A DNA stretch of 64,000 nt. Source: the human T2T-CHM13v2.0 reference genome, Homo sapiens. The position numbers and the translations under genes were made by a program. The DNA lies in the NCBI RefSeq assembly GCF_009914755.1, contig NC_060938.1; one strand, written 5' to 3'. Positions 1 through 64,000 of this stretch are shown one piece after another; position 1 is the stretch's first letter, and each line of letters starts with the position of its first letter. The notes under the pieces were generated by a model, which had not been told where the DNA came from, ran no database searches, and was given only the letters and a program-made list of their open reading frames with translations.

Positions 1-240
1 TTATTCTGTGTCATACAGGTAATATCTATGGCCACCAGATTCTGTGCTAATAAGCACTTTGCATATTTTTATATTTGTAGTTGTTATTGTAACAGAAGGT
101 ATTTCTTCTTTCTTTTACTGCTACTACACCACCTTGCCCTAACAATAATGAGAGTTCAAATACAGAGTGCTTATTCTGTGTCATACAGGTAATATCTATG
201 GCCACCAGATTCTGTGCTAATAAGCACTTTGCATATTTTT
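1..240. repeat. Direct duplication with 170-bp period (1-70 identical to 171-240)
   Basis: 70/70 nt exact match ttattctgtg...gcatattttt; the left copy is cut by the window edge. Confidence 0.95.
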
Positions 241-420
241 TTTTACTTTCCCTCACAACAGTTTCACAAGGTAGGGCTTTTATCATTTCCATTTTCAGAT
301 GAGGCGTGTGAGGCACAGAGTGTTAAGTAACCTCCCCAGGGTCACACAGCCGGTGAGAAGTGGAGTGAAGACACGCCTGGGTCTGTCTAATGCCGGAGCT
401 TCCTTTCATAACTACCACAC
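143..420 (-). mobile_element. MIR SINE
   Basis: Reverse-strand MIR core: cattttcagatgagg...tgaggcacagagtgttaagtaacctccccagggtcacacagc. Confidence 0.8.
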
Positions 421-1814
421 TCTACTGCCTTCGTTACCCTATAGGGTACCATCTAGAACTGGAAATGACGACCAAGAAGGAAGGAAATCTCACTAAAGGG
501 CTGGTAAAATAATCAATATAACCACCATTCAGCCAAAAATACACACGCAGGTGTTGAAATATTGGCTTTTTGATTTCTGAAATGCTGATGACTGTAAGTG
601 AACAGCCTGTACTTCAGGCAAAGGTGATTCTTTTTTAAGTAACTGAATTCCTGAATCAGGTCTCTCCTCCTTAAAGTTCCTGTTAGACTGTTTTTAATAT
701 CACAGCAGGCCTTAGCAGAAGAACTGTTGGCATTTTCATTAGTTGTCTTACATTTGCATTTCAAACAAACATTCTGATTGTTTGCCTCATAGATTTTGCC
801 TGGTCTAATGGCCGTTAGTGATCATTATTAAATGGAACTGTCTAAAGATTTCACAAGTTTGTTTGGATTTCATAGGCCTTTTTTTTAAATAAGAAAGTCA
901 CACAGTCATCTCTAATATTAAAATACATTTAATCTAGGTATAAAACACCAATTAAAAAAACATTAAACTTGGTCTTTAAATGTGAACCCAAGGAAGAGCA
1001 CTGGCCTGTGCATTTGGAGGCCTGGAACATGCACCCTGCAATGTGGCTCCAGATAAATGATTCACTGTCTCTGAGCTTTAGGGAGAAACCTGTAAAATGG
1101 AACTGTAGATAAGTACCGTTTCCATGCAGTTCTTCAAATTCAGTATTCTGTCGAAAGGATGATCCTGGATTTGCTGGTGGTTTTTCCATGAGAGTGTTAC
1201 TTAGGAGAAATGCAAAAGATATAGATAAAGATAAGCTAGAACCAGTGACAGATTTTTTCGCTTAAGTAGGCCTGCAAGCCTCCTTCCACATGATGTGAAA
1301 TAGTCACTCATCCTGGAGACTTGGACAGTAATATACCCAGTAGTGACAATTATCCAGGAAGGAGCTGGGGATTTAAACAACTGTAGTAGTGGTACTCTAT
1401 TTTTAAGTTCATGTGTCTGTGTACAGAGAATTTTGCATGCATTCATCCATCGTTTTTAAGGGCCTACCACATAGATGTTATTTTTGAGGAAATATTTTTC
1501 CCTATATATTATGGATGAATTGTATTGTCAAACTCCACCTGAAACCATTTCATTCTCATAGGCTCTCATTTGGTTAATTGCAAAATATGGTGAACTGCTA
1601 AATGTCTTTTGCTTTTAGGGGGTGGCTCAGTTGCACCATAGTTTACCAAGATATAGTTAGTAGTGCTTAACCAATAATTCAGCAAGCTGACTATATACAA
1701 TAATTCCATCCATAGTCAATTAGTTCATATTCTTTATCTACAAAAGCTGAATTCTGATGGCTCAAATCATTTTAAAGTTAAAATAGGCTTCTTAACCACA
1801 GACTTACAATAATA

Positions 1815-2051
1815 TTAATAATAACTCACTGTGATTACAAAAATCTACTGAATGTTAACTATGTGTTAGATACTATTCTAGCACTTAACATGTGTTTAAC
1901 TTATCTATTCTCACAACCCGATGAGGTAAATTCTATTGCCCTATTTGATAGATGTAGAAACTGAGGCACAGAGATGCATGAGATAACCTGCCAGTGTCAC
2001 ACAACTGCTAAGTGATGTTGGTCAGGTCTCCAAAGCCCACATTCTTAACCA
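1815..2051 (-). mobile_element. MIR SINE
   Basis: tagatgtagaaactgaggcacagag...acctgccagtgtcacacaactgctaagtg...ctccaaagcccacattcttaacca. Confidence 0.85.
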
Positions 2052-2087
2052 ACTTAAAATTATCCATCTGGGGCCATAGAAGGTATT

Positions 2088-2106
2088 TGTTGTTGTTGTT
2101 GTTGTT
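2088..2106. repeat. (TTG)n microsatellite
   Basis: About six TTG units. Confidence 0.85.
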
Positions 2107-2699
2107 AAAAAATACTTCATTGTTTTCACCAAATAACAGTGGGGTTGATTGTACCATGTTTGTAAAAAGGGAAGGAAAAAGCAGATAGCATCACCCCTTT
2201 AGTAAAAAAATACTTGAGGGAATGTTGTCTTAAATATCAAAATAAGCCTGCCTTTAAGAGTTGCTTTTTTTTCCTTTTGGCTTCATTTTCAGTTTTTCTC
2301 TAATGGCTTTACACCTCCTCTGTCCTACAGAAGTGAAAGCCCTCCTTGGCCCATTCTGACTCATAGTTACCTGTCAGTTCTGTTCTCAGTGGAGACAGCT
2401 TTCCTGGAACCCTCCCCTCCTTCACTACACTTGGAGCCTGCTCTCCAGGTCTGCTCACAGCCGGGGTCCTGCTGGCTCTGTGTCTTTCCCATTAGAGGCT
2501 TTCCCAAGTGTCTGATGATATTTGGATGTCTGTTCACAGGGAGGGCCAGCTGGAGTCTGGAAGTGGGGAAGGATGGGACTCAAGAAGCCTGGGCCTAGGT
2601 GTAGGATGATTGAATTGGGGCAAGGCAGGGTCTTCTGGGGATGCGTCTCCTGATGTTCTGCAGTGGTGGGAAGTACACAGCATATCATCTGTGAAGTCT

Positions 2700-3452
<753 letters not shown>

Positions 3453-3576
3453 CTATTTGATTTATTAGGAAAACATTAATTTCTCAGAGTTGGACAGTGA
3501 AGGACAAAGCAGTGATTAAAAATGCAGTGAAACAATGAAAACATGATGTTTATGAGGCCATTTATTAGCCTGATAA

Positions 3577-4660
3577 TTCATTAACCAAAGATTTATTGAG
3601 TACCTGCTAAGTCTGCCCTTACTGTGCCAGGTGCTCCTGAGCAAGATAGATCTCAGTCCTCATCTTGGTCAACTCTGCAGCCCAATACAAGTACAAGTAA
3701 TTAGGGCTGTTGTTTTGGAAAGGGATTATGGCTATATATACAGGAGGTCTCACCCTACTCTAAATTAGAGTATAGAAAATCGGTGACTTTTCAGCTGAGT
3801 CTCTCACCCATAAAAAGATTAGGATTTAACTGTTAAAGGGTGAGTGGATAGAAGGGGGATAGAGAAAATGACAAATGAAGGAGAAACAGCCAGTACAAAG
3901 GCCCTGCTTTAGCAAGAAAAAATAATGGCAGTTCCCTGCCTCTGGGAGGGGTCAGGAAGGGAGATCTGAGCAGTAAGCAGGGCTGAGCTCCTGGGAGGAC
4001 CTGCCAGCCCAAATATCAGGCAGGCGTTAGAGGGCTTGTTCAACAGGGGCCGATTGATGGGAACGAATATCCATTTTTGAACAGTCACATTGGTGATTGC
4101 TTTGATGTTATAGAGATGATTAAAGATCTCAAAGTTGGTGAATACTTGGAGATCAGTTAGAAGCTATTGTCCAGGCAAGGTGATGTGATTTAGACTGAGT
4201 TGTTTTAGACCGAATTGGTGGCAGCAAAACTAAAGAGTAGGTGACAGCTTAGAGTGATATTCATATAGTAGGTTAATGTGGATGCTTGGATCAGTCCTTA
4301 GGTTGTCTTGATGTGGCAGCTAAGAGAGCCGGAAAAGGCTGGGGCCACTCTGAGCTTCTGACTTGAAGAAATGGAAGGATAATGTGAATTTGGAGGAGGA
4401 CCATGGTCTTTTTCTTGGAGGGAGTAGAACGGGGGAGAAGATGACTGCGGTTTGCGGTATGATGAATTTGAGGCATCTGTAAGACCTGAAGTGCTGGCAT
4501 TCAGAAGGCTTAAAATGTATGGGTGTGGAGCTTGGAAGTGGGGTTTGGGTAAGATTAGGGAGTTTTTCATAAAGATGGTGTTTGGAGAAAGAGGAAATGA
4601 CTCCCCTGGAAAGGACTTTTAAACTGTTAAGAAGAGGGCCTGGAAAAGAGGTGGGAGTCT
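3577..4660 (-). mobile_element. L2 LINE fragments
   Basis: attcattaaccaaagatttattgagtacctgct...tgtgccaggtgct is the reverse L2 3' end, followed by purine-rich degenerate L2 body; extent approximate. Confidence 0.6.
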
Positions 4661-4707
4661 ATGAGTTAGGGTCTGGAGGGTGGGAAGAGAATCTGAAAGT
4701 GCTTTAT

Positions 4708-4982
4708 TAATCCCAGCACTTTGAGACGCCAAGGTGGGTGGATCATGAGGTTAGATCGAGACCATCGCGGCTAACATGGTGAAACCCTGTCTCTACTAAA
4801 AATACAAAAAAGTAGCCAGGCGTGGTGGCACGAGCCTGTAGTCCCAGCTACTTGGGAGGCTGAGGCAGGAGAATCGATTGACATGGGAGGCGGAGGGTGC
4901 AGTGAGCCGAGACCATGCCACTGCACCGCAGCCTGGGTGACAGAGCGAGACTCCCTGTCAAAAAAAAAAAAAAAAAAAGAAA
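4708..4982 (+). mobile_element. Alu (AluSc/AluY-like), slightly 5'-truncated
   Basis: taatcccagcacttt...accatcgcggctaacatggtgaaaccc...A-tail; TSD gaaagtgcttta at 4695-4706 and 4983-4994. Confidence 0.95.
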
Positions 4983-7900
4983 GAAAGTGCTTTAAAACCA
5001 GGGAGTGGGTAGCAGACTCAGGCTGCGAGAGGTCAGGAAGAGAGGACTGAGAAGCCTGCTAGCTTTGCCAGTGCAAGGGTCATGGGGACCCTGTGGGGTG
5101 CTCTTTGACTAGAACATGGAGCGCTGGAGAAGTTACGGGTACATGCTACCGTGAGTGGACTGTGAGGTGGGAGGCAGTGAAGACATGGAGACGGCAAGCC
5201 AGGAATGCATGCAATTTGGGAACAGAAGATCAAAGAGTGATACTGGTAGTGTAGTGGAGTCAAGGAAGGATTTACTCATATATATTTTTTAATGTGAACG
5301 AGTCTTGCTTAAGTGAGCCTATGGGGTCATGAGCCTGTAGGGGAGGGGGAAGATTGAAAATTCAGCAGGGAAGAGTTGATTGAGCTGGATCCTAGAGAAG
5401 GCAGGAGTGACCTGAGCTTAGCTAGGACTGGACTGAAGAAGCATGAAATCCTCTTTTTTGTAATAAGGTTGTCGGGGCGTGGGGTTAAGGGGAAGCTTGG
5501 AAGCTTAGATAAAGGCAGTAATTCTATAGAAAGTTAAAATGAATGTTTGAATAGCAAAACTATTTGGTAGTTTTGAAAGTAAATAAAATGTTTTGCTGTC
5601 AGATAGTGTTTATGTGGAGCTGAAGACTTGGATGCCCCTTTGAAGAGCACAGCACCATTGCAAGGGGCTGCTGCAAGGACCTCTGATCGCTTTGAGGGCC
5701 CTTGTGCTTAGGGTTGCCTCCGTCACACACACCTGACCCTGCACTGGGTGCTGGATGTTGGAGATAGGAAGTAATTGGGAGAAGGAGGGGAGCAATTAAC
5801 TAAATACAGCTGAAATAAAAGGCTGCTCTAAGTATCATGGGTATCTAAGAGGGTAATTGGAGAGTTGGATTTTTTTTTCCTGTGGACTAATCAGTAACCA
5901 TTATTTTGATGCATGAAAAGAACTACAGATAACTACCAAATAGCAGTTAGCTTTCAAACCGGCGCTCCCAGGAGGAAGTGTGGCAACTATTCAGAAGTTC
6001 ACTGTCTTTTGCAAAGGCTGAGTACTGAAGTGACACACTTCATTTACTAGAGTATTTGCAGTAGGAAGGTGACCTAATGAGAACAAATGGTAACTTCAGG
6101 AGCTTTCTCATCTTCTGATTACAGGGTGGTGCTTCAGATTACTTCCCTGTACTTGATCAAAAGAGATGTGTTGTGACTTGTTAGTAGAATTAATCAGAAA
6201 AACACAAAAGTTGTATTAGAATGTGGGTCTGCATTTCTCTCTTCCATTTCCCTTTCAAGAAAAATTTTAAGTTATTCTTAATTGACAAAAGTATCTCTTC
6301 TACCTGTCCCAACTTTACAACATTCTCCTTCACCAAATGGATTATACTTTGTAAACGTTTTAAGAGGTTCTTTCCAGTTTAACCTTAGTGTTTTGGTCAT
6401 ACGAAGCGCTCCAGTAAGTTGTCATTTCAGAGTTCAGTAAATGACTCTTTTAATGTGTTATTTCTATTTCCTATATTCCATTAAAAGCCACTTTGTTTTT
6501 CTAATGGTTCTACATTCCTAGAATACACAATCAGAGTGGTTTCCCTTCAGATGTTTTAAAATAACATAAAAATCCTGGACTTTATCACCAGCCCGTGCAG
6601 TATTCTATGGCTTTTTTCTTTCCTCCTTGATCGTTTTTTTTGTTTGTTTGTTTCCTGCTGTTGAGTGTTTTATCAATCTAATACCAATTTTCCTCTTGGT
6701 TTATGGCTCTCATACACTGACTGTTAACCTTTGATATGGAACTCTGTCAAGTATTTTCTGAATTCCAAGATCACTGCCACTCCTTTGATTAAACTTGTCT
6801 GTATTATCCTCAGAGGGATTTGCTGCATGTTATGTGAGAATGACTTGCCATTCCTGAAAGCGTGTTGGCTATGCCTAATCAAAATGTGCTCAACAAGTTA
6901 TCAAATAAAGGTTCTTAGTTTTCAGTGATTACATGGGTATTCAATTGTAATTCTGCAGAGAAATCCTGGAGAGGTGGTTTAAATTAATAACAAAAATTAC
7001 CACCCCAGAGCAGAGTGAACATACGACTTTAAGATTCATGAATGGTATCTTTTCTCCTCACCCTTAGACACATGCTAAGATTACTAGATTACTAGTATTA
7101 ATAAATACTGTACTTTGTACATTGACCACAAAGCTGGGAGAGAAAAAAAATAACTGAATAATCTCTATATAAACCTTAATGTTCCTGTCATTGTCATCAT
7201 ATCAAAATCAGAACAGCTTCTGCTATTGACTGCTGTGTTCTAGTCACTATGCTAATAATTTTATATATATTATTTAATTGCTCCAACAGATATTTTTTGA
7301 TCACCTACTATGTACCAGATACTATGGTAGCTACTGAGGATATTATACTCATTACCCACAAGGGATTTATAATTTAATAGGAGACTCCAGCAAGAAAATT
7401 TGAAGTCCCACTAGAACATGGTATTATTGGGGTATATTAGGAACAGGAGCCAACTTTCTAGCATGTTCATTTTCCTTTAGCAAACTGTATTTACATAGAA
7501 ATGAGACTTACATAGTGTGGATAAAGCACAATTCAGCTTTAACATCCCCTAGACCTACTCAGGGGAAGCAGATAGGGAGATTGCTAGGAAAAGAGGGCTG
7601 GTAAGGGTTACAGAGCCCCTCACTCCAGGTAGGATTCAGCACCAGCTAAAGGCCAAAAGGGATAGAAACTGTAAAGACAGCCGAGGCTTTTCTTGTCTGG
7701 CCAGAAGGTAAAGAGTGCCTGCATCCACAGGGTTCACCAGCAGAGAGCAGGAACTCTGAGCAGGATGGTACCTCATTATCTTTGGCTGTCCTAGGGACAT
7801 GGCCATCATGCCTTCTCTCAGGACAGACTGTGGACCTTTATCCAAATGACAGGCACGTTGGAGGTTGTCAGGTATTCAGGCTGGGACTCAGAAGGCAAAC

Positions 7901-8384
7901 ATAAAACTCTAATCTTTTCCAGACATATAAGTTGTAAAAGCCAGACATCTCTTGCATGTCAGACACTGCATTGGTGCCTACATTCAAAGTGCTGTGTTAT
8001 CAAGGTGCATCAGCCAGCTTTATAGCCACAGCTTTAACAGCTTAGGAGTTGTCTGGTGAGCAAAGAAAGAGTCATTCTTGAGTGCTTGCCATGATGAGGG
8101 CAGGCGCTAATGGGGAAGGAATTGTCTCAAGAGCTCCTACTAAAGTCATTGACCATAGCATGCAGGTGCTATGGAAGTGCCCAGGGTGGCAGTCTAACTA
8201 GTTTCAGGGAGACAGAGAGGACTTTCCAGAAGAGATGTCATCTAAGACCTGAAAAATAAATTTGGATGGAGGAGTGTGAGGAGGAGATGGGAAATGACTG
8301 TTCAGACAGGCACAGCAGAATCTGCTCTAAGAACTAAAAGTATTTCTCTTTCACTGGAAGGTGTAGGAGAATGGGGGTGCTGCA

Positions 8385-9656
8385 ATACGATTGCATTTGC
8401 CTTTTTTCCTTGTGTTGACATTTGCACTAATGATGCAAAAGCAATGGTGGGTAAAACTGCTGGCACTTTAGCATGAATCAATGCAGTGGCTCCAAACCGT
8501 AGTCATTTTATTCTTCATTGCCACAAAGTATCTGCAGTGAAAAAAATGCGGTTTCATTTGTAGAAGCAATAACATTATTTTTATTAAATCTCCACCCTTG
8601 AGTACTCACGAGTTTTTATTATGCATGATGAAATGGGAAGTACATAGATAGAACTTTTGTCACATACCAAAGCATGATGGTTATCTCTAAGAAAAGCACT
8701 TGTGCAGTTGTTTTACTTGCAAGCTGAACTCACCACTTTCATAGAAAACCATTTTTACCTAAAAGAATGACATACAAATATGGTTATTCAGACTTGGGTA
8801 TTTGGCAACCATTTTCTATAGGGAAATTACAGGAAAATTTTGTTACCAGCGTTAAAATTTAAGCTTTCAAGCAAAAATTAGGATTTTGGAAAACTTGTAT
8901 CTGCTACCAAGACTTGACAGTTCCGAATACTTAATATTTTTCTGATGAAGTTGGTGGTGATATTAATAAATGTGATATTTTGATAAGTATAATGAAATAT
9001 GTCAACATTTGTAAGACCTGCATAACTCAGTGAATTAATATTTCCCAAATGATCAATGCATGATGTTACAGAGTAGTACATAGTTAAAAGATTAATTCAA
9101 AGTATAAATTACACCAATGGATTCTAACATCACAGAGTAAGAAAAGCTCATTGATGTAGTTTCAGACTCCACATTGCAACTGACCTTTAAGAAGTGACCC
9201 CCACTTGCTGAGTTTGGTGTAGTACCACAGCAGCGTCTGCCGTTTTCTGAAAAGGCTATTAAAAATTACCCCTTTTTCCAATTATATATCTACGTAAAGG
9301 AAGATTTTCTTCATATACTTTCAACCCAATCGATGTGTTGCAACAGACTCAGTGCAGAAGCAGATATGAGAATTGAGTCAGACATTAGAGAGATTTGTAA
9401 AAATGTAAAACAACATCACTCTTCCAGTAATTTGTTTTCATTTTGGAAAATAGGTTTTTTTAATAAAATATTTCGTGGTAGTATGTATTGTGGTTACTAT
9501 TGTTTTTTGTAAGCGAATAAATGAATAAAAATTTTTAATTTTAATTTATAATATGGTAAATGCCCACAGATATATGAACAAAAGCTTTTGGGGATTTTTC
9601 AGTCATTTTTAGAGAGTGTAAAGAAGTCTTGAGACTAACGCATTTGAGAACCAATG
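8385..9656 (+). mobile_element. hAT-Charlie DNA transposon (Charlie1-type), internally deleted
   Basis: Degenerate transposase peptide CVDICTNDAKAMVGK (ORF 8276-8476) resembles the hAT CxxICTDGAxAM motif; 3' end tttgagaaccaatg matches the reverse complement of the Charlie TIR CAGTGGTTCTCAAA with one mismatch. Confidence 0.85.
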
Positions 9657-9879
9657 ATTTGAATATTTGAAACTGAAAAGCATTTAATAAGGGAATTAGT
9701 TGCTTGCCAAGCCATTTGAAGGGCTGGAGGACCAATACCTGGGAAGGCCCTCACTAACTCTTAGGTTTGCCACTGGTTTTCAAAGAACTGGGAAATTGCT
9801 AGCGCAGCAGGGTCAGGAACTACCGGAAATCCTGGGTAATTTGTACCAGGTGAAAGGAGATAAAGAGTTGAAGTTAAAC

Positions 9880-10405
9880 CCAGGATTCATGATTGGATCT
9901 TGGACTGGAGGAAATGCAAATGATACAAGGCATTACTGGGGAAATCAGGGAAATTTGAATGTGGGTGTATATTAGACATTGTTATATTAATGTCAAATTT
10001 CTTTAGTGTGATAATGGTACTGTGGTTATGTAGGGTAAATTTTGCCTGGTTCTTAGAAGCATGCCAAAGTATTTAGGAGTGAAATGTCACATTTCAAATT
10101 GGAAAAATGAAAAAAAAAATGTATGTTGATGAGAGGGGTGCGGAGGAGGAAGAAGAGGGAAAGAGATCAATCAGTGGATACCGTCTGCAATTGGAACTTG
10201 TGCTGTTAAGAATTAATAGTAATTAACAAAAGCAACTGCCACAAGAGTTGAAAGTGGTTTTCTTTGGGATGAGGATTGGGAAGTCAGTGTTGAAGAAGGG
10301 GCAGGTCAGTCAGTGGCTTCTGTGTTTTATTGTAAGCCTTTTAGAATGATTTTGGTTTTTTTTTTCAACTATGTACTTGTATTTCTTAAGTTAAAAATTT
10401 AAAAA
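9880..10405 (+). mobile_element. Old L1M (L1ME/MC) 3' UTR fragment
   Basis: gaaatttgaatgtgggtgtatattaga...tgtgataatggtactgtggttatgtagg...aagtatttaggagtgaaatgtc. Confidence 0.65.
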
Positions 10406-11299
10406 TCAGAGGGAAAATCCTAGAGACCAATAGGGAGGGCTTGATGAACTGCAGAAACAAAAATTGTGGAATTACCAAGTGAACAGGAGTTTGTGATCCC
10501 ATTAGTTCATATTTAAGTTTTCCAGACATAAAGATGTGATGAGACCCAGAAAATGCCCTTGGGAATAGGTGAATAGATTGAAAGTCTCTGCAATTAAGGA
10601 GGTCAGAGAACGAAAAGGCTAAGGTTCCATTTGGCCACCACATGTGTTGAAGTTTCCCACAATAATGGCATGATTTGAAGTGCTAGGCAGGCAGTGCTTG
10701 TGGTCAGCCTTCAGTCTGGGTCCCTGTGGTCGGTAAGTTGAGGGGGATGGGACTCAGCTATTTCTGTCTGACCTATGGCTGAACATCCTCAGAGTTTTCC
10801 CTTGACATAAATGAAAAGAGAATCCTTTTTTCTCTAAATAACTAAAAATAACTTTTGAATAACTTTTGCTGTTCCTTTTGGTGGTAGGTATTGCTCCCAC
10901 CCTTGGTCTTAAGTAACTACCAAGAGCATTTGGGTGCAGCTCACACATTCTGGGCATATTGTATATGCAAGATTTCTAAGCCATCCCAAAGCTGTTTTAG
11001 CCCACCGGTGGTACTTTGTCTTGCTACGCTGCCAACTGAGAAGTGCCCATAAGGACAGATAAAATCTCATCTGTGGTCATTTGCTCCATCACCGCTGTCG
11101 AGTGCTTTGATCCCTTGAGTCAATGCTGCCAGTGCTGAAGCAACTTTAGCCAGTTACTGTGAATGCCCCAATTGCACAGTTGCTGGCTGGCTGGCTCAGG
11201 CCACCCTGAAGGTCAGTGTGGAGTCACAAGATGATTGTTTTCTTCTGGCTGGTGTACAGACCTCTGAGTTGAGATGTCACAGAATTGTTGTGGCCTGTC

Positions 11300-11570
11300 A
11301 CCTTCTGTGAAGCCTTCCCTGGGTTGCCCCCTCTACTCCCACTCCCCTCCCCCATCATGTACTAGCTGAGTCAATGCTCACAGGGTGCTCAGTGTGCACC
11401 TCTTTATGCAGTATCTCACATGTTGTATAGTTATGTATTTTTAGGTATCTTTTTCAACCTTGTTGGGATAGAGAATGTGAATGATGCCTGTATCTTCAGC
11501 TCTAGTCATAGTACTTGTCATCAAGTGCAAAATATATATTTTTGGGGTGGATAGATGGGTGAATATAAAT
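11300..11570 (+). mobile_element. L2 3' fragment
   Basis: ccttctgtgaagccttccct...tatcttcagctctagtcatagtacttgtcatcaagtgc. Confidence 0.5.
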
Positions 11571-13737
11571 AAGATGGACATTAGACTTACATCAAAGTTT
11601 TAGAGAAATTTCATTATAAAAGTATTAAACAAATGTGTGTTATTTTTGTATTGTTATTTACAGCTGATAAGGTTGCCAGATGGCTGAATTCCAAGTCGTG
11701 GGTGGTGTGGAGATGCTATTTAAAAGGCTCTTTTTTTTTACTTTTTGGTATATCTAGGCAATCCATCTCTTCTTTTTTTAAGAGGAAAAATACATGTGAC
11801 CAAAACTCAAGATCCATACAGACGCATGCATGTTGGCTCTCCCCCAGGAATAGAAGTGTGATTTTGAGGACCATTGAAGTAGAAGACCCAAAGTCAAATA
11901 GCTGACTGAGACCTTCATTTAGTCAGCACATTGTATCAAGAGCCTCTTATGTGCTGGGAATAGTCCTGGTGGTTGCTATTTGGGGCAGAAAAAATTAGAG
12001 AACCAGTTGGAGTAGATGTCACCAAAGAAGAGCAAGACAGTGAAAATAGCTGGGGGAAAAATAGGACAGAGACCCCGTTTTCTTAGGACATTAGTATGTC
12101 TCCAAAGCCAGCTTGGGGAACTGTGTCTGAAGTCTACAAAACAATCCATTCTCTTACTTCATTAGGTATTGAGCATAGCTGGTTTTTCACATTCTACCCT
12201 ACGTTGCTTTGCTTTTCACAGATACTACTGCGCTGTGTTTTATTTTATTATTTTGGAAAGTGGCACTATTTCCCCCTGAACTCTCCTGCCAGGGCTGACT
12301 TTCAGTTGATCACTGAGCCTTAGCCTCTGCTCCTTAAGAAGCCCTGATGTCGTTGCCATGTGTCTTAGGCATCCCCTCTTCTTTTCCCTGCCTCCCTGGG
12401 ATGGGGGGGAGAGAGGATCTGTGCCTGGGACCATGGCCTGACCTGGCCCAGCTCCTGCAGTGGAGTTGAAGACAAAGTATGAGGCTTTCTGAGGACAACT
12501 GAAGCTCCTCAATGCTGTCTTATTGTTCTCCTTTTGTGGCATGAGGATTCTGACTTTGAGATGTTTGATCACAGTCCTGCCTGTGGCAGCTGCACTGCCA
12601 AGCTCGTGTAGCAAGTGTCTGAGTCAATCGTGCAGGGCGTTAAGACTCTTCATAACTCTTCAGTCTTCTGTCAGCAGCTCCTTTCCTACAAGTATCCTGG
12701 AGGCTGGGCCAGGACAGGGGATGTGTTCCAGTGGTCAGTCTGGGTGTGGACCAGAGGCTGAGCACACACCTGCCCCACAAGAGAGGGGAAGCTTGAGCCA
12801 TGGCTGAGACATCAAACTAAAGCCAATGGCTAGACTCTCCAGAGTTGCAGGGATGAAAAGCCAGGCTGTAGAGTGGGGTCACGAGGAGGGTCTTAGTCCA
12901 CACGTGCAGTTCGTGTGCCCTTTTCAGGAGCCCTGGCTTAGAAGTGGATGGCAGGGGCCCTTTCCTAGACCTGCAGCTTGGCAGTCATTGCCCTTCAGTC
13001 TTCTTATGGACTCAAGCCCATCTTTAAAATTATTCCTAAAACTAGAAAGTGACTGCAGGTAAACTGTCTGGAGTATCACGTTCTGAAGAATAGGAACTCT
13101 GGCACTGGGAGACATCACTTCTGGTGGTTACCTGGATGGAAATGGAAACTGTCAGGGTAATGATATCTTTTCTCCTCCAACATGTGTGGATGAAGTTACA
13201 GTTTTTATCATCATGAATTACTTTTATTTCTGTTTTGCCTCTTACTTTTTGGGCCCAGGCAGAAGCTTTGCACAGTGGAGGCAGAAGGAGATCCAGAAGG
13301 GAATTAGCTGATTGGATACCCAGAGAGGAGTACACTTTAAAAGCAGAGTCCGAGTTAACAGGCGAGAGGAGTGACTAGCCCACAGGGCAGCTTAGGGCAG
13401 TTCCTGGAGACAGAAAGAGGGAGAGGGACAAAGGCCAGATTGCTGAGAATAAGTAGAAAAAGAGCAAAGCCTGAAGCAGCATGTGGACTGTTGTCATTCA
13501 GCAGTTTGACAGTTTCATTGTAAAGAGAAGAATGGTGGTGGTGGTGTTTTAGGATGGAGGAAGCAAAAATGTGTTTGGGGGTGAGGTTAATAAGCCAGTG
13601 GTAGGGAGGCAGGCATTGAAGTAGCAAGAGAGGGGCTCAGAGTGAGCAATATTGGTGAGGGGTAGGAAGATGCCAGTAAAAAACTTAAGATTATTTATTT
13701 AGTTGGATTTCTCCTGAAGGATATATCAGTTTTCTGA

Positions 13738-14190
<453 letters not shown>

Positions 14191-17049
14191 TGATGGGGGA
14201 GGGGAGAGAGGGTAGAGCCCCTGGAAGCTATGCAGTGGCCTTACAGGATGATTTGGGATAGGAAATGATGCTACTTTTTTGCTCTGAATCCATTTTTGGA
14301 TGTTGGTGGTATTCACAGGTTGGATTGATTGGGTTTAGGAAGTATTGTTTAGAATATCTACAAATGATAATGTGTATGATCATTGCTTTGGTAGAACATC
14401 CTTAATTTTAATCTCTCTTCCTCTCCCAGCCCCTCTCCTGAGTATGTCCAGAATTTTATCAAGTGGTTTCTTCTTGGTTCTCTTAGTAGGAAGAGGGCAC
14501 AGAACCCTGTGTCTTGGAGGGAACCCAGCTTGGAGTCAGCTTCTGCTGTATGTCAGGGGCAGCCTTGGAGCAGGCTGGAGGGCCCAGCAACCTCTAGAGT
14601 TTGGAAGCTGGATGTTCAGCCTTTTTGGGTGGAATACTGTATAGGTGTTTTTCATTTGTAAGATATACATACAATGAGGGGCATAGGGTAGCATTTTGAA
14701 GTTTGATGAGTGGGGAAAGGCTGATTGGAAGGGTAGATAGATAGGCTAAGACAGCTCATAGCCTCCGGGATTCCACAGCCTCAGGAGAAATGACCAAGGA
14801 GATAAACAGTGCAGTGCAGCATTGCCAGCGTTGACAGAGGAGCATTGCGGACCAGCAGGTGACTGCATAGGCTTCATACTCTCCTGAATAGCCTTTTAAA
14901 TTTTAATTTAGATATTATGGGCATCTTAGCAAATTTCACTTAATAGTCACACATGTAGTTGGTCAGTAAGTAATAACTGCTTTTTTTGCTTAGCTCTAAG
15001 ATGCTGGCATATGTCACTCATGAATCACACAATTGAGCTTCTCTTATCTATGTGACAGCCTCACTTCTAATAGAGATAACATCAGAATAGATTTCTATCA
15101 GCCTTATTTGAGACTCAGCAATTGAAACTTCTCTTTCCTATCTTCAGAAGTGTATTTGCTCTCTAGGAAATAATTCTGTAGTGATAGGTTTTAATGTGTC
15201 TTGGAGGCTACACCCTTTTCATGGGCACCAAGGGGTTTGGACATTTAAGGATAGACAACCCTATACTGTTGCTGTAGCGAAACATAACACACAGGAAAGC
15301 CCGCCGGGGGAGCATGCTGCTGAATGCATTGTGAGGGAATAGACTTTGATGTTCTTTTCACATGATTTGGGGTTTCCTCAATAGGTAGGTAGAAGGAAAT
15401 AATACTTGTCTTTTAGATTTAGGACTTACTTATAGCTTTTTCAAAACATCATTAGTTCATGAACCAAGACTAAAAGACATGATTAGAAACAAAATAACTT
15501 AAATCAATTGTTGGAAATTCATATTTGGTGTTCAACTGTAATACTATTTTAATTTAACTCTACATTTTGGTAGCAAAACACATGAGTTAAGGAGCATTTT
15601 AATTTTAAAATTAACTGAGTCTTGAGAATCAGAATGAGTCTTGAAGTATAGCCCAGTTTTGCAAATCAGATTTTTAATTGAACTCACTATTGTTTAATTA
15701 TGCTTGTCAGGTCTTGTCACTGTCACCAGCGGTGTGGAATTTAGGTACCTAATGCTGTGAGCTTTAGTCAGTAGCTTAAAACAGTGTCACTGCAAAGTAA
15801 TGACACTACAGTGGGTTATAGAAATTATGCAGTTTTATTTTGTAGTCACATTTCACGTTGTTATGTGGTGGAATATATATCACATTTAAGCTAATAATAT
15901 AATTTTATTTTTATCTGGGAAATACATGCCAGTACTACTCAGGAATTTGCTTAATCTGGCTTATATTTTGCAGAGATGTCATCTCTAAGCTTTCAAGGTA
16001 GCATTTAATGTTGCTTTATTTTTTAGTCAGCATTATAGAAAAGTAAATACAAAAAACTTCATGCAGTTGTTTATGTATTTGCTTTTTGTGTACCCATGAA
16101 ATCATCTTTTATTTGGTTCAGATTTTACATTGTGGGGCTTCTTGGCTAGGGAGTCAGGCAGAGGCTATTCAAGGTCAAGGGGAAAATACATGTGTGATTG
16201 TAGTGTTATTTGTTAAGGTTCTTTTCTGTTTTATGTTTTCTATCTTCTAAGCCAGTCGTGAAGTTACACTGTGTTCAATCTTGTTCTCTAGGTTCATTTC
16301 CAGGTTTATTATTAAAGTATATTAAACTTCTTGTTCAGCAAAGTGTGAGCTCCTGTTGTTGGATACTTGAGCAGCACTGTTATTTTGTAAAACACACATA
16401 CTCATACCCAACAAGACATAGGCTGTTCTGTGCTGCAAGCACAGACACTCCTAAAGGCAGATATTTCACAGGATTTGTATCATTTTTGTCAAATTCTAAC
16501 TCTCTTATTTGCAGTGACCGAGTTTTCATACATTTGATGATAGTTTTTGAATGAACATTGCTATGTGGTTATAAACTGATGGCAATGGCATTCATTTTAA
16601 CTTAATTCAGAGACAAGAAAAGAGCAAAACTCTGTAGGCAAAGGCTGTGTTCAGAGTTCCATTGCTTTCAGAATTCATGTCATCAGGGCTCAGTGTTCTG
16701 GCTCCCCTGAAAAAGCTAATTCAGTTTCTTTACTTACCCCACAGACAGTTGGCTGTGTGCCACGAGCTGTTGACAGTTACTGCTTCTCTTGAGGCTGATT
16801 AGCATGCAATGTTACACTGTCCCTAAGAATAATTTTGCTTACCTATATAATAATTCAAGAATTTAATCATTTCCAAACATGTCCTAAATTATTTAGTCCT
16901 TTGTCAGCATCTCAATTGAGTTCTAGAAGTTATTTTTTTTTAAACATTCACTGTGAGTGTAATAGTGTGTTAAATACATTAAGGAAAGTGTTTCCAGACT
17001 GTTGTTTCTAAAAATAGATTTCCTTGCATTCTTTTGCTACATTATAGTT

Positions 17050-17200
17050 GCATCTCTCATCTGAGGATAACAACAGTCCTGTGAGGCCAAAATATTAGCT
17101 GTGTCTCCCCTTTTCATAGAGGAGGAAACGGAAACTGAGGCCAAGGTAGGGTAAGGATTTTGCCCAGATTCACATAGCTGCCTGTGGTCTGCAGCCCAGC
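17050..17200 (-). mobile_element. MIR fragment
   Basis: gaggaaacggaaactgaggccaagg...tttgcccagattcacatagct. Confidence 0.65.
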
Positions 17201-17829
17201 GCCCCTGCCCCCTCCACCTCCTGGCAGGCCTGTGGGCAGATCCTGTCTTCTGGGAGGGGAATGGGCATATAACCAGAACACAGAAGAGGATTATAGTGTC
17301 TAACCAACCATCATCAGGTGTGCAGAGACCATTAATCTCACAGAGGAGATTCGTATTCTGCTGTTGTAAGAGGAGGACTCCTCTGGCAGTGAGGGGAGGA
17401 CTGCGTCTGGCTTGGCCAGGGGTCCACCAGAGGTCCCCCGTCTGCCACTTTCTGAGTGACAGCCAAGCCTGGGTCATTCTTTTCACCCCACTCACTGCAT
17501 CAGGAAACTGTGTAGTTTTTGAGGTTTGCATTAAACAAACATTTGATACCCTTTCATTCTGCTCCACATTAAAAGCTAGACATACATTTCATTATAGGAA
17601 AAGCAAAAACATGTAATAGAAAAAGGCAGTTTATTTCTTATTTTCTAACCTTTGGGATTTTAAAATTTTGACAGTCATCTCTCTGTTCTCTCCTCTCTTG
17701 GCCCAACGTGCTGTCACTTCTCCGTGGTAGGATTGCCTTTCCCTTCTGCCTGCTCCATACAGTGTTACACTCACCAGCTCGCAGATCTGTTAGCAAATAC
17801 TGTTTAGTCAGGCTCTTGCTCAGCCAGCT

Positions 17830-18072
17830 AATACAGAGCTACTATTTATGAAGGGTCATTCACCAGGGAAGCACTCTGCAAACTACTTTTCACATAGGAC
17901 CTCCTGTAATTCCTCCAACCACCTTATTAAGTTGGATATTCTAACTATTCCTATTTTATATATGAAAAAATTGAGGCATAATGAGGACACCTGCTCAACA
18001 TCATGTAGCTAATACGTGATAAAGCTGGGGTTTGAGCCCTGTTTTGCTGGACTCCATAGCCAGTGGTCTAAC
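17830..18072 (-). mobile_element. MIR SINE
   Basis: cctattttatatatgaaaaaattgaggca...gctggggtttgagccc...ctggactccatagcc. Confidence 0.7.
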
Positions 18073-18602
18073 AAAGAAGAGACTGATTTTGTCCCTTCCT
18101 TGGCCAGATTAGGTAGTTGTGATCTATCATTGTTTTCTGGCACATCTCCCTTCAAATAATGTAAACCTTTTCTAAAAAGTAGCTAGCAGCTTTTGCACCT
18201 AGAGAATTTTTTTTGTCTGTTCTGATGTTCAATTAAGCAGACTAGTCTAGTGTTCAACATATAAGCCAAGAATTGCACTTTCTTCTTATTTATGCCTTAC
18301 GGCACTAGAGCAAAGAAGTAGTTCCAGGTGGATCTTCTGATAATAAAAATGATTGGTGTTGAGACCAACATTGTTACTTCTTTACTTGTTGCCAATTTTT
18401 ACACATTTGAGAACTCTGTAGTTGACTGTGTAGTCAGTTGCATACAAGTTAATGTCTTGTGCGAGATTTTAAGGTTAATTTCTTCCTGCTTACTCTTCCA
18501 CCTCCCAGATGTTTTCCTTTATTTTCCCTAGGAGATGGAAATGGAAATGTTATTCTTCTTTATTGTTGTGGGTAATGCCTTAAGAAAAATCAGATCCAAG
18601 AC

Positions 18603-18666
18603 TGTGTGCATGCACGCACATGTGTGCGTGTGTGTGTGTGTGTGTGTGTTTGAGAGAGAGAGAGAG
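18603..18666. repeat. Compound (TG)n-(GA)n microsatellite
   Basis: About 46 nt of alternating purine/pyrimidine, then (GA)7. Confidence 0.95.
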
Positions 18667-19068
18667 GTTGGTGGGGAATGAAGAGAGAGGATTTAATTGC
18701 CAAGATGATTACAGATTAAGCTACAAAAAGCAAGAGAGCTATTGGTCTGAAACTGTGTTGTGTCTGTAGAGTGCACTCTGATTCACAGAAAATTTTGTCA
18801 ACATTAAATGCGATGGGAGTTGAGTTTTCAGAGGTGGTAACTATGAAGGGGTTGGTTATGTAATGCTGTGCACATATTAGAGCAACAGGCAGTGCTCTCG
18901 CACTGCTTTTACCTGGATTTATAAAATGCCCAGTCCTTATACTCTTGAGCATGACCAGATCCATTTCCTGTTTTTTTCACATTTCTTTTTCTAAGAATAA
19001 ACAGAATCCTAGGAAGGGAAGGTAGCTTCAAATACAAGCCATTTTAAGTATCCTGGTCTCTTAATTCC

Positions 19069-19244
19069 TTTTTTATTTTTTTTTGGATGACTTGAGGACA
19101 ATAAGGTGTTTGTTTATTTATTTATTTATTTTGGTTTTAAGGAGCAGAGAGTTTAATAGGCAAGAAGGAAGGAAGAAGACAGAAGGAAGAAGCTCCCCCG
19201 TACAGAGACAGATGGGGGCTCCAAAACTGAAAGAGGAGATCCCC
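19069..19244 (-). mobile_element. Retroposed ERV1-LTR R-region RNA (MER61/LTR9-group-like) with two A-tails and TSDs
   Basis: Minus strand reads GGGGATCTCC...GCCTATTAAACTCTCTGCTCCTTAAAACC, then AAAATAAATAAATAAATAAACAAA, a 24-nt unique piece, then A9TA6; TSD ctcttaattc at 19058-19067 and 19245-19254. Confidence 0.8.
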
Positions 19245-22215
19245 CTCTTAATTCTTAAACTATTTTTAAAATGAATGTTGACTTTCCTGAAGTTATAAAC
19301 TGTTTTTAACTCTTATCAGTCCTCCTTGATTTTCCTTGTTCAGGTTCCATCTTTTTAACATCCTTTCCTCTCGCAGTAACTACAGCATGATTTGTTTTAC
19401 CCCTCAGCACTCAGCTATCACAGTCATAGCTCTCTCAGCTGAGCAACCTCTCCCTCAATCTTACAAACAGTAGGCATCCACAAGGGAGTCAAAGAAAGGG
19501 TCTCTGAGCTGCCACACACTCATAAGAGGCCTCCTTAGTCCTACTCCCAGGACACATTTGTTCTTGTTTATGGATGATTCTTAACTGGCTGATTATCCCA
19601 TTTCTATTTCAGTAGCCAATTTAAAAGCAGAAAATTAGATGTGGAAAATTGTACTTAGGTTGGTAAACTGAAAAATGACACGACATGCCTTGACTCTATT
19701 CAGTTAGAGTCATTTATTTATTTTTACATGTTTGTAACTTGCCCCATTCCACAGCGGACTTGAGGCAGCTGACATTCTTACAGAAAGAGTCCCTTGTTAT
19801 GTCTTTAATGGATGCAGCCTCCTTAAAACAGCTCAGGATTGAAAAAACTCTTGTGCAGAACAGTTAATTGAAGTGTTCTGCTAACATTTTTTGTTGCTTT
19901 ATTAATGCTTGCCCTGGGAATCATATCATAAACAGTTTGGGTAAACAATAAGTTAACAACACTGAGAATTTTCCTGTTTCACCAAACGTGTCTTATCTAC
20001 AGGCTGCAGACATTCAGCATTACCTTGTCCCTTGCTTCTGTTCTCTTTATAAAGCTCTGGACAAGAGGCACACAACAGACATGTCCCAGCTGCTGACTCA
20101 GTGTGACAGAGCACTGTTGCCAGTGCCCAGGTGACTGCAGTGGGCCACACTGCAGGATTGATGGCTTAACTCTCTGTAGCTTCCAAATCAGATTATTTTC
20201 ATTTGCGCAAAGGCACACCAGCAGGGGTGTGTACTGTTTGACGCACAGATGACAATCTGGCCGGAAGCTAGTACTTGGGGAAAAAAATAAGGGAAAGGAA
20301 AATGATAGTTTTGAAACAACATAGTTATAAAACACAGCATGTATCTATATTTTTCTTCTGAAAAATGTGAAAATTTTCACCCTGGAAAAATACCCAGAAA
20401 CCAAGCAATAGCTTCCCTGTGTTTTGGCATTTATATAACAGTTTGTATAAAAGGACAACGCTGATTCCAATACTACGTGTGATTGTGCCAAAAAATCATG
20501 AGATGAAACAATCAGTATGTTTGCACTTTTGGTTTGAAATTTTTTAAGAGTATAACAATGAAAAGCAAAAAAGGAGGGAGTGAAAGAAGAATCTGCCCTA
20601 CAGTTGAAGAGCACAGGGGAGGTGGCATAGATTGAAAAGCCAGGTGTCTGCACAACCAATGGTTAGAGAACCACCACCAAGATGAGGAGGTGAAGGAGAT
20701 TAGCATGAAGATGGGGAGTAGGAAGGAGGAAATGCCGCGAAATGGTGCCAACTTGTTTGACTAAAATTCAGAATCCTACAAGGACTTCCAGAAAATATAA
20801 ACAGCTGCACAGTTTGAATTATATACTTCCTACATTTCTTCAGTTTTCAGAAGCACGTGATTCTGTCCTTTCAGCAGTGCTGTGAAGGAGAGGAGGCACA
20901 TAGCCCTCGTTTATAAGCCAGGTGACCGTTAGGCCTCATGACATTCTGTGCCATGGACAGCTGTAACAGACTGGAGACAAAGCCGTGCCTCCACCTGCAA
21001 AACTGGCCATGCTTTCTAGAAAGCCGAAGTTGCATTTCATAGACTGCACCAGAGGCTGTAATACCCACTTCTAAAAAGAACAAACACTTTGTGAGGCACT
21101 GAATTTAGGCCATTGGGAAGGAGAGGAAGGGCCTACCTAAGGAGGATCTGTGCCCAGGAAGTGTTGCTCAGTCCCTGAGACATTAATAGGAGGGAGTTCA
21201 GGTAAGGCAGCCAGTGGTCACTTGGAGAAAGGAGGATAAGTGGGTTCGAGGCATCAGCTTGCCCTGGACCTGCAGTGTTGGCAGCAGGTTCCAAGGATTT
21301 GCCTGCCAGCTGTTGAGGCTAAAAATCTAGGAATAGGCACATGGTTTTCCAACCCCCTGTACTCCACCTAACACAGTGCTCAGGAATAATTATTTCATTT
21401 TATAAAACAAACTGCAGAAGACTTGTATTTGCCAGATCCCAAATTGGAAATGAGTGTCTTCTCTAAAACTCCTTTGTCTGACTGCCAAGGTAACTAGACT
21501 TATCACGATGAGAGACTAAGCCAAAACACACACCCATAGGGGCCCAGCATACTGTTTTAAGAGTTCTCCCTTTTTGTGTAGATGCTCAAAGGGAAATTGT
21601 ACTTACGGAAACCTTCAGCTGTCTGAAACCATCGGTGAATGGGTGATTCTATAGAGAAGAGTTTTATAAATAGTTGATAATTTAAATGTTCAAATTTTAT
21701 TTTAACCTTCTTTTGCATGGTTATGGCCTCCCTTGAGACGAATTGCTTGGTTCCTTTTGTGTGAAAGAGGGATAACAACCCTCAACTGGGAGAATACTGA
21801 TGAGCTTAGCATACGTATCCTGATAACATGTGACAGCCACGAGAGGAACTCCATGAAGTTTAGCTTCCTGCCTCTTGCCAGCCTCGAAGAGACTACACAG
21901 CAAGAAGTCCTTGACTTGAATAACAGTTATTTTGTGTTAAGGTAGATTTCCTCTATGCACAATGGCCCTAGGCTGCTATTCTTTTTTAGCTTTGGACTTT
22001 TTTTTTTTTTTAATAGTTTTTCCACCTCCTTTTCTTAGTTTTGAAAAAAAGTGTACTGATAAAAAACTTTACCAACTTCCTGCTGTATTATGCTAGAAGC
22101 TTTATCTGTGTCACCTCATTTAATCTTCATGGCAAGATGTCTTTTTCATTGGTCTGCATATGTGTGGCTTAATTAAATCATTTCGTAGCTGTGATTCGTT
22201 TTTTCCAAATTCCAG

Positions 22216-22353
22216 AAGTTGTTTTGCTGGATGTAGATCAGAAGTGGGAACAACTTAGTTCCCTTAATTTGCCTAAGGCAGATTTTCCTTAAGTCGCTAT
22301 TAAAAGTGCTCGCATTGTTAGGTGAACCAAGCGTTGAATGGTACTTTACAAAG
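22216..22353 (+). other. Candidate non-coding (5'UTR/lncRNA) internal exon, 138 nt
   Basis: Acceptor cgttttttccaaattccag|; strong donor AAG|gtaaga; unique sequence retaining several CpGs; stops in all three frames. Confidence 0.4.
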
Positions 22354-24829
22354 GTAAGAACATTAACATCTACCACTTAGTTGAAGCTCACCACGTGCCT
22401 GTGCCAGACACTGTCTGAAACCCTTCATTTATTTCCATTAAAACAGCTCTATTTGACTTAGAGGAACTGATATCATGCCTTAAAATGAAAAAAGTGTTTC
22501 ATCAAAGGCAATATGAAAATAATTTGTTTTGATGGAAAAACTGTCTTTTTAGTGCACAGTGAAAGCTTAAGAGGATAGGGAGCAGAGCCAGCTCTAGTTC
22601 GTACATATTAGAAAAGGATGCCCTCTCTGGGCAGACACTGCACAGGCTTGGTGAATGGATGGTCCTCTTGTGCCTCCGATTCTCTGACGCTAGGCTGTGT
22701 GGCGCAGGGAGCTGAGTGCAGGGTAGATTTCAGCTTCTTGTGCGCTGTTGTGCATTGCACAGCCTGGCCTAACTACATGGCAGCTGAAGTGTGTGTTTGC
22801 ATGTTGTAGGTGGGGTAGAGTGGGCGAAGGTGTTGATGGAGAAAGGGCAAAGGATGAACGAAAGAGAAGGGAACACGTACAGGACAAAATGATACCTTGG
22901 CAAATGGTGAACAATCGAGGACATTATTTGAGAATTGGGAAGGAGAGGAAGGGGTAAATGGCTGCAGCCGACCCCTGTTCAAGGCCTGTAAGGCAGTTTG
23001 GTCCTCCCAGTGACCCCTGATGCTCGTGCCTCCGTCCACCTCTACAGCCTGTGGCCAAAACCCAAAGGAATAAAGAGGGCCCTGGAAAACCCAAGCAAAT
23101 TGCACTATTCTCACCACCACTGCCGCTGCCAAGGGAGTCTTTCTTTCCTTAACCGTAACTCCCTCTCTGGTCTTAATTTCTAACTTCAGAGCTTAATAAT
23201 GCTGCTTCTTAAGGGGCAGAGGAATTCTTAGGCTCCCAGTGCTCTCTGGGAGAAGGACTTAGAGACACTGGGGGATGGTGTGAAATACTTTAGAGCTTTG
23301 ACATTCTCCCCCTTGACTCATATGGGGGTTCCCTGTCACTGAGTAGTATTCAGCCCATAGGTGGTGAGACCCAGCCCTTGGTCTCTGAAGACCATCCTGG
23401 TCTCTACTCGCATGTTGTCCTGTTCCCCTATGGCTTGCAGATGTGCAGAAAAAGGCCACAATTGTGGATTGGGTGCAGTCATAATAATAGGAAAGCAAAA
23501 TATGAAAGCAGATGTAGAGAGAGGAAAATCTAATTGTAAAAGAGCCTGTTTATAAGTTGCATACATGTCTTGATTATTTTTCTTCTTTTCATACTAGAAA
23601 ATATTTGATCATTTATTATTATTAACTCCATTGAGGGCCAAATGCAGATTTCAATACTGTGTTTAGTAACTCTCTGAAGTTGCAGAAGGGCAAAATAAGT
23701 CACAGTAGGTTTTTCGTTCATTTTTCTAATTTAGGCATCATTCACTCTAATTTCATAAGATTTGAATGCAGTTTGCTAAAATTTCAGAAGGAGATTAATT
23801 TACCAGTTCGTGTCATATAATACTTGTTTTCCCGTACCATCCAGCACCCATTTTGGCAAATAGAAATATACAAGGATGGTGGAGATCGATGTACTTTAGA
23901 GTGTATTTCTGAGAGCAAATGACTTCATAGTCTACAAAATAGTGGGGCAGTATAAATTCATCTTATGTGAAAATATGGATGAACATGGCTTTTAAAAGGA
24001 GAAAAGAAAGGAGACCGATGAATGTGTATATATACTTTTAAAAGCTCTGGTTTAGAAATCAGAACAGGTTCAGAAATATCCAGAATAATGCCTAGATGGC
24101 TTTCAATATTCATTTGAATGGGCTGATTTCAGGTGTCCATCTTCAGTTATAGGAATACTTGCTTCCATACAATGATTTAATACTGCTTGCAGACCTCATA
24201 GAGACGTGATTTAGACTCAGGGAAAAGCAGATTCTGGCATTGTTTACTCAATCTGTCTTGAATCTCATATCCCACCTGGTGGTGACTATGACCTAGTGTG
24301 TGGTCTGCACAGTTAATAAGTTGAAATCTTCTCACTTGGAAAGTCCATTGTGATTTGCCCTCTGGTGTCTTTTTAAAAACTCATTAATAGCTTACTCAGA
24401 AACTTAGCTGGTAAAATTGTTGCACTTGAGAAAAGGGCCATCTGTTCAAAGTTCAGTAGGGATAGAATTCTTACAGTATAATGTAAAGTGTTATGTATCT
24501 TTCTCTCCTTTTAGAAACTGAGCTCACAGACAAGTTCTACCCACTGCAGTTTGTCAGGATTTTTTAAATTATTAGCTCACAAAAGCAAATCAGAATTTAA
24601 TATATTTTTTGTGTAATAGTTTGATTTCTGTATATATACATGGAAGGAAATGTTTTGCTACATTTTTGCACGGCTTGTTGTATTTTAACAAGGTAATCTT
24701 TTTTTCACTGGACTTGTGAGACTCATAAAAATGTCAACACGTGAAGTATAGTTGAATTAAAATGCAAAAACCTGGCCCCCATAACCCTCTTCCTGTCTGC
24801 CTCAGCTCCCTTCTCTGGGTCCCCTCCTA

Positions 24830-25030
24830 TTTGGTACATAATCCTGCCATAGCACCAGCCACACTGCCCTGTAATTGCTGATAGTAATTACTAAGTGGTT
24901 TCTCCCCCAGTGCTCTGCCTCATTTGAAGTTCTTGGTGTGTGCACATAACTGTATGTTCAGTGGATGTCCCCATAGCCTACCGTAATGCTGGGTGCTTAG
25001 TACGCGGAGAGTGAGTAAATACATGTGCGT
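24830..25030 (+). mobile_element. L2 3' fragment
   Basis: tccccatagcctaccgtaatgctgggtgcttagtacgc...gagtaaat. Confidence 0.5.
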
Positions 25031-25821
25031 GTGCATATGTAATCAGTGTTTGGTAAGGATGAACAATGAGGATGGAGGTCTGACCCTGGTAAACAGGGAA
25101 ACGATGGGGCCCGTCCAGGAATTCCGAGCAGCAGCTGTGTGAACTTTGGACTTCAGAGGCACAGGCTGAGGTGGGGCATCAGGCTGCTGTTAGGAGAGCA
25201 GTGTTGGAGCGAGGCAGAGGCTGGCTGCTCCAGGAAGATTCCTGAGGTATCAGGAAGGTTTCTGAGAGCTCCGACTGAGTACAGCGTGTGAAAGAGGTAA
25301 GACTACCAGGAGTGATGCGACCACAAAGCTGTCAGATGTGGAGGATGAGGAGCCCGTGATTAGAGGGAGTTGGAATGAGGCTGGTACCACACCAAGTCCC
25401 TCCTGGAGCTCCCAGAATGATGGGAGATGGGGCCCACGTTGGGCTGAATGGAGCACATTTTCAAGTGAGGTCCTGTGCTAGCTGTGGGGGTGGCAGAGCC
25501 TGGGCCATTCTACTGGGGACACGCCAGGAGGGCTGCAGTGAGGGAAGGGGCAGGGGCAGCGGTCACAACGCCCAGCAGCATCACCTTTTCAGGAGTGGTG
25601 GTGCCCACTTTGGTACTTCTCCCTCGGTTTTCCTTGTCCTAGAGGAGGCAGAAGCCACCGAAGGAGAGCCTGGAGAAAACCTATCCAGAGAAGCCTCTGA
25701 CTAGGGGCAGCCCCAGAACCACTGCACAGCTGTCCTTCCATGGTCTAGCATGTCACCAAGGTGGGCAGGGGGTCCCTTGCTCCACTAGTCCCCATTCTGG
25801 TGTTTGGGGATATGTATGTCA

Positions 25822-25922
25822 TGTGGAAACTGAGGCACAGAGAGGTTGCAAATCTTGTGATAATATACTGTGAAGCCTGGATTTGAACTCAGTCTGGTTT
25901 CAGAATCTGTGTTTTTAACACT
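25822..25922 (-). mobile_element. MIR fragment
   Basis: ggaaactgaggcacagagaggtt...ctggatttgaactcagtctggtttcagaatc. Confidence 0.75.
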
Positions 25923-26002
25923 AGTCTGCACTCCCTTTCCCAGTGCAGAAACTGACTGCCAGAGTGAAGGTTGCCAAAGGAAGACCCAGCATACCAAACA
26001 GG

Positions 26003-26029
26003 AAAAAAAAAAAGAAGAAGAAGAAGAAG
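26003..26029. repeat. A-run/(GAA)n microsatellite
   Basis: A11 followed by (GAA)5. Confidence 0.85.
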
Positions 26030-27304
26030 TCAGGTCAAGTGAGCCTGAGTCGCTCTCATAGTTTGATTGAGACCCCAGGCTCACCTTGCTTATCTGACAT
26101 AGGTCTGACCCACCTGTCTCGTTAGCCCACCACTGCCTGACCCAGCAAGGATTTCGCTCCCAGGTTCTTGCACATGCGTGGCTAACCCAGGCCCAGGCTG
26201 CTTCTCCATTCCTTCCATTTGCTTTTCACCCCTGCCCACCTCACTGATGATCAGCCTCACTGGCCAGCCCACCAGTGCTGCCATCTGCTTCTTGGATGTA
26301 TTCCTTGCTGCCAGGCAAACCTTGCTTCCTGGATTATTTGGAGACAGAGAGGTGCTTTGTCCTTTTCTGGTAACAATTAATGACACAAAGGCAAGGTGAA
26401 AAGGCGCTGTGCTTTTTTTCTAATCCACTTGTATGGATTTCAGACCAAATTTTTAAATAAATGTACAGGTAATTAAGTATCCCTCAAATTGTATTGATGG
26501 GCATGTGTTTGCACAACAATTACTTTATGAAGTCCTAGTTTACCTTCCCCTTCCAGACGTAGATGCCATGGCACTTGTGTTAAGATTGGTAATATTCTGT
26601 GAGCTGTTGGAAACTTTTCGAATGTGCCCTTTAATTTATTTTACTGAAAAAGAAGTTTATGCCCTGGGATGTCTCCATTACAATGAAATGATATTTTGTT
26701 TGTTCAGGCATAAGTTTTGAAATTCTGGAGTACCTTGACTGATATTTAGTGAACTTTATATCTTCAGATATTAGCACTTTAAAAACTCATGTTTGGTGAT
26801 AATCAAATTTTGCAGAACATGTACCTTAGTAGGAATTACTCACATTAAAAAATGACTTTTTACTTTATGAAATACTCACCACAGTGTTTCTTTAAGTAGA
26901 AGGCCCCCAGGGCTCTAAAATTTGATTCCTCTATAAAAGTTTAAATGTCTGTGGCAATTTTCAGGAATGTGTCTATTATATAAAATGAAAACAAATTATC
27001 TAATAAAATATTAGTTATATTTTATTTTAAAGATAGTTACCAAGTTCTCCTCTTCCAGTTCCTCAACATTTCAGCCCAGAAGTCATTAGGTGGGCCTGGG
27101 CAAGGTAACTGTGTGTGTGGGGAGCGGGGCACTGGGCCAGGGCAGGCCAGCTGGGATGACTAGGTTTGGATGGCAGAGCTTGAGAGGGATGAGATGGGGG
27201 TGTGTGAGGAGTGGCAGTAGCTGCCCAACTCAGGGTGTTTGAGCCCACTTAGAGTGAGGAGAGTGCCCCACTGGGGCTGGGCCTGGTGGTGGCAGTGAAT
27301 GAGT

Positions 27305-27845
27305 GGTTAGTTACATACAGGAAAATAGATCAAATACCTAAGTATATCTGGGATAACTGGAGCCAGATTTCTCACTTCAGAGAAAATAATTACAAAAATG
27401 GAAAGGAGAAAACGAGAATGAATGCTGTGGTGGTAGTTTTGAATTGGAGTTATTGGTATGAGTTCATGGATTTCAGTACGTGCAGACATAGAAATAAGTA
27501 TAGATGCAAATATGAATATATGTGTACATAGCTATAGACTTACATGTAGCTCTGTTTGCTGGCGAAGGCTGGGAGCAGCAGCACTCCAGTAGCAGTAAGT
27601 ACAGCGGACATCCAGATCTCGGTTTCTATATATCATTCTGCCCAGAAAGGAACCAGGGCTCCTTGGAGAACTGACCAATTCCAGGGTCTGGGGAGGGAAA
27701 GTACAAAATAGACCTGAACATTGTGTTGTGCCAAAAAGTAAGAGAGTGCTCAAAAATTACAGAGGGCTTTCAGAAGGGCTCATAAGCGAGAGTGAAGGAG
27801 TTCCACCAGCAAATCTGGACAGTATAAGCACCGAAGTAAATTTTA
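27305..27845 (+). mobile_element. Old L1M (L1MC-type) 3' region fragment
   Basis: ggagccagatttctcact...gaattggagttattggtatgagttcatgg...gaaccagggctccttggagaa. Confidence 0.6.
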
Positions 27846-28558
27846 AAGTTACCCACCAAAAAAATGCAGATTCAAACTAAGGAATGAATCTGTGCCACTG
27901 CTAGGAGTGGAACTAAAAAGCCAAGGGTTACCCCTTCATTGCTTCTAGGCATCAAAAATAATGTATCACTCCTAATATACGTAGTACAATGCTTTAATAA
28001 TTTTATCTGAATAGAAGGCCATGCTTTCAAAGAAGGCTCCTGCCCTGTAAAACTTTCATTTCAGGAGATAATAGAACAATAGCCATGTATAAAAGACAGC
28101 ATTTTCATTTCAAATGGATATTAAGCATTTCTAGTTTGTGACAGGAACATTATTATTTGAAGTCAGCCATACTGATCTATCTTGCTGTGGTTCATCTTTC
28201 CCTTTTTCAGCATGATGCAGCCACTCATCAGTGCCACTCTGGGAACCTATATGTAGATCCATAGCTATTGGAAGGAAAAAGAAACAATTTTTTAAAACCC
28301 TGGAGAATTAGACTTCTGATCTATACTATATATCTATAAAGGCCTAATTTTTATTCAAGGATACCTAAGTTGAATATCTTTTATTTATTTTTATTTTGTT
28401 CACAGTTAATCATGTATTTTATAATTAGGTGACAAAAATATTCAGTAACTTTATTATGGGAAAATACACGATTATAAACTTAACATTTTTTAAAAACTGG
28501 ATTAAAAAATTCACCTGCTCAATTTGCGTTAAGATTTAAAAAATGGCTAGGTGGGTTC

Positions 28559-28569
28559 CAAGATGGCCG
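28559..28569. promoter_or_regulatory. YY1 site of the L1 internal promoter
   Basis: caagatggccg at about +10 of the L1 5'UTR, the established YY1 element. Confidence 0.8.
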
Positions 28570-28844
28570 AATAGGAACAGTTCCAGTCTACAGCTCCCAG
28601 TGTGAGCGATGCAGAAGACGGATGATTTCTGCATTTCCAACTGAGGTACCAGGTTCATCTCACTGGGGCTTGTTGGACAGTGGGTGCAGCCCACGGAGTG
28701 TGAGCTGAGGCAGGGTGGGGCATCCCCTCACCTGGGAAGCGCAAGGGATCAGGGAATTCCCTTTCCTAGCCAAGGGAAGCCGTCACAGACGGTACCTGGA
28801 AAATCGGGACACTCCCACCCTAATACTGTGCTTTTCCAACAGTC

Positions 28845-28985
28845 TTAGCAAACAGCACACCAGGAGATTATATCCCACACCTGGCTCGGGGGTCCCACAC
28901 CCACGGAGCCTTGCTCATTGCTAGCACAGCAGTCTGAGATCGAACTGCAAGATGGCAGCAAGGCTCGGGGAGGGGCGTCTGCCAT
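28845..28985 (-). pseudogene. L1 antisense ORF0 homolog, frameshifted, 46 aa
   Basis: MADAPPRALLPSCSSISDCCASNEQGSVGVGP matches the recalled ORF0 N-terminus (MAGAPPPASLPPCSLISDCCASN...), then shifts frame. Confidence 0.75.
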
Positions 28986-29554
28986 TGCTGAGGCTTGAGT
29001 AGGTAAACAAAGCAGCCAGGAAGCTCGAACTGGGAGGAGCCCACTGCAGGAGGCCTGCCTGTCTCTGTAGACTCCACCTCTGGGGGCAGGGAATAGCTGA
29101 ACAAAAGGCAGCAGAAGCTTTTGCAGACTTAAGCATCCCTGTCTGACAGCTTTGAAGAGAGTAGTGGTTCTCCCAGCACGGAGTTTGAGATCTGAGAACG
29201 GACAGACTGCCTCCTCAGTTGGGTCCCTGACCCCTGAGTAGCCCAACTGGAAGACACCTCCCAGTAGGGGCTGACTGACACCTCATACAGCAGGGTGCCC
29301 CTCTGAGACGAAGCTTCCAGAGGAAGGATCAGGCAGCAACATTTGTTGTTCTGCAATATTTGCTGTTCTGCAGCCTCCACTGGTGATACCAAGGCAAACA
29401 GGGTCTGGAGTAGACCTCCAGCAAACTCCAACAGACCTGCAGCTGAGGGTCCTGACTGTTAGAAGGAAAAGTAACAAACAGAAAGGACATCCACACCAAA
29501 ACCCCATCTGTACGTCACCATCATCAAAGACCAAAGGTAGATAAAACCAAAAAG

Positions 29555-30580
29555 ATGGGGAGAAACCAGAGCAGAAAAGCTGAAAATTCTAAAAACCAGA
29601 GTGCCTCTTCTCCCCCAAAGGAATGCAGCTCCTCACCAGCAACAGAACAAAGCCGGACAGTGAATGACTTTCACTAGTTGACAGAAGTGGGCTTCAGACG
29701 ATCGGTAATAATAAACTTCTCTGAGCTAAAGGACGATGTTCAAACCCATTGCAAAGATGCTAAAAACCTTGAAAAAAGATTGGACAAATGGCTAACCAGA
29801 ATAAACAGCCTAGAGAAGACCTTAAATGACTTGATGGAGCTGAAAACCATGGCACGAGAACTGCGTGATGCATGCAGAAGCTTCAGTAGCTGATTCAATC
29901 AAGTTGAAGACAGGGTGTCAGTGATTGAAGATCAAATGAATGAAATGAAGCGAGAAGAAAAGTTTAGAGAAAAAAGAGTAAAAATAAACGAACAAAGCCT
30001 CCAAGAAATACAAGACTATGTGAAAAGACCAAATCCATTTCTGATTGGTGTACGTGAAAGTGAAGGGGAGAATGGAACCAAGTTGGGAAACACTCTTCAG
30101 GGTATTATCCAGGAGAACTTCCCCAACCTAGCAAGGCAGGCCAGCATTCAAATTCATGAAATACAGAGAATGCCACAAAGATACTCCTCTAGAAGAGCAA
30201 CTCCAAGACACATGATTGTCAGATTCACCAAAGTTGAAATGAAGGAAAAAATGTTAAGGGCAGCCAGAGAGAAAGGTCGGGTTACCCACAAAGGGAAGCC
30301 CATCAGACTAACAGCAGATCTCTCGGCAGAAACCCTACAAGCCAGAAGAGAGTGGGGGCCAGTATTCAACATTCTTAAAGAAAAGAGTTTTCATCCCAGA
30401 ATTTCATATCCAGCCAAACTAAGCTTCAGAAGTGAAGGAGAAATAAAATCCTTTACACACAAGCAAATGCTGAGAGATTTTGTGACCACGAGGCCTGCCT
30501 TACAAGAGCTCCTGAAGGAAGCACTAAACATGGAAAGGAACAACTGGTACCAGCCACTGCAAAAACATGCCAAATTGTAA
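29555..30580 (+). pseudogene. L1 ORF1p with two premature stops
   Basis: ATG GGG AGA AAC CAG... at 29555; in-frame TAG (29675-29677) and TGA (29891-29893); C-terminal piece RPNPFLIGV...ARREWG...YPAKLSF...QKHAKL. Confidence 0.93.
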
Positions 30581-30643
30581 AGACCATTGATGCTAGGAAG
30601 AAACTCCATCAACTAACAAGCAAAATAACCAGCTAACATCACA

Positions 30644-34467
<3,824 letters not shown>

Positions 34468-35032
34468 ACAATGAGAACACTTGGACACAGGGTGGGGAAC
34501 ATCGCACACCAGGGCCTGTGGTGGGTTGTGGGGAGGGGTGAGGGATAGCATTAGGAAGTATACCTAATGTAAATGATGAGTTAATGGGTGCAGCACACCA
34601 ACATGGCACATGTATACATATGTAACAAAGCTGCACATTGTGCACATGTACCCTAGAACTTAAAGTATTTTTTTTTTAAAAATGTAAAAAGTGAAGCCTG
34701 GTGAGGCCTGTGAGTGTATTTGCGCTAATCTGTAGGAAAACTGGCAATGAAGGTGAAGAAGGCAATGGAGCATGGAGTTGGTTCCACTTGTGCATAGCAT
34801 GGGGATGGAGGGCTGGTTGTGGGTGCTGGCAGGGGCTTAAATTGCCCAAACCTGGTAACAGGGACTAGGAAGTTGGATCTTCCCAACAGAGCTTTGCATG
34901 GAAGCCTTTTCCTTCCTACTACTTCACTTTCTTTTCTGAGGGTGTTACGTTTGTTTCACATCTAAGAAAACTAAAACAAGGCTTAGGAAGTATATCAGGA
35001 AAAAACTGTCATCTCTACCTCAAAGTTTAGTA

Positions 35033-35112
35033 TTAGCTTGGTGCAAAGGTAATTGTGTTTTTCATAATTACTTTTAATGGCAAAAACCACAGTTTCTTTT
35101 GCACCAACCTAA
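35033..35112. mobile_element. MADE1 (Hsmar1-derived mariner MITE), 80 bp
   Basis: ttagcttggtgcaaagg...ttttgcaccaacctaa inverted termini; TA TSDs at 35031-35032 and 35113-35114. Confidence 0.93.
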
Positions 35113-36399
35113 TAGTTAATATTCCTTTACTAGAACCACCTAAAAAAAAAAGTTAATACTGTGGTGAATAAAATGTTACCTGCTAGAGAAGTAAATAATA
35201 CAAAGGCCTAAAGAAAAAAGATTATTATAACTACAATGTCAAGATATATCCCCCCAAAATTTGGGGACTTCCAGAGAAATCTTTTAAAATGCACATTGTA
35301 CTTAAAGGGAACATGGAGAAACTCAGTCTCAGAACTCTGGCTCACTCCCGTGAACTCCAGTTGACATCTTGAGCTTTCATCCTCTCTTCTACACTAACGG
35401 GTGGCATCTTTCTTTGTTGCTCAGGTCACCTTTTAGAGCCAGGCCTAGAGCTGCTGGCCTAACTGTCCTAGTCTCAGACTGCCAGTGCTGCTGTCGTCAC
35501 CTGTATGCAGGGGCTGGCCCTGCCAGAGTCATGCAGTCCAAGCCTGGCCATCCAGGGCTATAGTGGTACAAGCAATACTTGTTTGTAGAACATGGTGTTT
35601 ATGGCAAATCCGTATCTTTCAATTTTATAGAAGGATGGAAGATGGATATTTTCATTTCCTTATATTATTTCCAATACATAAGCATCTATCCTGCAGAGGA
35701 GCTGTCTGCCCAGTTTTCTTGTTGCTCATCCCTGTTAGTAAACCATGGGGAAGACAGGGAAGAGAAGGGCATTTCTGCGTACATTTAGGTACAAAGGCGT
35801 AACCTAGCTGGTGAGGTTAGATTTCCACTGAGTGGTTTTTGATTCAATTTCATTATCTATGTAAATACAAGGAATCAAATTCATAAAATAATGTAACTGT
35901 TGGTCCTTGACATTTTCTTTTGTTTCTCTTTTGGTCCTAGTGGGATTTCACCTCCCTCCCCACTATTACTTTAAAAAAATTATCACTTTAAAAATATGTC
36001 ACTTAAAAAATTGTTGTTTTGATTTTTTAAAGTTTAACTCTTGTGAAACTAATAGAATTTTTAATTGTTTTTTAATTTCTAAATTGACCACTTTTAATTA
36101 CTCTAGTATGTTTCAAAGTAAACATACTTGGAGTTGATTTAAAGCACATGTCGAGAGGTGTGTATATACTGGTACCCACATAGCATTATTCTAGCTACGG
36201 CTCTTTGTGCAGAGATAAGCTGTCATGTCATGAATACCTGGAGGAGGCCTTTATTCTCAGGTTTTAATGACACTTTATGTAATAACTTTTACAGCAGCTC
36301 TAAAGCTGTGATCTTAGGATGCTTCTGAGGAATGAATGAGATTTCAGCATATCCAGACTTCTGGCTGGCTTTGAGTATTGTGTGTGTGATGCATGCATA

Positions 36400-37190
36400 T
36401 GCATGCCTTTAGTCTCAGTCCTGTTTTTGATAAATTCAGTAGCTAAAGCGTTTACAGTTCTGATTCTACTCTCTCTTGTTTTTGCTGCCTTTTACTCATG
36501 GTGCATTGGTTTTTGTATTTTTATTTTTTTATTATGAGTTCATATTTCTTGGAAGCCTATCTGGGGTAATTCTCTGAGACAGGAGTTAAGGGCAGGTTCC
36601 TCCAGAGAGGAGCTGCCTTTGCTTTTCCCAGGTGACTGGAGCCACCACCCTCCCCTTCCCTGGGGAGCACTGGAAAGTCAACTTTCAACTTGGGGTTTTT
36701 TGGAACTCAAGTTATTTCTGGCCACAAACTTTTAGAAGTGCTGGCTTGTGATTATGAATTCCTGGAGGTGCATGGATCTCTCCCTGTTCTATTTGTACCA
36801 AGATTTGAGATAGGCAACTTTCTTTGTACTCCGGAGGTGTCAGTTTAATTGTTTTCTTCCAAATACTGAGGCTGTGGTCCTTTGGGATGCCCTATTAGAT
36901 GCTCCATCTTGGGCAGCCCCTGGGCTTTTCCCCCTGCTCCTAGCACTCTCACAAGACTGTGAAAATCAAAGGAAAATTCTGTCCCCCTTTAGCAAATGTC
37001 CCCTCCTTGCTTCTTGAGATTCCTGCCCTCACTTAAGCTTTGACTTCTAATATTCCTTACTCACCAGTCAGGTCCTATTTATTATTGACCTGTTTTTAAC
37101 GTTATATACATTTTTAGTTTTCAGTATGAGAATTTATGTAGAATTGGTCAGAGTGCCTACTTAGACAAACGCCCAGAGATGGAAATCCTC
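36400..37190 (-). mobile_element. Old L1M 5' region fragment
   Basis: T-rich reverse L1M-like text (ggttcctccagagaggagctgcctttgctttt...); boundaries approximate. Confidence 0.45.
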
Positions 37191-37259
37191 AATTAATTCC
37201 TAAGAAATCAATTAATTATTTATTTAGCCTGTCTGCTTTCCACTACAGGGGCTAGGAAG

Positions 37260-37900
37260 ATTCACAGAATCCATGGCAGAAACGCATCCAGACCTTGCTT
37301 AATATTCAGTATTCACTTGTTCAGCATCCCATTCTACTCAGACAACTCTAAGTTTTAGATCTTTCTTTCTTAGGTGGAACTAAATTATCTCTTCCATTAA
37401 TTTCTCCCCATTGTTTAATATTCTGTTCTTTGAAGCAACACAGATGAATCTCCCTTTCCCATGTGGCTTCATGTATTTTGGGCCTCTTCCTTCCTCCACC
37501 ACTAAGCTTCCTCTTCCCTCGGTGTCTCTAGCTGCTTCTTGGGCAATATGGTTTGAGGTAAATCTCCATCCCCAAGCATCATAATTGCTGGTTATTTCCC
37601 TCTATTTGATATCTAGTGTGTCCATTCCTCAAACACTGCATGTTCATAGTTAGACATACTATTCCAGATATGACCTAACCATGTCAGAGCATGTGGACTG
37701 ACCAGATACTTCTTTTCATGTTGTCTGTGTCTTTCTGTGTAGCTCTGTGGCACCGTTCATTATGGTTGATAGAACTAATAGTCAATCAGTTCTTATTTCC
37801 CCACTCCCTACTCCTCCTACCCCCAACCCTGAGCTTTTTCATGCATACTGTTTTAACTCAGATCTTATTCATCCTCGAATTATGGACAATATGTCTTTAA
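37260..37900 (-). mobile_element. L3/CR1 LINE fragment
   Basis: cagcatcccattct...acaactctaag...ccattgtttaatattctgttctttgaagcaacacag resembles the L3 reverse strand. Confidence 0.55.
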
Positions 37901-38601
37901 AAAAAGATAAATGATGTTGCTGTTATATGATTCCTTTTTAATGGGCATATTAAGGCCCTGATTTAATTCTATTTATCTTTGCTTAAGAATAATTTTCTTG
38001 AATAGAAAATTATCTAGAATCTGAAAATCTCCTAAGTTGTTTAAAAGCCTAAAAGCCTACCACTTTGACTTAACCTATTGTCAGTCAGTTCTGTCTTCAG
38101 AAGTTGGTAGGTATTCAGTTATAATTAATAATAACCAACTCTGCTGAGTTAATATGCCTCTTGCAGTTCTATTGACTTTTAAAATGTTATATTTTACAGA
38201 GGAATTTCATTTACTGTCTTTAGGGGAAGAGATTAAAGTTCTTAAAATCTCATTTTACCCAACATTTGATGTCAATTGCTATTTTATATTAACTGCATTA
38301 ATTAGAATTCCTGCTGATTTCAGTCTTCTAGTAATACATCCAAAGAATCTATTAGGTATATTTTAGGTTCTTGTCATAAATATTTTTAGGAGGCAGTTCT
38401 AGCAGTGGTAATAGCAGTTGAAGATGCTTAGGGTTCTTAATCCATCTCTCTAATGATTTTGCCGCTGTCGTAATAAAACCCTCATCCCTCCATGCTCTTA
38501 AGTAACTTTTGTTGGGTTTCCTGACTTTTGACGGAAGGGTTCACTAGGTTGTGTAGACTTACTGTGATTTTATTTGTAATAAGGTTTGTTCTAAATTTCA
38601 G

Positions 38602-38690
38602 GCACTGAATTTGGAGTAAAATTAATTCATTACTAAGATAGTTCGTGAAACTAATTGTACAGAGACACGAAGCTTGTATCTAAAAGCCAG
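38602..38690 (+). other. Candidate non-coding (5'UTR) internal exon, 89 nt
   Basis: Acceptor gtttgttctaaatttcag|; consensus donor CAG|gtgagt; unique sequence with retained CpGs; stops in all three frames and no ATG. Confidence 0.6.
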
Positions 38691-39459
38691 GTGAGTGGCA
38701 GATTCCGGGCCCACGAACATATTTGACAGAGATGTTTAACCAGGAGGATTTGTGGGTTAAAGTTATCTTAAGGTTCACATGAAGGGATTTGTTCAGTGAA
38801 CTAGAAAAACAATGCTTTTCTAGAGATAAAAGAGGTTAGAAGAGTAACAGGTAGGAAGGTAGCTGAAAACTTCCTTAATGTGATTAAACCAACTCAAGCT
38901 GTAAATTAAACATACTTTATTGTTAATGTTGAAAAATGTTTATTTCATTGGGTTTGATTAGAAGCATGAATTAATTCTAAATGTTATCACATTTTTCAGA
39001 GAGGCCTTTTTATGCTAATTATGTGTTAGTGAACTGGAGATCTTAAAGTATAAATTCGTCTTTGTAAAAGGGCTACAATAATGAAAAACATTAATTATTA
39101 AACCACAAATGATATTTATTGCCTGTCTTGCTCTCTGCATTTTCAAAAGTGCAAAACAGTTGCCTTTGTGAGTTTTAAATAGTCTAGAAAGTCTAGAAAG
39201 ATGAATATGTGTTCATTCTTTGGAATTGAAAATAGGGAAATAGTCCTCAAGAAGAGGCTATCTTAGAATATCTGCTTTTAAAAATTCCTGGACTTTCCAA
39301 GAGAATGTCTCCTAACTTTGACTTACTATCAGTTATTTGAGTTTGATAGTCCTACCAACATATGAGAACTGATTTTTTAGAGTAAGTAGGTATGTTGTAT
39401 AATGCATTATTTGTTTAAGCATGCTCTTCTAGACCTTTATTTTTAAACCTGCCCTTATT

Positions 39460-40335
39460 AATACTAATTACAACATATTTGTAAGGTATTTTCCTGTTTC
39501 TATTCTCGTTTGATTTCCACAAGAGCTCTGAGTGGCAAACAGAGTAAGCCTCCTGTTTATCCTGTTTGTGGATATGCATACAGACTAGACTGGAGCCCAG
39601 GTCTTCTGAGTTCAGTGCCCTATGGTCCTTCCCCAAGCCCCGTGCACTTGTGAAGGGACACGACCCCTCAAAGCACTGGTGATTTGGGAAGTCCTATAGA
39701 GAAGCAGTGAGAGCACAGAGCTCAGGGGGAGTCGTGGCTGTTGTGTGACTTTCAGCAAATTCCCCGAGTCTACATTTTTTCATCCATAATCAACTCTTAG
39801 TTACATTTATTGATAGAAATGACAAGGAGGATGGATAATGTGAAGTAGACAATAAAAGAAATAATCTATCAGTAGCAGAAAAGAGTAGGATTTGGAGATG
39901 AAGACCCAGGTTCAAACTCAGCCTCCCCTTCTGGTGAGCCAACAATGGCAACAAGTCACTGACCCCTCTGGGAACTTCCAGTCCCTTATTCATTAAGATA
40001 TTTGGGCCAGATCATGAAGGCCTGATAAGCTGTGTTGAGTTTGAAATGTTGTTTCAAGGGCAGTGAGACAACACAGAAGTAGTTTCAGCAGGGATGTGTG
40101 ACACGATCAGATTTGTGTTTTAGCACCGCCACTCGGGTGCAGTGTGGAGGGGAAGACTGGAGGGCAGGAGACCTGTTAGGATAGGAGGCTGTTAGGGTAT
40201 CCTGGGGCGAGACGATTGGGGGCCTGACGGTGGAGCAGGAGAGAAGGGGATGGACTCCAGAGATGCGTAGGAGGTAGAAATGACCAACTGGGTAAATGAT
40301 TGGATGTGGGGCTTAAGGAAAGGGAGGCAACAAGG
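39460..40335. mobile_element. Cluster of MIR fragments and a reverse L2 fragment
   Basis: gactggagcccaggtcttctgagttc (MIR -); agacccaggttcaaactcagc...caagtcactgacc (MIR +); gatcagatttgtgttttag...gattggatgtgggg (L2 -). Confidence 0.65.
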
Positions 40336-41159
40336 ATGATGCCAAAAGTGAAAGTGTGAACTGGATTACAGACAAGGTTGTGTTAGTGATGTTAGCAAGA
40401 ATAGTTTCGGTGCAGTTACGGGGGTGAATTGCCATATTTTAGATGGTTGGTCAGCGAGGGGGTAACGAAATGGAGACAGTACAGGAAGACTACTCTTTCA
40501 AGGAGTTTGGCTGTGTTAGTCTGTAGTGGTAAGTGGAAGGAGATGAGGAGCAAGAGGAGATCTTTAAGACAGGCCATGTTTGAATGCCAACCTAAGAAGC
40601 CAGGGAAGAGGAAACGGAGTAGCTCTAGAAGAGGGGACTAGGGGGTAAAGAGATGCTGATGCTCAGGCTCAGGTGGAATGCTAGCTTTGGATGGATGTGG
40701 GTCCCCAAGGCAGAGTAGCTGTGGGGAGGAGCTTAAGGCTGAAGCCTGGATACTTGGATTTGGATCCTGCCCCCATCTGATTAGACCTAGTTGCCTTCTC
40801 TTAAAGTGGGTCACTAAGAACAATATGACATTATGACCATGTTTGTTTTTCCCTGTATTCCACTGCATTATCTTTATACATATTTCCTTAAAATAACGAG
40901 AAAGCAAGAACCCATGGGGATTTTTCAAAGTGAAAATCCCTGTGCTGAGTAGTGAGATCTTGACAGTCTCCCCTTGCTTGGCTCCTGGAACACTGGAAAC
41001 TGGACCAGTATCATCCCCAGGAGGTTTGAGTATTCCTTCTCTGAGGAAATCAACCACATGGAGAGAAAAAGACCTTACAGATAGCAAAGGGTAAGGATCC
41101 TGTTCCCTCCAGTAAAATGAATGGGACTCCCAATAACCCAGTGTTAGGCCTGCAAGAAA

Positions 41160-42375
41160 GAACTCCTGAAAACTAAAATTTAGTAACAAAAGATTAAAGC
41201 AACTCTTAAGATTAAAAAAAATCCCTCAAAAAGTAGAACAATTGGGGGGGAAAAAGAATATTTGGGAAATTTGGGAATCAATTCAGGAAGTCTGACACCC
41301 AACTAATGTGAGTTACAAAGGTAGTAGTGGGCAGAAAGTTATAGAGAAGTAATTCATGAAATTGATGTACCTCCAGATAGAAAGGGTGCAGCAAGTACAG
41401 GAGTGTTTTGCCTTTTATTCTACCTGTATTGCCGAGGGCCTACCAGAGGACAGGCTGTGTCCAGTGCACTAGAGGCACAGGAGTTGGGGGGAAGCAGACA
41501 AAAACCCGTGCCATTGTGGAGTATATATTCTGTTGGAATTACATTAACAATTTTTTTAAATGACTCACACCAGGGCACTTTATTGTGAAATTTCAGAACA
41601 CCAGGGATAAAGGGGAGATAGTAAAAATATCCAGAGAGGGGAAAATGAGGTTTGATTTAAACGATCGGGAATCAAATAGCATTGGAATTCCTAATGATAA
41701 AGCTGCACGCTACTTTTGAGGGGAAATGAGTAAATGAGTTCCAGCCTGGTTCTGTGCTTAGCCCAACAGTCAAGTACAACGGTAGAACTAAGACATTTTA
41801 GATCCATAAGGACTAAAATAAACTATTTAGCTGCTATAAGGATACACTCCACTAAAATGAGGGAGCAAAATAAAGAGGAAGACAAGTGATGAAGGAAACG
41901 AGATCCAGCACAAGAAGGCGGCAAAGGGAATTCCCAGGATGGTGAGAGGCACAGAGCTCTGTAATGGCCTAGCAATCAGCTTCCAGGTAGGCAGAGGCCT
42001 GTGGAAGGAATGGCTGTGTGCGAGGGGTCCAGGGAACAGGAGGACCAACTGAGTGGCCACCTCATGGGTTCTGTACAGAGGATTTTATAGTTGTGTCAGA
42101 AGGTTTGGGGATGAATTAGTAATAGGAAAGTAGAAAACCAAGAGACTATGAACAAAGTTATAATTCCAAGAGAAACAGAGTTATTGAGAAAGGAAATACA
42201 CTCATAGTGCACTACACACTCTGCTGTGAGCATTATATACCATAGTCGTAGCCATGAAAACAGTGACTATCAATTGAAAACAAAATTATTTTATATTAGC
42301 AGCTTGGGGGAGGAGAGTCTGTGTGAGGAAGCTAAAGTCTCATCATGTAAAATAGGAGGTCAAAAGTAACATGTA
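41160..42375 (+). mobile_element. HAL1/old L1 ORF1-like element with an L2 fragment inside (~41410-41540)
   Basis: gtgaaatttcagaacaccagggataaag...gggaatcaaatagcattgga...aaagggaattcccaggatggtga are typical of HAL1. Confidence 0.55.
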
Positions 42376-42380
42376 ATCAA

Positions 42381-42940
42381 AAAGAACTAAAAGTAGAACT
42401 GCCATTTGATCCAGCAACCCCATTACTGGGCATCTACCCAAAGGAAAAGAAGTCATTCTATGAAAAAGACACTTGCACATGCATGTTTAGAGCGGCACAA
42501 CTTGCAATTGCAAAAATGTGGAACCAGCCTAAATGTCCATCAGTCAGTGAGTGGATAAAGAAAATGTGGTATATATACACACCATGGAATACTACTCAGC
42601 CATAAAAAGGAACAAAATGAAGACATTTGCAGCAACTTGGATGGAGCTGGAGACCATTATTCTAAGTGAAGTAACTCAGGAATGGAAAACCAATTATCGT
42701 ATGTTCTCAGTTGTAAGTGGGAGCTAAGCTATGAGGACCCAAATGCATATGAAGGATGTAATGGACTTTGGGGATTCAGGGGGGAAGAGAGAAAGGGAGT
42801 GAAGGATAAAAGACTACACATTGGGTACAGTATACACTGCCCAGGTGATGGGTGCACCACAATCCCAGAAATTACCACTAAAGAGCTTTCCATGTAACCA
42901 AACACCACCTGTTCCCCAAAAACTATTGAAGCTGAATAAA
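42381..42940 (+). mobile_element. L1PB-type 3' end (L1PB1-like)
   Basis: ccatttgatccagcaaccccattactggg...aaaagactacacattgggtacag...caccacctgttccccaaaaactattgaa. Confidence 0.88.
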
Positions 42941-43364
42941 TGTATTTCTAATTTCCTTTTTATGACTCCTTTCATCCGTGGCTTATTTTAAAGTATCGAA
43001 TTTGATTTCCAGATATTTGCGAGTTTTCTAGATGTCTGTCTGGTTGATTTCTAATCCATTGATTAGAAACAGAGAACAACAACAGAAAAAAGAAAATGAA
43101 GGGAGTAACTTGGTAGGTCATGTAACGCAGAACCAACCTGCCAGGGGAATGTGTGATTCCCCCTTGATATAAGATGCAGAATGGCAGCCATCACTTGGGA
43201 GTGTGTCTTTTGAGAGCCTCCAGCTGTTGACATCTCTAAGCAGATTCCAGCTGTGAGGGGGTTGGGATGACGTTATTGCAGTGAGGCCCCTGATGGAGCT
43301 AACAGGCACTGATCTCTGCAGGCTTTCTCCTTGTTTGAGAGGGTTTAGAGCATGAGAAGCGCCT

Positions 43365-43545
43365 GGCCCCAGTTCCTGGCACTTTGTGATCTTGGGCAAG
43401 TGAAGTCACAACTCAGTTTCTCTATCTGTGAAATGGGGATAATACTACCTCCTTCTAAGGTTGTTGTGAAGAGTAAATCAGTTAAGGTAATTGAAATCTT
43501 TCAAATAGTGCATGGCACATAGTAAGCATACTGGGGTTTGTTATT
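43365..43545 (+). mobile_element. MIR SINE
   Basis: tgtgatcttgggcaagt...ctcagtttctctatctgtgaaatggggataatactacct...tggcacatagtaagca. Confidence 0.85.
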
Positions 43546-45611
43546 TGTTTACTTTTGTTAACCTTTGCATTTTTGGGTCATTATTATTGTGTTGTTTTCT
43601 TTATCCAGTTCACAAGAATGGATCAGTACCTCAGAAGTGGTTCTTTGAAGTATAAAAGGAGTGACAAAGATAAGAAAAACTACAGCTCAAAATAACATAA
43701 GCATAAATAGTGAAGGGAAACCCAGTGTCATTATAAAATGTGAATCTTAACATCCAGGGACCAGTTAATCTTTCAGGTTGATAATTTTAGTCAAGTCACA
43801 GAAAAAGAAAAATTGTAAATAGAAAGTATCATAATGACTTTCTGAAAATTGAATTTTACTTGGGAGGTGATTTATTTGTCCGTGGTCTCCAGTGCTTTCT
43901 CTTTTATGAAACTTTGTCAAATAGGGGCATAAAACCCCCAATGCTTTTGAGTCATTTTCAGACAGAGTACAGTGGCCTCTCCAGTAAACCAGTTGAGTCT
44001 TCCCAGATCAAGTACAAAATAGTGTTTTCCAGGGTGAAACTGACGAATTTTGTTACTAAGGGCCCAGAATATAGAACAAAACCTCAGAGGCATCATTCAT
44101 AGTTACATTCATCCTAGCAAAAGTAGATTTGCTGAGAAGTTTGCAACATCAACCTCCAAACTGATGGCAAACATATTCAAAAGGAAAGAGGAACAAGCTT
44201 TTGGCAAAATCGTTGATCAAATACTGCTGTTGCATGTGACGTAATATCAGGGGTATGCAATGTGGAAAGCAGTCATGCATGAATGAATATTTCACTTTAT
44301 AGTTTGTTGAATTCACTGTGTAGAATATGAATCAGTCCTTAGAATATGTGTAACACATGAGGGAGAAATGTTCAGTGACTTTCTGTAATCTTTGTCGTTG
44401 AAACCCTTCGCTTCAGGAGAGATTCTTTTTGTTGTTTATTTGGAAGGCACTGATAATGAACAAAAGGTTCCCAGACATTTCTAATGACAGGGCACCAGCT
44501 GAGTAGGCAGCAAGGAAGATGCCACTCTGCTAATGCTCATCCTCCCTCCACTTCTTCCACCAAGAGCAGGATGAAAACTCCATCACTGAATGTGTATTTT
44601 CCACTGGGCTGTGTAAATAGATTCTCAGCAATTAAATAGCTCAGCTTTTCTCCATTGAGTTGTGCTAGCTGTTGAGGAGACCTTTTTGGAATAAGGTATG
44701 AAATAAAATATTTCTTCATGGTCTTGATATGAGTAAAGACCATGTCTGTGATAATCAGTTGGCTTAGACAGATGGCATATTGCATAGGCTTTTCTCTTTT
44801 CAGACTGAATCTGTCTCTTCCTGGTCAATGACAGAAATAAGAAATAGAATTTTTTAAAACTGGATAATACTGCTGAGACTGGATCACTAAGATCTGACTG
44901 TTTACTAGCATGTATGATTTTCATCAAGGAAGCATAAATGTTGGGCATATGTAACAACTGGAGGTAAATATAAGCAATAAATGAATGAAGAATCTATTTC
45001 CCACTTCTCTTAATTCGAAACATTGCATCTCCCAGCCTTAAAGGATAACTTAGGTTTCCAATAAATTCCAAGCGAGGCGTTTAGTAAATTTTTCCATAAT
45101 ATCTGGGTTCATCCTTGGTGGAAATATCTGTACTCCTTAGTAGAACAAAACACTGCAACAGTTACCAACAGTCTGTACAGTGCATGAGTTGTGATTTTCT
45201 AATTGATGTAAATGAAAATATATTAATTAATTAGCTTAGATGTGGAACCAGAATATTACTCAAGCTAAATGTGTCATTGAACCCAAATGAAAGATTGTGC
45301 TGATATGGAATACTTAAAATTAATTTAAAAATATATTTTATCAATATTTTTCTAAAACATGTAAAACCATGTATGATAAACATGTAAAAATTATTAATTT
45401 TATAATTATCTATCTGCATGTCTACAATATGCCCATTAAGTGAATTCCTGGTTGGCAAAATTTGGAATATATGCCTTAAGGGTTGGAGAGTTGTTATTCT
45501 GGCCTGGTGTTTATGTGATTCTATACAGGCAAATTTTCTTTCTTTGGGAACTGTTTCTTCATCTATAAAAATGAGAATAGCCAGATAGTTTTACTAGTCA
45601 AAATAGCAATA

Positions 45612-45938
45612 CTACAACTCTCTGTCCACAGGTTCTGCATCTGCAGATCCAACAAACTGAGGATCACAAATATTTGGGAAAAATAACAATACAACAAAAA
45701 ATAATACAAATTTTGTATTGTATATCAATAAGCATAACAGCTATTAACATAGCATTGGCATTGTTTTAGATGTTGTAAGTAATCTAGAGATGATTTAAAG
45801 TATATGGGAGGATGTATTAATACATATATTATATGCAAATACTATACCAATTTATGTAAGAGACTTGAGCATCCTCAGATTTTGGTATCTGCAGGAGTCC
45901 TGGAACCAGTCCACCATGGACACTGAAAGATGACTGTA
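45612..45938. mobile_element. TcMar-Tigger MITE (Tigger3/MER7-like)
   Basis: ggttctgcatctgcagatccaacaaact...gtaatctagagatgatttaaagtat...gacttgagcatcctcagattttggtatc...gatgactgta. Confidence 0.85.
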
Positions 45939-45989
45939 GCTACTAAACTAATAGACTTTTCGAACTGCAGAGTGCCTTTGAATGCCATA

Positions 45990-46500
45990 GATCTTATAAA
46001 TCTTAAAGTTACAGGAGACTTCAGGAGTAATCTACTTTATCCTTCCTCTGCAAGCATGGATCTCCTCTGGAGTGCACCTGGTGCGTTCTCCATGTACTTT
46101 CTCTCATGGGGCAAACAGAGGTTGTAAAGTTTGCTATGACTTGACAAGAATAACAACTCCATTACTGGGCAACTTGGTACCATTTTCAACAGCTGTAACT
46201 GTTACAAGGTTTATATATTTACACTCAAATCTGATCCCCCTTCCCTTTAACCGTAACTTTTATACCTTGGTTTTGATTCTGTCCATCACAGCCAAACAGA
46301 AAAAGTCAACATTTTCTCTAATGTTAATAACTACTTAAGCTGCTAATCTTCCCCTAAGACATCACTTCCAGGGCAAGTTGCACTAATTCTTTCAACCCTT
46401 CCTCCTGTGTTTCCCATGTCCTTCTCCTTTCTGGCCTCTCCGAGCCTCTGCATTTGAGTGCTCTTCAGGACAAGCGTGGTCTACCAGTATTGATTAGAGT
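45990..46500 (-). mobile_element. L3/CR1 LINE fragment
   Basis: ccattttcaacagctgtaactgttacaagg...aaatctg...ttggttttgattctgtcc...aaacagaaaaagtc. Confidence 0.55.
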
Positions 46501-49500
46501 GATTTTTTTGTGTTGTTTCTCTGTTAAAAGCAGTGTTTACGGACGTAGGCCAACTGTGTACCAGGAAGTATGGGCTTGACGTGGTTATGCATTACTTTAT
46601 TTAACCCATATTACTTTGCAAATAGTTTTGATTATCTGTAGTACGCTGGGAAACTAAGACTCAAAAGTTAAGTAAATTGTTCAAGGTAATTTACCTAGGA
46701 AGTAGCAGCGCTGTGTCTCCTATCCCATTTAATTATTCCATCATACATTGACTTATATTGTGCAATTTTTCTCATACTTACTATCTTGGCCACGTTTCCT
46801 TTTTAGAATTTAAGAAATATTACATTCTTCTGAAAAACCTTTAAACTATACAGAAATATATAAGAAAAACCTTCTCCACCCCAGTAACCATGTGGTAGTG
46901 TGATACGAGAGTACCTTTTTACGTTGTTGGTCTACTGCTTACTTTCTGTACCTAAATAAAATACAGAGATACGAATGTGTACCTGTGTCTCTGAAAAGAT
47001 TGAGTTAATAAATATAATGGACCTGTAGAATTGTGTCTGGTACACAGCAAGTGCTCAAATGTTGCTATTATATGTACAAACACATACATAATGTGTGTAT
47101 GAAAATCAACATACACACACGGAATTCTTTCAAAACCAAAACAGGAATGGGAACAGTCTCTGTATACAATGCTTAAACTACTTTTATCACCCAAGATTTA
47201 TCGTGTATATTCTTCCGATTATTATTTCAGTCAACTGTAGTTTTTCTTTTTGTTGCTACAAAGTATACTCTATCCCCTTAATTTATTTAGCTGTCCCCTT
47301 ACGGATGGATGTTTAGGTTGTCTGCATGCTGTTAGAAATAGTGGTGCAGGGGACTGCTTGAGCATAGATCTTTATTCATGAGAGTTGATTGTCTGAACCT
47401 ACACATATAAATGTATATTTATCACTTTAAAAATGCCTTATCTTGTTACATTTGGCCTGTTTTTATAATGTAGTCATTGGGTAGATTTTGACCCTGTCAT
47501 CAGTGGATTCACTGTCTTTGGTATTGCTTCATTTTAAAAATTGTGATCAACCTACTTTCGTTAACATCTTGAAAATCATGGATTAACACAAGACAGAATT
47601 CTGTAGTTGCCACCAGAGGGCTCCTGTTATGTTGAAACTGATTTTATAGGTATAATCATTCACCCAGGTATAAATCTACTTTGGGTATTATCTTCTAACT
47701 ATATTTCTCCATTGTATGTATAGAAATGTCGAGACAGACCTTGTCAGATGCCTTCATGGAATCTTGTTAAGAAAGTAGTCATTTAGTGAGTAATCTTTGC
47801 TACCCAGTCTGGAAGGATGACACTATATTCTATATTTGGAGAAACTTGAAATATAAACGACAGATGTCTATACTTTGGAAAGTGTCTGAAAAATGTCTAA
47901 AAATGCCCACTGTTTTATTGCCAAGAGAAGGAAAAGTGTCAGTGCTATTTTGATTTTGTTAGGCTAGCTGCCACGTAACTGGCTCCAGTGTTGATGCTCC
48001 ATTTGGCAATTTTTTAGCAAGATCAGATTGAATATAATCAGTTAAACTATATTTTCAGAATATTTGGGTTGATTTAAACCATTAAAAGTAGTTGCCTAAA
48101 TGTGAAATACAGTCTAAAAATAATTTTCAGCGTCTACCATGCTGCTATTATGCAACGAACATGTCATATGAGCCGACCAAATATGTGGCTTCTTTGAGCA
48201 TAGTAAATAATGAGAACATTAAGTTTCGCGCACATTTTAATTTATTCTTTAACTTTTTAAGATCAAGGACTCTGAAGTGAGAGAATACAGATCATTATTC
48301 CCTTTTTTTTTTAATCTGAAAGAATTGAAGCACAGAGAATTAAAACAGCCCAGAAAAAGAAGCGATACATCCCGATCATCAGGAGAGTCAGGGAAAGCTT
48401 CACACAAGAGGTGGCTTACCGTTCTGCTGAGGGTGACTGTGAGAAGGAGCCTCCAGGCTGGCAGGGAGCCTTGGTGGAGAGGCACAGGAGAACATGGAGG
48501 GTTGGGAAGCAGAAGGAAGGCATGCAGGAGCATGGATGGGGAGGCTGACCTGAAGGGTGCCATGAGGAGGCCGGATCCTGGAGTCTTGAATTCCAGGCCC
48601 AGGAATTTGGCCTTGAATCTGCAACATGAGAAGCTGGTTGGGAGGTGTAGAGAAAAGGGGTGACTCTAATCAGGCTCAGGCACAGAGGAGACACCGAGAG
48701 GGCTGTTGCTGCTCCTTAGTATTCTGGGGCTTGGCTGTTGAAAACCCTCCCCGGGGGTTGCTGAATGCCATGAGAAGGGCAGTCCATGTGCTGCGGCTGC
48801 TCCTGCCATGCCACTTGTAGAGGATATCATGTTTCTTCTTAGGAAGTCTCAGGGAAGCAGGGTTAATGGTCATTTCAAAAAGTAAAATGCACATCTTCTC
48901 TCCCAGTTTGTGTCCAGTTTTGGTGTTTGTGTTTCCGTTGGGCCTTTCCCACAAAGGCTTGAGTACTGTTAACAGGTAATCCCTGTCATAGTGGTGCCGT
49001 GAATTGGCCATGGGATATAGATTATGTGATGCTCGGAAGTGTGTATTGGCTTCAAAAGATTGGTACAGGTCTCTTTTAGTTTCCAAACATTCACATATGA
49101 GAATTCTAAGCTTAAGGAATTAACGTCCACTAAAATTCAAGCGGTATTGAGCATTTACTCTGTGCCAGGCAGGGATGGGGTGGGAGAGAAGAAAAGTAAG
49201 GCCCTGTGCCCTGGGCATTAATGGTTCCCTCTTTCATTTAACATCCTTTACATATATCATGCATTTGCCCATCCACCCTCATCACATTGTTGGTTATTCT
49301 TATTTACATGTTTGTTAACATCAGTGTGAAAGCCTCTCCTCCCCCAGATAACGTTTTCCCTCCTATTTAAATCCTGCAGCCTCAGCATCCCCACCAAAGA
49401 CCACTTCCTCCTCCATTCAACTCTTCCAAGGTGCAGTCAGTTTAATTCAACGGATATTTCTGGGACTATTAGGTGCAGAGTCCCATGTGAGTATCTAAGG

Positions 49501-50249
49501 GACAAGAACTGTCCTTTGTAACCCCAGTACTGAGCATGCTCCAGGTGTGTCTCATGAACAAGGAAGGGCTTGTGTTCCCCTGAGGAGGCAATGTGGGAAT
49601 ACACACAAGGAATTACACAGCATTTGGGGCAGCAAGTGGCTGACAAAATGTGTGGCTCGTGTGTTCAGCTCTGTGGGAACTCAGGTTAGAGACTGAGAGT
49701 GACTGACACCAGGAGTGTGTCTCTCACTGCTCTGTCCCATCAATGTGTGCCCTGACTCAGTCACTGAATAAAGGATCACACATGCCTAGCATGCGTCATG
49801 CGAATCTTGATGTCACTGAAATATTTTTGAGGTGGGGAGAGCATTTTTGGGAGATCTGTTTGACTTTTGTGCACAGACTAGATCAGAGAAGTGTTTCACA
49901 CAGGGAGCAAGATCAGTGCTCTCTCGTGTTCTCTAAGGGGCAGAAGTCCCCTTTGCCTGTAGGTTTTGGAATGCCCTATCCTCCTTACTGAGGATGCTCC
50001 AAATGGGGCTGTATCCTCTCCCTCTGGTAATGCCATGTTTTCTGCCCAAACTTTGGCTTCAAGCTTATTTCCAAAAGCCATCGGCACTGGCTGGACCTGT
50101 GGAGCACTGCCTGATGCACTGACGGTTCCTACTGAGAGCTTGGGCCACACTGGAAACATTTCTATTTGTTGATGGGGGTGAGATTTCAGCCAGGTAAGTC
50201 AATACTAGAAGTTATATGGTGGCTTAGATGAGGTTTTCTAGAAGCAAAG

Positions 50250-50790
50250 TGTATTAGTTAGGGTTCTCTAATGGGACAGAACTAATAGGATAGATGAATA
50301 GATGAAAGGGAGTTTATTAGGGGAATTGACTCACATCATCACAAGGTGAAGTCCCACAATAGGCCATCTGCAAGCTGAGGAGCAAGGAAGCCAGTCTGAG
50401 TCCCAAAACCTCAAAAGTAAGGAAGCCGACAGTGCAGCCTTCAGTCTGTGACCAAATGCCATAGAGCCTCTGGCAAACCACTGATGTAAGTCCAAGAGTC
50501 CATAAGCTGAAGAACTCGGAGTCTGATGTTCGAGGGCAGGAAGCATGCGGCATGGTAGAAATATGAAGACTAGAAGACTCAGCAAGTCTCCTCATTCCAC
50601 TTTCTTCTGCCTGCATTATTCTAGCTGCACTGGCAGCTGATTAGATGGGCCCATCCAGATTGAGAGTGGGTCTGCCTCTCTCAATCCGCTGACTCAAATG
50701 TTAATCTCCTTTGGCGACACCCTCACAGGCACCCACCGAACAATACTTTGCATCCTTCAGTCAAGTTCACACTCAGTATTAACCATCACA
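50250..50790 (-). mobile_element. MLT2A (probably MLT2A2) solo LTR of HERV-L
   Basis: tgtattagttagggttctcta...gggacagaactaatagga...attaaccatcaca; 5-bp TSD caaag/gaaag with one mismatch. Confidence 0.9.
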
Positions 50791-50795
50791 GAAAG

Positions 50796-51165
50796 CCTGT
50801 GCAAGTGATTTACTGAAGAAGTACTGTCAGGAGAAACCAGGAAGGAGGTGAGGGAAGCAAGTGAGAGCAAGGGAAGAAGCTGGGAAAGAGTGCTCTTAGC
50901 CCAAGTCTAGCCTCAGCCTGACCCCCTGGGGAGCTCTGAGGCCACATAGCCACCCCACGTTGAGCAGGGGCTCAGCCCTCTTTCCTTGGTTCTGAGCTAC
51001 AGGCCGCCCCTGGGGGCACCATCTCCCAGGCATTTCTGGACTAAGTGGGCCAAAGAAAGTTCTCTGGAGAAGGGTTTGTCTGTGAGCTATTAGTAGCCAG
51101 CACTCAGCTGCTCACAGCGGGCAGCAGGAGCTCAGCCTGGGAGGGCCATCGGCAGAGGCTCCTTC
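50796..51165 (-). mobile_element. Older ERVL-class LTR (LTR33/LTR16-like), split by the MLT2A
   Basis: gtgcaagtgatttactga...caggagaaacc...gtctagcctcagcctgacccc...ggggagctctg; the other piece ggttttctagaagc lies just before 50250. Confidence 0.55.
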
Positions 51166-52610
51166 AGAGCCAAGTTGACATTGTTACTTCTTCTGCCTCC
51201 TTCCATTCACAGATGCAATTATCCTCCTAGGAAGATAGTAGCATAATATTTGTGTAGCACTTTGAACTTAAAAAGCCAAGCTTATTTTCTTATTTTATTT
51301 TATCCCTGCAACAATCCTGTAAGGCGAGCAGGGTAGTTGCTGAGTCTTTACAGTCAAGTGTTCTAGTACGCGAAGCTTAAATGACTTAAGATCAAGCAGC
51401 CGTAGTTTCTGCTGAGTATTCTGTTTGATCCTTGCAGCAGTTCGTTATTGTTACCCTGTTGGTTGATTGTTGTGATGCAGGGAGGTGGAGTGACACACTT
51501 GTGTGCTCATGGTTGGTATGTAGTGCACTTGTAATTGTGAGCCCCTGTTTGATTCCACACCCTGTTTCAGTCTCGTCATACCCTGCAGCCTCTGCAATTG
51601 GTAAGCAAAATCAAGTCCAAAACCCAAGTTTTTGACACGAACTACTCTTGGAAAGAGGCTGCTAAGCATAAATGTTGGGGGACATTACATCTAAAATGTT
51701 AGCTGTGCTAATTATTTAAAGCTAGCATAGCATAGCATATCAGGACAAGTTGTTAAAGCTTCACATCAAGAGTAGTCACTTGGGATGTTTTAGCTATTCA
51801 ATTTGTATTCATCTTGGATTCTTATCTAGATTGACATGACAGCTTGAGGTGCCAAACGTATACACCGTAATTCTTTTTTTTAATAGTGAAGCATAAATGG
51901 ATTATGATGTAGGACTTTGAGAATTGTTATTAGGTGAGTTTGACAATAGCACAGGGTAATAATGTCTCAGACACCTAGGATACTTGGGAGAATAGGGTAT
52001 TCTGCTTCAATAATTTGTTTGTTCAGCAAACACTGAATGCTCTCTGTACCAGAAATTGTGCAGTAAGGAGGTAACAATTCATAGTCAAGTAAATATAGTT
52101 GTCATAGCCTAGGGTAAGGGTGCTATAACAGTAGCCAGACTTGATAAAAAGGAGTTTAGGCCTTTAAAATTATTTTCATAGCTAATGGTAGCACACTCCT
52201 GTTTTAGAGTAATATTTCCCAAAGCAGAGGTGTTCCTATACCTTGTTCATCAATATCACAATGTCTTACTGGGACACCTGTTGTATGTAAACTACTGTAA
52301 CCCATTCTGTTACTTGCCAAATCAAGAAGCTTTGAAAGAAGTCTTAGAAAATATAGTTGTAAAGTTATTTATATAAAATCACATTTAACCTGTAATGTAT
52401 TGTAAGATGAGTGTTGGTGAAACACCTTCTTTGTCTGGGGAATAACCTGTGGTTTGTTGCCTTGAGCCAGGAAAGAATTCAGAACATGGACACATGGGTG
52501 GGTTAAGGAGCAGGAAGTTTAGTAGTGGAAAGGTGAGAGGAAGAGGAGAACAGCTTCTTGCAAGAGAGAGGAGATAGAGGGAGAGCGAGACGTCTGGAAA
52601 AAAGGAGGAT

Positions 52611-55574
52611 CAATAACAAGTTCTGAAATTGAGGCAGTAATTAATATCCTACCAACCAAAAAAAGCCCAGGACCAGATGGATTCACAGCCAAATTCTACC
52701 AGAGGTATAAAGAGGAGCTGGTACCATTCCTTCTGAAAGTATTCCGAACAATAGAAAAAGAGGGACTCCTCCCCAACTCATTCTATGAGGCCAGCATTAT
52801 CCTGATACCAAAACCTGGCAGAGACACAACAAAAAAGGAAAATTTCAGGCCAGTATCCCTGATGAACATCTATGTGAAAATCCTCAGTAAAATACTGGCA
52901 AACAGAATCCAGCAGCACATCAAAATCCACCATGATCAAGTCAGCTTCATCCCTGGGATGCAAGGCTGGTTCAACATATGCAAATCAATAAACGTAATCC
53001 ATCACATAAACAGAACCAATGACAAAAACCACATGATTGTCTCCGTAGATGCAGAAAAGGCCATCGATAAAATTCATCACCTCTTCATGCTAAAAACTCT
53101 CAATAAACTAGGTATTGATGGATGTATCTCAAAATAATAAGAGCTGTTTATGACAAACCCACAGCCAATGTCACACTGAATGGGCCAAAGCTGGAAGCAT
53201 TCCCTTTGAAAGCCAGCACAAGACAACGATGACTTCTCTCACCAGTCCTATTCAATATAGTATTGGAAGTTCTGTCCAGGGCAATCAGGCAAGATAAAGA
53301 AATAAAGCGTATTCAATTAGGAAAATAGGAAGTCACATTGCCTCTGTTTGCAGATGACATGATTGTATATTTAGAAAACCCCATGATTTCAGACCCAAAC
53401 TCCTTAAGGTGATAAGCAACTTCAGCAAAGTCTTAGGATACAAAATCAATGTGCAAAAATCAGAAGCATTCCTATACACCAATAACAGACAAACAGAGAG
53501 CCAAATCATGAGTGAACACCCATTCACAATTGCTGCTAAGAGAATAAAATACCTAGGAATACAACTTACAAGGGATGTGAATGATCTCTTCAAGGAGAAC
53601 TACAAACCACTGCTCAAGGAAATAAGAGTGGACACAAGCAAACGGAAAAACATTCCACGCTCATGGATAGGAAGACTCAATATCGTGAAAATGGCCATAC
53701 TGCCCAAAAGATTCAGTGCTATCCCCATCAAGCTACCAGTGACTTTCTTCACAGAATTGGGAAAAAAAACTACTTTAAATTTCATATGGAACAAAAAAAG
53801 AGCCCAGATAGCCAAGACAATTCTAAGCAAAAAGAACAAAGCTAGAGGCATCACACTACCTGACTTCAAACTATACTACAAGGCTACAATAACCAAGACA
53901 GGATGGTACTGGTACCAAAACAGATACATAGACCAATGAAACAGAACAGAAGCTTCAGAAATAATACCACACATCTACAACCATCTGATCTTTGACAAAC
54001 CTGACAAAAGCAATGGGGAAAGGATTTCCTACTTAATAAATGATGTTGGCCAGGCGTGGTGGCTCACGCCTGTAATCCCAACACTTTAGGAGGCCAAGGC
54101 AGGCAGATCACGAGGTCAAGAGATCAAGACCATCCTGGCCAACATGGTGAAACCCCGTCTCTACCAAATATACAAAAATTAGCTGGGCATGGTGGTGCAC
54201 ACCTGTAGTCCCAGCTATTCGGAAGGCTGGGGCAGGAGAATTGCTTGAACCTGGGAGGCAGAGGTTGTAGTGAGCTGAGATGCGCCACTGCACTCCAGCC
54301 TGGTGACAGAGCAAGACTCCATCTCAAAAAAAAAAAAAAAAATGGTGTTGGGAAAACTGGCTAGCCCTATGCAGAAAGCTGAAACTGGACCCCTTCCTTA
54401 AACCTTATACAAAAATTAACTCAAGCTGGACTAAAGACTTAAACATAAGACCTAAAACCATAAAAACCCTAGAAGAAAACCCAAGCAATACCATTCAGGG
54501 CATAGGCGTGGGCAAAGACTTCATGACTAAAACAACAAAAGCAATAGCAACAAAAGCCAAAATTGACAAATGGGATCTAAGTAAACTAAAGAGCTTCTGC
54601 ACAGCAAAGAAACTATCATCAGAGTGAACAGGCAACCTACAGAATGGGAGAAAATTTTTGCAATCTTTCCCGTCTGACAAAGGGCTAATATCCAGAATCT
54701 ACAAGGAACTTAAACAAATTTACAAGAAAAAAACAACCCTATCAAAAAGTGGGCGAAGGATATGAACAGACACTTCTCAAAAGAAGACATTTATGCAGCC
54801 AACAAATACGAAAAAATTTCCATTATCACTGGTCATCAGAGAAATGCAAATCAAAACCACAATGAGATACCATCTCACACCAGTTAGAGTGGCGACCATT
54901 ACAAAGTCAAGAAACAACAGATGCTGGAGAGGATGTGGAGTAATGGGAACGCTTTTACACTGTTGGTGGGAGTGTAAATTAGTTCAATCATTGTGAAAGA
55001 CAGTGTGGCAATTCCTCAAGGATCTAGAATCAGAAATACCATTTGACCCAGCAATCCCATTATTGGTTATATACCCAAAGGATTATAAGTCATTCTACTA
55101 TAAAGACACATGCACACATTTGTTTATTGCAGCACTATTTACAATAGCAAAGACTTGGAACCAACCCAAATGCCCATCAGTGATAGACTGTATAAAGAAA
55201 ATGTGGCACATATACACCATAGAATACTATGCAGCCATAGAAAAGGATGAATTCATGTCTTTTGCAGGGACATGAATGAAGCTGGAAACCATCATTCTCA
55301 GCAGACTAACACAGGAACAGAAAACCAAACACCACATATTCTCACTCATAAGTGGGAGTTGAACATTGAGAATGCATGGACACAGGGAGGGAAACATCAT
55401 GCACCAGGGCCTGTCGGGGTGGGGGTCTAGGGGAGGGATGGCATTAGGAGAAATACCTAATGTAGATGACAGGTTGATGGGTGCAGCAAACCACCATAGC
55501 ACATGTATGCCTATGTAACAAACCTGCATGTTGTGCACATGTATCCCAGAACCTAAAGTATAATTTTTTAAAAA
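52611..55574 (+). mobile_element. 5'-truncated L1PA7-like LINE-1 (RT to 3'UTR)
   Basis: ORF2 RT and C-terminal homology with stops and frameshifts; 3'UTR gtagatgacaggttgatgggtgcagcaaaccaccat...tatcccagaacctaaagtataa. Confidence 0.93.
54048..54342 (+). mobile_element. AluSc inserted in the L1PA7
   Basis: gatcacgaggtcaagagatcaagaccatcctggccaac and agcctggtgacagagc (Sc-type diagnostics); TSD aaatgatgtt/aaatggtgtt. Confidence 0.93.
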
Positions 55575-56076
55575 GTGGGGTTGGGGGAAGGTGGTGGACC
55601 ACAGCAGATTGTATAGGCAGGATGGAGGAGATAGTGTTTGATGTACGTAGGGCCCACAGATTGGTGTGATCAGGTGTGTCATTTACATAATGTGTGGGGA
55701 AGGCTGGCTGCCCCACTCTAATCTTATTATGCAAATGAATTATCCTTGGCTGGCACCATCTTGTCTGCTCCTTACTGTACATGTGGCTGGCAGAGAAGGG
55801 AAGATGGAGCCACCACCTTGAACATGGCTAGTCCCTAGTTCCTGCTGGCATTCACTCGTGCAAGCTCCCAGCTTGCTTGTCTATGCAGCTCAACTTTACA
55901 GGGTGCTCTTTGTTAGAAAATGATTTGGGGCTGCTTTTCATTAAAAAGAAAAGCCTTACTGAGGACTCCAGTACCCTTTCTTACTATCTGTCTAAGTAAT
56001 TTCATCTTAACTCCTGTGTCATCGGTGCTCATGATGGAGTCAGTTTAGGTTAGGCAAGACAAAAAATACCATTTAC

Positions 56077-56399
56077 ACTCAGGAGCAGTGGCTCATGCCT
56101 GTAATCCTAGCACTATGGGAGGCTGAGGCAGGAGGATCATTTGAGCCCAAGAGTTCGAGACCAGCCTGGACAACATAGTGAGACCCATCTCTCCAAAACA
56201 CAAATTAAAAAAAAATATTAGCTGGGCATGGTGGTGCACACTTGTAGTCCCAGCTACTCTGGAGGCTGAGGTGGGAGAAGGCAGAGGTGGGAGAATCTCT
56301 TGAACCTAAAAAGATTGAGGCAGCAGTGAGTTCTGATGGAACCACTGCATGCCAGCCTGGGCAAAGATCGAGACCCTGTCTCAAAAAAGAAAAAAAAAA
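56077..56399 (+). mobile_element. AluJ with an internal 16-nt duplication
   Basis: ggaggatcatttgagcccaagagttcgagacc (J-type); ggctgaggtgggagaa/ggcagaggtgggagaa duplication; TSD aaaaaataccatt on both sides. Confidence 0.9.
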
Positions 56400-57114
56400 T
56401 ACCATTAACTTCAAAGTAAAAATTAACTATAAATGTAAGAAGCCAGGTGTGAGTCTGAAGAAAGCATATATCCGGAAAATATTTATTGAATTCTTATTAA
56501 ATAAATTTTTTTATTTTAGAATTTTTTGCAAAGATTTTATGTGGAGATGAAGTCTGCTTTTCTTATTTAAGACGTAATTAGAAAATGCAAAACTTCAGTT
56601 TTCTTGGGAAGTAACTAATATGTAGAATAAATAAAATTCTGAGTTAACCTAGTGTAGATCCTCTTAAATAACAAAGGATTTTATTTGCAGGTAGATTTCA
56701 GACAGATTTCCTCTCCTCTACCCTGCATGCTCTGATTAATGTAGGTTACACCTTTTAAAGTGGCAGCTTTTTAGAATGTATGTAGGCTTCAGCGTGTAGG
56801 CTTCCATATTCAAATTCATATTAGTGTGTGCTACTGGAAGTTGCCAGCTGTCTAACTAGCTAGGTAGGATACCCTGCCTTATCGCATATTATTTGCTTTG
56901 ATAAACATTGAAGTTTATACTGTTATTTTTCTTTTCAATATGAATTTTAACGTTCATCTTTATTCTTAATGTTTGCCTGCTCATATATAAGGCTCTGTAT
57001 TAATAGTATATAGTGGGCATCAAGGGCAAGTAGGATATTATTTAACCAAAATTACCTTGATAACAAATAAGTATATTTTCTACTAAGTACCTGCCAGATC
57101 AGAGAAGAGTTAAG

Positions 57115-57300
57115 TTAATTGTGTATGTATGTGCTAGGAAATGTTCTAGGTATTGGAGATAAAAGTGTTGAACAACATAGAAGATGATCCTACCCCCTCA
57201 GAGCTTACAGTGTAATGTGGGCTGGCAGGAAGAAGTAAGTAAGTAAAATAAACAACAACTAGTTTCTTGTAAATGCTCTGAAGAAAATAAAATAAAATTA
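57115..57300 (-). mobile_element. L2 3' fragment
   Basis: tatgtgctaggaaatgttctaggtattggagata...ccctcagagcttacagtgtaatg. Confidence 0.6.
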
Positions 57301-57479
57301 GAGACAACTGGATTTGGGTGTTATTTAGTATTTGATGTTATTAGGAGCATAATTCGATGGTGAATTAAGTTTAAAATTGTTTAAATTATTAAAATTATTT
57401 AAGTTTAAAATTGTCATCAATTCAGGTGTACTGGACTTTCTCTTTCTATATATATATGTATCTATGTATATATTCATGT

Positions 57480-60400
57480 GAAACACAGAGGAACAGAGAA
57501 GAGATTCTAAAATGTATGCGAAAAAGAATTCCACTTCCATGCATGAAGAATTAACTGTTACAGAATTCACTGCCTCTCCCTACTGTAAACAACTGGACAA
57601 AATATATTAAATGACTGGTTGCAGACAACAGGCAGCTCAGGGCTGTGATCCCTGAGAGAAGGGAAATAAGTGAGGTGAGCCCCAGCTTACTGCCTAAGGC
57701 AGTTTTCACAGGCCCAATAACAAGGAATAAGGAACCAAACAGCCCTATGATCTGAGTTGAAGAGACAAAGATTACAGTCTGAGGAGGTGAGGCAGCTGAA
57801 ATTTGTAAAGGAAACTGCCAGAGATGAGGGGGCTTCATAGAGGCATAGAGCTTTGTAGAGCTACAGAGGATACTCTCTGAGCCCTTGGTCAGGTACTGTT
57901 TTGTTTGTGTGCATGGTGAAGCGCCACAGAATGGGGAAAGAACTACTGGAAAGCAATAGGCTGAACAACTTCTGTAGCTCACAAAGGACTGGGATTAGTT
58001 ATGTTCCCACCTGTAGAGTGAAAAGATCTCAAAATACCAGGGAAATCGGATAGAGTCTGCAGAAGAGTGTCACCTTAGTAATGAGGATAAATTATCCCTA
58101 GATCAAAGTGTGCTCTGGACTTGCCCAAACAAAGCTTAAAAGCAAGTCTTGGGAGATAAAACTGTTCTAAAGTTAACTGCCTACCAGAACAAGTCCAACA
58201 CTCTTAACAAAATCAAGAACCGCCCCCCCACCCCCGCAAAAAAAAATTAATGGCCAGCATCCAATCAAAAATTACCAGAAACTCATGGAAGTAGTAAAAT
58301 AAGACCTATACCCAGGAGGAAAATAAATCAATAGAAACAAACCTAGAAATTACAGATGGAATTAAACACAGACAAGAAGGTTAAAATAGCTGTTACAAAT
58401 ATATTCTCTATGACGTGGAATGTAGAGGGAAATGTGCATGTTGAGAAGAACAATGTCAGAAAAAAGGTTCAAGTGATGAAACTTCTGAAGGTGAAAAATA
58501 ACATGTCTGAAATAAAAAAAAAAACACTGGATTGAGGTAGCAGTACATTAGAAACTGAAGAAGAAAAGATCAGTGAACTTGAAGGTATTGCAATAGGAAG
58601 TTCCAATATGGGGCAAGAGATGAAAAACTGAAAAAAATAAAGATAGCCATAGTAAATTGTGGGTATATATCAGGTGGTCTCAAATATGTGTAAATGGTGT
58701 CCTAGAAAGATAAGTGGAGGTAAAGGTAGCAATTTTAAAAGGCCAAAATTTTTCAAATATGATGAAAATGATAAAAGTCTAGAACCAAGAAGCTCAGTGA
58801 GCTCTAAAAAGAATATAAAGAAAACTATAGTAAGACACATGACAGTTAAATTGCCAAAAAGCAATAATAAATAGAAAATCTCAAAATCATCCAAAGAAAA
58901 AAGGCAATATGCACAGAGAAACAAAATTAAGAATGAAAAAATTAAACAGAAACACTGCAAGTCAGAAGACCATGGACCAACATCTTTAAAGTACTAAAGG
59001 GGACGGACAGAAGTAGGGAGAAACAAAGGGAGACTATCACCCTAGAATTTAGCATAAATTTCTTCAGAAGTGAAAGAGAAGTAAAGACTTTATTTCAGAA
59101 AAACAAAAGCTAAAAACAGTTATCACCAGCACACCTGCACGACAAAAAATGTTAAAGTTTTTCAGGCAGAAGGAGAAAACAACACATGGAAATTTAGATT
59201 TATATGAAGTGCTGAGTACTAGACGTGGTAAAAATGAGGGGAAATATGAAAGACACTTCTTTCTTATTTTTGATCTCTTTAAAAGAATATTGACTTTTAA
59301 GCCAAATTAATAATAATGTATGGGGTTTATAACATGCATAGAGATAAAATGACAGCAGCATCAAGGACAAGAGAGAGGAGACCATAAGATTCTTGTATTG
59401 TTTAACCCAGGAATACAAGGTTGGTTAATCGTTCAAAAGTTAGTCAGTGTAATTCTACAGACCAAAAAGGAAATGGTATGATCGTCTCCATATGCATGCA
59501 CAGAAAGTACTGGATAAGTTAAACGTTCATTATAAAATCTCTCAGGAAACTAGGAATAGATGAAACTTCCTTACTTGATAAAGGATGTTTTTGAAAAACT
59601 TAACAGGTAACCACACTTACTTGTTTTGTTTCACAACAGTATGATTATGCACATAGAAAATCCTACAGTAGAAACAAAACGAGAAGCTATTCACACTAGT
59701 AAGTACATTTAGTGGACTTGTAGGGTACAAGACCAATGTACAAAAATAAGTTCTTCTATATTAGCAATAAGTAATAGAGAATGGAAAATTTGAAGGCAAA
59801 GCATTTAAGATAGCATATGAAATACTTATGGATAAATTTAACAAAATGCATGTAATATTGCATACTATAAACTGCAAAACATTGTTGAGATAAAGAAGAC
59901 CTAAATAAAATGGAGAGACGAACCATATTTCTGGATATTATTGACATACCATATTCACTTGATATTATTTAGATACCAATTTTTCAAAAATTGATATACA
60001 TTCAGCACTATTCCAATAAAAATTCCAGATTGCCTGTTTTGTGACAAAAAATTTAAATGCATATTTGCTGTATGACCCAGCAATCCCCCTCTAGGTATTT
60101 ACCCAGGAGAAATGTATATATCCCCAGATATATACATTTCTGGGTTATAAACCCCAGCTATATTTGTGAAAGCTAAAAACTGGAAATAGTATAAATATCC
60201 TTTAAATGTCCATAGAATGGAGTAACTACTAATAGAGAAAAAGGAACAAACTACCAAGACACATAATGACATAGATAAATCTCAAAGGGTTTTGGTAAAG
60301 ACACTGAGTATGTAAGACTACATATTAAGTTTACATTTGTATGAAATTCCAGAAAAGACAGCTATAGTGACAGAAACCCTATCAATGGTTCCTGGGAGAG

Positions 60401-60590
60401 GCAGGCAGTTTCAGGGATTGGCTGCACAGTCATGAAGGAACTGTTTGGGGTGACGGGACAGTTCTATGTCTTGACTGAAGTGGTGGTTACATGACTCTTC
60501 ATTTGTCAAAACTCCTCAAATTGTACACTTAAAACTGGTGAATGTTAGTAAATGTAAACGGTACCTCAATAAAGCTGATTTTTAAAGTAG
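57480..60590 (+). mobile_element. Old L1M (L1MC/MD/ME) 5'UTR-ORF1-ORF2-3'UTR fragments
   Basis: aaagatcagtgaacttgaag (ORF1-like); ccaggaatacaaggttggtt (ORF2-like); tatgacccagcaatcc; 3' end tacctcaataaagctg. Confidence 0.75.
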
Positions 60591-61381
60591 GGAAACAGTT
60601 TTTCATAAAGTAAATTTGACGATTTGGTAATCCTTGTGTGAGTAAATAGTACGATGGATTCCTCAAGAAGCGAACACACTCTTTTTCTGAAGTGACAAAA
60701 GTAGAACTGTTTACTTTGCCTGGGGTCAGCCCATGTGCAGGTTATGAAGTTCTGTTAATGTGACTTCCTAATGAATGGATATGGACACATCTATGTTCAG
60801 CTTAGAATAACCGGGAGAGTAAAGAGATTTGAAGCCATGTATTTTGAAGAAAATCAGAATGAGTGAGAGATGTTTCACCAAGGGAAGGAATCACTGGAGG
60901 TGAGGTGAGGTACCGTGAGGCTGTCTCTAGATATTTGAAGGACTCTAGTATGTGGAGGGATTGAGGTATTTTTTTTTTTTTCTTAAATGTTCTGGCTGCA
61001 GGGAGATAGCTGTCTACCCACCACGAAGCTTCCCAGTTATTCAAGTTTGGTAACTTTTTAGACTGGATACTATTGACAAGGGCAGCATGCTGTAAAGGAG
61101 ATTCTAAAAACTTCTGAATAATATGTGCACTTTCAGCTTGCATTAATACTTGGTAACTGTGTCCTGTGATGCCACAGATGACTCAGATTCAATGGCCACT
61201 CATTTCTATTGCTTGATCTCTCTGCCCCAGCTGACAGTTTTGCTTACGGCTTGTTTCTGTTCATTCGTTCATGAGTTCATTCTTACAAATTCGATTTGCA
61301 CAGTACCATTCTTTACTGGTTCTTCTCTTCTCTTAATGTTGTTCTTTTCTAATGATGGAAACAGGATTTGATGGGTGACTG

Positions 61382-61410
61382 AACTACATCGCTTTCAACT
61401 ACATCGCTTT
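61382..61410. repeat. Short tandem duplication (aactacatcgcttt twice, 15-nt period)
   Basis: aactacatcgctttc aactacatcgcttt. Confidence 0.9.
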
Positions 61411-61539
61411 TCAAGGTGATTTCCAATCCTATGGTCTCATAAATTATAAATGATTACAAAAGTCCATATAAATTCTGTCCCCCAAACTTGGAAATTCTTT
61501 TGTAAAGGAACAAAGAAAAGAGTATGCAGTGCAGTATAG

Positions 61540-61700
61540 ACTTGCCCATCCACTTAGGAAATGTCTTACCCTAAGTCAGTTTCCTTATTTTACAAAATGG
61601 AGATAACAATATTCACCTCATGGTGGTTGTGTGGATCAGATGACTGCAGTAAAACAATACATGCAAAAACACTATGCCTTGAAAAAGCACTAACTACGCA
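61540..61700 (+). mobile_element. MIR fragment
   Basis: tcagtttccttattttacaaaatggagataacaatattcacctcatggtggttgtg. Confidence 0.7.
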
Positions 61701-62894
61701 GAATGTTCACTGATTTGGTTATTAAGGTGTATATATTTATCTTATAAATCTGTTGTGAGTTTCTTATTTGTTAGCTGGAGTTGTATCCATGTAGGAGATT
61801 TTATACATGTAGATGGCTAATCTGATTAAACTTCACACATAAATATATTGACTGAAGATTGCTGACTTTCTGTCCCCCATAAATAAGACTTGTCTGCTCT
61901 GGTTATCACATAGTTTGACTCTCGAAAAGTTGCTTTGGTGGGTGATGTCTTTAGGGTTTACCATTCAGCATAGGCTTTATCCGTAAGAGGGCAACACATT
62001 ATTTGTTGAATTTATTTACATTCTATCTCTTTCCAAAAGTACTAGAAGCAGGGCAAGTGTATTTTAAACTGCAATTTACAGGCAAAATCCTAAGGCAAAT
62101 CTGTCCTTTCATTTATTTGTCTTGCTTTAGCTAGACAGCAAGTATAATAACCTAACACTGACCCTGGTATTTTTAGCTGCAGTTCCAGGAGTTTTGTTCC
62201 ACAGTAACACCCAAGAAATAAACATTTTACCTACTGCATGGATAGACTTTTTAATCAATAATAATAGTCATATTGACTTAATAATGAATTAGATCTGAAT
62301 CCCCAGTGTATTCAATATCAAGCCATTTGACTTTTCCTGTTGATTGTTTTATTATAAGCAAAAAGATAATCAACCACAGATTTTTTTTCATATCAGAGTA
62401 TTTTCCTTGAGATGTTTCTCACAACCAATTCTTTTCGCCATTAATTTCTAAAGAAATGTAAATTTTAATTTTAATAATAGCTGAGGATGGGATAATAAAA
62501 ATAATTCTTTACCATAGATAGAATGTATTCTCACAATGTGAAGTAACATTTAAAATCTGTGCCACGGCTTTCCTCTTTGGCCGATTTGTAAGGTTTTAGT
62601 CACATGCCAAAGGACTCATGGTTAGTTGACGTTAGGGCTGAGCCTCAAGCTGAGTGCCTTGTTCCTGATCTAACTCTCTCCCCTGGCACAGGATGTCCTA
62701 GTGCTGTTGCTGTCACTGCATTGATTCTTGTGTTATATAATATCCCTGACTTTTTTGATCATATTCTCTACCAAATACAGCCAGAATGTAAAAGTTTTAA
62801 TATAGAATATGCTCAAGGGAAACCATTTTTGTGTATAATAACTTTTACCCAAATTTTTTTTTAGTGACCTGTTTTATCTGGGGGTTGTTTATAA

Positions 62895-63256
<362 letters not shown>

Positions 63257-63907
63257 TGATAAATATGCAAGAATGCAGGATATAGAATTTTTATGAGCCC
63301 TTACTGAAGAAATTACCAGAAGACAAATTTCAGCCAAAAAAAAGAGGTGAATGCAAAACTATCATCTAAACATTGAATTACACTCTATCTGAAGGACTAA
63401 AACAAATGAGAAAATGATTGCCACAGAATAGAATGTAAATATTATTATTCTGACAATGTAGAAATAATAGAATTTATAAAAGGTGGGCAAGGAAGGAAAG
63501 AATGGAGAGAGGTTCTGTAAGCATGCTAATATCCTCAGATTTTATAGCTGGGAGACAAAAATTATCACTTAAAACAGGAAGATATAAATATATTTAAAGG
63601 TTTAAAAAGCAAACAGCAATAAACAGTTTAAAAATAATTGAAAGTGTACACAGAAGGATGACAGAAAATGAAAATAGTCTTATTGTTCTTATTAGAGAGT
63701 TAATGGGTGCAAACATTTTTATAGTTTTATGCACAAAAGTAGCTGTAAGAATAGAAATATGCCCCTTCTCAGTGATCATATAAAATACAGGTAAGGCAAA
63801 GAAAGCACAGATCTTAATGCAGACGATTTTTTTAAAGACAACAGAAGCTCAGAAATTGAAAAAATTTTTTAAAATACTATTTGCAATAGCATAAAAAATG
63901 TAAAACA

Positions 63908-64000
63908 CAGTTGATGCTCATTATTCACAGATTCCATATTTACACATTTACCTACTGACTAAAATTTACTTGTAACTCCCAAATTAATACTCAGGGTCCT
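63908..64000. mobile_element. TcMar-Tigger element terminus (MER82-like), continuing past the window
   Basis: cagttgatgctcattattcacagattccatattt...aaaatttacttgtaactcccaaattaatactc. Confidence 0.65.

What the first reader, a model, noticed from the sequence alone, without database searches (positions are those of the whole stretch)
19058..19254. A 112-nt LTR R-region RNA retroposed like a SINE, with signs of second-generation mobilisation
Seen (minus strand): TSD; a 112-nt body starting GGGGATCTCC, with a GC hairpin (GAGCCCCC...GGGGGAGCT) and an ATTAAA signal 19 nt before its end; tail 1 (AAAATAAATAAATAAATAAACAAA); 24 unique nt (CACCTTATTGTCCTCAAGTCATCC); tail 2 (A9TA6); TSD. The target reads TT/AAGA, close to the L1 endonuclease consensus TT/AAAA. 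The body resembles the poly(A)-signal region of the ERV1 solo LTR in this window (ttaaggagcag..agttta.tag at 19137 vs 52503), but has no U3, U5, TG/CA ends or 4-bp TSD. Established: a poly(A) tail plus a ~10-15 bp TSD at TT/AAAA marks L1-mediated TPRT, and unique sequence between two tails marks 3' transduction. Inference: a short start-to-poly(A) transcript of an LTR was retroposed by L1. The donor was itself an earlier tailed retrocopy, read through and re-polyadenylated ~25-30 nt after an AATAAA in its own tail. That would be an LTR-derived, SINE-like family with secondary source copies, which standard annotation would probably label as a plain LTR fragment.
Basis: partly seen in the sequence, partly recalled or inferred. 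Interest (0 to 1): 0.85.

Follow-up and report, generated by a model that had tools for sequence, protein, structure and literature searches.

The report
LTR R-region retrocopy with traced donor
This is a fossil copy of a very short RNA made from the promoter end of an old retrovirus-like repeat, pasted into chromosome 14 by the LINE-1 machinery, and its parent on chromosome 7, itself a LINE-1-made copy, can still be identified.

Summary
The 112-nt body (19244-19133, minus strand) is exactly the R region of an ERV1-type LTR family. Its 5' end is the U3/R boundary and its 3' end is the R/U5 boundary of full LTR copies elsewhere in the genome.

LINE-1 mobilised this family widely. Among 108 R-bearing loci read, 22 are R-only with a tail (19 independent events), 21 are U3-R-poly(A), 9 are flank-R-U5 (5' ends of processed pseudogenes), 52 are true U3-R-U5 LTRs and 4 are ambiguous.

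The donor was found at G000:C7:89.70 Mb. It is a 5'-inverted, truncated LINE-1 retrocopy that keeps about 196 nt of U3 with its TATA box, then R, then an A-rich tail. Directly after that tail comes the native chr7 sequence that reappears as the 24-mer between the two tails on chr14.

So a U3-bearing retrocopy started transcription at R+1, skipped R's ATTAAA and was polyadenylated about 24 nt after an AATAAA in its own tail. LINE-1 then inserted that RNA.

"SINE-like" does not fully hold, because R-only copies carry no promoter and are dead ends. The family is not HERV-W. It has a tRNA-Gly primer site and no pol. Its Repbase/Dfam name could not be tested.

The parts
19245..19256 (-). 5' target-site duplication: AAGAATTAAGAG, with the exact 10-mer at 19245-19254. 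It is preceded by TT, giving the nick site TT/AAGA.
19133..19244 (-). R region of an ERV1-type LTR, 112 nt. The 5' end is the transcription start (U3/R boundary) and the 3' end is the LTR's own poly(A) site (R/U5 boundary).
   Evidence: 40 of 40 scored genome hits span about 1-112 at 85-91% identity; in full LTRs U3 abuts the 5' end and U5 the 3' end.
19152..19157 (-). ATTAAA poly(A) signal of R, ending 19 nt before the end of R. This transcript skipped it.
   Evidence: The same motif is conserved in all 87 exact 31-mer matches.
19109..19132 (-). Tail 1: a copy of the donor retrocopy's own A-rich tail, carrying AATAAA motifs.
   Evidence: 22 of 23 aligned bases are identical to the chr7 tail.
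19085..19108 (-). 3'-transduced 24 nt of chr7 flanking DNA.
   Evidence: 20 of 24 bases are identical to the sequence directly after the chr7 tail. Its first 12 nt lie inside the chr7 element's own TSD.
19069..19084 (-). Tail 2 (A9TA6): the poly(A) tail of the read-through transcript, which primed TPRT.
   Evidence: The alignment to chr7 stops exactly here.
19058..19069 (-). 3' target-site duplication: AGGAATTAAGAG, with the exact 10-mer at 19058-19067. Its first A is shared with tail 2.

Best explanation
The element is a LINE-1-made retrocopy of a roughly 160-nt RNA polymerase II transcript. That transcript consisted of the R region of an ERV1-type LTR, plus the A-rich tail of its parent, plus 24 nt of the parent's chr7 flank.

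Lineage:
(a) A non-coding LTR element of about 6.5 kb with a tRNA-Gly primer-binding site produced genome-length RNA (R-U5-...-U3-R-An).
(b) LINE-1 copied one such RNA into chr7 (G000:C7 about 89,700,400-89,700,870), truncating and partly inverting its 5' end. This left about 196 nt of U3 (TATA box included), then R, then an A-rich tail, flanked by a 15-nt TSD.
(c) That U3 fired at R+1. The promoter-proximal ATTAAA in R was skipped. An AATAAA inside the A-rich tail directed cleavage about 24 nt downstream in chr7 flank.
(d) LINE-1 ORF2p nicked chr14 at TT/AAGA and reverse-transcribed the whole short RNA, creating a 10-12-nt TSD.

The chr14 copy has no U3, so it cannot repeat the cycle. It lies antisense in a PELI2 intron and has no evident function.

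Steps (b) and (d) and the chr7-to-chr14 direction are shown by sequence. Step (c) is inferred from the anatomy.
For: R identity. 40 of 40 scored hits (of 461 candidates) cover about 1-112 of the body. In full LTRs U3 ends '...tatatacctggctggtatccgtggcaggt' directly before GGGG, which puts the TATA box about 29 nt upstream. U5 ('actccatgtgtgtcc...tatca', about 85 nt) starts directly after TTAAAACC.

The LINE-1 route in this family. Three full-length processed pseudogenes (R-U5...U3-R-An) are collinear over about 6.5 kb at 85-89% identity. Across the 108 loci read: R-only 22 loci (19 independent events), U3-R-pA 21, flank-R-U5 9, U3-R-U5 52, ambiguous 4.

TSDs of 12 nt or more: 10 of 19 R-only events, against 20 of 342 mismatched flank pairs.

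Donor. A 100-nt query (end of R + tail 1 + 24-mer + tail 2) hit C7:89700796-89700880 over query 1-83 at 89%. The next best hits stop at query 52-63.
- Read-out: U3, R, tail AAAAAAATAAAAAATAAATAAATAAA, then CACTTTATTGTCTTTAAGTCATCAATC.
- The chr7 element's own TSD, AAACACTTTATTGTC, appears upstream at L116 1107-1121 and overlaps the first 12 nt of the 24-mer. That sequence is therefore native to chr7.
- The global alignment of chr14 to chr7 gives 140 of 159 bases identical (88.1%); 15 of the 19 differences are transitions. It ends at GTCATC, where chr14 turns into poly(A).
- Donor U3: a direct piece of about 196 nt plus an inverted piece further upstream.
- The other genome hits to the 24-mer or 23-mer (L010, L011, L151) carry no R and occur at background frequency (16 against 29 control matches).
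Against: - R of the chr14 copy is 87.5% identical to the donor's R, but 90-91% identical to several other copies. No shared diagnostic substitution within R was found. The link rests on the tail plus flank.
- The last base of the 24-mer differs (C on chr14, A on chr7), and 3 further transitions separate the two 24-mers.
- No other primate genome was available, so the order and dates of the two insertions were not checked against empty sites.
- No expression data show that the chr7 U3 ever fired at R+1.
- Only this one of the 19 R-only events carries a transduced segment.
Confidence: 0.9

Rival explanations
1. 'Solo R': LINE-1 inserted a full-length processed pseudogene (R-U5-...-U3-R-An) at chr14, and the two 112-nt R repeats later recombined, leaving R plus the tail inside the TSDs.
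For: Solo formation was very efficient in this family: only 1 of 52 U3-R-U5 copies is followed by the primer-binding site. Full-length pseudogenes with two R repeats exist. Counts alone (19 R-only events against 9 flank-R-U5) do not exclude this route for the family as a whole.
Against: For this copy, the parent RNA must have carried the chr7 tail and flank. The chr7 locus holds a single R directly behind U3, with no U5 or internal sequence. A transcript starting at R+1 there is already R-only.

Family level, suggestive only: 3-4 of 19 R-only events have the 'GGGGTCTCC' type of R start. None of the 30 longer retrocopies has it, although solo LTRs do (hypergeometric P about 0.02-0.05 by my own arithmetic).
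Confidence: 0.04
2. A longer read-through transcript crossing the chr7 locus from an upstream promoter was retroposed and happened to be 5'-truncated exactly at the U3/R boundary.
For: 5' truncation is common in LINE-1 retrocopies. The chr7 donor is itself truncated.
Against: The 5' end coincides with the start shared by the 9 flank-R-U5 copies and the other R-only copies (GGGG...). Random truncation would rarely land on that base. The TSD abuts it directly.
Confidence: 0.04
3. Template-switch chimera: LINE-1 RT began on an unrelated polyadenylated RNA, copied only its last 24 nt, then jumped to the tail of an R RNA.
For: Chimeric retrocopies formed by RT template switching are known (recalled from the literature, not checked here).
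Against: The order R, then tail, then the same flank exists contiguously in genomic DNA at chr7, so no jump is needed.
Confidence: 0.01
4. A solo LTR that lost U3 and U5 by deletions.
For: None beyond the shared R sequence.
Against: Both ends fall exactly at the RNA ends. There are two A-rich tails and a 10-12-nt TSD at a TT/AAGA site, with no TG...CA termini.
Confidence: 0.01

Closest known systems
HERV-W processed pseudogenes (LINE-1-mobilised retroviral RNA; Grandi et al. 2016 PMC5016936 and 2017 PMC5537654, passages read)
   Same: The same hallmarks at family level: R-U5 at the 5' end, U3-R plus poly(A) at the 3' end, 5-15-nt TSDs and TT/AAAA-like sites. Retrocopies outnumber proviruses.
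   Different: A different family. R is 112-117 nt and U5 about 85 nt, against R 71 nt (positions 256-326) and U5 454 nt in LTR17. The primer site is tRNA-Gly, not Trp/Arg. Pfam finds no pol. The passages read do not describe R-only copies or a retrocopy acting as a secondary source. The 2017 abstract calls HERV-W the sole HERV group mobilised by LINE-1.
3' transduction by LINE-1 and SVA elements (recalled knowledge; no paper read here)
   Same: The element's own poly(A) site is read through, a downstream signal is used, and unique flank lies between two A-tails, which allows the donor to be traced.
   Different: The transcribing unit is a retroviral U3 promoter left in a retrocopy. The downstream signal lies in the retrocopy's own A-rich tail. 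The mobilised body is only R.
SINEs and SVA (SINE-R)
   Same: Short, non-coding, A-tailed, dependent on LINE-1. SVA also ends in LTR-derived sequence (recalled).
   Different: No internal promoter. No tRNA, 7SL or 5S similarity (ARAGORN 0 genes; Rfam no hit within the element). No R-only copy was seen acting as a source.
Solo LTR formation by LTR-LTR recombination
   Same: It would give a single repeat unit inside the original TSDs. This is the rival route for R-only copies in general.
   Different: The repeat would be 112 nt of R inside a LINE-1 TSD, not a full LTR inside a 4-6-nt integrase TSD. It is excluded for this copy by the donor's structure.
Repbase HUERSP-group entries, e.g. HERVG25/LTR25-int with LTR25 (table in PMC5753468)
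   Same: ERV1 class. The name HERVG25 suggests a Gly primer site (naming habit recalled, not verified).
   Different: No repeat library was available, so the assignment is untested.

Membership tests
LINE-1-mediated (TPRT) retrocopy | 3' poly(A) tail | tested here: met
   A9TA6 at 19084-19069, directly before the 3' TSD.
LINE-1-mediated (TPRT) retrocopy | Target-site duplication of about 7-20 nt flanking the whole insert | tested here: met
   10 nt exact, or 12 nt with 1 mismatch. The 10-mer is found 3 times in the window against 0.34 expected.
LINE-1-mediated (TPRT) retrocopy | Insertion at a TT/AAAA-like endonuclease site | tested here: met
   gtTT/AAGAATTAAGAG.
LINE-1-mediated (TPRT) retrocopy | Empty pre-insertion site in an outgroup | not testable with these tools
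   No other primate genome is held (note).
3' transduction | Unique sequence between the element's own tail and a second tail, all inside the TSDs | tested here: met
   24 nt at 19108-19085.
3' transduction | A donor locus where the same sequence directly follows the source element as native flank | tested here: met
   C7:89700796-89700880. The chr7 TSD overlaps the first 12 nt of the 24-mer.
3' transduction | A poly(A) signal 10-30 nt upstream of the transduced end | tested here: met
   In the donor, AATAAA ends directly before CAC..., 23-24 nt before the point where chr14 turns into poly(A).
HERV-W (LTR17/HERV17) | LTR17 architecture: R about 71 nt and U5 about 454 nt | tested here: not met
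   R 112-117 nt and U5 about 85 nt, against the figures quoted in PMC5016936.
HERV-W (LTR17/HERV17) | Trp/Arg-type primer-binding site and a gag-pro-pol-env interior | tested here: not met
   The PBS matches the 3' end of tRNA-Gly genes. Pfam finds no RT, integrase or protease, only a weak TLV_coat C-terminal hit at E = 1e-4.
SINE | Internal Pol III promoter or a tRNA/7SL/5S-derived head | tested here: not met
   ARAGORN found 0 genes. Rfam found no hit within the element.
SINE | Copies themselves serve as sources | tested here: not met
   The only donor traced carries U3. None of the other 18 R-only events shows a transduction.
Solo LTR | U3-R-U5 with TG...CA ends and a 4-6-nt TSD | tested here: not met
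   U3 and U5 are absent. The insert has A-tails and a 10-12-nt TSD.
Repbase/Dfam family name (LTR9/MER61, LTR25/HERVG25, LTR1...) | Match to the library consensus | not testable with these tools
   No repeat library is held. Only the name table in PMC5753468 was seen.

The most novel reading that the evidence does not exclude
This tRNA-Gly-primed, pol-less ERV1 family may be a second, so far undescribed HERV group that LINE-1 mobilised on a large scale. Most copies that still hold internal sequence are LINE-1 products. Short promoter-proximal 'R RNAs' were a recurrent LINE-1 template, perhaps some 60 copies genome-wide. U3-R-An retrocopies stayed transcriptionally competent and acted as one-step secondary sources. 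That would contradict the published view of HERV-W as the sole HERV group mobilised by LINE-1. It would also show that 'promoterless' retroviral pseudogenes can seed further insertions.
Probability: 0.4. Interest if true: 0.7.

Novelty: new variant of a known kind. Interest (0 to 1): 0.58.

Why it matters
Three things follow.

1. Retrocopies of retroviral RNA that keep the 3' U3-R are not necessarily inert. One of them fired from its U3 and produced a daughter insertion.

2. It gives a clean, traceable case that R-only LTR fragments can arise from short LTR-initiated transcripts, not only from deletion or recombination. This affects how such fragments are annotated and dated.

3. The family as a whole shows the same LINE-1 signatures as HERV-W, which reviews call unique in this respect.

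The chr14 copy itself is an old, promoterless fossil, antisense in a PELI2 intron. Its divergence from the donor is about 13%. With a recalled neutral rate of about 2.2e-9 per site per year that is roughly 30 million years. No function is suggested.

Tried and rejected
- **First donor search.** The exact 24-mer at up to 3 mismatches found only the window itself and two hits without R. The donor has 4 differences, so the longer BLAST-type query was needed.
- **Sibling search.** The chr7 23-mer at up to 3 mismatches gave 16 hits against 29 in the reversed control. Only chr7 and chr14 are meaningful. The 2-mismatch hit on C1 (L151) has no R.
- **RNA structure and RNA families.** The fold gave z = -0.36. 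Rfam found nothing within the element and ARAGORN found no tRNA.
- **Coding content of the internal region.**
  - 28 ORF pieces of L045, chosen from the 46 plus-strand ORFs of at least 45 aa listed, gave no retroviral domain.
  - The three forward frames of L046, read with X at stops, gave only a weak TLV_coat tail.
  - A gag-like stretch was noted by eye only.
- **TSD scoring.** At a threshold of 9 nt the finder also 'finds' TSDs in 102 of 342 mismatched flank pairs, because the flanks are A-rich. Only TSDs of 12 nt or more are treated as informative.
- **Locus classification.** The automatic labels were corrected by eye where a U3 variant, a deletion or an Alu insertion misled the script. 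The script gave fl-R-pA 22, U3-R-U5 44, U3-R-pA 17, fl-R-U5 16 and unclear 9. L050, L056, L062 and L065 stay ambiguous.
- **Family name.** The PBS search, Vargiu 2016 and the Repbase review gave only a candidate name.
- **Literature.** Searches found no report of R-only retrocopies or of LINE-1 mobilising this family. Subscription papers (Pavlicek 2002 and Costas 2002 are recalled, not read) and supplementary tables were not seen and may bear on this.
Full report
**1. The observation**

On the minus strand the region reads: TSD, a 112-nt body, A-rich tail 1, 24 unique nt, tail 2, TSD.
- The exact TSD is GAATTAAGAG (19254-19245 and 19067-19058). It extends to 12 nt with one mismatch.
- The site reads TT/AAGA.
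- The 10-mer occurs three times in the window against 0.34 expected, and two of the three bound the element.
- The ATTAAA ends 19 nt before the end of the body.
- The 'GC hairpin' is not notable. The RNA folds at -21.7 kcal/mol with z = -0.36 against shuffles, and the best structure does not use those arms.
- Rfam and ARAGORN find nothing within the element.

**2. What the body is**

The window's own genome could be searched. The 112 nt gave 461 candidates, of which 40 were scored. All 40 cover about positions 1-112 at 85-91% identity.

I read the flanks of all 40. They fall into four arrangements:
- U3-R-U5, true LTRs: 11.
- Flank-R-U5: 3.
- U3-R-poly(A): 11.
- Flank-R-poly(A), i.e. R-only: 15 loci. 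Four of these (L036, L037, L038, L043) are one insertion copied by segmental duplication, giving 12 independent events.

In LTR copies U3 ends '...catatatacctggctggtatccgtggcaggt' directly before GGGGACC. This puts a TATA box about 29 nt upstream. A U5 of about 85 nt ending ...TATCA starts directly after TTAAAACC. The body is therefore the R region: transcription start to poly(A) site.

**3. A less biased sample**

The last 31 nt of R has 404 genome matches at up to 3 mismatches. The reversed control has 0. The tool listed 100 of these, and 87 were exact. All 87 were classified: 19 were already in hand and 68 were fetched.

| Class | Count among the 87 |
|---|---|
| R-only | 13 |
| U3-R-pA | 15 |
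| flank-R-U5 | 8 |
| U3-R-U5 | 47 |
| ambiguous (L050, L056, L062, L065) | 4 |

The script's automatic labels were corrected by eye where a U3 variant, a deletion or an Alu insertion misled it.

The two samples together hold 108 distinct loci: R-only 22 loci (19 independent events), U3-R-pA 21, flank-R-U5 9, U3-R-U5 52, ambiguous 4. Scaling 13 of 87 to 404 suggests roughly 60 R-only copies. This is a rough figure from a sample biased toward well-kept copies.

**4. LINE-1 signatures in the family**

- Three flank-R-U5 loci pair with U3-R-pA loci 6.4-8.8 kb away. They are collinear over about 6.5 kb at 85-89% identity. One carries a 2.3-kb insertion. These are full-length processed pseudogenes.
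- Among the 19 R-only events, a TSD of 12 nt or more adjoins the R start in 10. The same is true for 20 of 342 mismatched flank pairs.
- At a threshold of 9 nt the control rate is 30%, so short A-rich TSDs carry little weight on their own.
- Two events (L076, L083) show no TSD and two (L092, L104) only weak ones.
- Most TSDs begin with A-runs after T, as expected for the LINE-1 endonuclease.

**5. What kind of retroelement this is**

- After U5 comes TGGTGCATTGGCCGGGAA or a close variant in 7 of 9 flank-R-U5 copies, but in only 1 of 52 U3-R-U5 copies.
- The 15-mer TGCATTGGCCGGGAA lies at the 3' end of genes that ARAGORN calls tRNA-Gly. The primer is therefore tRNA-Gly.
- Pfam finds no reverse transcriptase, integrase or protease in the interior. 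The only hit is a weak match to the C-terminal end of the gammaretroviral envelope (TLV_coat, E = 1e-4).
- The element is thus a non-autonomous ERV1-type unit. In today's genome nearly all copies that still hold internal sequence are LINE-1 products.
- It is not HERV-W. LTR17 has R at positions 256-326 and U5 at 327-780, with Trp/Arg primer sites (passages of PMC5016936).
- The Repbase table in PMC5753468 lists HERVG25/LTR25-int with LTR25 in the HUERSP group, next to LTR9 and MER61. The name hints at a Gly primer, but I could not test any library name.

**6. The donor**

The 24-mer alone found nothing useful at up to 3 mismatches. A 100-nt query running from the end of R to tail 2 hit C7:89700796-89700880 over query positions 1-83 at 89%. 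All other hits stopped at 48-63.

The chr7 locus (L116) reads, in order:
- TSD AAACACTTTATTGTC.
- A 94-nt piece of U3 in inverted orientation.
- About 196 nt of U3 in direct orientation, with the octamer-like, CCAAT and TATA motifs.
- R.
- The tail AAAAAAATAAAAAATAAATAAATAAA.
- The second TSD copy, CACTTTATTGTC preceded by AAA, continuing into TTTAAGTCATCAATC...

The inverted 5' piece is the pattern expected from twin priming, which is recalled knowledge.

Because the chr7 TSD contains the first 12 nt of the 24-mer, that sequence is native to chr7. The direction is therefore chr7 to chr14.

The global alignment gives 140 of 159 bases identical: R 98 of 112, tail 22 of 23, 24-mer 20 of 24. Fifteen of the 19 differences are transitions. 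The Jukes-Cantor distance is 0.13. Homology ends at GTCATC, where chr14 becomes poly(A) and chr7 continues as flank.

In the donor the last AATAAA of the tail ends 23-24 nt before that point.

**7. Mechanism**

The donor has one R, directly behind a U3 promoter. A transcript starting at R+1 contains nothing but R, the tail and flank. This explains the chr14 insert without recombination, truncation or template jumps.

The read-through of ATTAAA, which lies about 90 nt from the cap, is inferred.

The chr14 copy lacks U3 and cannot repeat the step. The lineage is: provirus or pseudogene RNA, then a U3-R-An retrocopy, then an R-only copy, then nothing further. 'SINE-like' is therefore apt for size, tail and LINE-1 dependence, but not for self-propagation.

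**8. The family-level question left open**

R-only copies in general could also be 'solo R' products of recombination between the two R repeats of full-length pseudogenes. The counts do not exclude that.

One hint favours short transcripts. Three or four of the 19 R-only events have the GGGGTCTCC type of R start. Solo LTRs have this type, but none of the 30 longer retrocopies does. That is weak evidence. Only this window's copy gives a direct answer.

**9. Comparison with what is in print**

Six searches of the held library returned only HERV-W work for LINE-1-made retroviral pseudogenes. The 2017 review abstract calls HERV-W the sole such group. I saw no description of R-only retrocopies. Subscription papers and supplementary tables were not seen.

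**10. Verdict**

This is a real, well-resolved fossil of a two-step LINE-1 event. It is a new variant of a known kind, of moderate interest, with a family-level implication worth a proper census.

Noticed in passing
window 52300-52620 (minus strand), abutting 52606 onward (plus strand): A fragment of a distantly related ERV1 LTR (poly(A)-signal and U5 part; score 75 against shuffles 36.6 +/- 5.8) lies next to sequence that looks by eye like a 5'-truncated LINE-1 ORF2 segment.
   Followed up: partly
L036, L037, L038 (C22: 21.66, 19.19, 18.99 Mb) and L043 (C1: 116.64 Mb): One R-only insertion is present four times with the same flanks and TSD, so it was carried along by segmental duplications.
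   Followed up: no
L098 and L027 (C17:45364989-45366200): A flank-R-U5 end and a U3-R-poly(A) end lie only about 1.2 kb apart, with an Alu in U5. This looks like a processed pseudogene with nearly all internal sequence deleted.
   Followed up: no
L055 (C1:225682756) and C1:225679485: A flank-R-U5 end and a second R match lie about 3.3 kb apart on the same strand, possibly a shortened processed pseudogene.
   Followed up: no
L007, L020, L104: In three tailed copies the A-tail runs straight into the right arm of an Alu ('aaaattagctgggcgtggtgg...'). This suggests insertion into the A-rich linker of an Alu.
   Followed up: no
52 U3-R-U5 loci against 9 flank-R-U5 loci: Only 1 of 52 true LTR copies (L087) is followed by the primer-binding site, against 7 of 9 flank-R-U5 copies. 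Nearly all surviving internal sequence of this family therefore sits in LINE-1-made copies.
   Followed up: partly
L116 1123-1216 (C7:89700418-89700511): The donor carries an inverted piece of U3 just upstream of the direct U3, with about 23 nt missing at the junction. This is the pattern expected from twin priming.
   Followed up: partly
window 19058-19254: The hub's table places this site inside a 47-kb 'exon' of the predicted lncRNA LOC124907396 on the opposite strand. An exon of that size looks like a model artefact.
   Followed up: no
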